DNA from: Eledone cirrhosa
Taxonomy: Eukaryota
Assembly (NCBI GenBank): GCA_964016885.1
Contig: OZ024742.1
Location: forward strand, 190,774,001-190,838,000
DNA: 64,000 nucleotides
Direction of reading: 5' to 3'
The notes beneath the pieces were generated by a model, which saw nothing but the letters and a program-made list of their open reading frames with translations, did not search any database and was not told the origin of the DNA. Made by a program: the position numbers and the translations under genes. Below are positions 1 through 64,000 of this stretch, piece by piece. Every line of letters begins with the position of its first letter. Position 1 is the first letter of the stretch.

Positions 1-110
1 CTATGTTAAGCGCCCACGTATCTCTAAAATGCTCAGTCACTTACACGGTAATTTCACGGAGATTGTTCGAAAAATGAAACATTCTTAGTCGTAACCGATG
101 AATTTCTAAC
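1..110 (+). mobile_element. Degraded 3' end of a SINE
   Basis: gtcacttacacggtaatttcacg...gtcgtaaccgatg resembles the 3' part of abundant cephalopod SINEs (from recollection, not a database search). Confidence 0.35.
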
Positions 111-844
111 ACACACAAAGGAACGCATAATCGATGCTCTAGCGATTTTTCCAGTATGTCACCTGATTTAAATAATCTTCAAAATTGACAAACCTGATAG
201 TTTTTTCATCACTATATAAATCCCAGCTTTTTATATAATCTAATCATTTTCCTATTCTAAAATTCACAAATAACTTAAAGTCATTTTCACACCCACCTTC
301 ATTTCATACATATTACATTCCTACAGTTTCTACGACAAATCTTTTGAGGATAAGGGAAGCTAATATATTAGCAACATATATTTGTCGGAACATTGAAGAA
401 TAACATCACAAACACAAAATCTCGATTGTATTGAATACGAGTTTGTTAATTTTCTTATCAGCATTGGATGAAATACAGAACCGAATTCCTATGCGTAATA
501 TTTTCGTTATATTACATTATTATTCACTGAAGCTAGGAAAAGAAAAGTGATATATTTTTTTTAGTTAACATCATTTACTCGAGAGAATATATTTCTACAA
601 TGTATGATATATATTTTAGAGTCTTCTAATGGTTATATTATTTTACTCTTTACCGGTTTCAGTCATTAGATATGAAATTACGAAGCTTTTGTGAACGTTT
701 TTCTCAATGTGTATGCCTATGTGTGTGATACTCTGTCTATATATATAGTGTGTGCTGTATATATTTTGAAGATTCATTAATCTGAATTATAAAAACAACA
801 AAATAAAATATGTTATCATTAATTTCTTCTTCTATTCTTACACA

Positions 845-1000
845 ATTTTACTTGTTTAAGCCAGTAGACTGAAGCCATGCCGAGAGACCTCATTGATTAA
901 GTCTAACATATCGACCTAGCTATTTATATTTTCAAGTGTGGTACTTAATTTATCGAAAACGTTTTCGGTGAACCCCTAAGTTATGGGACATAAAATCAGA
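845..1000. mobile_element. Degraded interspersed repeat (SINE-like)
   Basis: tttacttgtttaagccagtagactgaagccatgc...gaacccctaagttatgggacataaa; a related short piece lies at ~640-670. Confidence 0.4.
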
Positions 1001-1294
1001 CAGATAAATACGTAAATAGACGCTCAAACATATATACATATATCCAAATACACACACACATAAAAAAACCCGCATTAACACGCGCACACACACACACACA
1101 CACGCACACACACACACACACACACACATACATATATATATATATCAACTATAATTATAGACAATGTGTATTTTTCCGTCACACACAAGAGATGACTGAG
1201 GAAGAAAAGGATGCCTAAGCACCGTTTAACATTCACTACACATTTGTGTTTATATGTATAGCGAATTGGCTACACACATTGGCTTTTATGATTA

Positions 1295-3086
1295 CACCGT
1301 CTAAAATACTTTTGTTCCCCGATTCTAAATGTCATTTCCTGGTTTGTCATATCCCATTATTATGAAAAAATACTATTATTTAATTATAAGTTTGGGTTTG
1401 TGGTTAGGAGTTTGATATTTCGAAATTTTCATATTTTTCAAGAAAAAACACATTTATTTTTAAATTTCTCAATTCATATAATTAAATCAACAGAGTAAAT
1501 ATTTATCTTACTACACAAGCTTATCAAAAGCAAACAAGTAAAAACAAATAACGCTTATAAAGCAACTTATACACGTCAGATATGACTGGATTTCCTGGAT
1601 TTGCGGTTGTAGTCCAGGTCGCATTCCCGCACTTGCTCCCAGATATAGTCCCCCATCATTCTTTTCATTGTAGTGGCCCTGGTACCTCCGCTCTATCTCT
1701 TTCACATCTTGGTGGAATCGTTCGCCTTGTTCCTCTGAGTAGGCGCCCATATTGTCCTTGAATGTTTCCAGGTGAGCGTTCAACATATGGAGTTTAAGTG
1801 ACATCATGCATCCCATGGCGCCAAAAGCCCTTATCAGATTCTGCACCAGTTGCTGGTAGTTTTCAGCTCTGTAGTTGCCCAGGAAGCCCTTAACAACTGC
1901 TTTGAAACAGTTCCATGCTGTTCTCTCAATCCTATTGAGCTCATTGGAGAACTCTTTAGACTCAAATACCTTCTTTATCTGAGGTCCAACAAAAATTCCA
2001 CCTTCGATTTTGGCCTCAAATAACTTGGGGAAGAACTCAAGAAGGTACTTAAAAACGGCTGATTCTTGGTTGAGAGCCTTCAGAAACTGCTTCATCAACC
2101 CCAACTTAATGTGCAGTGGCGGCATGAGCACAATCCTGGGATCAACCAGTGGCTCCCACATGACGTTCCGGGTCCCAACTACAAATTCTGTTCGCTGCTC
2201 CCAGTTCTTTCTGTTGTAGTGGTTAGAGGTGGCTCTACTGTCCCAAAGGGAGAAGAAGCATTGGAATTTGATAAAGCCTCCTTGGAGTCCAAGCAGGAAA
2301 GCCACGATCTTGAAGTCTCCAATGATTTCCCAATTGTTCTGGTTGTATTTCAGAGCTTCCAAGAGGACTTTCACACTGTAGTAATCTTCCTTCAGGCAGA
2401 CTGAATGTGCTAGGGACAGTGTCGGGAACTTGTTTACATTGTGGAGGAGGTTAGCCTTCAAACTTGTGGTGGAGCTGTCTATAAATAGCCGTCACTCCTT
2501 GGGGACAAACGGCACCCCAATAACGTTAAACAGTCCAGGCACGTCATGGCAGAAGCAGAGGCCATCCCTAAGAGTGTAAAAGCCTGAGAAAGGTTCGTGT
2601 CGACTTCTCTGATTTGTCACCGGCACTTCCTCCTTGAGCAAGTTCCACTGCTTCATGTTGGAGACGAATAGCTCTGCATTGGAATTGGTCAGACCCATAT
2701 CCCTGACCGAGTCATTGACTTCTTTTTGGTTTGGGAAGTGAGGAACTTTTTCTGGTACCCCAGTATCAATAAATCTCTTTAATCCGCTTTTTAACAATTT
2801 TATACTTTATTGCACTTTTATCATTTTCTTTAGGTATTACTCTTTATTTTATAATTTTAATTTAACCTGAAACATACATAAAAATATCATTTAACATAAG
2901 CAAATTAAACTTACATACAACGTAAAATCCAGCATACAAATAATTCTAGTGAATAACTTAGAATTTTTACAAACCCCAACTTTTAACTGTTTAATAGCAC
3001 TTTTTGTTATTTATTTGGGACCTAAGCAACACAAAAAAGTGATTACAAGCCAGGAACAGAGAGTAATTTTTTTTTGTTACACGGTG
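1295..3086 (-). mobile_element. Chapaev3-like (CMC) DNA transposon, internally deleted
   Basis: Termini CACCGTCTAA (1295) and TTACACGGTG (3086) are imperfect TIRs. TTA is duplicated at 1292-1294 and 3087-3089. Encloses transposase ORFs. Confidence 0.75.
1511..2797 (-). pseudogene. Chapaev-type transposase remnant (ORFs 2492-2797 and 1511-2461)
   Basis: Motifs PPLHIKLGLMKQF, SLKLHML.AHL and SEEQGERFHQD..ERRYQG. A stop separates the two ORFs and the C-terminus is frameshifted. Confidence 0.8.
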
Positions 3087-3732
3087 TTATGAGAGTGTTT
3101 GTGTGTGTGTATATGTGTGTTTGTGTACATTGTATTTACATATAATATTTGTGTGAGTGTATATGTGGTTGTGTGTGTTTATTGAGAAGGATACATAGAC
3201 AAGAGCATTACAAACACACACGTATCTACACATACATATATATAATCAGACACACTTAGAAAAATAATTATTACATACATATACATTTATGTGATGGCAG
3301 TAGAAAAAGTGGGGAGAAACTATCGAGGACCAGCGTTCTAAAATTCGTCACAGCCCTGTGTTTGTGCGATTGTATCATTTGTCTGAGTGAGCGCGAATGA
3401 ACCATCCAACCAACCAACCAACCAACAAACATCTCTTTTTTATATTATGTATAGATATTAGAATTACCCGCTATTTTTGACGGTATGGGGCCAGCTAGTA
3501 TATATATATAATATGTGACGGGCTCCAGGAAGTTCCAGCGATCAAATACCATTCACAAAGTCGTTGAGAAACATGACTGAACTGAGTAGCAAAACCTTGT
3601 CATCTCAGATATGCCAGTGTCTGGGAGAGAATTCGAGGGAAAAAAAAATGTATAAAAAGAAATTAAGAATATTCTTGCGTGTACTCCTTCACACTACATT
3701 AGTATCAAGCTGTACAGATTCTTATATTTATA

Positions 3733-3877
<145 letters not shown>

Positions 3878-3888
3878 GTATATATATG

Positions 3889-3929
<41 letters not shown>

Positions 3930-3936
3930 GTATATA

Positions 3937-3988
<52 letters not shown>

Positions 3989-3994
3989 TATATG

Positions 3995-4212
3995 TGAAGG
4001 CGTGTGGCTGAGTGGTTAGAGAATTGGATTCGCAATCGTAAGGTTGTGAGTTCGATTCCTGGACAAGGCGATGCGTTATGTCCTTGAGCAAGACACTTTA
4101 TTTCACGTTGCTCCTTCTACCTGGAGTTGCGACCGATAGATAGTATTAGCAATTGGAAAGACCAACGGAAACATTGTTCCCTCGGTTCGATTTGACGAAA
4201 GTCGATCGTTCC
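3995..4212 (+). mobile_element. tRNA-derived SINE with CORE-like domain
   Basis: A box TGGCTGAGTGG, B box GTTCGATTCC, then tgtccttgagcaagacacttta. Flanked by (TA)n. A near-identical copy starts at 63866. Confidence 0.8.
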
Positions 4213-4250
4213 TATATATATATATGCGTGTGTGTGTTTGTGTGTGTAGG

Positions 4251-4283
<33 letters not shown>

Positions 4284-4734
4284 GCGTGTGTCTGTACATG
4301 TGTATGTGAGCGAGGATGTGAATGTGTATGCGAGTATGCATACGATTGTGAGAGCGTGTGAGACTGTGAGGAGAGTGTGTGCGTGTGCATGTGTGCGTAC
4401 ATATGTTTATACTATGATAAACTTTTAACATTTTTATTGCCAACTGTCAGAGCTAGTGAAAATATATGCTATTTTCAAAAATACACAGTGACTGATCGGC
4501 CTGATTTGCATATTAGCAGACTGGCTGATCAGTCAGATCTGAATATTAGTAGATCCACTGATCAGCCAGATTTGCATATCATCAGACTGGCCAGACAGTT
4601 TCCTGTATACGAGCAATAAATGGCCGGCTTTACCATATTCAAATAAAAAGAAAATGTTCGCTGTACATGGCTAAATACAATAAATGTAATATGAGTTTTT
4701 CAATAGCTCTGACAGTTTGGCAGGTGAACATGCA

Positions 4735-4780
4735 GCTGTACTGATGAAGGGTGATACCCGGAAACATTAGTGTATGCAGT
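4735..4780 (+). ncRNA. Type I hammerhead ribozyme
   Basis: gctgta-CTGATGA-a gggt gat accc g-GAAAC a ttag t GTA-tgcagt; stems I, II and III pair. Confidence 0.8.
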
Positions 4781-5171
4781 TCTGTTCACATGCTAACACA
4801 AGAGCAAGAGTGAAGAGTTCATTCTACTGACATGGCTATAAAATTGAGACATGTTTGCATAATTGCAAACGAATCGAATGTTATTAATATTCGAAAAACT
4901 CAGATTACATTTATTGTATTCAGGCACGTAGAGCGAACATTCTCTTTTTAATTTGAATTTGGCAAAGCCGGCCATTTATCGCTCGTATACAGAAAAACTG
5001 ACTGGCTAGTCTGCTGATATGCAAATCTGGCTGATCAGTGGATCTGCTAATATGCAGATCTGACTGATCAGCCAGTCTGCTAATATGCAAATCAGGCCGA
5101 TCAGTCACTGTGTATTTTTGAAAATAGCATATATTTTCACTAGCTCTGACAGTTTGGCAGGTGAACAGTGA

Positions 5172-5217
5172 GCTGTACTGATGAAGGGTGATACCTAGAA
5201 ACATTAGTATCTGCAGT
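5172..5217 (+). ncRNA. Type I hammerhead ribozyme (second copy, slightly degenerate)
   Basis: gctgta-CTGATGA-agggtgataccta-GAAAC attagt ATC-tgcagt; one mismatch in stem III. Confidence 0.65.
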
Positions 5218-5377
5218 TCCGTTGCCAACACAAGCGCAAAACTGAAGGGTTCATTCTACTGACATGGCTATAAAATTGAGGCTTGTTTGCATAATTGCAA
5301 ATAAATCGAATATTATTATTAATATTCGAAAAACTCAGATTACATTTATTGCGAGGTAGAGCGAAAATTTGCTTTTT

Positions 5378-5409
<32 letters not shown>

Positions 5410-5544
5410 AACATAAATATATAAACATACAAACACACACACACACATATATATATATATAATATATACACGGAGTTTGTATATCTCTGTCACTCAAACA
5501 ACAATGGAATAGTTACTGCGCAATATCGAATCGCTCTAGGTTAG

Positions 5545-6008
5545 GCAGCTTTCAACAAGAACAAGGAAGTACTAACATCAACATGAGTTTCCTATCATTT
5601 GAAGGCTAAGATCTTTGATACTTACATCCTACCAATTGTGTTATATGTCTTGACTGTGTTAATTGGACGACAAGGTTACTTCAGATGCTCTCTACATTCC
5701 AGAACCACATCATGAGACTTATGACTGGCAAGAGGCTCAGCGACCGTATCTCTATCAGTGAGTTGCTTAAAATTACCAAACATAGACCAATTGTCAAGTC
5801 AAGAATACTCAAACTATACGGCCATATAAAAAGATCAGCCCATGGTGCGAGAAGGTTATGCCTGGAACGATGGCTTGATAATATCATTTTATGGACTGGA
5901 CTTGATCTTTACTCTTTAAACTATGTTGCTGGTGATCGAACTTTGGAGAGTAAAATATATCATGTTGATGCGCAGTCTGCAACTGGCGAAGTTTAGCGTC
6001 ACAAGAAG
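5545..6008 (+). mobile_element. RTE-type LINE 3' fragment
   Basis: Translation ...RLMTGKRLSDRISISELLKIT...LKLYGHIKRS...WLDNI..WTGL matches the RTE C-terminal pattern. Confidence 0.65.
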
Positions 6009-6531
6009 ATATATACACACCTATATATATTTATGTAATTATATGTGTCTCTAAAACTGTGTCGGTTTTTCAGCTTCGTCTGTCTACCGATATTTACTCT
6101 CAAGGTAAGGGTTAAACTTAGGCAACGAAATTTAAGCAGGATCGAACTCTTTATCCCAACATCTAAGATATAGCTAACGATTCAGTAACATTAGTATATA
6201 TTATACATTCATATAAGCCAAGAGCTGGTCATGTCGTGTTGTTAATTGCTGCACCTTCGAGATATTGTACACGTCTGACAACATAGTACGATAAATTGAT
6301 GGCTCCAGGAACCTGAGGAACTGGTCTAACCTGTCGAATAACTGATTAATTGAATAATTGAATAATTGTTCTCGGTTATTGGCATAGCCGGTAATTTCAT
6401 CTTTCATGACAAAGCAACATATATATATATATATTTATATACATACATATATACATACATATATATATATGTTTCTACAGTGGATATGGCGCATGTCTAT
6501 CGGACATGACATAACGCCCTTAATTTAATTT

Positions 6532-6614
<83 letters not shown>

Positions 6615-6827
6615 GTTTGTATGTATGTAAGTATGTTTGTATGTATGCATGCATTTATCTATAAAGGCATGTACTAGAATATTATTTCCGTCAGAACATA
6701 GAAAACCAATAGTTACTCTGAATAAATCTGTAGTAGCTATTTATGCAAGAGAAAAGCAAAATAAATATTAATTTCTCATGAAGAATAATTTATATACATT
6801 ATAAAACTCCACCTTTTTTCTTTATAG

Positions 6828-6918
6828 CAATATTAATAGCAATGTTCACCAAGGTGCACATTAAACGAAATGTGATTTCACAAAGTGCTGAACTCCAAGT
6901 AGATATTGTAGGAAAGAG
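6828..6918 (+). CDS. Candidate 91-nt internal exon of a host gene (ILIAMFTKVHIKRNVISQSAELQVDIVGK)
   Basis: Polypyrimidine acceptor ccttttttctttatAG, open frame, donor AG|GTAATT, in non-repetitive sequence. Confidence 0.5.
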
Positions 6919-7214
6919 GTAATTGATCTCAATTGAAATGATTAACCCTGGGATTCTATTCTCTTCAGTCTCCCTATTTTTCTATATAAATTCTCGTTTC
7001 GTTGTGAAATGACAAAATAGACAATGATCAATGGATGTCTCCTCTTAAATGTTAGATACACTGTCATGGTCTCTTTTGCCGCTTTAATCTCAAGCATAAT
7101 GTACATTTATTACTGATCAATGAAAGTGAAGGTCAATTCTGTTTTTGATATTTGAGCTCTAAACATAAATCGAATGAAAGTAAATATTGATTTTATATAT
7201 ATACAAGATATACG

Positions 7215-7246
<32 letters not shown>

Positions 7247-7285
7247 GCGATTCTTTGCTTAAACTTTAATCTGTTGTTTTAATAA

Positions 7286-7346
<61 letters not shown>

Positions 7347-7475
7347 AACGGAAAAAATGAAACGAAATTTCATTTCTCACTCTTAGTACGGCTGTTACTT
7401 AAATATAAGTATGTATACGTTCATACATATATGTATACAGACGTACAGTAGTATGTATATATATATACATACATG

Positions 7476-7512
<37 letters not shown>

Positions 7513-7629
7513 GTATGGATTCACCGAACATTTATTATAATGCACGGTGTGTTTGTAAACAAACATCCCGAATTAAGCCGTAGTGTCTAGCAACCATCGT
7601 TGCTCATTTGTTCAACCCTGACAAAGGAA

Positions 7630-7670
7630 CGCTGTACTAGTTTCAAGCTTATTAGCTATCGTCAGCAACG
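7630..7670 (-). ncRNA. Type I hammerhead ribozyme (family X)
   Basis: cgttg-CTGACGA-t agct aata agct t-GAAAC ta GTA-cagcg on the minus strand. Confidence 0.85.
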
Positions 7671-8101
7671 TATACCTTCCTGCCAGATGATTGAACGTCT
7701 GAAAGTATATACTTTCCTTATGCATATTAACGGCTGAGGAGCCTAATTTGCATATCGAGTGAGTTAATCGGCCGGGGTACCGAAAACGATAAACGGGAAA
7801 AATGAAACGAAATTTCATTTCTCACTCTTAGTACGGCTGTTACTTAAATATAAGTATGTATACGTACATACATATATGTATACAGACGTACAGTAGTATG
7901 TATATATATATACATACATGCACACATATATATATATGTAGGTATGGATTCACCGAACATTTATTATAATGCTCGGTGTGTTTGTAAACAAACATCCCGA
8001 ATTAAGGAGTACAGTGTCTAGTAACCATCGTTGCTCAGCCGTTAATATGCATAAGGAAAGTATATACTTTCAGACGTTCAATTATCTGGCAGGCAGGTAT
8101 A

Positions 8102-8142
8102 CGTTGCTGACGATAGCTAATAAGCTTGAAACTAGTACAGCG
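8102..8142 (+). ncRNA. Type I hammerhead ribozyme (family X)
   Basis: Same motif on the plus strand; predicted cleavage after 8137. Confidence 0.85.
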
Positions 8143-8352
8143 TTCCTTTGTCATGGTTGAACAAATGAGCAACGATGGTTGCTAGACACTGTACGGCTTA
8201 ATTCGGGATGTTTGTTTACAAACACACCGAGCATTATAATAAATGTTCGGTGAATCCATACGTACATATATATATATATATGTGTGCATGTTTGTATATA
8301 TATATACATACTACTGTACGTCTGTATACATATATGTATGTACGTATACATA

Positions 8353-8431
<79 letters not shown>

Positions 8432-8437
<6 letters not shown>

Positions 8438-9009
8438 GTTTAACCGATTAAACTTTAAGCAGGGAATCGCTGCTTTCACCCTTAACGGATCTTCTGAAAC
8501 TAAATAAGTCAATCTGTGAACGCAGAAGTAAATATTTCAAAAATCGTTGCAACCGGAGGAAGACAGGAAGACGATACTTTGGTTCGTGGAAACGTTCCCT
8601 GGCAAAGAATATGAAAAAACGAAGATAATATGTCATTATTTGGAGCGGTGAAAAACAATTACACGCAGATAAAAACCACGTTTATGATCATTCGAGGTTA
8701 TCAATCGAGTTCATTCGAGGTTATCAATCGAGATCATTCGAGGTTATCAATCTTATCCGACCATCAAGCACATGGTATTTTTCTGAGTTTCCTGACAATT
8801 GGCCTTTCTCGCAAAAACTGTCCAGCATTTTTACATCTTCAACTCTTTTTCTGGTTCGTACGTATGTAAGGTGTGTTTTGGTTAACGTACCTGTGCTTTG
8901 GTTAACGCCGTCTCCGAACATATGTGTATTTACATGTAGGCATGTGTGTGCGCGCGTTATATACGTATTTATTTATTTATATACGTTTATTTAATTATAT
9001 GTATACACG

Positions 9010-9062
<53 letters not shown>

Positions 9063-9812
9063 TAATATATATATATTTGTATGTATTTGGTGTATACATT
9101 CGTATGTGTGCGAGTACAGGCGTTGCGTGGATTCTGTATGAGTGTGCGGGTTTGTTTTTTTTGTGTACGTGCTCGTATTTTTATACCTATGGCGAGTGTT
9201 TTCGCGTATGCTTGTGTATATGGTTGCGTGTATGTATTTATTTAATTTAAATTACCTCTGTATTTTATTTACTTTATTCTTATCTCTGAAGTCGAGAATC
9301 ATTCGGTTTCCTAGTTAGAATTTTAGTCTACGACTTCAGTTAAACCATTTACGTAGTTTTGTCTTTGCGGGCAATTGTTCTCCCTGATCCACTTAATGAC
9401 GTATTATCTTCGTTTTTTCCGTTCATTGCCAGAGAACGTCTCCATGAACCACCTAATACAATATTAGTCTATGACTTCTTTTATACCATAAACGTGGTTT
9501 TGTCTTTGCGTGTAATTGTTTTTCCCCGCATCAAATAATGACGTATTATCTTCGTTTTTTTTCCCAGGGAACGTTTCAACGAACCCAAGTATCGTTTTCC
9601 TCCGGTTGCAACGTTTTTTTGAAATATTTACTTCTGCGTTCACAGATTGACTTTTTTAGTTTCAGAAGATCCCGTTAAGGGTGAAAGCAGCGATTGTTTC
9701 CTTAAACTTTAATCTGTTATTTTAATAAATATTTGCTCTACGGTTCTTATATATTTGATATATATTTATCCTTATCGAGCCCACTTTGGATTTTAGTCTT
9801 CAAATTTATTAT
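8432..9812. repeat. Non-coding family Y with ~260-bp inverted arms
   Basis: 8440-8690 is the reverse complement of ~9488-9722. Another copy at 45215-45490 and a stub at ~7245-7290. Confidence 0.7.
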
Positions 9813-9813
9813 T

Positions 9814-10830
9814 TCTTCTTCTTCTTCTTCTTCTTCTTCTTCTTCTTCTTCTTCTTCTTCTTCTTCTTCTTCTTCTTCTTCTTCTTCTTCTTCTTCTTCG
9901 CCAAGCGAGATCATTCGAGGTTATCAATCTTCTCCGACCATCATGCACATGGTATTTTTCTGAGTGTCCTGACAGTTGGCCTTTCTCGCCAAATCTGTCC
10001 AGCGTTTTTACATCTTCATCTCTTTTCGGATGACCGAGTGTTGAAGCTGACGCATTACGGTACCAACTCCTGCAATTCTTGTATTTAATTCAATTTCCAG
10101 TCTTCCATCACTCGTGAAAATGGTTCCGAGATGCTTGAACCTTTCCAGCTAGTTTAATGGGATTTCGTTCATATGCAGAATGAACTGTGCAGGTTTCCTT
10201 AGATGAAAGAGTGTCTCAGTCTCCAGGGTACTTATTTTGATTCTTGGCTTGCGGCACTCGGCAGCAAACCTATCATGTGTATGTCGGAGATCACCTTCCA
10301 ATTTTAGTTGTATCGTGTCGTTCGCATATTCCAGTAGACTGATCCTACACCAACTGAATTTGATACTGTTTCTATCTCGCCTGGGCATGTCAGTCCTGTA
10401 CATGAAGATTATAAACAGTAGAGGCGTCAGTAATCACTCTTGGCGTAGAACTACACTCGTATTGAATGGTTTCGACGTAACACCATTTATTCGACTACAA
10501 ATACTAGGGCATTCGTATAGGAACTTCAAAGCAACGAGAAACTCTCCCTCTATCCCATACTCCTGCAGAACTTTCCACAAGCCGCGTGGAACACGGTCGT
10601 ATACATTTTTAAGGTCCTAGAGAAAAGCATACAACTCTTGTCAATACTATCAAGATTTCGAAGAGACCTGCTGCAGAATGAATATTTGGTCAGTTGTACT
10701 GAAAAACCATATTGTTCACCAGGAAGCTTGGACTCGATAATATCAGTACATATTTTTCCCAAACACATAGCATAGATTTTACCGGGAAATCTTATAAAGG
10801 ATATTTCTCTATAACATTGTGAAACACAAT
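9814..10830 (-). mobile_element. RTE-type LINE fragment with (GAA)n tail
   Basis: Decayed RT (EQYGF, LLEYAND, FKHLG..FTSDG). (TTC)n at 9814-9898 marks the 3' end. The upstream part resumes at ~12200-12650. Confidence 0.7.
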
Positions 10831-11149
10831 TTTGGTGCTTTAGATGCTTACAGCTGTCTCTATGTATATTGAGGTCATTAGACTTTTCCTATCAGCTCTG
10901 ATTATCAAGATATTATTATCTATTTATATTTATATATAATATATTATACAATTGCTCACTGCCAATTACTGTAGTTGTCAAGTGCATAAAAAGTATGATG
11001 AATGCCAACAAAATCAGTGTATCACTATCTAACAAGCATGAGTTGGGAAATATTTAATAAATTCAACGTTTGAAATACAAACCACAGAAACAAATCTATT
11101 TCAATGAGACATCTTTCATGAACAAAGTTTCTTAGATTTTCTAGGATGA

Positions 11150-12135
11150 GATGTGACTCGAGATTCCTCTTGAATGCTCCAGCAGTAATCTGCCGGCATC
11201 TCAGTATCCTATGGTTCTTGTTACCGTTTTTCCATAGTCCTTAGTTAATCGTGAAATCGTTCAACTTGTTATTCACTTAGTTTATGGAGGTTACCTGGGA
11301 AACGATACACATTATTGTGGACGTAATGCAGTTGGATGTCATTTTATACTAAAGTTTACAAAATAAAGAGAACATATTCTCCACAAGTTCGCCATAATTA
11401 TCAGCCTTATAGTTCGCAAGGAAATTATATACTATCATACTAAACGATGACAACCTACGTGCCAATGTGTCCATTGAATCTTGGAAACGCTGGTCATTCA
11501 TGTGTTCCCGGTTTTGCGGTCCCTTAAAAATCAATGCCTTCGGGTTTTCTTTGCTCATCACAGGAAACTTTCTACATCTGCAGTCAAAACATGTATCAAC
11601 TTTGCTCAGACCATTAATAAATTGTTTCATCATTCCTAGTTTGATGTGCAGTGGTGGCAATATTAACTTTTCTCTATAAACCAAGTATTCATTAATTATA
11701 TAACTTTCTCCATTATATTATTTTCTCTGGATTGGCAATATCAGTAGAAGGTCGGACGCCATGCTTTCCGGTCTGAGTTCAAATCCTGCCGAGGTTAACT
11801 TTGCCTTTCATCCTGACGGGGTCGACAAAATAAAATACCAGTAATGCACCGAGATAATTGCTGGCCTTGTGCCCAAAATAGAAACAATTATATTACTTTC
11901 TCCAACCACCCTGTCTTTTCAGCCCGTATTTATCTACCATCCAAGATATATATAAAGAGTGGGCACTTAGTATACCCACTCTGCTGGCCCAGGAGATAAT
12001 TTAACATCTTCAGATCCACACAGATCAACCATTGGTGAGCTCGATACAATAACTTTTCTAAGATTATGACCAATGTCCTGAGATTTTCATTCATACAAAC
12101 TGAGTGACTGGGATTGATCTGTATCTTTTACCACT
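11150..12135 (-). pseudogene. Second, more decayed Chapaev-type transposase fragment
   Basis: LPPLHIKLGMMKQFI and FLANYKADNY; interrupted by a SINE. Confidence 0.7.
11728..11886 (+). mobile_element. tRNA-derived SINE (Meta-domain-like), with TSD
   Basis: gagttcaaatcc B box and tttgcctttcatcc...ggggtcga.aaaat core; attatatta(t/c)tttctc on both sides. Confidence 0.8.
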
Positions 12136-12199
12136 GTGTATCATGAAAATATCCCGAATCAGATCTAAAAACAATCCAATAAAGACTTTGTTTTGTTTT

Positions 12200-12650
12200 A
12201 TTTTCCAGTGTCATTAGAACAATCTTTCTTGTCTCCCTATTTGAAAACTGAGATTATCACTCCCTATTTCTGTTGTTTTGGTGCATTTCCAGAGATCCCA
12301 ACTGTTCAGTCGGTATGGTGATTGATTCAAAGAACACATTCTCTATTTATAGCTTTTATCATCCCGGGACGAATATTATCCTCCTTACAGGTCTTGTATG
12401 TTTGAGCGCTTCAATTGTTCTTGTAACTTTAGACTCCCCGATAATAGTCTTCCCTCGACGATTCACCTCATGTACACCATAGGGTGTGGTTGATACCTGA
12501 TTTGGTGGACAAACAAAGGTTTCTTTCCACCTCATGAGGATGCTCGTCTCTTCAGGTAGAAGATCACTATCTTTTTCTTCTTAAGAATATGTTGAAACAA
12601 ATGAAACCATTAGACTTACATTATTTTCTGCGATTCTTTCCTGATAAAGG
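12200..12650 (-). mobile_element. RTE LINE fragment (RT N-terminal region)
   Basis: Decayed DNIRPGMIKA and GVIISVFK.GDKKDCSN motifs. Confidence 0.55.
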
Positions 12651-12734
12651 GTGAGAATAAGCTGTCAAATGTTCACCATCTAGTTAAACTTGCAGACATT
12701 TTGTTTTATCATTACTATATATATATATATATAT

Positions 12735-13490
12735 ACTAGGGCTTCCCTGCCTTCGCCCCAGTCTCTGTGTTCAAATCTATTTATAAGGCACATATTGTCA
12801 TCTGATGTAATGTCCATTTTTCTTAGCATAAAATACGTTATTGAAATATTGGATAACGTAATTTAACAAATTTATTTAGAATATCTTAATCCGGAAAACA
12901 ACCCACAAACGTAGCAGATCCAACTCGATCTATAGGATAAAGTGGGAGGTGCTGGCTGATGAGAAGAGTTTGGTTAAATTGATGTTGCTGGAATGTTGAT
13001 TACAGTTAAACCCTACCTATTTCAATCAGAAGGTTACTGATGCCATCCAAGTAAAGAAGAAGGCTAACAAAGCTTGGCTTGGAAAATGTCTTCCTTTGTT
13101 CTCTCGCGGTACAAACAGGCACGAAAGTTTGCATCAATGAGAGTAAAGTCATTCAAGGTTAAAACATATGACATCTTTAGAGTTGCAAATAAATATTCTG
13201 GCAGACCCTTCACCCAACTATTGGGTCATCAAATAAGAAATTTGTAGAGAGGCATATGGTCAGATGTTTTTTTTCTACAAATTTCGCACTTGATGACCCA
13301 ATAATTATTTCTCACACACACACACACACTTATCAGGAACTCACCTGCGATTTCTTTCTTTGAAGAAATGTGTATCTTCGCAAGGTGGAGAGAATACTTT
13401 GTGGATCGTCTAGATCCGGTCACATGAATATATTTTGATGTACATTCTTGCTTTCCTAAATGTGGATACTCTTTAGCAAAATACACTACA
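12735..13490 (-). mobile_element. Possible Helitron remnant
   Basis: CTAGT terminus abutting (TA)n with a nearby GC-rich patch; faint helicase-like traces. Confidence 0.3.
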
Positions 13491-13733
13491 GTGTATATAT
13501 ATATATATATATATATATAAACGTTTGTATTTGTAAAGCCAAACCAATGCAGGTATGGACATAGAATATAAATGCAAATGCAAAATATATTGTTGACAAT
13601 TAGTCTTTTACCTTAAATTTATTTACATGTCCTTAATTTTCGTGATAATATCTCTTCTTCGGAGGGAAGTAAAGCGGTTAAACCAGCGTTCTAAATAGCT
13701 TGCCAAGTCATGCTGACAGGAAATGGTATAGAG

Positions 13734-15152
<1,419 letters not shown>

Positions 15153-17531
15153 GAATAGAGTATCTGTTTTATCACTAATGTCAGAGAGTGACGGTTAGGT
15201 GGATAGAGAGTAGTGTCCCTTTAAAAGGGGTTTTGTACATGTATGTTTAAGTGTGTGGGAGAATACGTGAAAGTGTATGTATGTGTGTGTGAGTGTGAGT
15301 GTGAGAAGATATGTGTATACGTAAATGTGGGGAATAGATACTCTCTCGTGTTAGAACTGGTCTTTGTGTGTGTATGTGTGTGTGTGTGAGAGAGAGAATA
15401 AGTGTGTAAGCGTGTGTGTGTGTGCGTGAATGTGTGCGTGTGTGCGTGTGTGCGTGAGGGGGTGTAAGTATGCGGCTAGATGCTCTATCAAGTTATAAAT
15501 TGGGTGTTGAGTTCTAGTCTATTATTGATTGGTGGTGTGTTTTGTCTATAATCAGTGCTGCCTTAATTCTAAGATTGCTGACGTTTCTTTCCTTAGTTTC
15601 TATCCTAACTGTTATGGATTTGTCTGTGTTTTTGCATTTCACTAGGTATTTCTTAAATGAGGAAGCGTTAGTATTGAGGTCTTCTTTTATTCTAATGTGA
15701 AGTGGTCTGGTGGTGCTACCTACGTAGAAGTTGCTGCATTTGTCGCACTCTAGTCTGTATACGGCGTAGGCCTGGTGGCATAGGTCTGTGTCGTTGATGG
15801 GGCAGTTGGCTAGACTGCAGCGGCTGTCATGTCTGGTGGAGTGTCTTTTGGTTAGCTGTCCGCGTAGAGAAGGTCCTGAGTGGGCTAGTTGGATATCTAG
15901 TCCCTCTCGTCTGATAGCTCTGCGGATGGCTGTTGTTGTTTCGTCACTGAAGTGTGGGAGTTTAAGGAAGCAAGTGTTAGTGCCTCGGGTGTGGTGTCTT
16001 CTGTTCTTTCTGGCACGGTTCGTGGTGGATGTCGGGTAACCGTTCAGTTTGAGTACTTCCAGGAAATATGTGATGTGTGTGTCTCGGTCTCTAGCGTCGG
16101 TGCATTTGTTACGGATACGTGTTAGTTCGTTCCTTATCTGTATTCTGTATCCAAACTTAGCGCCGGCTGGGAGGGCTGATCTGAAATGTACGAACTGGTC
16201 CCTGCTGGCGGCTTTTTTATAGAAGCAAGTGTGGATGTTGCATTCCTCTGTTACCCTGACATCCACTGCTACGGCTTCCATCCGACGGACATACACCAGC
16301 TTTTGTCCTTCACAGTGGACAACACGTACTTCACCTTCCACCACCACACATACAGACAGACAACGGGATTACCCATGGGATACAGCCGATCGGGCCTGCT
16401 GGCCATCACCTATATGAACCAGCTAGAATGCCGAGCCCTCAACACCTGCCATTCCCATACTTTCTTCACCCGATATGTAGATGACATACTCATCCTTATA
16501 TCATCCCGTGAGGAGGCGGATAATATATACACGACATTCTCCAGCATGGACGCCAGTATAAGGTTCAGCAGGGAACACCCCGATGACCGCGGATCCCTAT
16601 CCCTATTGGACTTCCATCTCAGGGTAACAGAGTAAGGCAACATCCTCACCTGCTTCTATAAAGAAGCCGCCAGAAAGACCTGTTCCTACATTTCAGATCA
16701 GCCCTCCCAGCCGGCGCTAAGTTCGGATACATAAGGAACGAACTACACGTATCAGGTACAAATGCACCGACGCTAGAGACCGAGACAATACACACCACAC
16801 ATTTCCTGGAAGTACTCAAACTGAACGGATACCCGACATCCACCACGAACCTTGCCAGAAATAACAGAGGACACCACACCCGAGGCACTAACACTTGCTT
16901 CCTGAAGCTCCCACACTTCAGTGACGAAACAACAACAGCCATCCTCAAAGCTATCAGACGAGAGAGACTAGATATCCAACTAGCCCACTCAGGACCTTCT
17001 CTACGCGGACAGCTAACAAAAAGACACTCCACCAGACATGACAGCCGCTGCAGTCTAGCCAACTGCCCCATCAACGACACAGACCTATGCCACCAGGCCT
17101 ACGTCGTATACAGACTAGAATGCGACAAATGCAGCAACTTCTACGTAGGTAGCACCACCAGACCACTTCACATTAGAATAAAAGAAGACCTCAACACTAA
17201 CGCTTCCTCATTTAAGAAACACCTAGTTAAATGCAAAATTACCGACAAAAACATAATAGTTAGGATCGAAACTAAAGAAAGAAACGTCGGCAATCTTAGA
17301 ATTAAGGAAGCACTGATTATAGACAAAACGCAACCATCAATCAATAATAGACTAGAACTCAACACCCAATTTATAACTTGATATAGCATCTAGCCGCATA
17401 CTTACACCCCCTCACGCACACACGCACACATTCACGCACACATACGCACACACACACAGACGCTTACACCTCCACTTATTCTCTCTCACACACATCTATC
17501 CCCCACATTTACGTAGACATATCTTCTCACA

Positions 17532-17598
<67 letters not shown>

Positions 17599-17783
17599 TT
17601 ACACCTTCACGTATTCTCCCACACACTTAAACATACATGTACAAAACCCCTTTTAAAGGGAGACTACTCTTTATCCACCTAACCTTCACTCTCTGACATT
17701 AGAGATAGAACAGATTCTCTATACCATTTCCTGTCAGCATGACTTGGCAAGCTATTTAGAACGCTGGTTTAACTGCTTTACTT

Positions 17784-17820
17784 CCCTCCGAAGTAGAGAT
17801 ATTATCTCGAAAATTAAGGA
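17784..17820 (+). ncRNA. Minimal hammerhead-like motif in the PLE pLTR (inverted copy at ~13630-13668)
   Basis: cct-CCGAAG(T/A)-a gagata t tatctc-GAAA att a-agg. U4C variant with a vestigial palindromic stem III. Confidence 0.45.
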
Positions 17821-17972
17821 CATTTAAATAAATTTAACGCAAAAGACTAATTGGGAACAAGATCTTCTGCATTTGCATTTATATTCTATGTCCATACCTG
17901 CATTGTTTTGGCTTTTCAAATAAAAACGTTTATACCTCATTACACAATGCTTCAAGTGAACTATAACTTCCT

Positions 17973-18020
<48 letters not shown>

Positions 18021-18040
18021 TTATATTTATATATATATAT

Positions 18041-18106
<66 letters not shown>

Positions 18107-18314
18107 TTAAAGGTTAAACAAGGTTCAATTAATAAATCAAAGAATAAAGTTTTACAATAGATTAGAAGCACTCCACTGTTGAAGATAGCTCAGTACCTCT
18201 GAAATATCTATAATAAAATATACTTGATCCCACGAATGTCTATTTTTGTTAATATTTTGAATTAATATATATATTTTAACATACATATTAACATACATAT
18301 ATATATATATATAA

Positions 18315-18427
18315 TCTCTGAGTATATGGGATCGATTGTGCATTGGATATCGAATGCTCTACTGTATATAATATTATAGATGTAGCGAGATCTAGGCACA
18401 TTGATGTCTATTGAAACGTACGTAAGA
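18315..18427 (+). ncRNA. Hammerhead-like motif with 88-nt stem II and CTGAGTA core
   Basis: tct-CTGAGTA-t atgggatcgat tgtgc...gcaca ttgatgtctat t-GAAAC gtac GTA-aga. Confidence 0.5.
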
Positions 18428-18474
18428 ACCGAATAAATCTCTTTTATTGCATCTTTCTGTTCTTTTTAATTCTT

Positions 18475-18509
<35 letters not shown>

Positions 18510-18518
18510 GTATATATG

Positions 18519-18600
<82 letters not shown>

Positions 18601-18602
<2 letters not shown>

Positions 18603-18786
18603 ACGAAGGAAATGTGGTAAGGAACCAGGTGGACCATAACGCACCAAAGTACTCAATACTTGAGGTAGTAGAGTGGGTAATAGGAACCAGTAAGACCCCG
18701 ACAGCTGAGCTCAAGCCGTTTCGACGGCTAATTCTGGAATTAGCCGTCGAAACGGCTTGAGCTCAGCTGTCGTGGTCTTACTGGTT

Positions 18787-18790
<4 letters not shown>
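18601..18790. mobile_element. Solo PLE 3' end with 55-bp fold-back hairpin, in (TA)n
   Basis: Matches 41630-41770 and 58380-58581; near-perfect inverted repeat centred at ~18735. Confidence 0.85.
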
Positions 18791-18843
<53 letters not shown>

Positions 18844-19781
18844 GGCTTATGTAACTATATGTGCGTGTTGACATACATATACATGTGTTATATGTTGTTT
18901 TTTTGTGATTATATTTCTGTCTGTATATATGCATGAGTGACGCGTGAATACCAATTGAAGATGCACACACATATCTATTCATGTATAGCTAAGAATTATG
19001 GGTGTGAGTGTACAGGCTTACACATGCAGCTTTTGATTGCAGATATGCATAATTTAACAGCCGTAAATGCAGAAAAGTTAATCCTATATATTTATATATA
19101 TATACTAAATTTTTTTAATTAATAACACAAGGAGTGTGTAGCAATAAATAAAAAAATCACTTATGCTTTGTATGTATACAATATGTGCGGGAGTAGATAT
19201 AGTGTGTATTTTCTGAGTGAGTGAGTATATATATATATTTATGTACCCTTGGCTATGTATAAGTGATATACGATAGATAATCTCTCTAGCAATATATATA
19301 TTTTATAATGTTTAAATTCCAATTTTTAATATATTGATCTCAATTTTGAAACTAAATATATAATCATAATTAAACAATGTATAATTTCTCATATTATATA
19401 TCTATATTCCATTCACGAATATTAATATTTCTAATTTTATTTATTCATTTCATCTCAATTTAATATAACATAACTTAAGGTTTTCGTTCTCTCCCCCCTC
19501 TCTCTATCTCTACATATCTCTCTCTTGAGTTCTGGCTCTGTCTGATGTTTTGATATCTCCCCGTTATTTTTCCTCTGTTCTCTTTTCTTTTTGCTTTCTT
19601 CTTTTTCTTTATCTATCTTTCCCTTTCTTTTCTCCACGTTTCTCCCTCTCTCTCTCCATCTTTTTACTTACTCTTAACACTATGACTTACTAAAGTAAAC
19701 AAACCACTACCCGGATGGCCTCCAAAAACAACGGTCACCTTTTTGAAAGGGTACGTCAATATCTATTTGTAAAACTGTTAT

Positions 19782-19857
19782 ATATTGTATTTTGTCTGAT
19801 GAAGGCATACCATGATTTAACTTGGTATCCTTGAAATATATATAATGAAATAAATAT
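19782..19857 (+). ncRNA. Type I hammerhead ribozyme
   Basis: tattttgt-CTGATGA-agg c atacca tgatttaact tggtat cct t-GAAA tatataTA-atgaaata. Confidence 0.7.
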
Positions 19858-19892
19858 GGTTTTATAAATATAGTTTCCATTTATTAATATTG

Positions 19893-19923
<31 letters not shown>

Positions 19924-19932
19924 ATATAATAT

Positions 19933-20035
<103 letters not shown>

Positions 20036-20199
20036 CCTCATACCGACACTGAAACGCCCATATCAGTGAATATATATTTTAATTGATTTAAATTCAAAAC
20101 ATGAACTTATTTTAGAGATTTCCTCTTCTCATTATTGATACAAATTCTAATCAAAACAAAATACAATTGAAGAAGAGAAGAGAAGAGAAAGGAAGTAGT

Positions 20200-20994
20200 A
20201 TTGAGGATGATGATGGTGGTTGTGGATGAGTTGGTGGTGGTGGTGATGTTGGTAGTGGTGGTGGTGGTGGTAGTGGAGATGATGGTGGTGGTGGATGAGT
20301 TGGTGGTGGTGGTGATGGTTGTAGTGGTGGTGTTGGTGGTAGTGGAGACGATGGTGGTGGTGGAGGGGTTGGTGGTGGTGGTGATGGTGGTAGTGGTGGT
20401 GGTGGTGGTGGTAGTGGAGACGTTGGTGGGGGTGGAGGGGTTGGTGGTGTTGGTGATGGTGGTAGTGGTGGTGTTGGTGGTAGTGGAGAAGATGGTGGTG
20501 GTGGAGGGGTTGGTGGTGGTGGTGGTGGTAGTGTAGGTGGTGGTAGTAGTGGAGATGATGGTGGTGGTGGAGGGGTTGGTGGTGGTGGTGGTGGTAGTGT
20601 AGGTGGTGGTAGTAGTGGAGATGATGGTGGTGGTGGAGGGGTTGGTGGTGGTGGTAGTGGAGATGATGGTGGTTGTGGATGAGTTGATGGTGGTGGTGAT
20701 GGTGGTAGTGGTGGTAGTGTAGGTGGTAGTGGAGACGATGGTGGTGGTGGAGGGGTTGGTGCTGGTGGTGATGGTGGTAGTGGTGGTAGTGTAGGTGGTG
20801 GTAGTAGTGGAGATGATGGTGGTGGTGGAGGAGTTGGTGGTGGTGGTGATGGTGGTAGTGGTGGTGGTGGTGGTAGTGGAGACGTTGGTGGTGGTGGAGG
20901 GGTTGGTGGTGGTGGTGATGGTGGTAATGGTGGTGTTGGTGGAAGTGGAGATGTTGGTGGTGGTGGAGGAGTGTGTGGTGGTGGTGTTGGTAGT

Positions 20995-21025
<31 letters not shown>

Positions 21026-21069
21026 ATGATGGTGGTGGTGGAGGAGTGTGTGGTGGTGGTGTTGGTAGT

Positions 21070-21100
<31 letters not shown>

Positions 21101-24100
21101 ATGATGGTGGTGGTGGAGGAGTTGGTGGTGGTGGTGATGTTGGTAGTGGTGGTGGTGTTGGTGGTGGTAGTAGTGGAGATGATGGTGGTGGTGGAGGAGT
21201 TGGTGGTGGTGGTGGTAGTGGAGATGATGGTGGTGGTGGCGGAGGAGTTGGTGGTGGTGGTGATGATGGTGGTAGTGGTGGTAGTGTAGGTGGTAGTGGA
21301 GACGATGGTGGGGGTGGTGGTGTTGGTGGTAGCGGAGGTGATGGTGGTGGTGGAGGAGTGTGTGGTGGTGGTGGTGCTGGAGGAGTTGTTGGTGGTGGTG
21401 GTAGTGGTGGTGGTGTTAATGGTGGTGGTGGTGGCGTTGGTGGTGGTGGTAGTGGAGATGATGGTGGTGGTGGAGGAGTTGGTGGTTGTGGTGATGGTGG
21501 TAGTGGTAGTGGTGGTGGTGTTAATGCTGGTGGTGGTGTTGGTGGTAGTGGTGATCATGGTGGTTGTGGAGGAGTTGGTGGTGATGGTGATGTTGGCAGT
21601 GGTGGTGGTGTTAATGGTGGTGGTGGTGTTGGTGGTAGTGGTGATCATGGTGGTTGTGGAGGAGTTGGTGGTGATGGTGATGTTGGCAGTGGTGGTGGTG
21701 TTGGTGGTAGTGTAGATGATGGTGGTAGTGGAGGTGGTGGTGATGGTGGTAGTGGTGGTGGTGTTAATGCTGGTGGTGGTGTTGGTGGTAGTGGTGATCA
21801 TGGTGGTTGTGGAGGAGTTGGTGGTGATGGTGATGTTCGCAGTGGTGGTGGTGTTAATGGTGGTGGTGGTGTTGGTGGTAGTGGAGATGATGGTGGTAGT
21901 GGAGGTGTTGGTGATGGTGGTAGTGGTGGTGGTGTTAATGCTGGTGGTGGTGTTGGTGGTAGTGGTAGCGTTGCCTTTTTGAATGACTTTGGTGGTAGTG
22001 GATTTAATGGTGGTGATTATGGCAGTGGTGGTGTTGGTGCTGATGGTGATGTTAGTGGTAGTGGTAGTGTTGTTTTTTTGAGTGACTTTGGTGGTAGTGG
22101 AGATGATGGTGGTGATGATGTTAGTGGTTGTTTTGGTGTTAATGCTGGTGGTAGTGTTGGTGGTGGTGTTGGTGGTGGTGGTGATGTTAGTGGTAGTGGT
22201 AGTGATGCTTTTTTGAGTGACTTTGGTGGTAGTGTAGATGATGGTGGAGGTGTTGGTGTTGGTGGTGTTGGTGATGGTGGTGCTAGTGGTAGTGTTGTAT
22301 GAGGGGGTGACGTCGTTGGAGGTGATGGGAGTGTTAGTGGCAGTAGGGATGTGTTGTGAAAGTTCATGTAATGGTTGTGATGATGGCAGTTATGGTTATT
22401 GTGATGTAGACAATATTGGTGGTGGTGCTGTTGATGGTGGTGGTGGTGTCGTTGATGGTGGTGGTGGTGGTGTTGTTGTTGATGATGGTGGTGTTCATGA
22501 TGTTGGTGTTGATGATGGTAGCGGTGTTGTTGCTGGTGGTGGTTTTGTGATGATGGTGGGCTGGTCATGACGGTGGTGGTGTTGTTGATGGTGGCGGTGC
22601 TGATGAATGCGGTTGTGTTGTGATGACGGTGGTGGTGTTGTTGATGGTAGTGGTGTTGATGAAGGTGGCGATGTTGATCATGATGGTGGTGTTGATGATG
22701 GTGGTGGTGTTGATGAAGGTGGCGATGTTGATCATGATGGTGGTGTTGGCGATGGGGGTGGTGTTGATGATGGTGGCGATGTTGATCATGATGGTGGTGT
22801 TGACGAAGGTGGTGGTGTTGATAAATATGGTGGCTTCAGAGATGGTTCTGATGCTGGTTGTCGTTGTAAAAATATTTACAGCGTTGTTTAATGTGGTGAA
22901 TATGTTGTTTAAGGCGATGATGTTTGTTGTGGGGGTAGCGGTGTTGGTGGCATTTGAGGTGGTAATGGTGTTGATGTTGTTGTTGGTGGTGCTGCTGGTG
23001 TTGGTGGAAGAAGTAGTAATGGTTTTGTTAGCAATAGCAGTGGTAGTGACGGTGGTGTTCTTTTGCTGATGATGATGATGATAATGATGTTGATGATGAT
23101 GATGATAGCGATACTGGTGATGCTTGGGTTTGTGGTGGTGTTATTGGTAATGGTTTTGGCGATGTTGTTTGTAGTGGCTATGGTGTTGTGTGTTTCGTTA
23201 GTGGTGCTGATTCCTGTTGGTGGTTGTGTTGGTTTTAGTGGTAATGGTTGTGGTAGGGATAATAGTGCTGTTTGTGTCGAGTACAAAGAAGCCGGATATC
23301 CATTATCTTTGGTCGGAAGTGTCGTTGTTGATGGCTATTTGGCAACGCATGGAACAATATCTAATGAAAAACACTGTTGTGTAGGCCAGGAGGGGTGGTG
23401 TTGTAGGAAAGAAACTGAGGAACAGCAAAGACGATTATGTTACCACCAACAACACCACCACCACTACCACCACCACCACCAATAACAACACCAACACAAT
23501 AAACACAAACATAACCAGCACCACCAATACCACCACCAACACAACAACACCAACCACCACCACTCCCACCACGAACACCAGCACCACCAATACCACCACC
23601 AATACAACCCCAACCACCACCACTACCAGCACCACCAATACCACCACCAACACAACAACACCAACCACTACCACTCCCACCACGAACACCAGCACCACCA
23701 ATACCACCACCAACACAACAACACCAACCACTACCACTCCAACCACGAACACCAGCACCACCAATACCACCACCAATACAACCCCAACCACCACCACTAC
23801 CAGCACCACCAATACCACCACCAACGCAACAACACCAACCACCACCACTCCCACCACGAACACCAGCACCACCACCACTACCAACCACCACCACTACCAG
23901 CACCACCAATACCACCACCAACACAACAGACCCATCCACCACCACTACAGGCGACAACACAATAAACACAACCGTAACCAGCACAGCCAATACCACCACC
24001 AACACAACAACCCCAACCACCACCACTACCAGCACCAGCAACACCACCCCCAACACAGCCCCAACCACCACCACTACCAGCACCACCAATACCACCCCCA

Positions 24101-24300
24101 ACACAACAAACCCATCCACCACCACTACCAGCAACAGCACAATAAACACAACCATAACCAGCACCACCAACACAACAACTCCAACCACCACCACTACCAG
24201 TACCAGCAACACCACCACCAACACAACCCCAACCACCACCACTACCAGCATCACCACTACCAACGCCAATACAACAACAACAACCACAACCACAACTACC
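20200..24300. repeat. Bipartite (GGT)n / (ACC)n trinucleotide-derived minisatellite; Thr-rich mucin-like if translated
   Basis: G-rich on + at 20200-23260, C-rich on + at 23440-24300, with higher-order units. The minus-strand Thr frame is open from ~22390 to 20107. Confidence 0.9.
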
Positions 24301-24432
24301 GATGAAATAAAGGAAGGAAGTAAGGAAAAGCGAGATTTTTCTAGAAGCAACAGCATTTAAATTTACAATGTTATGCGTTGTGAGATTGCAATTAAAATTA
24401 TAATTAAAGTAATTAACTAACAGAATTCTTAG

Positions 24433-24628
24433 CACCATTTTCATTTTTTTCTGTCTAAAAATATAATTACCATTTCATTGTTGACTGCCAAAAAAGATTA
24501 CAACGATGAAAACGTTGAAGTTATGACACTATATACATTGTCATTGTATGACTTGGTTTTGGGTTTCGCTTTTATTCTCTGTGTTATTTCTGCTGCTCAG
24601 CATCGCACCACATGCCGCAAAATATCAT
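24433..24628 (+). CDS. Candidate host exon encoding a transmembrane segment (...DYNDENVEVMTLYTLSLYDLVLGFALFSVLFLLLSIAPHAAKYH)
   Basis: actaac branch-like motif, ttcttAG acceptor, open frame, donor AT|GTAAGT at 24628/24629. The 5' boundary is uncertain. Confidence 0.5.
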
Positions 24629-24791
24629 GTAAGTTAAGGGAAATAACTTAAATGGCCCCATGATATGAGGGTGAATATATATATATATGGAAAGCATAGA
24701 TATCATGAAGTAAATGCAGTATATTCATGTGTATATTTAGGCGAATGAAGAAAATAAATGTGTGTGTTTTATGAATACACACATACACACA

Positions 24792-24826
<35 letters not shown>

Positions 24827-24828
<2 letters not shown>

Positions 24829-25520
24829 TAGCAGCAGTCCCCAGCGTTGCCTGGGTAGGTAAAATAATATCTGCTTTGATGAAAAGGTGTTGATCTTAGC
24901 GACTGCTTCTCGATGACTCATCTATGGCCACACACAGGCCATGCGGGGGAGGGTGGTGATGACCTCTATCACTGAGAAATGCAGGTGACTGACGAAAGAG
25001 CATACTGGTGGAGGGTGTTTCGAATTTGAATGAAATTGGTTGAAAAATGTGGGAGTTAGAGCCGAAAAGGTAGTATTTTCGAATATTTAAGCGGCTGCCA
25101 TGCCGTTCCTGAACAAAAAAAGAGTTTAAGATGTGAAATAATCAGATCTAGCGTAGTGACAAATTTGAACAAAGTAGGTTTATTAATATGGGAGCTAGAG
25201 CCGAAAAGGTGGACATTTGAGTCTAAAAGTGGTATTTTTGAGTATTTAAGCAGCTGCCACGCCGTCCCTGAACAACAAATGCAAAATGTAAAGCCACTAC
25301 AGGATGTGCAATCACAAATTCTATTTCGCTTTAAAATTTGAACGAAATTGGTGTGCAAAATGTGGGAGCTAGAGCCAAAAATCTTATTTTTCGATACCTA
25401 AAAAAAGGGGACTCCATTATCAATTTTTATCTGCAGAGTGACGCTGGAATAAAAAAAAAAACGATACGCTGATATATAGAAAACACTCCTCGATGACTAA
25501 TCTATGAGCCTGTAAATATG
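24827..25520 (-). mobile_element. Helitron/Helentron-type non-autonomous element, 3' part
   Basis: Minus-strand end cccaggcaacgctggg hairpin followed by CTAGT; internal repeated gggag.tagagccgaaaagg. Confidence 0.6.
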
Positions 25521-25571
25521 AAAAGGAAAGTATATACTTTCAGACGTTCAATCATCTGGAAGGAAGGTATA

Positions 25572-25612
25572 CGATGCTGACGATAGCTAATAAGCTTGAA
25601 ACTAGTACATCG
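25572..25612 (+). ncRNA. Type I hammerhead ribozyme (family X) with compensatory stem I change
   Basis: cgatg-CTGACGA-tagctaataagctt-GAAAC ta GTA-catcg. Confidence 0.85.
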
Positions 25613-25860
25613 TTCATTTGTCAGTGTTGAACAAAAGGGAAACGATGGTTTCTAAACACTGTACGGCTTAATTCGGAATGTTTGTTTACAATCAAACCGA
25701 GCATTATAATAAATGTTCGGTAAATCCATGCGTACATATATATGTGTGTGCATGTATGTATATATATACATAATACTGTACGTCTGTATACATATATGTA
25801 AAATAAAGTACCAGTAATGCACTGGGTAATTGTTGGCCTTGTGCCTAAAGTAGATACAAT

Positions 25861-26218
25861 TATCTATAAAAGGCATATTGTTGTTGTGTGTGTGTGTGTG
25901 TTCCACGTTTATACATTTTCACAATTTCAAACCGATTTGACTCAACATCTGTAAGAATGTTGTAAATGGTCTAATGTAGGACAACGACGAATTATTTATT
26001 TCAAATACACCCACAATTACGGAAATAATCGATAAAACTAAATACATTACGCTTTACCCCTCTAATACAATATGATTACCTCTCTCTACTCCCCTTAAAA
26101 TTCGATAAAACTACATACATGCTGCAACTTTCTCTTATATACGCTTAAACTTACAAACTTCCTGTAGGAACGTCGAAGAAAGAAGAAAGAAGGAAATGAA
26201 GAGGAGAGAGAGAGAAGA

Positions 26219-26299
<81 letters not shown>

Positions 26300-26954
26300 T
26301 TTGTTTTTGAGTGTGGAACGGTCAAACATTTATTTACTTCAATGACAACAATTATTCAAAAGAAATAGATAAATATATATAACAAAAAAAAAATACCGAT
26401 AAATCTTTTTTTAAACATCTCTCAACGAACGTGGAAGAAAGAAGTATCAGTTTATTTACTATACACAATAATATCCACTATGAGGTCACTACACCTGCTA
26501 GAAAATACAGCTAACTCTCCCCCATATCACACCCCTTCCTACTGTCTGAAATTTAGAAAACACATATCCTCTATGAGGTCACTAAACCTGCTAGAAACAG
26601 CAGCTAACTCTCCCCATATCACACCACTCCCTGCTGTCTTAAATTTAGAAAACACACATTAGAGAACTATGCAGAACAACTCCATCGCAGCTCTGTTGTT
26701 CGGCTGGCATTGTCTACGCGCGTCTTGCGCAAGTACTGTCAAACAATAAATTTCAACACTTCTTTGCTCAGAGATAATATCCATAGGCGAAATTACAATT
26801 GCCACTGCTGACGCAGCTCCTGCTTCGGCAGTCCAGGTCTGCAATTCATTCACCCAGTGCCTGGCAGACAAAAAAAGTGCTGCCATAAAATGGGTTGTGC
26901 AACCTAACTTTGGTAACTTACTGACCCCGAGCAACGCCGGGCTTTAATGTTAGT
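25861..26954 (+). mobile_element. Helitron/Helentron-type (DINE-like) non-autonomous element with nested repeats
   Basis: 5' tatctataaaag plus GT microsatellite; 3' cccgagcaacgccggg hairpin plus ttagt. Contains (GA)n and a ~95-bp tandem duplication at 26472-26656. Confidence 0.55.
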
Positions 26955-27078
26955 ATATATATATATATATAGAAATAAAATACAAATAAGATAAACAATT
27001 GGTGCCATTCTCTACCCTCGTAATTTTAGACACACACGGAATTTACTGTGTTTATTTCTACATATACTATTATATAAT

Positions 27079-27262
27079 GGTTTCTACTTTTGGCACAAGG
27101 CCAGCAATTACCCAGTACACTACTGGTACTTTATTTTATCGACCCTGTAAGGATGAAGGGCAGAATTAACCTCGGCGGGATTTGAACTCATACCATAAAG
27201 GGCCGTAACTCTTTACTGCAAAGCATGGCGTCCGACCCTCTACCGATACTGCCAATCCACCA
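27079..27262 (-). mobile_element. tRNA-derived SINE (Meta-domain-like)
   Basis: Same family as 11728; TSD ctattatataatg. Confidence 0.85.
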
Positions 27263-27512
27263 CCCTAATCCCCTATTATATAATGCTCAGTATTTATACT
27301 TTGAGCTTCTAAATTGCAGGGTATCAATATGAGTTAATAACTGTATTATATTTGTATTTTCGGCTCCCTAATTAGGTGAGCTTGTAAGTTGAGTGTAATA
27401 AGGCTATTATTTCTAGCATAACCGCCCACAACACGTATAGCGTGCAACACGAGGTGAATATACTTTTTACTCTTTGAGTTGCGGTTAGATGTGTTTTGTT
27501 TCATTTGATCTA

Positions 27513-27599
27513 ATCTCTCGCTGAGTAAGCATAAGGATTATCTGTTACAGACACAAGTTTCAGGGCGAAATAGATTAAATCTCTATCTGTCCGAGAGAT
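27513..27599 (+). ncRNA. Hammerhead-like motif with CTGAGTA core
   Basis: atctctcg-CTGAGTA-agc...gc-GAAA tagat taaatctct atctGTC-cgagagat. 8-bp stem I, 6-bp stem III, weak stem II. Confidence 0.55.
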
Positions 27600-27734
27600 G
27601 AAATGTTTTTCATACGGTCAGTATAGAATTATCCTACTGTACGTTTAAGATTGAATTTATAAAACATTTGTGGCATTCTCTACCCTCGTAATTTTAGACA
27701 CGGAATTTACTGTGTTTATTTCTACATATACTAT

Positions 27735-27804
<70 letters not shown>

Positions 27805-28209
27805 CATACAAACATACATACATATATATATATACATAAACACACGCACACACGTATGTAGCTGAGTATCCGGTTAAGGTGAAGCATTTGTTCTCGGTAT
27901 GGTTAATTAGCTGTTCTGGAACTACTTCTATATACATATGTGTGTGTATGTGTGTATGTGTGTGTGTGCGTGTGTGTGTATAATATTATATCAAATTGTT
28001 TATTCACGTTCATACACGGAGCAAAAGCGCTGCCTACACTTTCAAGGCCAAATGTTGAGTATACATATACATACATATACTCCACCTACACACTTACACA
28101 CACACACACATTCTCTCTGTTTCTGGCTCTCTCTCTCTATCTCACACTCACACACACTCACACACACATACAAACAAACAAACACACACACGCATATATA
28201 TATATATAT

Positions 28210-30819
28210 ATTGTTATACTTTGGGAGGGTCATGTTGCCAATAAAGAACACACGCACCAGTTGCTTTCACTCCAATTTATTATAAATTAAATTATAAATT
28301 TAAAAAATTTATAAATTTCCGGTTGGTTGGGGGTTCCACAACCGGACGGTTGTTCATATATTGTCAAATTTCTTTCGTCACACATTCTGTGACCTCTCCA
28401 GTGACTGGGGATTCTTTTCTTTGTTTTGTACCTCTCCTTTGTTCTGTCCTACGCCATCTTATTTTTGTGTGTGTTGTGTGCTTAGTTTGCGCATGTGTTA
28501 CATCCGGGTGTCTGTGTGTGTTTTTATTTGTTTATTTATTTGTTTATTTACATGTTACTGGTTGATTGTTTGTTCTATGTGTGTGTGTTTTCATTTTGTC
28601 CTTAATTGTAAGTTGTGGTGTTGCTATTCCATTCATGTTTTCTATTCAATTTTGGTTGGAGTTCATTTATGTTTATTGCCTTTGTGATTTGTCTAAACAT
28701 TGCGTCTTTTATTTGTGTAGATTTTATTTTTATTTCTATGTCCTCTAATTTGCTCTTATGTTCTATTTTAGCATGTTGGTGGAGTACTGATGATTCTTTT
28801 CTATCTTGAAGCTCTCGCCAGTGTTCATTTAATCGTTCTCCTATACTACGAGCTGTCTCACCTATGTGCACTATATTCTTATCTTTACATTGTCCTTCAG
28901 TACATCTTAGCAACCTCTGCCCCACAAGGCCAACAAGAGGCAGACCACCTACCATTAACCCAATGGCCAAGAAAACCCACACGGAAAGATGGAACAGTTG
29001 GACCAGAGCCATACGGATCCCCGAAAACCATGATGAACTAAAGAAAATGATTGCACATGCGGTGGGGGCCAGTATAAAACTAACCCTTAAAGAACATATG
29101 TTCAAATTTAATGGAAAAACATATGCACAAGGGGAGGGAGCTGCCATTTGTGTTAGCATTGCAGGTGACATAGCTAACCTACTCCTTCATGGTATGGTGG
29201 GACAATAAACTTAAAGAACAATAGAAGGCAGCAACCTCTTAACCCTGATAATGTGCTCTCGCTACGGTGATGATATAAACATCGTAGTAAAACACCCGCA
29301 CTAGAGAAAAGTTAGGAATTAGAGAAAAACACCATGGAAAGCATCCAGCAAATAGCTAACTCCATCCACCAGAGTATTAGAGTTACTATAGACTACCCAA
29401 GCAAATACCCCAAACATCGATTACCCGTACTAGACACAGAGCTCTGGTTAGAAACCATTAATAACAAAAAACAAATCCTCCATTCCCATTATGCCAAACC
29501 CATAACTTCCAAATATCTGATCCATCGAAACTCAGCTGTTTCGGATCACACCAAAATCAACATACTGATTGTGGATTTAGTACGGGTGATGAGAAACGTG
29601 TCCCGCATGTGCAACCCCAAAGAACGAGAGACACATACAACACTTCATCCACCGTATGCAGTTCTCTGGTTACAATCAGAGAGATAAAATGAGAGTATAT
29701 AGAGGAGCCAGAACCAAATGTGAAAAAATGGTAAATAATGATACAAATGGGACCTGCCCCTTGTATAGTAGCAAATTTTGGAATAAAATAGAAAGAACTA
29801 GGAATAAAGTTAATAGAATAAACTCATGGTATGATAGCAATATATATCAGAGTGTAATGTTCATCAATACAACCCCTAGGGGTGAACTAGCTTACACATT
29901 TAGAAGGGCCCTAGATAAACTTAAACTAAATATCAATATAGTAAAAAGACCAGGTACTTCCATAAAAACACTTATTAGTAATACATACGCATTTCAAAGA
30001 CCTCCCTGTATAGATAAGAAATGCATAATCTGTAAACTAAGCCCCATATTAACTGTAAAACTAGAGACATAGTATATAGCATAAGATGTACTGAAGTACA
30101 ATGTAAAGATAAGAATATAGTGTACATAGGTGAGACAGCTCGTAGTATAGGAGAACGATTAAATGAACACTGGCGAGAGCTTCAAGATAGAGAAGGATCA
30201 TCTGTACTCCACCAACATGCTAAAACAGAACATAAGGGCAAATTAGAGAACATAGAAATAAAAATAAAATCTACACACAGAAATGACGCAATGTTTAGAC
30301 AAATCACAGAGGCAATAAACATAAATGAACTCCAACCAAAATTAAATAGAAAACATGAATGGAATCACAACTTACTATTAAGGACAAAATGAAAACACAC
30401 ACACATAGAACAAACAACCAACCAGTAACATGTAAATAAACAAATAAAAAACACACAGACACCCGGATGTAACACATGCGCAAACTAAGCACACAACACA
30501 CAAAAATAAGATGGCGTATGACAGAACAAAGGAGAGGCACAAAAACAAAGAAAAGAATCCCCAGTGACTGCGGAGGTAACATAATGTGTGCCGAAAGGAC
30601 TTTGACAATATATGAACAACCGTCAGGTTGTGGAACCAACCACACAACCGGAAATTTATACATTTTTTAAATTTATAATTTAATTCATAATAAATTGGAG
30701 TGAAAGCAACTGATGCATGTGTTTCTTATTGGCAACATCACCCTCTCAAAGTATAACAATATCGGTTTCAACACACGTTTTCAGATAAAGAATCTTGCTT
30801 AACAAATTAAGAAACGAAA

Positions 30820-30822
<3 letters not shown>
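28210..30822 (+). mobile_element. Penelope-like element (frameshifted RT + C-terminal GIY-YIG) with inverted 3' duplication
   Basis: RYGDDINI, IDYPSK...LPVLDTELW, YIGETARSIGERLNEH, RQITEAI...LNRKHEW. 28210-28907 is the reverse complement of ~30083-30760. Confidence 0.9.
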
Positions 30823-30866
<44 letters not shown>

Positions 30867-31289
30867 TTACAATTATGTAGAGATATTTTATGTACAACCA
30901 CAGACAGACATTAACTGAATGAGCACTCTATCTAAACTATAATAAAGTAAGGAGCGAGGGCCTGCGTCGAGAATATAAATTTCTTTATCCCGTTTGTAAA
31001 ATAAGTTGGATTACTTAAATAAATAATGAATGAATATTACATAATTTATCTACTAAATTTAGTAACACATGATTAAAAATATAGTAGAAATGTTATTCAA
31101 GATTCACTTCTTTTAAAAGATTTGAATTTCAATACTTCCGGTATATCTATACTATATATATAGAGAGAGAGTGAAAGAGAAAGATGAAGCGATTTGGATT
31201 CTTTTCCACACGCTGACTGTGTATGCATGTATGATGTTTTTCTTTGATTTTATAAAAGTGCTAGAGAGAGAAAGAGAGATTGTAATGGC

Positions 31290-34200
31290 AAGGCAGACGG
31301 ATATGAAAAGGGGCTAAACTCTACTCCAATCATGCTGCGGTTAAAAGCCAACTCCAACGAAGAAAAATTCAAGTCACTCGACCAACAGATGGAAACAGAA
31401 ATCTCAAGGCACTCTTAATGCCTTCTCTATGAAAAATCTTAAAACTCTGGAAGGAAAATTGTGAGGATGGGGGTAAAAAAACGCCACCTGGTTCAACAAC
31501 TATGAAATGGATTTAAAAAATTAACAACATACAGGTAACCCATTTTTAAAACAAAATAAACTCACACATCACACTCACAACAAATAACAAAAAAAGTAAC
31601 AAAACGTCCAACATACCCCCAGCAAAACTATGACGATAATCACAAACCCATAAAATAATTAACGATGCCTGTAAAGAATCCACCTCAACCTGCGTTATCA
31701 CGCAATACCCCACTGACCTTAAATTAAAGCCAATTGTAGCGGGCCCACAATGTGAAACACGCAGATTAAGCAACTTTAGAGACATACTACTAAAACCAAT
31801 TCTCAAACACATACCAAGCCTTGCAAGAGACGATCTGGACCTCTTAAACCACCTCTCCAAACATGTCAACAACGACACTATTATTGTGTCTTTCGATGTA
31901 GTGAATCTCTACACAACGATCACACACAAATACGGACTAGAAGCAATGGGATTCTGGCTAGAGATATATCCCAATGAGATATCTGACAGAATAGAAAAAA
32001 GCTTCATCACCGAGGGATTAAAATTTATTTGACAGAACAACTTTTTTTTTATTTCGATAGCAGTACTTAGAAGCAAATATCGGGGACTGCGATGGGTACA
32101 AAAGTCGGTCCAACTTATGCCAACTTAGTCATGGCATACTTAGAAGTCCAGATATATGAACACTCCAAATCAAAATACGGATTGAACTTCCACAAATATT
32201 TATCAGAGAATTGGAAACGCTACTTGGATGATTGCCTTATTCTTTGGTCTCACACACTCGACCAACTAAGTGATTTCAAAAATTTTGTTGTAAAAAATCA
32301 CTTCATTTGCTCATCATAAAATTTACTTTATGCCAACCATTAAATGTAAAGGATGCAATGAAGATTATATAGGATAAACTAAACTCACATTCAGAAACAG
32401 AATGACAATTCATCGCCAACAATTACGAGGCCCTACCACAAGGCAGTAACCACGCAGTGCACATCTAGACACATGCGCAAGTAATAAGACACCCAAATTC
32501 CAAGTTTTCCCATTTTATCTTTGCGCTGACAATAAGGAAAATATGCTTATTCAAAAATATAGACCAGCATTAAATATAGTTTAATATACATTATTTCGTG
32601 GATTGGCAGTATCGGTAGAGGGTCGGACGCGATGCTTTCCAGCATAGTTACGTCCCTTTACGATCTGAGTTCAAATCCCGCCGAGGTTGACTTTGCCTTT
32701 CATCCTTACGGGGTCGATAAAATAAAGTACCAGTAATGCACTGGGTAATTGCTGGCCTTGTGCCAAAAGTAGAAACAATTATTTCAACACCATGCAGTGG
32801 ATTGGCAGTATCGGTAGAGGTCGGACGCCATGCTTTCCAGCATAGTTATGTCCCTCTAAGATCTGAGTTCAAATCCCGCCGAGGTTGACTTTGCCTTTCA
32901 TCCTTACGGGGTCAATAAAATAAAGTACCACTAATGCACTGAGTAATTGCTGGTCTTGTGCCTAAAGTAGAAACAATTATTTCAACACCATAACATGCTA
33001 ACCATCCAAACAGAAACATACATACACACACAATACCTTCTATATTCGAAAATAAAAACCGGAGCTAAATAAACCTTAACATACGTTAACACTCTAACAC
33101 CTTAACATGCTAACCATACCCCCCCCCCACACACACATAACTCCCTCCTCCATTTCTACTAACGGAATCATTTTCCTACACACACACACACACACATACA
33201 TACACAAATATATATTCTTACCATTTTAACATGCTGACCATACTCCCACACATACACACACACATATAACACCCATACGCACACACGCACAACTCCCTCC
33301 CCCATGTCTACTAATAGAATCATCTTCCTACCCACACACCAGCACACAAATAAACATACATATTTCTACTTTCTTTATTTCAATAGAAAGTCTGAATTTT
33401 AACACCGAAGCACATCAGCCATACTCACTGAACCAAAACAATTCTCCTCATCCCGTTTTTCACGACCATTATCTTGTGTCTGGCACAAAATTCTCTAAAT
33501 GGCTACAAAAGAAATTCCCAAATACGGGCACGAATTTTAATGTACTTGTTCACGTGACAGTATAATTTCATTTATAACCAATCAAATTACATTTCAGCAC
33601 ATCAGCCATACTCTCTGAACCAGAACAATTCTCTCATTCCCTATTTTCTAGATCATTATCTTTTGTTTGGCATAACATTCTCTAAAAGGCTACAAAATAA
33701 ATTCCTAAATACGGGCGCGAAATTTAATGTACTTGTTCACGTGACAGTAGAATTTCATTTATAACCAATCAAATTACATTTATGAAAAAAGCCTTCGTGA
33801 GCCACTTTTTTTAAGTAAACTAACCAAATTTCACTCATATATGAAAAAACAATTTGAAGGCAAAGATAATAAGAACATTGTAACGCGAACTGGCCCGAAA
33901 TTTATTGTACTTATTCACATGAAAGTCATCAACCAAACAAATTACTTCTCTAAAAACCGAGCATTTCGAGCCACTTTTTTCCATATAAAACAGAAGTAAC
34001 ATTCGAAGACCAACCAGATGCGAGAAAAACCACAAACCCTTCATCTCAATTCTACTTTTGAAAAGCCCAAGAACTGCGAAATCGGTAAAGGAACCAAATA
34101 AATATATTTAAAAAAAATAAAGACTCCAGTTGCATTTTCGATTTGATCATTTTTCCTTATACTTTCACTCGTGTAGGACACCTCGTTTTTTTTTCACTTT
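31290..34200 (+). mobile_element. Neptune-like PLE, decayed and internally deleted
   Basis: KPIVAGP, SFDVVNLYT, GTAMGTKVGPTYANL, WKRYLDD, then CKGCNEDYIG. The 3' extent is uncertain; ~190-bp tandem duplication at 33408-33780. Confidence 0.8.
32598..32980 (+). mobile_element. Two tandem tRNA-derived SINEs (Meta-domain-like)
   Basis: Near-identical ~185-bp copies at 32598 and 32797, each followed by attatttcaacac. Confidence 0.9.
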
Positions 34201-34288
34201 CTAATATATATATATATATATATATGTGAAGTAATTCCGTCGGAAAAGTCCAGGAAAAAAAAGTGCTCTATGTAGGTAGCAGAGTTTA

Positions 34289-34566
34289 ATAGTTATGTAA
34301 TAAACAACATAAGGCAATTATTCCATTTACCAGTGGTTTCTTAAAAGCAAAAAAATTTGCTTTCAATCATCAGAATGAAGAAATCCTGGTCTATTTATTG
34401 ATATTGGATTCTAAAAACAAAAATCTAAAAACAAAAGATTTTTGTTTTTAGAATCCAATATCAATAAATAGACCAGGATTTTTTCATTCTGATGATTGAA
34501 AGCAACATTTTTTGCTTTTAAGAAACCACTGGTAAATGGAATAATTGCCTTATGTTGTTTATTACA

Positions 34567-34573
<7 letters not shown>
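34289..34573. repeat. Near-perfect 285-bp palindrome, each arm carrying a hammerhead
   Basis: Arms 34289-34425 and 34436-34573 are reverse complements. Confidence 0.95.
34482..34541 (+). ncRNA. Type I hammerhead ribozyme (mirror copy 34321-34379 on minus)
   Basis: tttcatt-CTGATGA-ttgaaagcaa catttt ttgcttttaa-GAAAC c act gGTA-aatggaa; all three stems pair. Confidence 0.9.
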
Positions 34574-34612
<39 letters not shown>

Positions 34613-35224
34613 GTATTGTTTTGATACGCGTTTTGCTGCTACCACTGTTGTTAGGACTACCTCATACTACTCTCTCTCATACAGATAGAGTGACTGTGAC
34701 AGAGGGAGAGATTGTGTGTGTGAGTATATGAAGAGAGAGAGAGATATACAGATAAATAGAATGACTGTGAATCTGGTGTTTGGAATAGCAGACGATCATA
34801 AAGTTTATAATATTCCGTCTCTCATTTATTTAAAACATGCATTTATTTCTAAGATTTATTTTTTCCGTGTCAGCTATATATATATATGGAATCGAATAAG
34901 GAAAAGCGAAGTAGTTTCAGATGTTCAAGTCTTTTAATAGTAATGTTGTGATATATATTTCAAATTTCAATGCCGACAGTGGCCACAGTGTTCCGTGCGC
35001 CAGTGCCGCGACATCGTCAGACAGCTTGTTACATAATAAGGTTTTATTTCCAAAGCAATCCAAATTGAATCGACATGGGAACGGACGAAGTGTGTGCTCT
35101 TGGGTACTTCATCCGTTCCCTTGTGAGTACCAATTCAACCACACCGGTCTGCGCAGACAGGGGGGAACTCACTAAGTGAATTTCGTTGAAATCTGCGGTA
35201 GCTAATGGTCAACTTTCTTCGGAC

Positions 35225-36159
35225 CTGCACGCACTCGTCCAGTGTCCGAGCATTTGCTGACTTGTGGGTTTATATCGAACACCTGCTGTCGCATGTAGGA
35301 CGGATCCAGCTATCAGCTGAGTCCATCGTGAGGATTGTCCCGCCCTCTTCCTTTAGTCGGGAAGGGCAGGCAGTTTGTATCTGTCTGGTGGCCATGGCGA
35401 AAGAGGTAGTATGGTGGACACGTTTGAAAGGGCTGAAGACGAGCATTTACCTCTTCGGTGATGCCCTGATTAACTTTTTCAAATTTCATTTGAAAACGAA
35501 AATCAGGGTAGAGGGGGAAGTGCTCTCTTCCCAGCATTTTGTTGAAACATGGGTGAGAGAGGCAAGAATAGCCCGAGTGAATGGGCCTACTCTGAGTATG
35601 TGTCTGTAAATTAAAGGTGGAAAACTGGGAGAGGGCACTGGCACTGGTGGTAAGGGTCACTGTGGCTTTTTAATGGGCTTTCTCCACGAATGTCCCTCGG
35701 AGGTCTCCCCCCTATTGTGGAATTATTTCATTGTTCTATTATTACATCCTCTGTTTCTTGTTTTTTTACACGCAGAAATGCCCTTTTGTACCGTCCTGTA
35801 TTGTCATGTACTTTCCTTAATGTCTACTTTGTGTAAACCCTTGTGGTTAATAAAGAAAGCATTATTATTATTATTATTGGCCCAAGTGAATGGGCCTACT
35901 CTGAGTATGTATCTGTAAATTAAAGGAGAGGGCACTTGCCTTGGTGGTCAGGGTCATTGTGGCCTTTTAATGGGCTTTCTCCACAAATGTCCCTCCGAAG
36001 TCTCCCCCCCCCCTATTGGGGAATTTTTCATTGTTATTTTTTTGTTACATTCTCTGTTTTTGTTTTTTACACGCAGAAATGCCCATTTGTACCGTCCTGT
36101 ATTGTCCTGCACTGTCCTTAATGTCTAATTTATGTAAACCCTTGTGGTTAATAAAGAAA

Positions 36160-36221
<62 letters not shown>
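35225..36221 (+). mobile_element. Two tandem 3' fragments of a Tx1/L1-clade LINE with (TTA)n tails
   Basis: KEVVWWTRLK...LINFFKFHLK.KIRVE matches 50128-50340. The 3' UTR is repeated at 35880-36160. Confidence 0.8.
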
Positions 36222-36223
<2 letters not shown>

Positions 36224-36464
36224 CACTATTTGTACAAATATGCAACTTAACAATATTCTGCATCTCCGCAATTGACAATACATATGATGCTGAAACCGGT
36301 ATTGTAAATAAATTTATATTTTGCTATTTCACTGAAAGATTCTCCTCAATATTTTCTACTGAAAGAATCTTTTTCCTTTCTACTATTTGTTTTTATATAT
36401 ATCAACTCGTGTCTTATTTTTCTACATTCGATATATATATATATATATATACACATAGTTACAT

Positions 36465-36715
36465 CTAAAGTCTAAAGTCTGTCTTAAGCCAGAAGGCTCA
36501 TCTGGCCAGTGCTTAGCTATGTTTCATGGCGCGAAGCGTCTGAGAGTACAAGACTACTCCCTGGACAGGACGCCGTTTTATCGCAGGGTTAATCCCCCAG
36601 CTATTGCTGGTACTCATTTTTAGCCGCATATACTGGAGCAGCGTGAAATGATGTGCAGCCCAGGAATCGAAACTACGACAATATGATCGTAAGTCCAACA
36701 TCCTTACCACTACTT
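36465..36715 (-). mobile_element. tRNA-derived SINE with V-domain-like core
   Basis: Minus strand gtttcgattcc B box, aaatgagtaccagc, aaccctgcgata...cctgtccagggagtag, short tandem tail. Confidence 0.7.
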
Positions 36716-36767
36716 ACTACTTACCACCCTCAACCACATACTTACACACACACACACACACACCCCC

Positions 36768-36891
<124 letters not shown>

Positions 36892-37294
36892 AGATATATA
36901 GAGAGACAGGCGTATGTGCATGTGTGTGGAGCTATGTGTGTGTGTGTCACTTATATTGTAAAACCGTTATGTCCATCAACCAAAAAACAGACTGTAATAA
37001 AATTAGTCCAGTCCCCAATAAAGTAGAGAGTTACACATTGATTTCAACTGGAAATGGAAATACGCAGAGAGAATAATTGCAAAAATCCGTTTTCGTGATG
37101 AAACACAAAAACAAACAAATCAAAGTCGTGGCTACCATACGACATTTGCAGAGAATTTAAATCCCTCATTCAGCACAGTGAACTCTTCCAAACAGGAGGT
37201 ATAAAAGATACACACGCACACACTTACATATGTATATACTACAAATAATATATATGTATATATATATACAATGTATGTATATATATATACAATG

Positions 37295-37339
<45 letters not shown>

Positions 37340-37342
<3 letters not shown>

Positions 37343-38380
37343 TTTTGAGTTTATGTTGGTTGTATACCAACACCTCAGTATGCAGGCTGGAGCACTCGAC
37401 GAAGTGCGCAGGTTGATTTGGTTACTCCGGAGTAGTGTAAAATAAAGTTAAATAAAAAGTCAAATGATTAAAATTTAGCTTCGTTTATTACTGCTATATA
37501 TATTTCAGTGACTTTGGCTGTGACCTCTTCAGGCAGTTTGAATTAGTATGGTATAGACAAGTACATATGTTGTTGAGGTGTATAATATTGTCAATACTCT
37601 GATATGCCCAGTTCCTGGTCTTCCATGTATGTGAAGAAATATAAGGCAATAAATGAAGAAAACAGAAAATAAATAAATAATATAATAAAATAATTAATAT
37701 AATTTGTATAATTTGAAAATAAATAAATAAACAGAGAATAAAGAATAAAGAATAAATGAACAATTGGTGAAAAAGTAATGAAAATGAATATGGAGAAGTG
37801 AAAAATAATGTAGGATAAAGTGTGTGTGGGCTATAACCAATCTCAAGGTCAGAAATATGTTGGATAGATTGGTATGAGGACAAGATGTTAAGATAAGATA
37901 ATCAACCTAAATGTGTTTGTGTTATAATCAATCTCAACTTAAAAATAAATATAAGGTGATACAGTGAAGAGGGCAGAAAACAAAAACAAATTAATAAAGA
38001 GAAATCAAGATTTAAAATTGGAACTTGAAAATCAGAAATCTAGTAAATTAAAAAAGTGTTTGTGTTATATAGATGTTGGCCAAATTATAGGTGCCTAGAT
38101 TAGGGTTCCCGTTATGTGTTACATGTGGTCTTCCCCCAGGCTAGGTGGGGGGGGGGGCCTCGGGTCTGTTTGGGTTTCTTGGGTGGGCTCTGGGTCCCCC
38201 CTTCCCTCCTTTCACATGGTTCTGCTGAGTGTTTGTATTGCCATCTTCTGGTTGTGTGTGATTTTTAAGCCTACTTCTGTTGATGCTAGCTATGTGTCGG
38301 GCCAAATTTCTCGTGGTGGAATACGAGAATAAACGAAGCTAAATTTTAATCATTTGACTTTTTATTTAACTTTATTTTAT
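37340..38380 (-). mobile_element. Non-coding PLE 3' region with 52-bp inverted end
   Basis: 37438-37489 is the reverse complement of 38328-38379; flanked by (TA)n; contains an HHR. Confidence 0.65.
37490..37537 (-). ncRNA. Type I hammerhead ribozyme
   Basis: actgc-CTGAAGA-ggtcac agccaaa gtcact-GAAA tatataTA-gcagt. Confidence 0.75.
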
Positions 38381-38404
38381 ATATATTTTATATGTATTTA
38401 TTTA

Positions 38405-38477
<73 letters not shown>

Positions 38478-38510
38478 AGATTTGAATGGATACAGTTTAG
38501 TTGAAAGGAA

Positions 38511-38630
38511 TTTATTGACACGTGTTTCCATAACAGTTACATAACCTAAAACAGCTATCTACAAACTTTTAGTTATGCAGACATTCAATATTTCAATGTT
38601 ATTATTTACTGTCATTTCATCAGAATAATA
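38511..38630 (-). ncRNA. Type I hammerhead with 88-nt branched stem II
   Basis: ttatt-CTGATGA-a atgacagt...actgttat g-GAAAC acgt GTC-aataa. Confidence 0.75.
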
Positions 38631-39200
38631 TTACTGAGGACCTATTTAGTTTTTATAGAGAATATTAGGAGGAAGGGGTGAAGTTGTTAGAAGAATAGTT
38701 GAAGGAGTGGTTTTTCGATAGCAGTGAGAATTCTTGGTGGCAGTGAGTAATTAGATTCCCATCTGTTGTTTTGACATTTTTTATAGAATATATTATTGGT
38801 TATTTTTCTAAATCTATAGAAGGATTAGAGATAGTAAAGATATGCGTGGTTGGTTTTGTGTTTGCACTTAACATTCAGACTTAAATTTTTCTTTCAAGTG
38901 TACGTATTCTTTCGCCCACGCATTCACACACAAATATATTTGCACACCTCTACAAAATACATATACTCACAATTCACATATTCATACTTACATATATATA
39001 CACATGCATACACATATATATACACACATGTATTCATGTACATACATACGCGCTCATGTGTATACATTTTCATACTCAACTTATCTTTATATATACACAC
39101 GTATAGACACACACATATATACATACATACTCTAGTCCATGTGTACACACATACACATACATACACATCCATATACACATACATACATACACATATATAT

Positions 39201-39263
<63 letters not shown>

Positions 39264-39572
39264 CACATATATACATATACACACATATATATATATATAT
39301 ATAAGCACTTTAATACATGAATACACTTACATCTAACTATACACATCAAACATATATATATATTTACTTATTTATATACATTTTCACATATATATACATA
39401 CTTATGGACGTTTTTAGACACATTCATTATCGCATATTTGTACCTATTCTCATCAGCATATCTTTTCATTATTAGTATGGTAATTTAAGGTTATTAATAT
39501 ATGTTGAGAAGAGATTGTTTTTATATTTTTCTAACTAGATTAAGGTTTATATAGTTGGGGGATGTCCCTCTT

Positions 39573-41474
39573 TTATGTAATATTCGGATTGTAGTGGGAA
39601 AAAAGGGTTTTAGTTCTGTGACGGCAGAATAATGTTCGTTCAATTCTGTTATTCAGCAGTTTCTTCTTGTGTGTGATTATGTAATAAATCTCAAGATTAC
39701 ACAATTTGCAGAAATTTTGGCTCCTGGAAAAGCTTTGGGTTTTAGCTAATTTTTCCCATTTTAGGGTAAACTTTTGATTGCTATCCCTGAGCGTCCAAGC
39801 TTTCTCTGCTAAAGTTGTTACATTTCTTTGGCTCTGGTGTTTTATTGAGTAAGAATGCCTATACAATCGAGATTTAAACGATGTTGCCGTTGATCCCACG
39901 TAATACCACTCGTTGCCTCCGGATTTAATGGTACACTTATAAATAATATTTTTTTCCAGGCAGTTATTGCCGAGGGGGCAGTTGTCAGGATAGGTGCAGT
40001 TACAGTTGTGTACGTTGGGTTTTCTCTGGAGTAGTATTGCGGACGAACTTAGGAGTGGTTTATTTATGTTCTGTAGTGTATTGTCTACTGTTTTTTTTGG
40101 GTTCTTTGTACTTAAGTTCTTAGTGTTTTCGTTTAACCTTCTAGTATTGATCTTTTTTATGTGTTGTTCAAGGTTTAACGCTGTAGAGTATGACAGTCTT
40201 ATAGTGGTAGGGTTTAGGATTTTGTGGTATTTGTGTGATGTGGGAAAATGTCTTTTAATTATTTTAAAGAAGAGTACTGGTAAATTTGTACTAATGGAGC
40301 TATTGTATTCGGGGTTATACCATAAGTACCCTTTGCATCGCTTTCTATTAGTTTTGTTTGTTGGTTTACTGGTGTGCATACTATGGTAGTAAGTGTGGTT
40401 TGGTGTTGTGTTATTATATCTACCTATGTGGGATTTATTTTGGGTGTTTTGATTGTTCCCATCTATGTACTCTATTTTGTTGAGGTAGCCTGCTTTACTA
40501 AGGGCGTTATCGTAGTACTCGGCGTGTTCCTTAAATACTTGTATGTTAGAAGATAGACCCGAGATTCTAAGGGAAATATTTTTAGGGATAGATTTAATTA
40601 TAGAGATGGGGTGGTTAGACCCAACATTTACGTATTTGAGATTTTCATTCAATTTATGAAACGGTTTAATCAAACCAGAGTTTAAATTGAGTGTGACATC
40701 CAGGAAGTTAACTACTTTAAGGTTGTATTCATATGTTATAGTTAGTCCTATTTCGAGTAGTAGTTTTCTTATATCTTTGCGTAGTTTTTCTAGTTTTTGG
40801 TTATTAAGGTTTTTAGCTAGGAGGAGAACATCGTCGCGGTATTTTCCGCCGTGGAGATTGCTGAATTTTTCCTGGAGTCTAAAGGCGATAAATAACCCCA
40901 CAATATCAGTTATTTCCGCCGAATCGTTAGAGCCCATTGTTATGTCAAAGTTAGAGGGTCTATCTTTACGTACCCAATAACTGTTCTCAAATTTGACTAT
41001 AGTTTTCCTAGCTTCTAATATAATCTTAATTTCATCGTTTGTAAGGTCAGAGTTATCCTTAGCAAACTTAATGGCTCTATTCAAAGTTTCAGGTGATATC
41101 GATGAGTAATATTCATCGATATCAAACTGGATAAACTTAGATTTATTCTTATTGCTAATGCTATTAAACCATCTTATTGCTTCTTGGGTCTTCCCCCAGA
41201 GTTTAATGTTAACCTTAGCCTTAATTTGGGGGATGATTCTATCTAAGATATATTTGCTTATTTTACCTATATCTGATTTAGAGGGGCAGATTAATCTAAT
41301 TTTAGGGTCATTATCAAAGTTTACCTTGTGGCCCTTAAGATTGAAGGTGGGTACCGCCGGTAAGAGTGGTCCTGTCCTATCTTCGATTCCGAGATTTTTC
41401 ACTGGATTACTTTTGGAACTACTAAGATTTTTCTCCGGATTACTTTTGGAACTACAACTGGAACCGTCGAGCAA
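39573..41474 (-). CDS. PLE polyprotein: RT + C-terminal GIY-YIG, uninterrupted but probably 5'-truncated (Hydra-clade-like)
   Basis: FIQFDI.EYY, FDITMGS.DSAE, YRDD, VNFLDVTL, CNC...CPL..CL, IIYKC...YYVGST, CKLC, CRH; 633 aa open. Confidence 0.9.
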   Translation of the reverse strand: MLDGSSCSSKSNPEKNLSSSKSNPVKNLGIEDRTGPLLPAVPTFNLKGHKVNFDNDPKIRLICPSKSDIGKISKYILDRIIPQIKAKVNIKLWGKTQEAIRWFNSISNKNKSKFIQFDIDEYYSSISPETLNRAIKFAKDNSDLTNDEIKIILEARKTIVKFENSYWVRKDRPSNFDITMGSNDSAEITDIVGLFIAFRLQEKFSNLHGGKYRDDVLLLAKNLNNQKLEKLRKDIRKLLLEIGLTITYEYNLKVVNFLDVTLNLNSGLIKPFHKLNENLKYVNVGSNHPISIIKSIPKNISLRISGLSSNIQVFKEHAEYYDNALSKAGYLNKIEYIDGNNQNTQNKSHIGRYNNTTPNHTYYHSMHTSKPTNKTNRKRCKGYLWYNPEYNSSISTNLPVLFFKIIKRHFPTSHKYHKILNPTTIRLSYSTALNLEQHIKKINTRRLNENTKNLSTKNPKKTVDNTLQNINKPLLSSSAILLQRKPNVHNCNCTYPDNCPLGNNCLEKNIIYKCTIKSGGNEWYYVGSTATSFKSRLYRHSYSIKHQSQRNVTTLAEKAWTLRDSNQKFTLKWEKLAKTQSFSRSQNFCKLCNLEIYYIITHKKKLLNNRIERTLFCRHRTKTLFSHYNPNIT

Positions 41475-41538
41475 ACTCTACGTGAGCTGATAATCTACTG
41501 TGTGTAATATTTATATTACAACACAACGGAAAATACTG

Positions 41539-41629
<91 letters not shown>

Positions 41630-41632
<3 letters not shown>

Positions 41633-43250
41633 CGGAGGAAATGTGGTAAGGAACCAGGTGGACCATAACGCACCAAAGTACTCAATACTCAGGGTAGTAG
41701 AGTGGGTAATAGGAACGAGTAGGACCCCGACGGCTGAGCTCAAGCCGTTTCGACGGCTAATTCTGGACTAAATGAACATTTTTATCCTGGTATTTGAATA
41801 GCCGAGCTTCTCAAGGGGTAATTCCATATATGGTGAAAGTGATTGTCACAAGGATTGGTCAAAAGTTTGTTGTTGAGACATAATAATTCTATGATGGCAA
41901 TTTGTGGAGGGAAGGGGTAGCTAAACCTGCCAGTAGGAGAAATAGGGAGAGGGGGTGGAGGAGACCCATTCATGCGTTGATAGTGCCGACTACAGCTGGG
42001 CATGAGGTCAAAGAAGATACTAGGGAGGGGGAGGGGGAGGAAGTCGAAACAATAAGTAGAACAATAAGGGGTAAATATATAGAAAAATACTGAGAGTGTT
42101 AAAAAGCAATTAATTGTAAAAAAAAATAAACAATTTCTGGTTACTACGACCTAAGTCTCTCACTGGTACTGCTAGGCTAAAAAAATATACTAGGTGGGAC
42201 GGAATTATATGAGACCCTTTTAAGAGGTATAAGTAATAAACCGAGTATATCTTACGGTGACGGGTCAACAAGTGAGGGGCCAAAATACTAAAGAAACTAC
42301 CACGAAATAATAAATAAAGGTTTCTACCCCAGGCACAAGGCCAGCAACCACCCAGTGCAAAAAAGTAAACTAATACGAAATAATAATTCAGAGAGCCGAA
42401 AAAGAATACTAATACTATCTCTAAGTGTGCCGCCACGATACAAAAGTTCTAGTTCAAACTACATAAAAGCTCGTACGAAGTAAATGTAAAATTTGATACG
42501 GAAGATTAATTCAGAATCCCCCCACCCCACCCCACCCCCCAAAAAAATATAAATACTGATAAACGAGAAATTAAAGCAAAAAAATATAGAAAGCACGGAA
42601 AAGGGGCAGCGGTCGGATAAGAGGGCAAGTATCCGGGGTCTAACACATCTGCTATAAAAAGCGGAGTCGGCCAAATCTATCATAGAGTAGGGGAAGGGGG
42701 TGGGGGTACTGAGGCTACAAAGGACCGAGGGGCTGCCTCGGGTGGGCGAGAAAAAGACGACGACAAAGAAAGAGAACTGGGGTGGAAGGACTAGGGAGGC
42801 ATGGGTGGGGGGAAGGAAATATAGAGGAAGCGATAAAAAGATATAAAAGATCTTACGTCTACCTTAGCAAGCAGGGGTTACCCATTACAAATTCGGCAAG
42901 TGGGGTGTTATAGCCCTAGTCAAACCCCCCGGGTCATTATGGGGTTTGAGGGCGAGGTAAGTCCTACGCAATCTGTGTTTACATGTAGTAACCAGTTCAT
43001 CTTTCTTGTTTAGGAGTTGGTCCGTCGAAAACAGCATTTGTAAAGTTTCCTCCGAGCATAAATTGCACGGACGGCGTCCTCCCGTATAAGAGTTGGCTAT
43101 GGACAGTAATCTCCAAGTGAGATCATAGGTAATGTTGTTATCCTTGAGGTCCCATATGTGGCCCGAAAGTGTAGCGGCGTGACGCCGGGCCGGGTTTCGG
43201 AAGGTATGTATGTGTTGGTATAGCCGGGTCTTGAAGTCACATGCGGTTAA
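41630..43250 (-). mobile_element. 5'-truncated PLE (GIY-YIG C-terminus + 3' UTR + pLTR)
   Basis: From 43235 leftwards reads FKTRLYQHIHTFRNPARRHAATLSGHIWDLKD...CNLC...CKH. Bounded by (TA)n on both sides. Confidence 0.85.
41724..41819 (-). ncRNA. Hammerhead with U3-A8 core and 56-nt stem II
   Basis: acccc-TTGAGAA-gct cggcta ttc...gaat tagccg tc-GAAAC ggc ttgagctca gccGTC-ggggt. Confidence 0.75.
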
Positions 43251-43251
43251 T

Positions 43252-43322
<71 letters not shown>

Positions 43323-43459
43323 AGTGTAATTTTCTACACAAAACGAAGGTTATAGGGAAAATTGAGGTTGGTAATGGCACATGGAATATATAAGAGACAG
43401 AATACTTTTTTGTGAAAAAACATATAATTTTATAAGGTAAGGAAATAATAAAGGGTATA

Positions 43460-43508
43460 AAAAATGACCGGTTTCGATGGGTCTGCAAAAGTCATCTTTT
43501 CAAATGTT
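43460..43508 (-). ncRNA. Hammerhead-like motif with U3-A8 core
   Basis: aacat-TTGAAAA-gatg...catc-GAAAC cg GTC-atttt; one stem I mismatch. Confidence 0.55.
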
Positions 43509-43876
43509 GATTAATATTAAGAAAAATTAATAATACGAAGAGTTAAAATTTGAGATTTGAAAATTCAAGTATAAAATTCATTGTGGGATTTCATAGTAGT
43601 TTTCATCTAGGTAGCAACAACAAGTTGAAAGCTGTGTCCCTCTCTGGTACTGAATGAGAAGTTATTTGGGGTGTGGGTTATTTTATAAAGGTCAGATTTA
43701 GCAATGGCCAACTGGCCAGCTGCTGGTCAGTGAGGGGGTGGAAGCAATATACATACATATATCTTCCTGTGGTGGGTAGGAGAGTAGAGCGTGATAGAAA
43801 GGGATTTAGTGCACTTACACCTATATATACACACATACCTTCATGCACACATACATACATATACATATACATCCAC

Positions 43877-43923
<47 letters not shown>

Positions 43924-44002
43924 CACACATACATACACACACACATACATATACATACACACATACACACACACACACACACATATCTACACATACACAC
44001 AC

Positions 44003-44037
<35 letters not shown>

Positions 44038-44132
44038 TACATACACACACACACATATACATACATACACACATACAAACATACACACACACACACACAC
44101 ATATATATACACATACACACACATATATATAT

Positions 44133-44163
<31 letters not shown>

Positions 44164-44301
44164 CACATACGCATACATCCAGATACACACATACATACAC
44201 ACACACACGCACACACAATACATACATCCACATGCACACACATACACACACACATATACACATACATACACCTACACACAGAAAAATGGCCTCCAAATAT
44301 A

Positions 44302-45077
<776 letters not shown>

Positions 45078-45152
45078 CCCACACTCTCCAGAGCGTGAAA
45101 CTAATAAACCTTTGTCCGTACTGCCACTCTGTTTTGTTCCCGTTCCATTTTA

Positions 45153-45214
<62 letters not shown>

Positions 45215-45222
<8 letters not shown>

Positions 45223-45992
45223 CAGATTAAAGTTTAAGCAAAGAATCGCTGCTTTCACCCTTAACGGGATCTTCTGAAACTAACAAAGTCAATCTGTAAA
45301 CGCAGAAGTGGATATTTCAAAAAACGTTGCAGCCGGAGGAAGACAGGAAGACGATACTTTGGTTCGTGGAAACGTTCCCTGGCAAAGAACGGGAAAAAAC
45401 GAATATAATACGTTCTCTACGGTTCTTATATATTTTATATATATTTATCCTTATCGAGCCCTCTTTGGATTTTAGTCTTCAAATTTATTATGATTACTAT
45501 ATATATATATATAAGTATGCACACGTACATACATATATGTATACAGACGTACATTAGTATGTATATATATATATACATACATGCACACATATATATATGC
45601 AGGTATGTATTCACCGAACATTTATTATAATGCTCGGTGTGTTTGTAAACAAACATCCCGTATTAAGCCGTAGTGTACAGCAACCATCGTTACTCGTTTG
45701 TTCAACACTGACAAAGGAACGCTGTACTAGTTTCAAGCTTATTAGCTATCGTCAGCAACGTATACCATCCTGCCAGATTGTTGAACGTATATACTTACCT
45801 TATGCATATTAACGGCTGAGTAGCCCAATTTGAATATCGAGTGGGTTAATCGGCCGGGTGCACCGAAAACGATAAACGGAAAAAATGAATGTTCGGTGAA
45901 TCCATACGTGATTATATATATGTGTGCATGTATGTATATATATATACATACTACTGTACGTCTGTATACATATAGGTATGTACGTGTACATA

Positions 45993-46032
<40 letters not shown>

Positions 46033-46440
46033 TATACATATATTTAAGTAACAGCCGTACTAAGAGAGGGAAATGAAATTTCGTTTCATTTTTTCCGTTT
46101 ATCGTTTTCGGTGCACCCAGCCGATTAACGCACTCGATATGCAAATTGGGCTACTCAGCCGTTATATGCATAAGGTAAGTATATACGTTCAACAGTCTGG
46201 CAGGAAGGTATACGTTGCTGACGATAGCTAATAAGCTTGAAACTAGTACAGCGTTCTTTTGTCAGTGTTGAACAAACGAGCAACGATTGTTGCTGTACAT
46301 TACGGCTTAATACGGGATGTTTGTTTACAAACACACCGAACATTATAATAAATGTTCGGTGAATCCATACGTGCATATATATATATGTGTGCATGTATGT
46401 ATATATATATACATACTACTGTACGTCTGTATACATACAT
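45215..46440. mobile_element. Family Y fragment plus rearranged family X copies with HHRs at 45720-45760 (-) and 46213-46253 (+)
   Basis: Direct similarity to 7346-8690; both HHR cores are intact. Confidence 0.85.
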
Positions 46441-47099
46441 TTTTTCCGTTTATATATATATATATAAACGTATATATGTGTCCGTTTGTACTAAAGTCTT
46501 ACGCACCAGTATGATAAAGTCAGTGGAATGTGTATATTCTATACAAGAGATCAGAAATAGTTTTCCGCCTTAGGCCCTTTCAAGTTTTAGGTCTGTGACA
46601 TCTTAGACATCGGTTTAATACTAACTATGTTCAGTTTGATTTTCGTTTCTATAATATAATTTCACCGGCAGCGGGTATAAACTTATATGTTATCGCTTAT
46701 AAATCATTCTTTGACTTACCTTAATGTATAAATACTGGTGCTTTCCATACATACATGGTGGTTGCCAACTCGTTTTCGAGTACGGCCGCAACTTTATATC
46801 CATGTAGGAGAAACCTACCGATGCGCTGAACGAGTGTGACTTTTTAGTCCACCCAGCGACTTGAAAACTCTAGTTACAAACACTACACTTGTGACAATTA
46901 TTGACCCAGTGTTGGGTCCATGGTACAATGTGACAGCAAGTGCAGAGAGATCTCCAGATATAAAGCAATGCATGTGCCGTGAAGCTTTTTGTAATGAGCA
47001 AAGGCACTGCACAAAGCCAGTCCCACTCTCTTAACCAAGATGATATTTACCAAAAAGAAGAACAAGTCAACATCATTGGATACCATCAGGTTTGCAGGT

Positions 47100-48690
47100 G
47101 TTATATCAGAGTTTTCCTTCTACATATATGCATACATACATACCTGGGGATACATGAGAACATATCCTATAATGGTATCTGTAATAAGGAACGCATAACC
47201 AGGGAATACTACACCCGATTAAGAAAGATTTGGTCATCGGAACTCTCTGCGCAAAACAAAGCAGTGGCTCACAATGTGTTTGCTGTGCCTGTCCTAACAC
47301 CAACGTTTGGAATACTCAATTGGACGATAGACGAAATCTGAGCAGTTGATGTTGGAACTCTAAAAATACTAAACAACACCGGAAACTTCCACATCAACAG
47401 TGACATAGAACGCCTTTACTTGAAACGTAAGGGTGGAGACTGAGGCCTCACATCAGTCCAGACAGCAATGAATGTTGCATCATATCCCTCCCGACAACAT
47501 CTACGAACCTCAAAGCGTAGGAGACGTCTCTCGAGTAAATCTATCTGCATGAAACAGATAAGATCATGAAAGTTGGGATGGAACTCCTCGAGAGATATTC
47601 CCTGTGATAATCAAAAACTCACATCCAGGGAAGTCGCTCAGCAGTATCTCAGTGGATGAAAAACTGCATGCTTATCAGCAAAATATCATGCATGGATATG
47701 TTGCCAGGAAGCTCCAGAGTGAGAGTAATATAGAGGAAGAAAGTAGTCTATCTTGGACCAACAACCGCTATATTGGCTCCCACTTGGAAGGATGCGCTTT
47801 TGCAATCCAAGAACAGGAGATTAACACGAACTAGCTAATTCACAAAAGAGATAGGGATGCAGGCAAAACACCTAGATGTGATAACAAGTGCAGACTCTGC
47901 AGAACTAACATCGAGGATATCACCCATGTCATCAGCAGCTGTCCAAAATGTCATCGCGGTACTATCTACCTATGACGCATGATGTAGTGGCCCAAACACT
48001 GTACAATGCAGTCCGTAAAAAGGATATCCCCGATAATAAACACATTTAAAGCTACAGCAATTTGGAAGACATCCAGGTACATAATATGAAAGAGTACAGG
48101 TGGAATGTTCCAGTAAAACCCCAAGAAAATGCAGGCACAACAGACCAGATATTATGATATGGGACAGGGAGAAGAAAGCATGCAGAGTAGTGGAAATTAG
48201 CTGCCAAGCAGATGCCAATATAATATCAAAGATTAGAGAAAAGGAGAATATTTATGCAGAACTGATGAGAAATCTGCAGATACTCCACCCTGATTACACC
48301 TTCATATTTATGCCTGTGATTATTGGGGCACTGGGGTATGTTAGTAACTGCCTCAATACAAATCTTGAGAAGCTAGGCTTCACAGGAACAGAAAGAACAC
48401 AACTAGTTAGGAAATTACAAGTACAATCTAGTAAAATTATGTAAAACATTCCAAACATTTTGCATCTAATAACTGCATATACACATGTACAAATACAAAC
48501 CGTATACCAATGCACACATACAACTCAAAACGTACACATCCATACATACAATAACATCCAAACCTACACATTCATGCATGCAGACATGCATACATATCTA
48601 CCTAGTTGATGTGTAAATTCCAATGAGAGAGATTTGTAACTATGTGAGAAACCGACTATCTCTATTGGCAAAAATGTGTGAAATTATAAA
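47100..48690 (+). mobile_element. R4/Dong-like LINE relic with restriction-like endonuclease
   Basis: FAIQEQEI.T, CRLC...EDITHVISSC zinc knuckle, HNRPDIMIWD...VVEISC (PD..E/D-type endonuclease); many stops. Confidence 0.85.
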
Positions 48691-48842
48691 ACGAGAAGAA
48701 CGTACATACATATATCACAGAGTCACACACGCACATGCATATATATATATATAGAGAGAGAGAGGTATGGTCAAAATTGGGCTTTGAAAATTAGGATAGC
48801 GCTCTTATTCCGTGTATGAACTTAAATAAATAATATAGCATA

Positions 48843-49760
48843 AACTATATATAAAAAACTAATGATGTCTGTCTGTGTGTCTGTGAGTTTGAATCCCTAA
48901 AACTCAAGAAGCACCCAACCGACTGTTTTCAAACTTTACACATGTAATACTAATGTTTCAGAGAGTGTTCTGAGCAAAAACACATTTCAATTCTCAATGC
49001 CTTAGGGACCGCATTAGATGATTTAGCTCTATAATTCTTAGTCTTTCTCTTTTTAGATAGATGCATACATATAACGTCGCGCCCTTATAATATCTGTCTG
49101 TATGTCTGGCTGTCTGCATTGCGTCACTTCCCTGAGGAGGTCTGTCTGTGTGTGTGTGTGTGTGTATGTATGTGTGTGTATGTGTGTGTGTGAGTTTGAA
49201 TACCTAAAACTCGAGAACTACCCAACCGATTTTTTTCAAACTTTACATGTGTATTACTTATGTTTCAGTGAGTGTTATGCACATAAAACATTCAACTTTT
49301 TGATCTCCTAGGGCTCGCATTAAGTGAAAAACTGCGTCTTTAAAGCCTTTTTAGGGGTTTTTGAGGCGTTACGTCAGACCGATTTCCTTGTAACTATGTA
49401 TTAGGCAGTCTCTTCTTCATACCGTGAGCCAAGAAAATCCAACTTTTTTATGGGCTTAGGTGAAAAATTTCATATTTTAATCTTTTTAGGGCTTTTTGGA
49501 GGCGTTACGTCTAGCCGATTTTCCCGAAATTTCAAGACATATTATGCACATAAAAAAAAATTATTTTCTTGATCCTCTAGGTGATAACCTGCATTTTCCC
49601 GCTTCATCGAGGAAAATCTTAAAGATTATCCAGCCATCAGAGTATTTGGTTTATTTTCTTTACATATTGTCCAGGCATGCAGTTTTTCCCCGATTAGGTC
49701 TGTTGGCGGCGCGCGTTCCAAAATATCTTATCCCGTGCAACTCTGGGTACCAATGCTAGT
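48843..49760 (+). mobile_element. Helitron/Helentron-type (DINE-like) non-autonomous element
   Basis: 5' ctatatataaaa plus (gtct) microsatellite, internal duplications, 3' cccgtgcaactctggg hairpin plus CTAGT. Confidence 0.7.
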
Positions 49761-49775
49761 ATAACATAATATAAT

Positions 49776-49847
49776 AATTGTTTCTACTTTTGGCACAAAG
49801 CCAGCAACTATCCTAGTGTATTACTGGTACTTTATTTTATCGACCCC
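49776..49847 (-). mobile_element. 5'-truncated SINE at the Tx1 tail
   Basis: 3' half of the Meta-domain-like SINE. Confidence 0.75.
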
Positions 49848-49848
49848 G

Positions 49849-52800
49849 AATAATAACAATGATAATGTTTTCTTTATGAACCACGAGGTTTGACGTAAAG
49901 TATAACATTAAGGACAGCGCAGGACAGTACAGGACGGTACAGGACGGTACAAATCGTTATTTCTGCGTATAGAAAAAACAATGGAAATGATAAAAAAAAG
50001 AAACAAAGGAAAATTGCCCAATAGGAGAGAGACTTCCGAGGGATACTCGTGGAGAAAGCCCATTAAAAAAGCCACGGTGACCCTAACATGCAGGGCAAGT
50101 GCCCTCTCCCACTTTTCCACCTCCAATTTACAGACGCATACACAGAGCAAGCCCATTCCCTCGGGCCATGCTTGCCTCTCTCACCCATCTTTCAACAAAT
50201 TGCTGGGAAGAGAGCACTTCCCTCTCCACCCTGATTTTCCTTTTCAAATGAAATTTGAAAAAGTTAATCAGGGCATCACCGAAGAGGTAACTGCTTGTCG
50301 TCAGCCCCTTCAAACGAGAACCACACGAGCACTTTCACCATGGCCACCAGGAAAATAAAAACTGCCTTCCCTTCCTGGCTAAAGGAAGATGACGGATCAA
50401 TCCTCACGAAGGATTCAGCTTATCTGTCCTGCACGAGACAGCAGGTGTTCGACATCAACCCACAAGTCAGCAATGCTTAGACACTGGTCGAGTGCGTGCA
50501 GGACGATTTCGTCGCCCTGTGTGCATCTCGGAGAGGCCCGGCTGACGGCATTCCATATCTGTAGAGTTTCTCCCGAACTGGCAAAGCTCCTCGATAGCAC
50601 TGCTAGGCCAAGGATCTCTGGAAGTTGTCCATGGGTCCCGGCCCAAAAGTTCTCCGGAAGAGATTGGCTGCTTGATCTTCATCGACGCCCAGAGTCTCCC
50701 GAAGGGCGTCGTCGCTCTTTCCCTCTACTAACCCTCTAAAGAACGCCAAAGTGAAGATTTCACCGATCACATCGCTCGATTAGTCGAGAGCTGTGAGCGA
50801 CTGAAGACATTCCAATCTCCAGGCGTTCCCTCTCGAACTGCAACTCTGTCAAGGAGACCAGCTGGGTAAAAACACGTCTACCAAACGACGTCACCGTACC
50901 CTCAGCCACGGCAAGCCCAGCCCTCCACCTGACCATCGGAGCGAAAGAGCAAACGCTCCAACGCAGTCAGACGATGCTTAGGACAAGCATATGTGTCAGG
51001 CGGTAATAGATGACGGACGCGATGTACGCGTTTGCCACCTCCGCTCGACTCTCGGCCCATTTCTGGATGAGAGAGGGCACGCTGCTCGTCACCTCGTCCC
51101 AGTTTTTGTCTGTCTGGAGGTCTCGACCGAAACCAGACCCCTAAGAATTTAATCGATCCGTCCGTCCAGCGTCCGACGATGCTGTTGGACGGCATGGATC
51201 TGCCTCTCCAGGTGCCGACCCCCCCCCCCGACCTTTCCTGGTTAATCATTGCTCCTGTCACCGCGTCGTATTCTCTTAGCGTAGTGTCGATCGTCTCGAT
51301 GTGTTTGGCATTCGACACCACTGCGGTGACGTCGTTGGCATACTCTGACACGGTTCTCCCGCATTCCAGGTTCGTTAGCTACCCTTCCTACGATGTATCG
51401 CATGAGGTTGAGATTGTCGTGGATGGATCTGTCTCCACCTCTCACACCAGACCCCCGACGACAAGCGCCATCCTCTTTGCTAGCACCTTGGCCAAAATAT
51501 TGAACTCTGTGTTTAGCAGAGCTATGAACCTGAAATTAACTATGTTATCCCCCTGTTCGGATCCTTTCTCAGCAGCGCCACCGCTCCTCGGATCATAGAG
51601 CTGGTAATTCTCCCGTTCTGCTGCCAGTTGCAGTAGACGTCCGCCAAGAGGTCTCCGATCAAGTCTGGCATGTGTACGTAAATTCCGTACGACAGACCAT
51701 TCAAAGCAGGCGATTTATCCATTGTGCAGCCAGTCATTTCCTCCCGTACTTCTGCGGCTGTTTTCAGCTTGTCGCAACACTCCGTCTCAGTGGTCGAGAG
51801 CCGCGGCATTCCATCGAGGTAGGCACTAAAGTCCATCCCACGATCCGGCCTACCGCTACCCCCGAACAGCTGGATGAAGTGTCGCTGAAAAGCTTCATAC
51901 ATTTGCCCAGGATCGAGTAAGATGCGCCCGTCGTGGTCCGCCAAAGACCGGATCGTGGATTTGTTGCCACGACGCGCCTCCGCCACTCGGGCCCATCGAA
52001 CGGCTTTCATACCCTCGAGTGTGAACACGCGCTCTAGCTCTGACAACGCAACCTTCGTGCTTTGCATTAAAGAATTGGTCTAGGGCCAATTTCGCCGCAA
52101 GCACGCCGGTCGCGATACCTTTACTAAACGCCTCGTCTAATTTGCTAACTAGTTCTCCCTCTGTTCTATTTCTCTCTATTGCTAACGCCTTATTAAACAT
52201 AATGGACTCTATTCTAATCGCTCTTTTCAGAGCAAACCTCCCTTTGTTGTTGACGAGCACCCCCTCCCCCGTCAACGCCTGCTTAACTAGCTCGCTAATC
52301 CGGTCACTGTAGGCTTTGCGCGCTGTTAACGACGCGTTTAGCTTTCAGTAGCCGGCTCCCTGTCTATGAAGCCTATCTTAGTCGACCACACAGATCACAA
52401 ATTTGTGGTCCGTGTAGTCGATATCTTGAATTATGGACAGCCTATACTAGACCTATCTATTTCCCTACAAAATATTCCATCTAGATATAATCTGGATGAA
52501 ACGATGTGGTTTCTCCTTGTCCACATTGGCACATTCGGGAAATCCAGACGATACCTGTCAGACAGTTGAAAACGTCTGAGCAGTTTTGCGAGGCTTTTTC
52601 ACCCTCTTACCCTATCCGATAATCCCAAACAGTCCCAGCGTACATCTATGATCCCGTTCCAGTCGCCCACTAAAACTAAAGAGCGGCACGTTAAAGGTGT
52701 CTCCAGACGCCGGAAGAAATCAGGCCACCCAGCTCCTGTCGGGGCATAGACGGCCACTAGCCCGAAAACTTGCCCTTCTCCGCTGGTCACGTCCAACACC

Positions 52801-53960
52801 ACAAACTTAGCTTCTGGGTCCAGTAAGATCGTCCGTATTACGAGATCCAGGCATCTCCGAAACAACACAGCGACTGCGCCTCCCGATCCCGGCCGGTTTG
52901 GAGATGCGTATACATCGTAACCGCCGAAGATGGGTGCGAAGGTATGTGCCTCGGAAATTCTGGTCTCACTAATGGCCACCGCATCTATTTTCGTTGACCT
53001 GAGGTCGTTGAGCAGGTGGCCCTGCTTCCATGATGACCCCAGGCCACGCGCATTGAAGCTGCCTACTCTGAGCAAGGTCATGTTGAAAAGGAGTGAAAAC
53101 ATATGGGAAAGACCACTTACCTCAGTTCTTGTGGAGGAAGGATGGTTTTTCCGTCCTCCTGACTGTTTGTGGCCCCCTCCGGAAGGATGTCTTTATATAT
53201 CCTCCTGGAAAGTGTTTGCCGGAAATCTCCGATGTCCTTGGGGAATTTTGATTTTAGTGTTGTGTATGTTTTGTGTGTGATACGATTGATTTGTATGTGT
53301 GTGGGTGGTATGAACTTTTGGGGTTTTGTATAATCTTTCCCTGTGCTGCTTGTGTTGTGTTGTATGTAGTGTAATAATTGGTTGTTGTTCAAATTTAATG
53401 CTGTGTAGTGTGTATCGTTTTGGTTGTTTTGTTTGTTTGCGTTTGTTGTGGGTTTGTTTCTGTTTCGCTTGTTGGTGATTTTTGTGGTGTTGGTGATGGA
53501 GGCTTTGGGGTTGATGATGGTGTTGGTGTTTGTGGTGATGGGGCTGGTGATGCTGGTGTGGGTGGACGCGTGGCAGTCTTAACTTGTTTATGTTAGTTTG
53601 TTTGTTTGTTTCGCACTGTATTTTGTTTTTGGAGGGCGAAGGAAAAGGATTTTTCTGTTTTGGTTTCTTTTTTTTCCAGATACAGTTTTCTAATCCTCCT
53701 CGTCACAATTTGTCTCCAGTTGTGAGAGATTGGGGAGTGGAATGTCCTCCACTGGCATTGGTTTTGGTTGTGGCGTGGTGGATGGTGGAGGCGCTGGTGT
53801 TACTTCTGGTGCGGTGGGTGGTGGTGGTGTAGGTCGTGTTGCTGCTGCCGTTGCTGCTACAGTTGTTGCTGCTACAGTTGTTGCTGCCATTTATGCTGCT
53901 GGTTTTGATGGTTGAGTCACTGAGGTGAAACAACTGAAACAACAAACCTTTGTGGAGCTC
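49849..53960 (-). mobile_element. Tx1/L1-clade LINE, decayed
   Basis: APE (SFNARGL, ISET, VYAP, GDWN) at 52599-53102; RT (KSPALNGL, YANDVT, FLGVWF); low-complexity ORF1 remnant upstream. Confidence 0.9.
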
Positions 53961-54005
53961 ACGATAATACGATTTCCTACGCTAGTCGCCAATAACAATA
54001 ATAAT

Positions 54006-54123
54006 AATTGTTTCTCATTTTGGCACAAGGCCAGCAAATTACCCAGTACATTACTGGTATTTTATTTTATCGACCACGTAAGGATGAAAGGCAAAGTTGA
54101 CCTCGGCGGGATTTGAACTCAGA
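54006..54123 (-). mobile_element. 5'-truncated SINE within (TAA)n
   Basis: Same Meta-domain-like family. Confidence 0.8.
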
Positions 54124-54127
54124 ATGG

Positions 54128-56000
54128 AATAATAATAATAATAAGGATTTCATTTATTTGCCACAAGGCCCGACATGTAGGGGACAAGAAAAAACAACGG
54201 GCAATGGGGTTAACAATAAGCTCGTGTAAAATTGCACAATGGAAGACTAATTTAACAATGCAGATATTAAAATATAAAATAAACTATGCATAAATATAAA
54301 AAAATAAATTCCCAATAGGGGGGAAGGGGTTGGACGACCCAGGGGTGACTCTGGAACCCTACCAATCCTCAACCACCCTGCGCTTCTAGGGCATCCAGGG
54401 AGAGCATCCCTCTCCTCCTCAAATTAGCCAGCCTATAGGCTCATGGTTAGAGTAGGCCCACTCACACGGGCCATTCTAGCCACATTCATCCACCTTTTAG
54501 CAAATATACTGGGGGCAGCACTTCTCTCTTCACCCTCATCATCCTTTCCAGGTGAATCTTGAAGAAGTTGATGAGGGATTGGCCGAAGAGAAAAGTATCT
54601 GTCTTCAGTCCTTTCAATCTGGTCCACCATATAACCTTTTTCGCAACTGCTGTTGTCGATCTTCACTATGGACTCGGCTGATAATCGGATCGGTTCTACA
54701 CACGATAACAGCTGTTCGACATAACTCCACAAGTGCACGGACATTGGACAGGTGCGTGCAGAATTATTTCGTCGCTGTTTGCGCATCTCGGGCGGGTCCG
54801 CCTGACAACACTTCCGTGCCTGTAGAGTTTATCTCGAACCGACAGTGCTAAGGGAGGGATTTCTGGAAGTTATCTATCGTCCCCGGCTCGAAAGTCCTTC
54901 GGAACAGACCGGGCAGTTCGACTTCGTCGAAGTCCAGCGCCTCCCTGAGTGTGTCGTCGCACTTCCCACCACTAATCCTCTATAGAACTCGAGAGTGGAA
55001 GATCCGCTGATCTCATTGCCCGCTTGGTAGAGTGCAGTGAGTGCCTAACAACATTCCAGATGACAGTCAAAGAGACGAGCTGTGTAAAGGCCCGTTCACT
55101 ATTATTCACACCTGTTCACTATTAATCAGAATATCTGGAGATGTCGCATCCTCAGCGCATGTCTGCGCATCATTAGCCACGGAATTCCCAGCCCTCCACG
55201 TAGAGGGTGCTGGCAGCAGATGGACCGCCTCACCAACGGGACTTGTCCCCTCCACAAAAATTTGAAGAGGAGCCGTTCCAACTTGGCGAGGCGCTGACGG
55301 AGGCAAGGCACGACGGTCATGTCGTCCGCATAAGCCGACCCAGCCTTTCCGCGTCCCGGTTCGAGCGGGATGCCCTGCAACAGCTTCAGCTTCCGCAGTA
55401 AAGGCTCGAGAGTCAATACGTACAGAAGGGAAGAGAGAGGGCACCCTTGACGGACCGATCGGGAGACCTGAAATGGTTCCGAGAGTTGCCCATTAATTTT
55501 GACCACCGAACAGAGGCCGCTGTGCATTGCAGCGATCCATCTTCTGAAGATAGGGCCGAAGTCAGCTGCTTTGAGAACAGCCTCTAAGTTCCGATGGTCG
55601 ACCCTATCGAATGCTTTCGATTGATCTGAATTGATCAGTGCCCCACAGAAGCCATGTTTACACCCTACCTTTTCTATGATGTATCGTATGAGGTAGAGGT
55701 TGTCATGTATGGATCTGGTTGGGATTGCTCAAGTTTGTGCCTCCCCAACCAAATCCTCGGTGACAAGCACCAACTACTTTGCTAAAACCTTGGCCAAAAT
55801 CTTAAACTCTGTGTTGAGCAGAGTTATGAGCCTGAAGTTGTCTCATGTATCCCCCTTGTTCTCGTCCTTCCTTATCAGCGTCACTATGCCCATGCTCACA
55901 GGACTGGAAATACGCCCATTCTTATGCCAGTTGCAGTAGAGCGCTTTGAGGCGATCAGAGAACAAGTCTGGCATATTTACATAAAGCTCTGGAGATAGAC
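54128..56000 (-). mobile_element. Second Tx1/L1-clade LINE fragment
   Basis: D.SKAFDRVD, VRQGCPLS.LLY, YADD; (TTA)n tail. Confidence 0.85.
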
Positions 56001-56009
56001 GTATTGTCT

Positions 56010-56418
56010 TTAATGCGTTGAAATGTCGCTGACCTCCAGCAGACAACTGAAGAGAGGACTGTCCCTTGTTTGTGCTTTTCTTTTATTTCTAAACACACTT
56101 TATCAAGTAATCACACAGCCCCTTTTTTCTTCTAAATTTTTACTAATTTTTTGTTGTGACCTGTTCTTTCTCTCCATTTCACGTTGTTGCTATTATTAAC
56201 TCTTTCCTTTTCTTTCTTTCTCTCCCTTTCTCTCTCTCTCCCCTCTCCCTCTATCTCTCTCTCTCACTTATACTTTCTTTCTCTCTTCTCCCTTAGTACC
56301 GCTTTCTCTCGTCTCTGCCTCTATTTGCCTACTTTCGCCGCGGTTAGACTTGTTTTTCTTCGCTCTCCCTATCTCATCGTCAATAAGGCCTCGAACATAT
56401 TTTCGGCCGCTGGTTTGA

Positions 56419-56494
<76 letters not shown>

Positions 56495-56795
56495 GGTTAC
56501 TTACATACATGTGCTTCTCCTCGTGTTACTCCATTTTATTGGTAGGTTCTCTGCATATTTTTTTCTTTTTTCCGTAATGTTTGATTTATTTTTTCTCTCT
56601 CTTTTTCCTCCCCCTATGACTTTCAAAAGATACTGACGCACTGGGTGAGGGGTGGGGTGGTGGTGGGGTTCGTATTGTATTTAATGCGTTGAAATGTCAG
56701 TGACCTCCAGCAGACAATTGAAGAGGGGAATGTCCCTTGTTTGCGCTTTACTTTTATTTCTAAATACACTTTATCAAGTAACCACACAGCCCTTT
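56010..56795. repeat. ~115-bp direct repeats about 670 bp apart
   Basis: ttaatgcgttgaaatgtc...cacagccctt at 56010-56124 and 56681-56794. Confidence 0.8.
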
Positions 56796-56801
56796 GTTTC
56801 T

Positions 56802-56833
<32 letters not shown>

Positions 56834-56893
56834 AAATATTAAACAAATAATGAATAAAACAATGAAACAGTTCCTTATATTAAACAAAAAAAG

Positions 56894-57048
56894 TTCATTA
56901 TTTAACGATCGTTTCTAGGATATATATGTGTTAGAATTGGCATGCATATTCAACAGATCTATGTACAAAATTATACAAAATTATACAAACTATCAAGATT
57001 AAATATACATACCAAACACACATATACGCCGTCTTCAGAAATAATGAA
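56894..57048 (-). ncRNA. Type I hammerhead with 116-nt stem II
   Basis: ttcattattt-CTGAAGA-c gg cgtatatgtgt...tggtatgtatatttaat / gttgaatatgcatgcca...acacatatatat cc ta-GAAAC gatc GTT-aaataatgaa; perfect 10-bp stem I. Confidence 0.8.
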
Positions 57049-57669
57049 ATATATTTATTGATAATAACAACAATTCAAAATTTCAGGTCCGTTTGGGAAC
57101 AAAATTGACCAATGAAAATACAAAAGGTTTTATGCAGTTTGGCGTGTGTATATACATGTAACTACCCCGTACACATATTTATACAAAGATGTATGCTCAA
57201 CATGCATACGCATGCCAAAAAGATGCATGCAAATACAAAATTTCAAGGTTAATGTCTCTGTAAGTTTATAATGCACAGATAAGATGCGTATAGACACATA
57301 AATATGAAATAAGTGTATACACATATTCTCATACTCACACATATCCGTACACTCACACACACGCGCGCGTATATGCATAAACATACACATAATTACGAAC
57401 ATACATACACACACACACCCCCACACACATATATATATGTGGATATAATATTATCATAAGCACATGGATATTAATTCACTCACATAAACACTGCCACACA
57501 CATTTAGATCAAGATACAGAAATTAGGTGGGAGGGGGGGAGAGGTCAGTATTCAACGGTTTGGGCAGACTGCTTATTTATAGATGTATCTATAAACTAAG
57601 AAATAAAAAATAAAAATTAAAAAGGAAAGAAAAGAAAAAGAAAAAAGAAAAAAGAAATATATCAAGAAA

Positions 57670-57714
<45 letters not shown>

Positions 57715-57808
57715 CATATACACACATCTACACTTAGAACACACATACACACACATATATAAAGATATACATATACACACATACACACATATACACACAT
57801 ACATATAA

Positions 57809-57841
<33 letters not shown>

Positions 57842-58379
57842 TACACATATAATCACACATACATATATAGACACACATATATATACACATACACGCACAT
57901 ATACATACACATACATACTTATATACATACAGATATACACATACATACCTATATATACACACAAATACATACAGACATACATACATACATACACACAAAT
58001 ACTTACGCATCTATATATCGGTATATACATACAAACACCACTACACTCTCACACAACTCAGACATACAAAGAAAAAGGTATATACCTATACACATATACA
58101 CATACAAATAGAGATACATATACATATATATATATATATACACATATATATATATATATATATACATACACATATACACACATATATATACATACACATA
58201 CATACATGTACTCACACATACATATACATACATACACACATACACACATACATATATAGTCATACACACACATACACCTACACGAACATACACATACACA
58301 TATATAAAGATATATATACACACACACACATACACACACACATATATATAAAATAAAGATATATATATATATATATATA

Positions 58380-58578
58380 TAGGAACCAGTAAGACCCCGA
58401 CAGCTGAGCTCAAGCCGTTTCGACGGCTAATTCTGGACGCTAGTCCAGAAGTAGCCGTCGAAACGGCTTGAGCTCAGCTGTCGGGGTCTTACTGGTTCCT
58501 ATTACCCACTCTACTACCTCAAGTATTGAGTACTTTGGTGCGTTATGGTCCACCTGGTTCCTTACCACATTTCCTTCG

Positions 58579-58581
<3 letters not shown>
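58380..58581. mobile_element. Solo PLE 3' end with fold-back hairpin, in (TA)n
   Basis: Mirror architecture of 18601-18790. Confidence 0.85.
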
Positions 58582-58619
<38 letters not shown>

Positions 58620-59238
58620 CACATATACATAGACATATATGTACATACATACACATACATACATACATATACACACATATATATATATATATACACACAT
58701 AGACACATACATACATACACACACAACATACATACACACACATATATACTCATACATAGACATAGATATATATTCATACATACATACGCACTTACATATA
58801 CTCATATATACAAATACATACGCATCCATATATGCGTATATACATAAAAACACCACTACACTCTCACACAACTCAGACATACAAAGAAAAAGGTATATAC
58901 ATATACATATATACACACAATAATAGAGATACATATACACATATATATATATATATATACACATACATCTATATATATACACCCACACACACATACAACC
59001 ATAAACACACATACAAACACACACATACACACATATATACATACATATATATACACACACACAAAAAAAACACACATACACATATATATTTTTTTACACA
59101 TATATATACATATATATACATATACACACCCTCACATATACACACATACACATAAGTTATATTATAATAATAAATAATATATATATATATATATATATAC
59201 ACATACGAATATAGACATATATACACACATAGATATAC

Positions 59239-59274
<36 letters not shown>

Positions 59275-60279
59275 TCACATATATATGTGCGCACACGTAC
59301 ATATATACACATACACACATATACACATAAACATATACATGTGCATACATGTACATACACACATATAGCCACATAGATACGAAGATAGACATATATATAG
59401 AGAGACATACATATATATACACATATATATATACACATACATACACACATATATATATATATATATACACACACACATACACGCCCACACACATATACAC
59501 ATATACACATATATATATATATATATATACATATACACATATATATACACATGCATATATACACATATATATATATACATACACACATATATATACACAC
59601 AATCTTACATTCTTATTTGCATGCGCATATATGTATTTTTATATTCAGATATAAATACCCAAACATATATACACCTACCTACATATATATTCATACATAC
59701 ACGCTTACAAAACACAGATGATAATAGTATGGGGGAAAGGGGTTGGGGTTGGAGAAGGGGATTATAGTAAATATATGTTTCAAGAAACATAGAATATTAT
59801 CTGTATCTGGATCCCAATATATGTTTTTACATAGTTTCAGTGTTAGGAAATACAAGAAATAAGGCAAAATTATGCATTTCAAAATAAGTATACCATTAAT
59901 TATATGTTAACTAAACTAAAGATAGTTAACATATTGATTTCTAAGGTGTAAATTAGTTAGGTTTATAATATTTGAAGCAGAATTTTGAAGTTAAATAGTA
60001 GTAGAGTATTAATTATAGTATAACTAAATTAAAGTTATTAACGTTATGGTATCAATATTAGGAAATGAATTTAGTAATAGGGAAAAACCAAATAAAGTAT
60101 TACATCGGTAGTAGAATATAAATTATAGGTTAATTAAATTAAAAATTATATATTAATTTCTATAGTATATGTTAATTAGGTATATAATAAATAAAACAGA
60201 TATTGTATTTTATCAATAGCAGAATATAATTATATGCAAATAGAAATCAAAATTAATACATATACATATACATATACAT

Positions 60280-60335
<56 letters not shown>

Positions 60336-60835
60336 TCATATACACACATACATACACATACATATACATACATACATATACATATTTTTTCAAAAATTGC
60401 AAAGAATATATTAACTAGGTATACATCCAAAACACATCCCATTCTATGATTACATGACACTCTGCAATCCGTCTGTATAAGGATACTAATTTTAAGCCAA
60501 AAAAATTTTTAGGTTGACTAAATTTAAAACCAAATTATAAATATATTTCTAAAATGTATATTAATTAGGTCTATAATACTAAAAATTATTTCTCTGTCAT
60601 TGGATACACGATATTTTGTTATATTTTATCTGTAAAGGAATTTTAATAAAAGGTTTAAATAAATTAAAATTAATCTATAAATTAAATTACTAAGTATATA
60701 TTAGTAATATTTAAAGGTTTTTCACAATTTATGATTACACAATATTTTATATTCTCATCTGTAGTAGAATTTTAATTAAATTAAATTTATAGGTTAACTA
60801 ACATTTAAATTAAATTAATTTTTAAAATAATGTTA

Positions 60836-62206
60836 TTAATTAGGTTTATAATATTTAAATGTTTTTTTTAGTTTATGATTACACGATATAATTAATTCCT
60901 GTCGTTTATTTAATAGGATATCCTTAGATTTCATTATTTCAAATAGTTCTTGGGAACATAATCTACATTCATTTCTATTATTTTGATAAGGGGTGGCTCT
61001 TTTGAGCACACTCCAGGTCAAATCATATTCTATATTCTTATTTTTATAACTATTGATTTTTTTCTGCTAGAGATGTTGTATTAGCCAGTGCGGCATTTTA
61101 AAACTATGCTTGTGGGTATTAAACCTTGTCTTAAAATTGTTAGAGGTAGCTCCTATATATGAGCAAATAGAATCTTTAGTTTTAACATTACATTTATAGA
61201 CTATGTTGTTAACAAGACAATTCCCTTTTAATGGGCAGTTTGCTTTGTTTCTACAGTTACAACCTTTCGTTAATTCTGTATTTGAGGAGATATTATGGTT
61301 AATTTGATGTACTGGTGGTATACTTATGGTTTTCTTACATTTATATGCATTATAGGCACTTATATTTTGTTTTATGTTATTTGTTGTTGAGTATGAGAAT
61401 TTAACTGTAGACCTATTTAAGATTTGATGGTATTCGTGGTTTGGCGGGAAGTTTTTCTCTAGGATATAAAAAAATTTTTTAGCAATATTATCCTTAATTT
61501 GTAAATTAAATGGAGCATTATACCAAGTAACCCGTCTATTACGGTTTCTATGTTGTTTATTATTTTTATTATTTTTATAGGTTGTATCGTGATGTTTACT
61601 AGGAGGATTAATGTTAATGATCTCACCACAACCATTTTTAGTTATATTTGTAGATTTAGGTGTTTTATCTTTTTTATTAGGAGTTTTATTATTAATATTT
61701 ATTAGAGTTGTATGATGAGTAGTTTTTTGAGAGTTACTATATTTTATATTAGAAGATTTGGTATTTTGGGGTATAGTGTGGGTGGCATTTAGGTGTGTAC
61801 TTTTCATTTGGTGTTTGTTGGTAATATTAGGTTGTATGCTTTTAGTATTTTTAGTAGAAGGTATATATTCTAATCTATTTTTGTGGCCACTTCTATCTAG
61901 AGCTTCGTTATAGAAGGTCGCATTTTTATCAAATACATCTTGGTTAGAAGAAAGGTTAGAAATTCTAAGTGATATATTATATGCAAGGTTTTTAAGGATA
62001 GATTTAGGGTGATTAGATTGTGAGTGTATGTAATGTAAGTTTTGGTTTGGTTTATGGTAAGGTTGGTAGATACCCGTAGCTAAATCTAAAGTTATATCTA
62101 GGAAATTTACTACTTTACTTGTTTTCTCAAAAGTAATATGAAGATTATAATAGTCTTTAAGGAAAGTTCTAATATGTTCTTCATACGGATTGGACACTAC
62201 CGTCAA
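60836..62206 (-). pseudogene. 5'-truncated PLE ORF (thumb + GIY-YIG), one frameshift
   Basis: VNFLDITLDL, SNHP, CNCR...CPL.GNCL, YIGAT...FKTRF..H, CRLC; related to 39573-41474. Confidence 0.9.
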
Positions 62207-62223
62207 CTCTTGGTAGATTTATC

Positions 62224-62312
<89 letters not shown>

Positions 62313-62505
62313 TATATAGTATTAAGGATACTATTTATGGTTATGTATATACTATAACTTTTTATAGTTATGTATATTTTAAACCCTAAACAGTGAAGGT
62401 CAGTAATTTATTACTACCTTATTACCAGTAATAGCTTTGATTCTTGTGAATTCTTTATATATATGTATATATTTATATATAATATTATATCAAAGTTTAA
62501 TGGGC

Positions 62506-62630
62506 TTCCACTGAAGATTTATAAGTGCCCACCTAAATATATTCTTACATGAAAATATGTTAGGCTTCTACATAAACTGGAAACATTCTCCCAACTTGTA
62601 GAAAACTTATAATGAAACAATTGTTTGGAA
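62506..62630 (+). ncRNA. Type I hammerhead with 96-nt branched stem II
   Basis: ttcca-CTGAAGA-t ttataagt...acttataa t-GAAAC aatt GTT-tggaa. Confidence 0.8.
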
Positions 62631-62674
62631 AGAGAGATATATTTTAACTTTAATTATGTCTCATATAAAATAAT

Positions 62675-62858
62675 TGTTTCTACTTTAGGCACAAGGCCAG
62701 CAACTACCCAGTGCCTCACTGGTACTTTATTTTATCGACCCCGTAAGGATGAAAGGCAAAGTCAACCTCGGCGGGATTTGAACTCAGATCGTAAAGGGAC
62801 GTAACTATGCTAGAAAGCATGGCGTCCGACCCTCTACCGATACTACCAATCCACCGCC
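62675..62858 (-). mobile_element. Full-length tRNA-derived SINE (Meta-domain-like)
   Basis: 15-bp TSD ctcatataaaataat; the empty site is seen in the second repeat at ~63702-63720. Confidence 0.9.
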
Positions 62859-63547
62859 CTCATATAAAATAATACAACTGGCATTCCACAAAATACATAT
62901 AGGTACCTTATAAACTTGACTTTCCGTATTTATTGCTGTTGCGAGATATTTTTTTTTTTTTTGGTATAACTTCTCTGTTTTTAGCCTAAGAAAATATCTA
63001 TATGCGTATGTAAATAATTACATGCATACATTTATTTTTTTAAATTAATTGAGTTCTTAACACGCAAAATTAATATTGGTTTTGAAATAACTAATTAACT
63101 CGCGTGTATTAAATATTTTACTCTTAATTTGGCCAGAGATTTACATTCCCAAACGCCTTTAAAGCGAAACTTTCCGTATTTATTGCAGTTGTGAAGTGTG
63201 GTTGGTTTTTAGGTATTCACTTCTCTGTTTTTAGCCTAAGAAAATATCTATATGCGTGTGTAATTAATACACGCATACATTTATTTTTTTAAAATTAATT
63301 GAGTTCTTAACACGTTGGATTGATAATGTTTTTGAAAAAACTAATTAACCCAAGTGTATATTATTTTATTTTTCTCGGGACTAATGGTTATCTCCCTTTT
63401 CCGCTTCGTGACGCTATGATACTTCCTCAGTCAAAAGACTGCTGGAATTTCAAATTTGGCGGTCATTCGATGCGTGAAGGGACAACTTAACAGACACGAA
63501 AATTAACTGCGGTAAGAAATTTTTTCTTATATCAAAGTTTAATGGGC

Positions 63548-63672
63548 TTCCACTGAAGATTTATAAGTACCCACCTAAATATATTCTTACATGAAAATAT
63601 AAATATTTTCTACATAAACTGGAAACATTCTCCCAACTTGTAGAAAACTTATAATGAAACAATTGTTTGGAA
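63548..63672 (+). ncRNA. Type I hammerhead with 96-nt stem II (second copy)
   Basis: Core and stems I, II-base and III identical to 62506. Confidence 0.8.
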
Positions 63673-63865
63673 AGAGAGATATATTTAAACTTTAATTATG
63701 TCTCATATAAAATAATACAACGGGCTTTCCACAAAACACATATAGTTAGCACCCCAAACACTTAAATTGGGTTTATACTAACGTATAACCTAATGTTTGT
63801 TGAGTTAGATGGTTACCAGTCGGAGTTTAGCTTAAAGCTATCTCTGTTATTAAATATATATATAT

Positions 63866-64000
63866 GAAGGCGTGTGGCTGAGTGGTTAGGGAATTGGATT
63901 CGCAATCGTAAGGTTGTGAGTTCGATTCCTGGACCAGGTGATGCGTTATGTCCTTGAGCAAGACACTTTATTTCACATTGCTCCTTCTACCTGGAGTTGC
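63866..64000 (+). mobile_element. tRNA-derived CORE-like SINE, cut by the window edge
   Basis: Near-identical to 3995-4130. Confidence 0.85.

What the first reader, a model, noticed from the sequence alone, without database searches (positions are those of the whole stretch)
4442..5370. Retrozyme-like family 1: 437-nt HHR-to-HHR monomer
Seen: a tandem non-coding unit with HHRs predicted to cut after 4774 and 5211, preceded by an inverted partial copy. The body is built of ~22-bp subrepeats around palindromic ctgatcag. Known: animal non-LTR retrozymes are HHR-bearing tandem repeats that yield circular RNAs. Inference: this is a PLE-mobilised circRNA-producing family.
Basis: partly seen in the sequence, partly recalled or inferred. 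Interest (0 to 1): 0.7.

Follow-up and report, generated by a model that had tools for sequence, protein, structure and literature searches.

The report
Hammerhead retrozyme copied by Penelope machinery
This is one worn copy of a 437-base non-coding repeat, present in thousands of places in this animal genome, that carries a predicted self-cutting RNA (hammerhead) and whose copies have the end pattern of Penelope jumping genes, so it is likely copied by their enzyme from cut and probably circular RNA, a route proposed before but untested here.

Summary
The hammerheads, the predicted cuts after 4774 and 5211, the 437-nt spacing and the inverted partial copy are real. The '22-bp subrepeats' are wrong: three 33-bp repeats over about 100 nt. 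The family has thousands of copies (3,755 exact matches of one 26-mer), about 2.6% from their majority, mostly dispersed and 5'-truncated, rarely tandem. Copies end at two fixed sites about 143 and 177 nt past the cut, in (TA)n. Of 56 back-to-back arm pairs, 53 use one site each; both arms share alleles. 5' ends pile up at the predicted cut site, which suggests cleavage in vivo. The unit carries words at the spacing of this genome's own U6 and U1/U2/U5 promoters. Most arms run past that predicted start, which favours a circular or multimeric template. One locus joins a retrozyme arm to a Neptune/Nematis-type Penelope arm, naming a candidate partner. No RNA was seen, and this window copy is probably dead.

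The parts
4438..4705 (-). Inverted, 5'-truncated arm (unit +114..+385), joined head-to-head to the sense arm; its outer end is not one of the two usual 3' ends
4697..5378 (+). Sense arm, about 1.6 units (from -78 through one whole unit to about +177 of the next)
4724..4789 (+). Hammerhead 1 (type I): core at 4741, predicted cut after 4774 (GUA; family majority GUC); loop 3 is a 10-nt self-complementary stretch
4775..5211 (+). 437-nt cut-to-cut monomer, 3.2% from the family majority; predicted to fold strongly as a circle (z -6.8)
4915..4950 (+). Tail between the short (S, about +143) and long (L, about +177) 3' ends of the family
5004..5102 (+). Three 33-bp repeats, each with an octamer-like word (5019, 5052, 5085); predicted long hairpin
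5085..5133 (+). snRNA-promoter-like block: ATGCAAAT 5085, TCAGT 5101, TATA-like 5128; predicted start about 5158-5161
   Evidence: activity untested
5161..5226 (+). Hammerhead 2: core at 5178, predicted cut after 5211; damaged in this copy (C-A mismatch in stem III, weaker stem II, loop-3 duplex -1.8 against -8.8 kcal/mol)
5350..5378 (+). Long (L) 3' end of the insertion, with a deletion of about 14 nt in the tail
5378..5470 (.). TA-rich microsatellite target flank

Best explanation
This is a decayed copy of a high-copy, protein-free, hammerhead-bearing repeat with Penelope-type ends that is likely mobilised in trans by a Penelope-like enzyme. Shown: dispersed 5'-truncated copies, two fixed 3' ends in (TA)n, one of each per back-to-back pair, shared alleles between arms, and an excess of 5' ends at the predicted cut. 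Inferred: rare source copies of two or more units are transcribed from an internal snRNA-type promoter; paired hammerheads cut (likely as a dimer through the palindromic loop 3); part of the monomer is ligated to a circle in which the core is folded off; the Penelope enzyme cuts both strands of (TA)n DNA and starts reverse transcription at the two internal sites, one per DNA end, usually on RNA from one source. Linear cut RNA would give arms ending at +1; circles or uncut multimers would give the longer arms.
For: Copy number. 3' ends: 166 of 252 arm ends at +130..+190 and 3 near the cut; 207 of 260 such ends followed by (TA)n against 9 of 82 other ends. 129 head-to-head against 5 tail-to-tail junctions; 53 of 56 pairs one short and one long end, p 4e-13. 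These match the tail, inverted copy and microsatellite bias in PMC8557442 and the two internal starts and both-strand activity in PMC11167929. Allele sharing: 256 of 285 between arms (shuffles 68%, max 78%), 475 of 543 between passes (71%, max 76%). Cut-site excess: 3.0 ends per nt at -1..+2 against 0.6 upstream, p 2e-4; 14 of 61 ends in 5 of 50 nt, p 0.002. Promoter words at host spacing. 48 of 56 and 12 of 18 arms pass the predicted start. Chimera L381.
Against: No RNA was observed, so expression, cleavage and circles are inferred. The excess over the 20 nt downstream of the cut is weak (p 0.045), and +13..+17 holds 16 ends against 14 at the cut, so stalling at stem I may explain part. Allele sharing cannot tell a circle from a linear multimer of one source. 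The promoter matrix score is 10.0 bits against 17-26 for real genes, and a minus-strand site scores 13.8; the motif windows were set after seeing the unit. A six-T run at about +173..178 (54 of 75 read-through arms) would stop polymerase III. The antisense circle also folds well (z -6.6). The candidate partner shares no detectable sequence with the unit. In PMC11167929 cleavage was not needed in vitro.
Confidence: 0.62

Rival explanations
1. Same element and same Penelope-type enzyme, but no circle: templates are linear, partly cut read-through or multimeric transcripts, and more-than-unit arms come from long sources or template jumps.
For: Cut-site excess shows linear 5' ends in both passes. 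Long arrays are absent. The chimeras show that two RNAs can be used in one insertion. PMC11167929 found unprocessed linear RNA to be the main substrate in vitro.
Against: Arms pass the predicted start without a wall in either pass; a linear transcript from that start could never restore a promoter-bearing source. One arm spans about 2.8 units (L101). The circle folds with z -12 for the majority unit.
Confidence: 0.27
2. The unit is the terminal repeat or a deletion product of an autonomous Penelope element, and the copies are its truncated 3' ends.
For: It has every end feature of Penelope insertions; only 150 of 10,596 GIY-YIG candidates were scored and 50 such loci examined, so a parent could be missed.
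Against: In 210 family loci, upstream of the repeat lies more unit, the other arm or unrelated flank; 13 loci have a Penelope protein hit, only 2 joined directly and both in mid-ORF. None of 94 free 5' flanks shares a common non-unit sequence except a nested SINE-like insert. No homology to the 50 Penelope loci beyond separate insertions.
Confidence: 0.08
3. The hammerhead is a passenger that does not cut in vivo; 5' ends gather there because reverse transcription stalls at the long stem I.
For: Ends are also in excess at +7..+24, the 3' strand of stem I, and at -80..-110, the base of the long hairpin. The monomer's best fold hides the core (-26.0 against -19.8 kcal/mol). Core divergence (2.5%) is no lower than the +109..+143 region (2.3%). 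In bioRxiv 2026.07.22.740005 only 1 of 9 tested dimers cleaved.
Against: The peak is sharpest at the exact cut (6 ends at +1) and drops just upstream. Common variants in stem I keep pairing. Loop 3 is fully self-complementary, as for dimer-active hammerheads.
Confidence: 0.2

Closest known systems
Metazoan non-LTR retrozymes (Cervera and de la Pena 2020, PMC7229834, parts 2-4 of 6 read; Li, Clavereau and Pollet 2026, 10.64898/2026.07.22.740005, parts 1-3 of 5 read)
   Same: Non-coding unit of 150-450 bp, low GC, type I hammerhead with short palindromic helix III, strongly folded predicted circle, thousands of copies, Penelope elements in the same genome.
   Different: Mostly dispersed and 5'-truncated, seldom two hammerheads in tandem; fixed two-site 3' ends and back-to-back arms; core predicted to be folded off in the monomer (PMC7229834 says it is free in most animal circles); promoter-like block (review PMC7761336, passages, says none seems present); circles not shown here.
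EN+ Penelope-like elements, Neptune/Nematis type (Craig et al. 2021, PMC8557442, passages and section 15; Frangieh et al. 2024, PMC11167929, parts 1-2 of 4; Cervera and de la Pena 2014, PMC4209133, parts 1-2 of 4)
   Same: 5' truncation, inverted 5'-adjacent copy, 30-40-bp tail at one end, (TA)n targets, hammerhead upstream of two internal start sites, an extra base at the foot of stem II.
   Different: No ORF. The strict one-short-one-long pairing and the 5'-end peak at the cut are not reported in the parts read; PMC11167929 saw no strand difference in start sites and no RNA-seq ends at the cut.
Newt satellite 2 (Coats, Zhang and Epstein 1994; not held; seen only as cited in PMC2220036)
   Same: Hammerhead repeat with an internal snRNA-type promoter.
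   Different: Newt repeat is a tandem satellite with a tested polymerase II promoter; here copies are dispersed and the promoter is only predicted, with both U6-type and U1/U2/U5-type words.

Membership tests
non-LTR retrozyme | Type I hammerhead in each unit | tested here: met
   Core and helices present; 179 of 217 hammerheads in held arms have an intact core; pairs kept in 91-99% of copies. Rfam models do not hit.
non-LTR retrozyme | Short non-coding unit without LTR-type features | tested here: met
   437-438 nt; only stop-to-stop frames of 102-111 aa on the minus strand; no Penelope ORF attached.
non-LTR retrozyme | Tandem copies with at least two consecutive hammerheads | tested here: inconclusive
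   Met at this locus and in 28 held arms (23 with two intact cores), but in only 1 of 79 genome-order loci; no long array was found in the sample, which covers mainly contigs C1-C2.
non-LTR retrozyme | Self-cleavage of the RNA | tested here: inconclusive
   Indirect only: 5'-end excess at the predicted cut.
non-LTR retrozyme | Expressed as unit-length circular RNA | not testable with these tools
   Needs RNA data or bench work.
autonomous Penelope-like element | ORF with reverse transcriptase and GIY-YIG endonuclease | tested here: not met
Penelope-mobilised element | Two 3' ends 30-40 nt apart (tail) | tested here: met
   Ends cluster at +143/+148 and +165..+180; loose ends at 4919, 4937 and 5349 in public contigs (possibly the source sample).
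Penelope-mobilised element | Inverted 5'-truncated copy at the 5' end; microsatellite targets | tested here: met
   129 head-to-head against 5 tail-to-tail junctions; 207 of 260 ends in (TA)n.
Penelope-mobilised element | Terminal sequence shared with an autonomous partner | tested here: not met
   No homology to 50 Penelope loci or to the chimeric partner's end (59 of 300 shuffles score as well); most Penelope loci were not examined.
snRNA-type promoter | Host promoter words at host spacing | tested here: inconclusive
   TCAGT near -57 in 22 of 29 distinct U1/U2/U5 upstreams and 0 of 24 U6; ATGC(A/T)AAT near -77 in 9 of 24 U6 and 0 of 29 others. The unit has both plus a TATA-like word, 1 of 5,000 shuffles, but a low matrix score.

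The most novel reading that the evidence does not exclude
The insertions are a fossil record of the whole retrozyme cycle: a self-promoted RNA that borrows both the polymerase II and the U6 snRNA promoter words, is cut by its hammerhead in the germ line, circularises, and is copied by a dimeric Neptune-type Penelope enzyme whose two halves start at two different fixed RNA sites, one per DNA end, and can even load a retrozyme on one side and its own RNA on the other.
Probability: 0.3. Interest if true: 0.78.

Novelty: new variant of a known kind. Interest (0 to 1): 0.52.

Why it matters
PMC8557442 calls the function of hammerheads in Penelope elements unclear, and retrozyme mobilisation by Penelope elements is proposed but not shown in the papers read. 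This family gives countable genomic footprints (cut-site 5' ends, one-short-one-long pairing, a mixed insertion) and a named candidate enzyme, so the model can be tested directly with one RNA and one protein. The element itself is an ordinary kind of repeat; no host function is indicated.

Tried and rejected
RNA search: no RNA holder listed; no evidence either way. Second read-laying over the hammerhead showed only 23 of 236 loose-end rows, none at the cut: uninformative. Rfam gave only microsatellite-driven microRNA hits below their cut-offs; ARAGORN nothing. RNA-editing scars, a lead from note e1-8803865: A>G 349 against T>C 319, p 0.39, not seen. A 5'-end pile at +109 is a nested SINE-like insert, and the pile near +270 lies at a hairpin apex where mapping is ambiguous; both set aside. 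The pile at -80..-110 was first read as a transcription start, then as stalling at the hairpin base. A PSE-like reading of +332..351 recalled from vertebrate U6 genes was not supported: best 21-nt matches to own U6 upstreams were at shuffle level. Twin priming explains only 7 of 21 non-canonical pairs. Rows dropped before counts: overlapping or duplicated loci L177, L179, L184, L190, L194, L129, L191, L018, L098; from then on also L201 (a mapping split, not a truncation). L382 as a second chimera is weak: its Penelope part runs on without a short or long end. Literature searches found no paper on an octopus retrozyme; PMC13282606 has no mention of ribozyme or retrozyme in its main text. No supplements were read; repeat libraries there may hold this family.

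Full report
Numbering: +1 is the first base after the predicted cut (window 4775); negative numbers run upstream.

Observation. Two type I hammerhead cores lie at 4741 and 5178 with predicted cuts after 4774 and 5211. The sense arm runs 4697-5378 and an inverted piece 4438-4705 abuts its 5' end. The body holds three 33-bp repeats, not 22-bp ones. Rfam has no matching model. Hammerhead 2 of this copy is damaged, and the promoter-like block lies only ahead of hammerhead 2, so this copy is probably a dead end.

Family. A genome search gave 3,411 first-look candidates; the 40 scored were the window copy and 39 others at 93-95%. Exact words occur 3,755 times (near the 3' end), 683 times (45-nt hammerhead) and 279 times (body). 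Thirty top monomers differ by 2.6% on average from their 438-nt majority. I mapped 210 loci: 30 top hits, 90 taken in genome order by the body word (of 279 matches, 100 listed), 86 by the 3' word (of 3,755, 100 listed) and 4 chosen by hand. Copies are mostly 5'-truncated; 48 of 79 genome-order loci hold a whole hammerhead and 1 holds two in tandem.

Ends. In samples not anchored on the 3' end, 166 of 252 arm ends fall at +130..+190 and 3 at the cut, so cut-to-cut RNA ends do not define the 3' end. Two groups exist, short (+143/+148) and long (+165..+180); 207 of 260 are followed by (TA)n. Arms join head to head 129 times and tail to tail 5 times; of 56 pairs with both ends canonical, 53 have one short and one long end (p 4e-13). 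This is the Penelope tail, inverted copy and microsatellite bias (PMC8557442), and fits two internal starts and both-strand extension shown in vitro for an anole element (PMC11167929). At 13 polymorphic non-CpG sites the two arms agree in 256 of 285 comparisons and two passes of one arm in 475 of 543, above every one of 300 shuffles: both come from one source, a circle or a multimer.

Cleavage footprint. In genome-order samples 14 of 61 5' ends within -20..+29 lie at -1..+3, 6 exactly at +1; density is 3.0 per nt at -1..+2, 0.6 upstream and 1.55 downstream (p 2e-4 and 0.045). The excess recurs one unit upstream (5 of 18, p 0.04). Against this, +13..+17 holds as many ends, so stalling at stem I may contribute. 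The monomer's best fold pairs the core with loop 3 (6.2 kcal/mol below the active fold), while loop 3 can pair with a second copy over 10 bp, the dimer design described in PMC4209133.

Promoter. Following notes e1-9564357 and e1-10353418, I fetched the genome's U6, U2, U1 and U5 genes. TCAGT sits near -57 in 22 of 29 distinct U1/U2/U5 upstreams and in 0 of 24 U6; ATGC(A/T)AAT sits near -77 in 9 of 24 U6 upstreams and in none of the others (the 15 U6 without it were kept in the count). The unit has ATGCAAAT at +312, TCAGT at +328 and a TATA-like word at +355, all pointing to a start at +385..388, where the extended stem I begins; 1 of 5,000 shuffles has this trio. The matrix score is weak and the test was set after the fact. 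A second family in the window has the same spacing. Arms show no wall at this start: 48 of 56 pass it in the first round and 12 of 18 in the second, 5 of them reaching the upstream promoter. If the start is right, linear transcripts could not restore a promoter-bearing source, which favours a circle (inference).

Partner. The genome holds many Penelope elements (10,596 GIY-YIG candidates, 150 scored) with reverse transcriptase, GIY-YIG and a CX4CxxC linker, the Neptune/Nematis type by PMC8557442. None of 50 loci shares sequence with the unit. But L381 joins a retrozyme arm with a long end, 5' to 5' and without a (TA)n spacer, to a truncated Penelope arm that ends at its own short end. That Penelope family (2,392 candidates) also has two ends about 37 nt apart, mixed in all 6 back-to-back pairs seen. 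L382 joins an arm to the same family (88% identical to L381), but its far end is unresolved. Two of 210 loci is suggestive; nested insertion followed by deletion is not excluded.

Verdict. It works like a non-LTR retrozyme driven by Penelope machinery. Membership is met for the unit and the hammerhead, only partly for tandem organisation, and untested for circular RNA. The kind is known; the dispersed form, paired start sites, cut-site footprint, promoter block and mixed insertion are not in the paper parts read, though other agents of this scan noted the same layout in other families of this genome (none for this sequence).

Noticed in passing
window 7336-8362, 25507-25800, 45506-46467: Second hammerhead family (unit about 445 nt) with back-to-back arms and the same octamer, TCAG(C), TATA-like, TGGCAGG, hammerhead spacing.
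   Followed up: partly
unit +109 in up to 55 of 210 family loci; related tandem pair at window 32598-32991: A SINE-like element of about 190 bp is inserted at one AT-rich site of the unit in one orientation.
   Followed up: partly
window 15538-17378 and 31471-32581: Broken Penelope ORF pieces; the first pair lies back to back (tblastn 78-89% to own Penelope proteins).
   Followed up: no
window 19796; 34373 and 34489: Further hammerhead motifs of other families with long stem II; the last two are an opposed pair.
   Followed up: no
21 head-to-head pairs incl. window 4438: Outer arm ends that are neither short nor long; about half fall at +328..+402, perhaps a minor third start region.
   Followed up: partly
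L381:3540-3735 and L386-L414: The candidate partner Penelope family has CCGACGA where a hammerhead core would have CUGANGA in most copies shown; its ribozyme status is open.
   Followed up: no
L261-L380: This genome's U1/U2/U5 genes share TCAGT near -57, AATTA near -89 and a TATA-like word near -30, while U6 genes use ATGC(A/T)AAT near -77: an unusual snRNA promoter code.
   Followed up: partly
window about 3995-4110: tRNA-like SINE head read from the sequence; ARAGORN calls no tRNA.
   Followed up: no
window 20209-24293: Long GGT-rich and then ACC-rich arrays with opposite strand skew.
   Followed up: no
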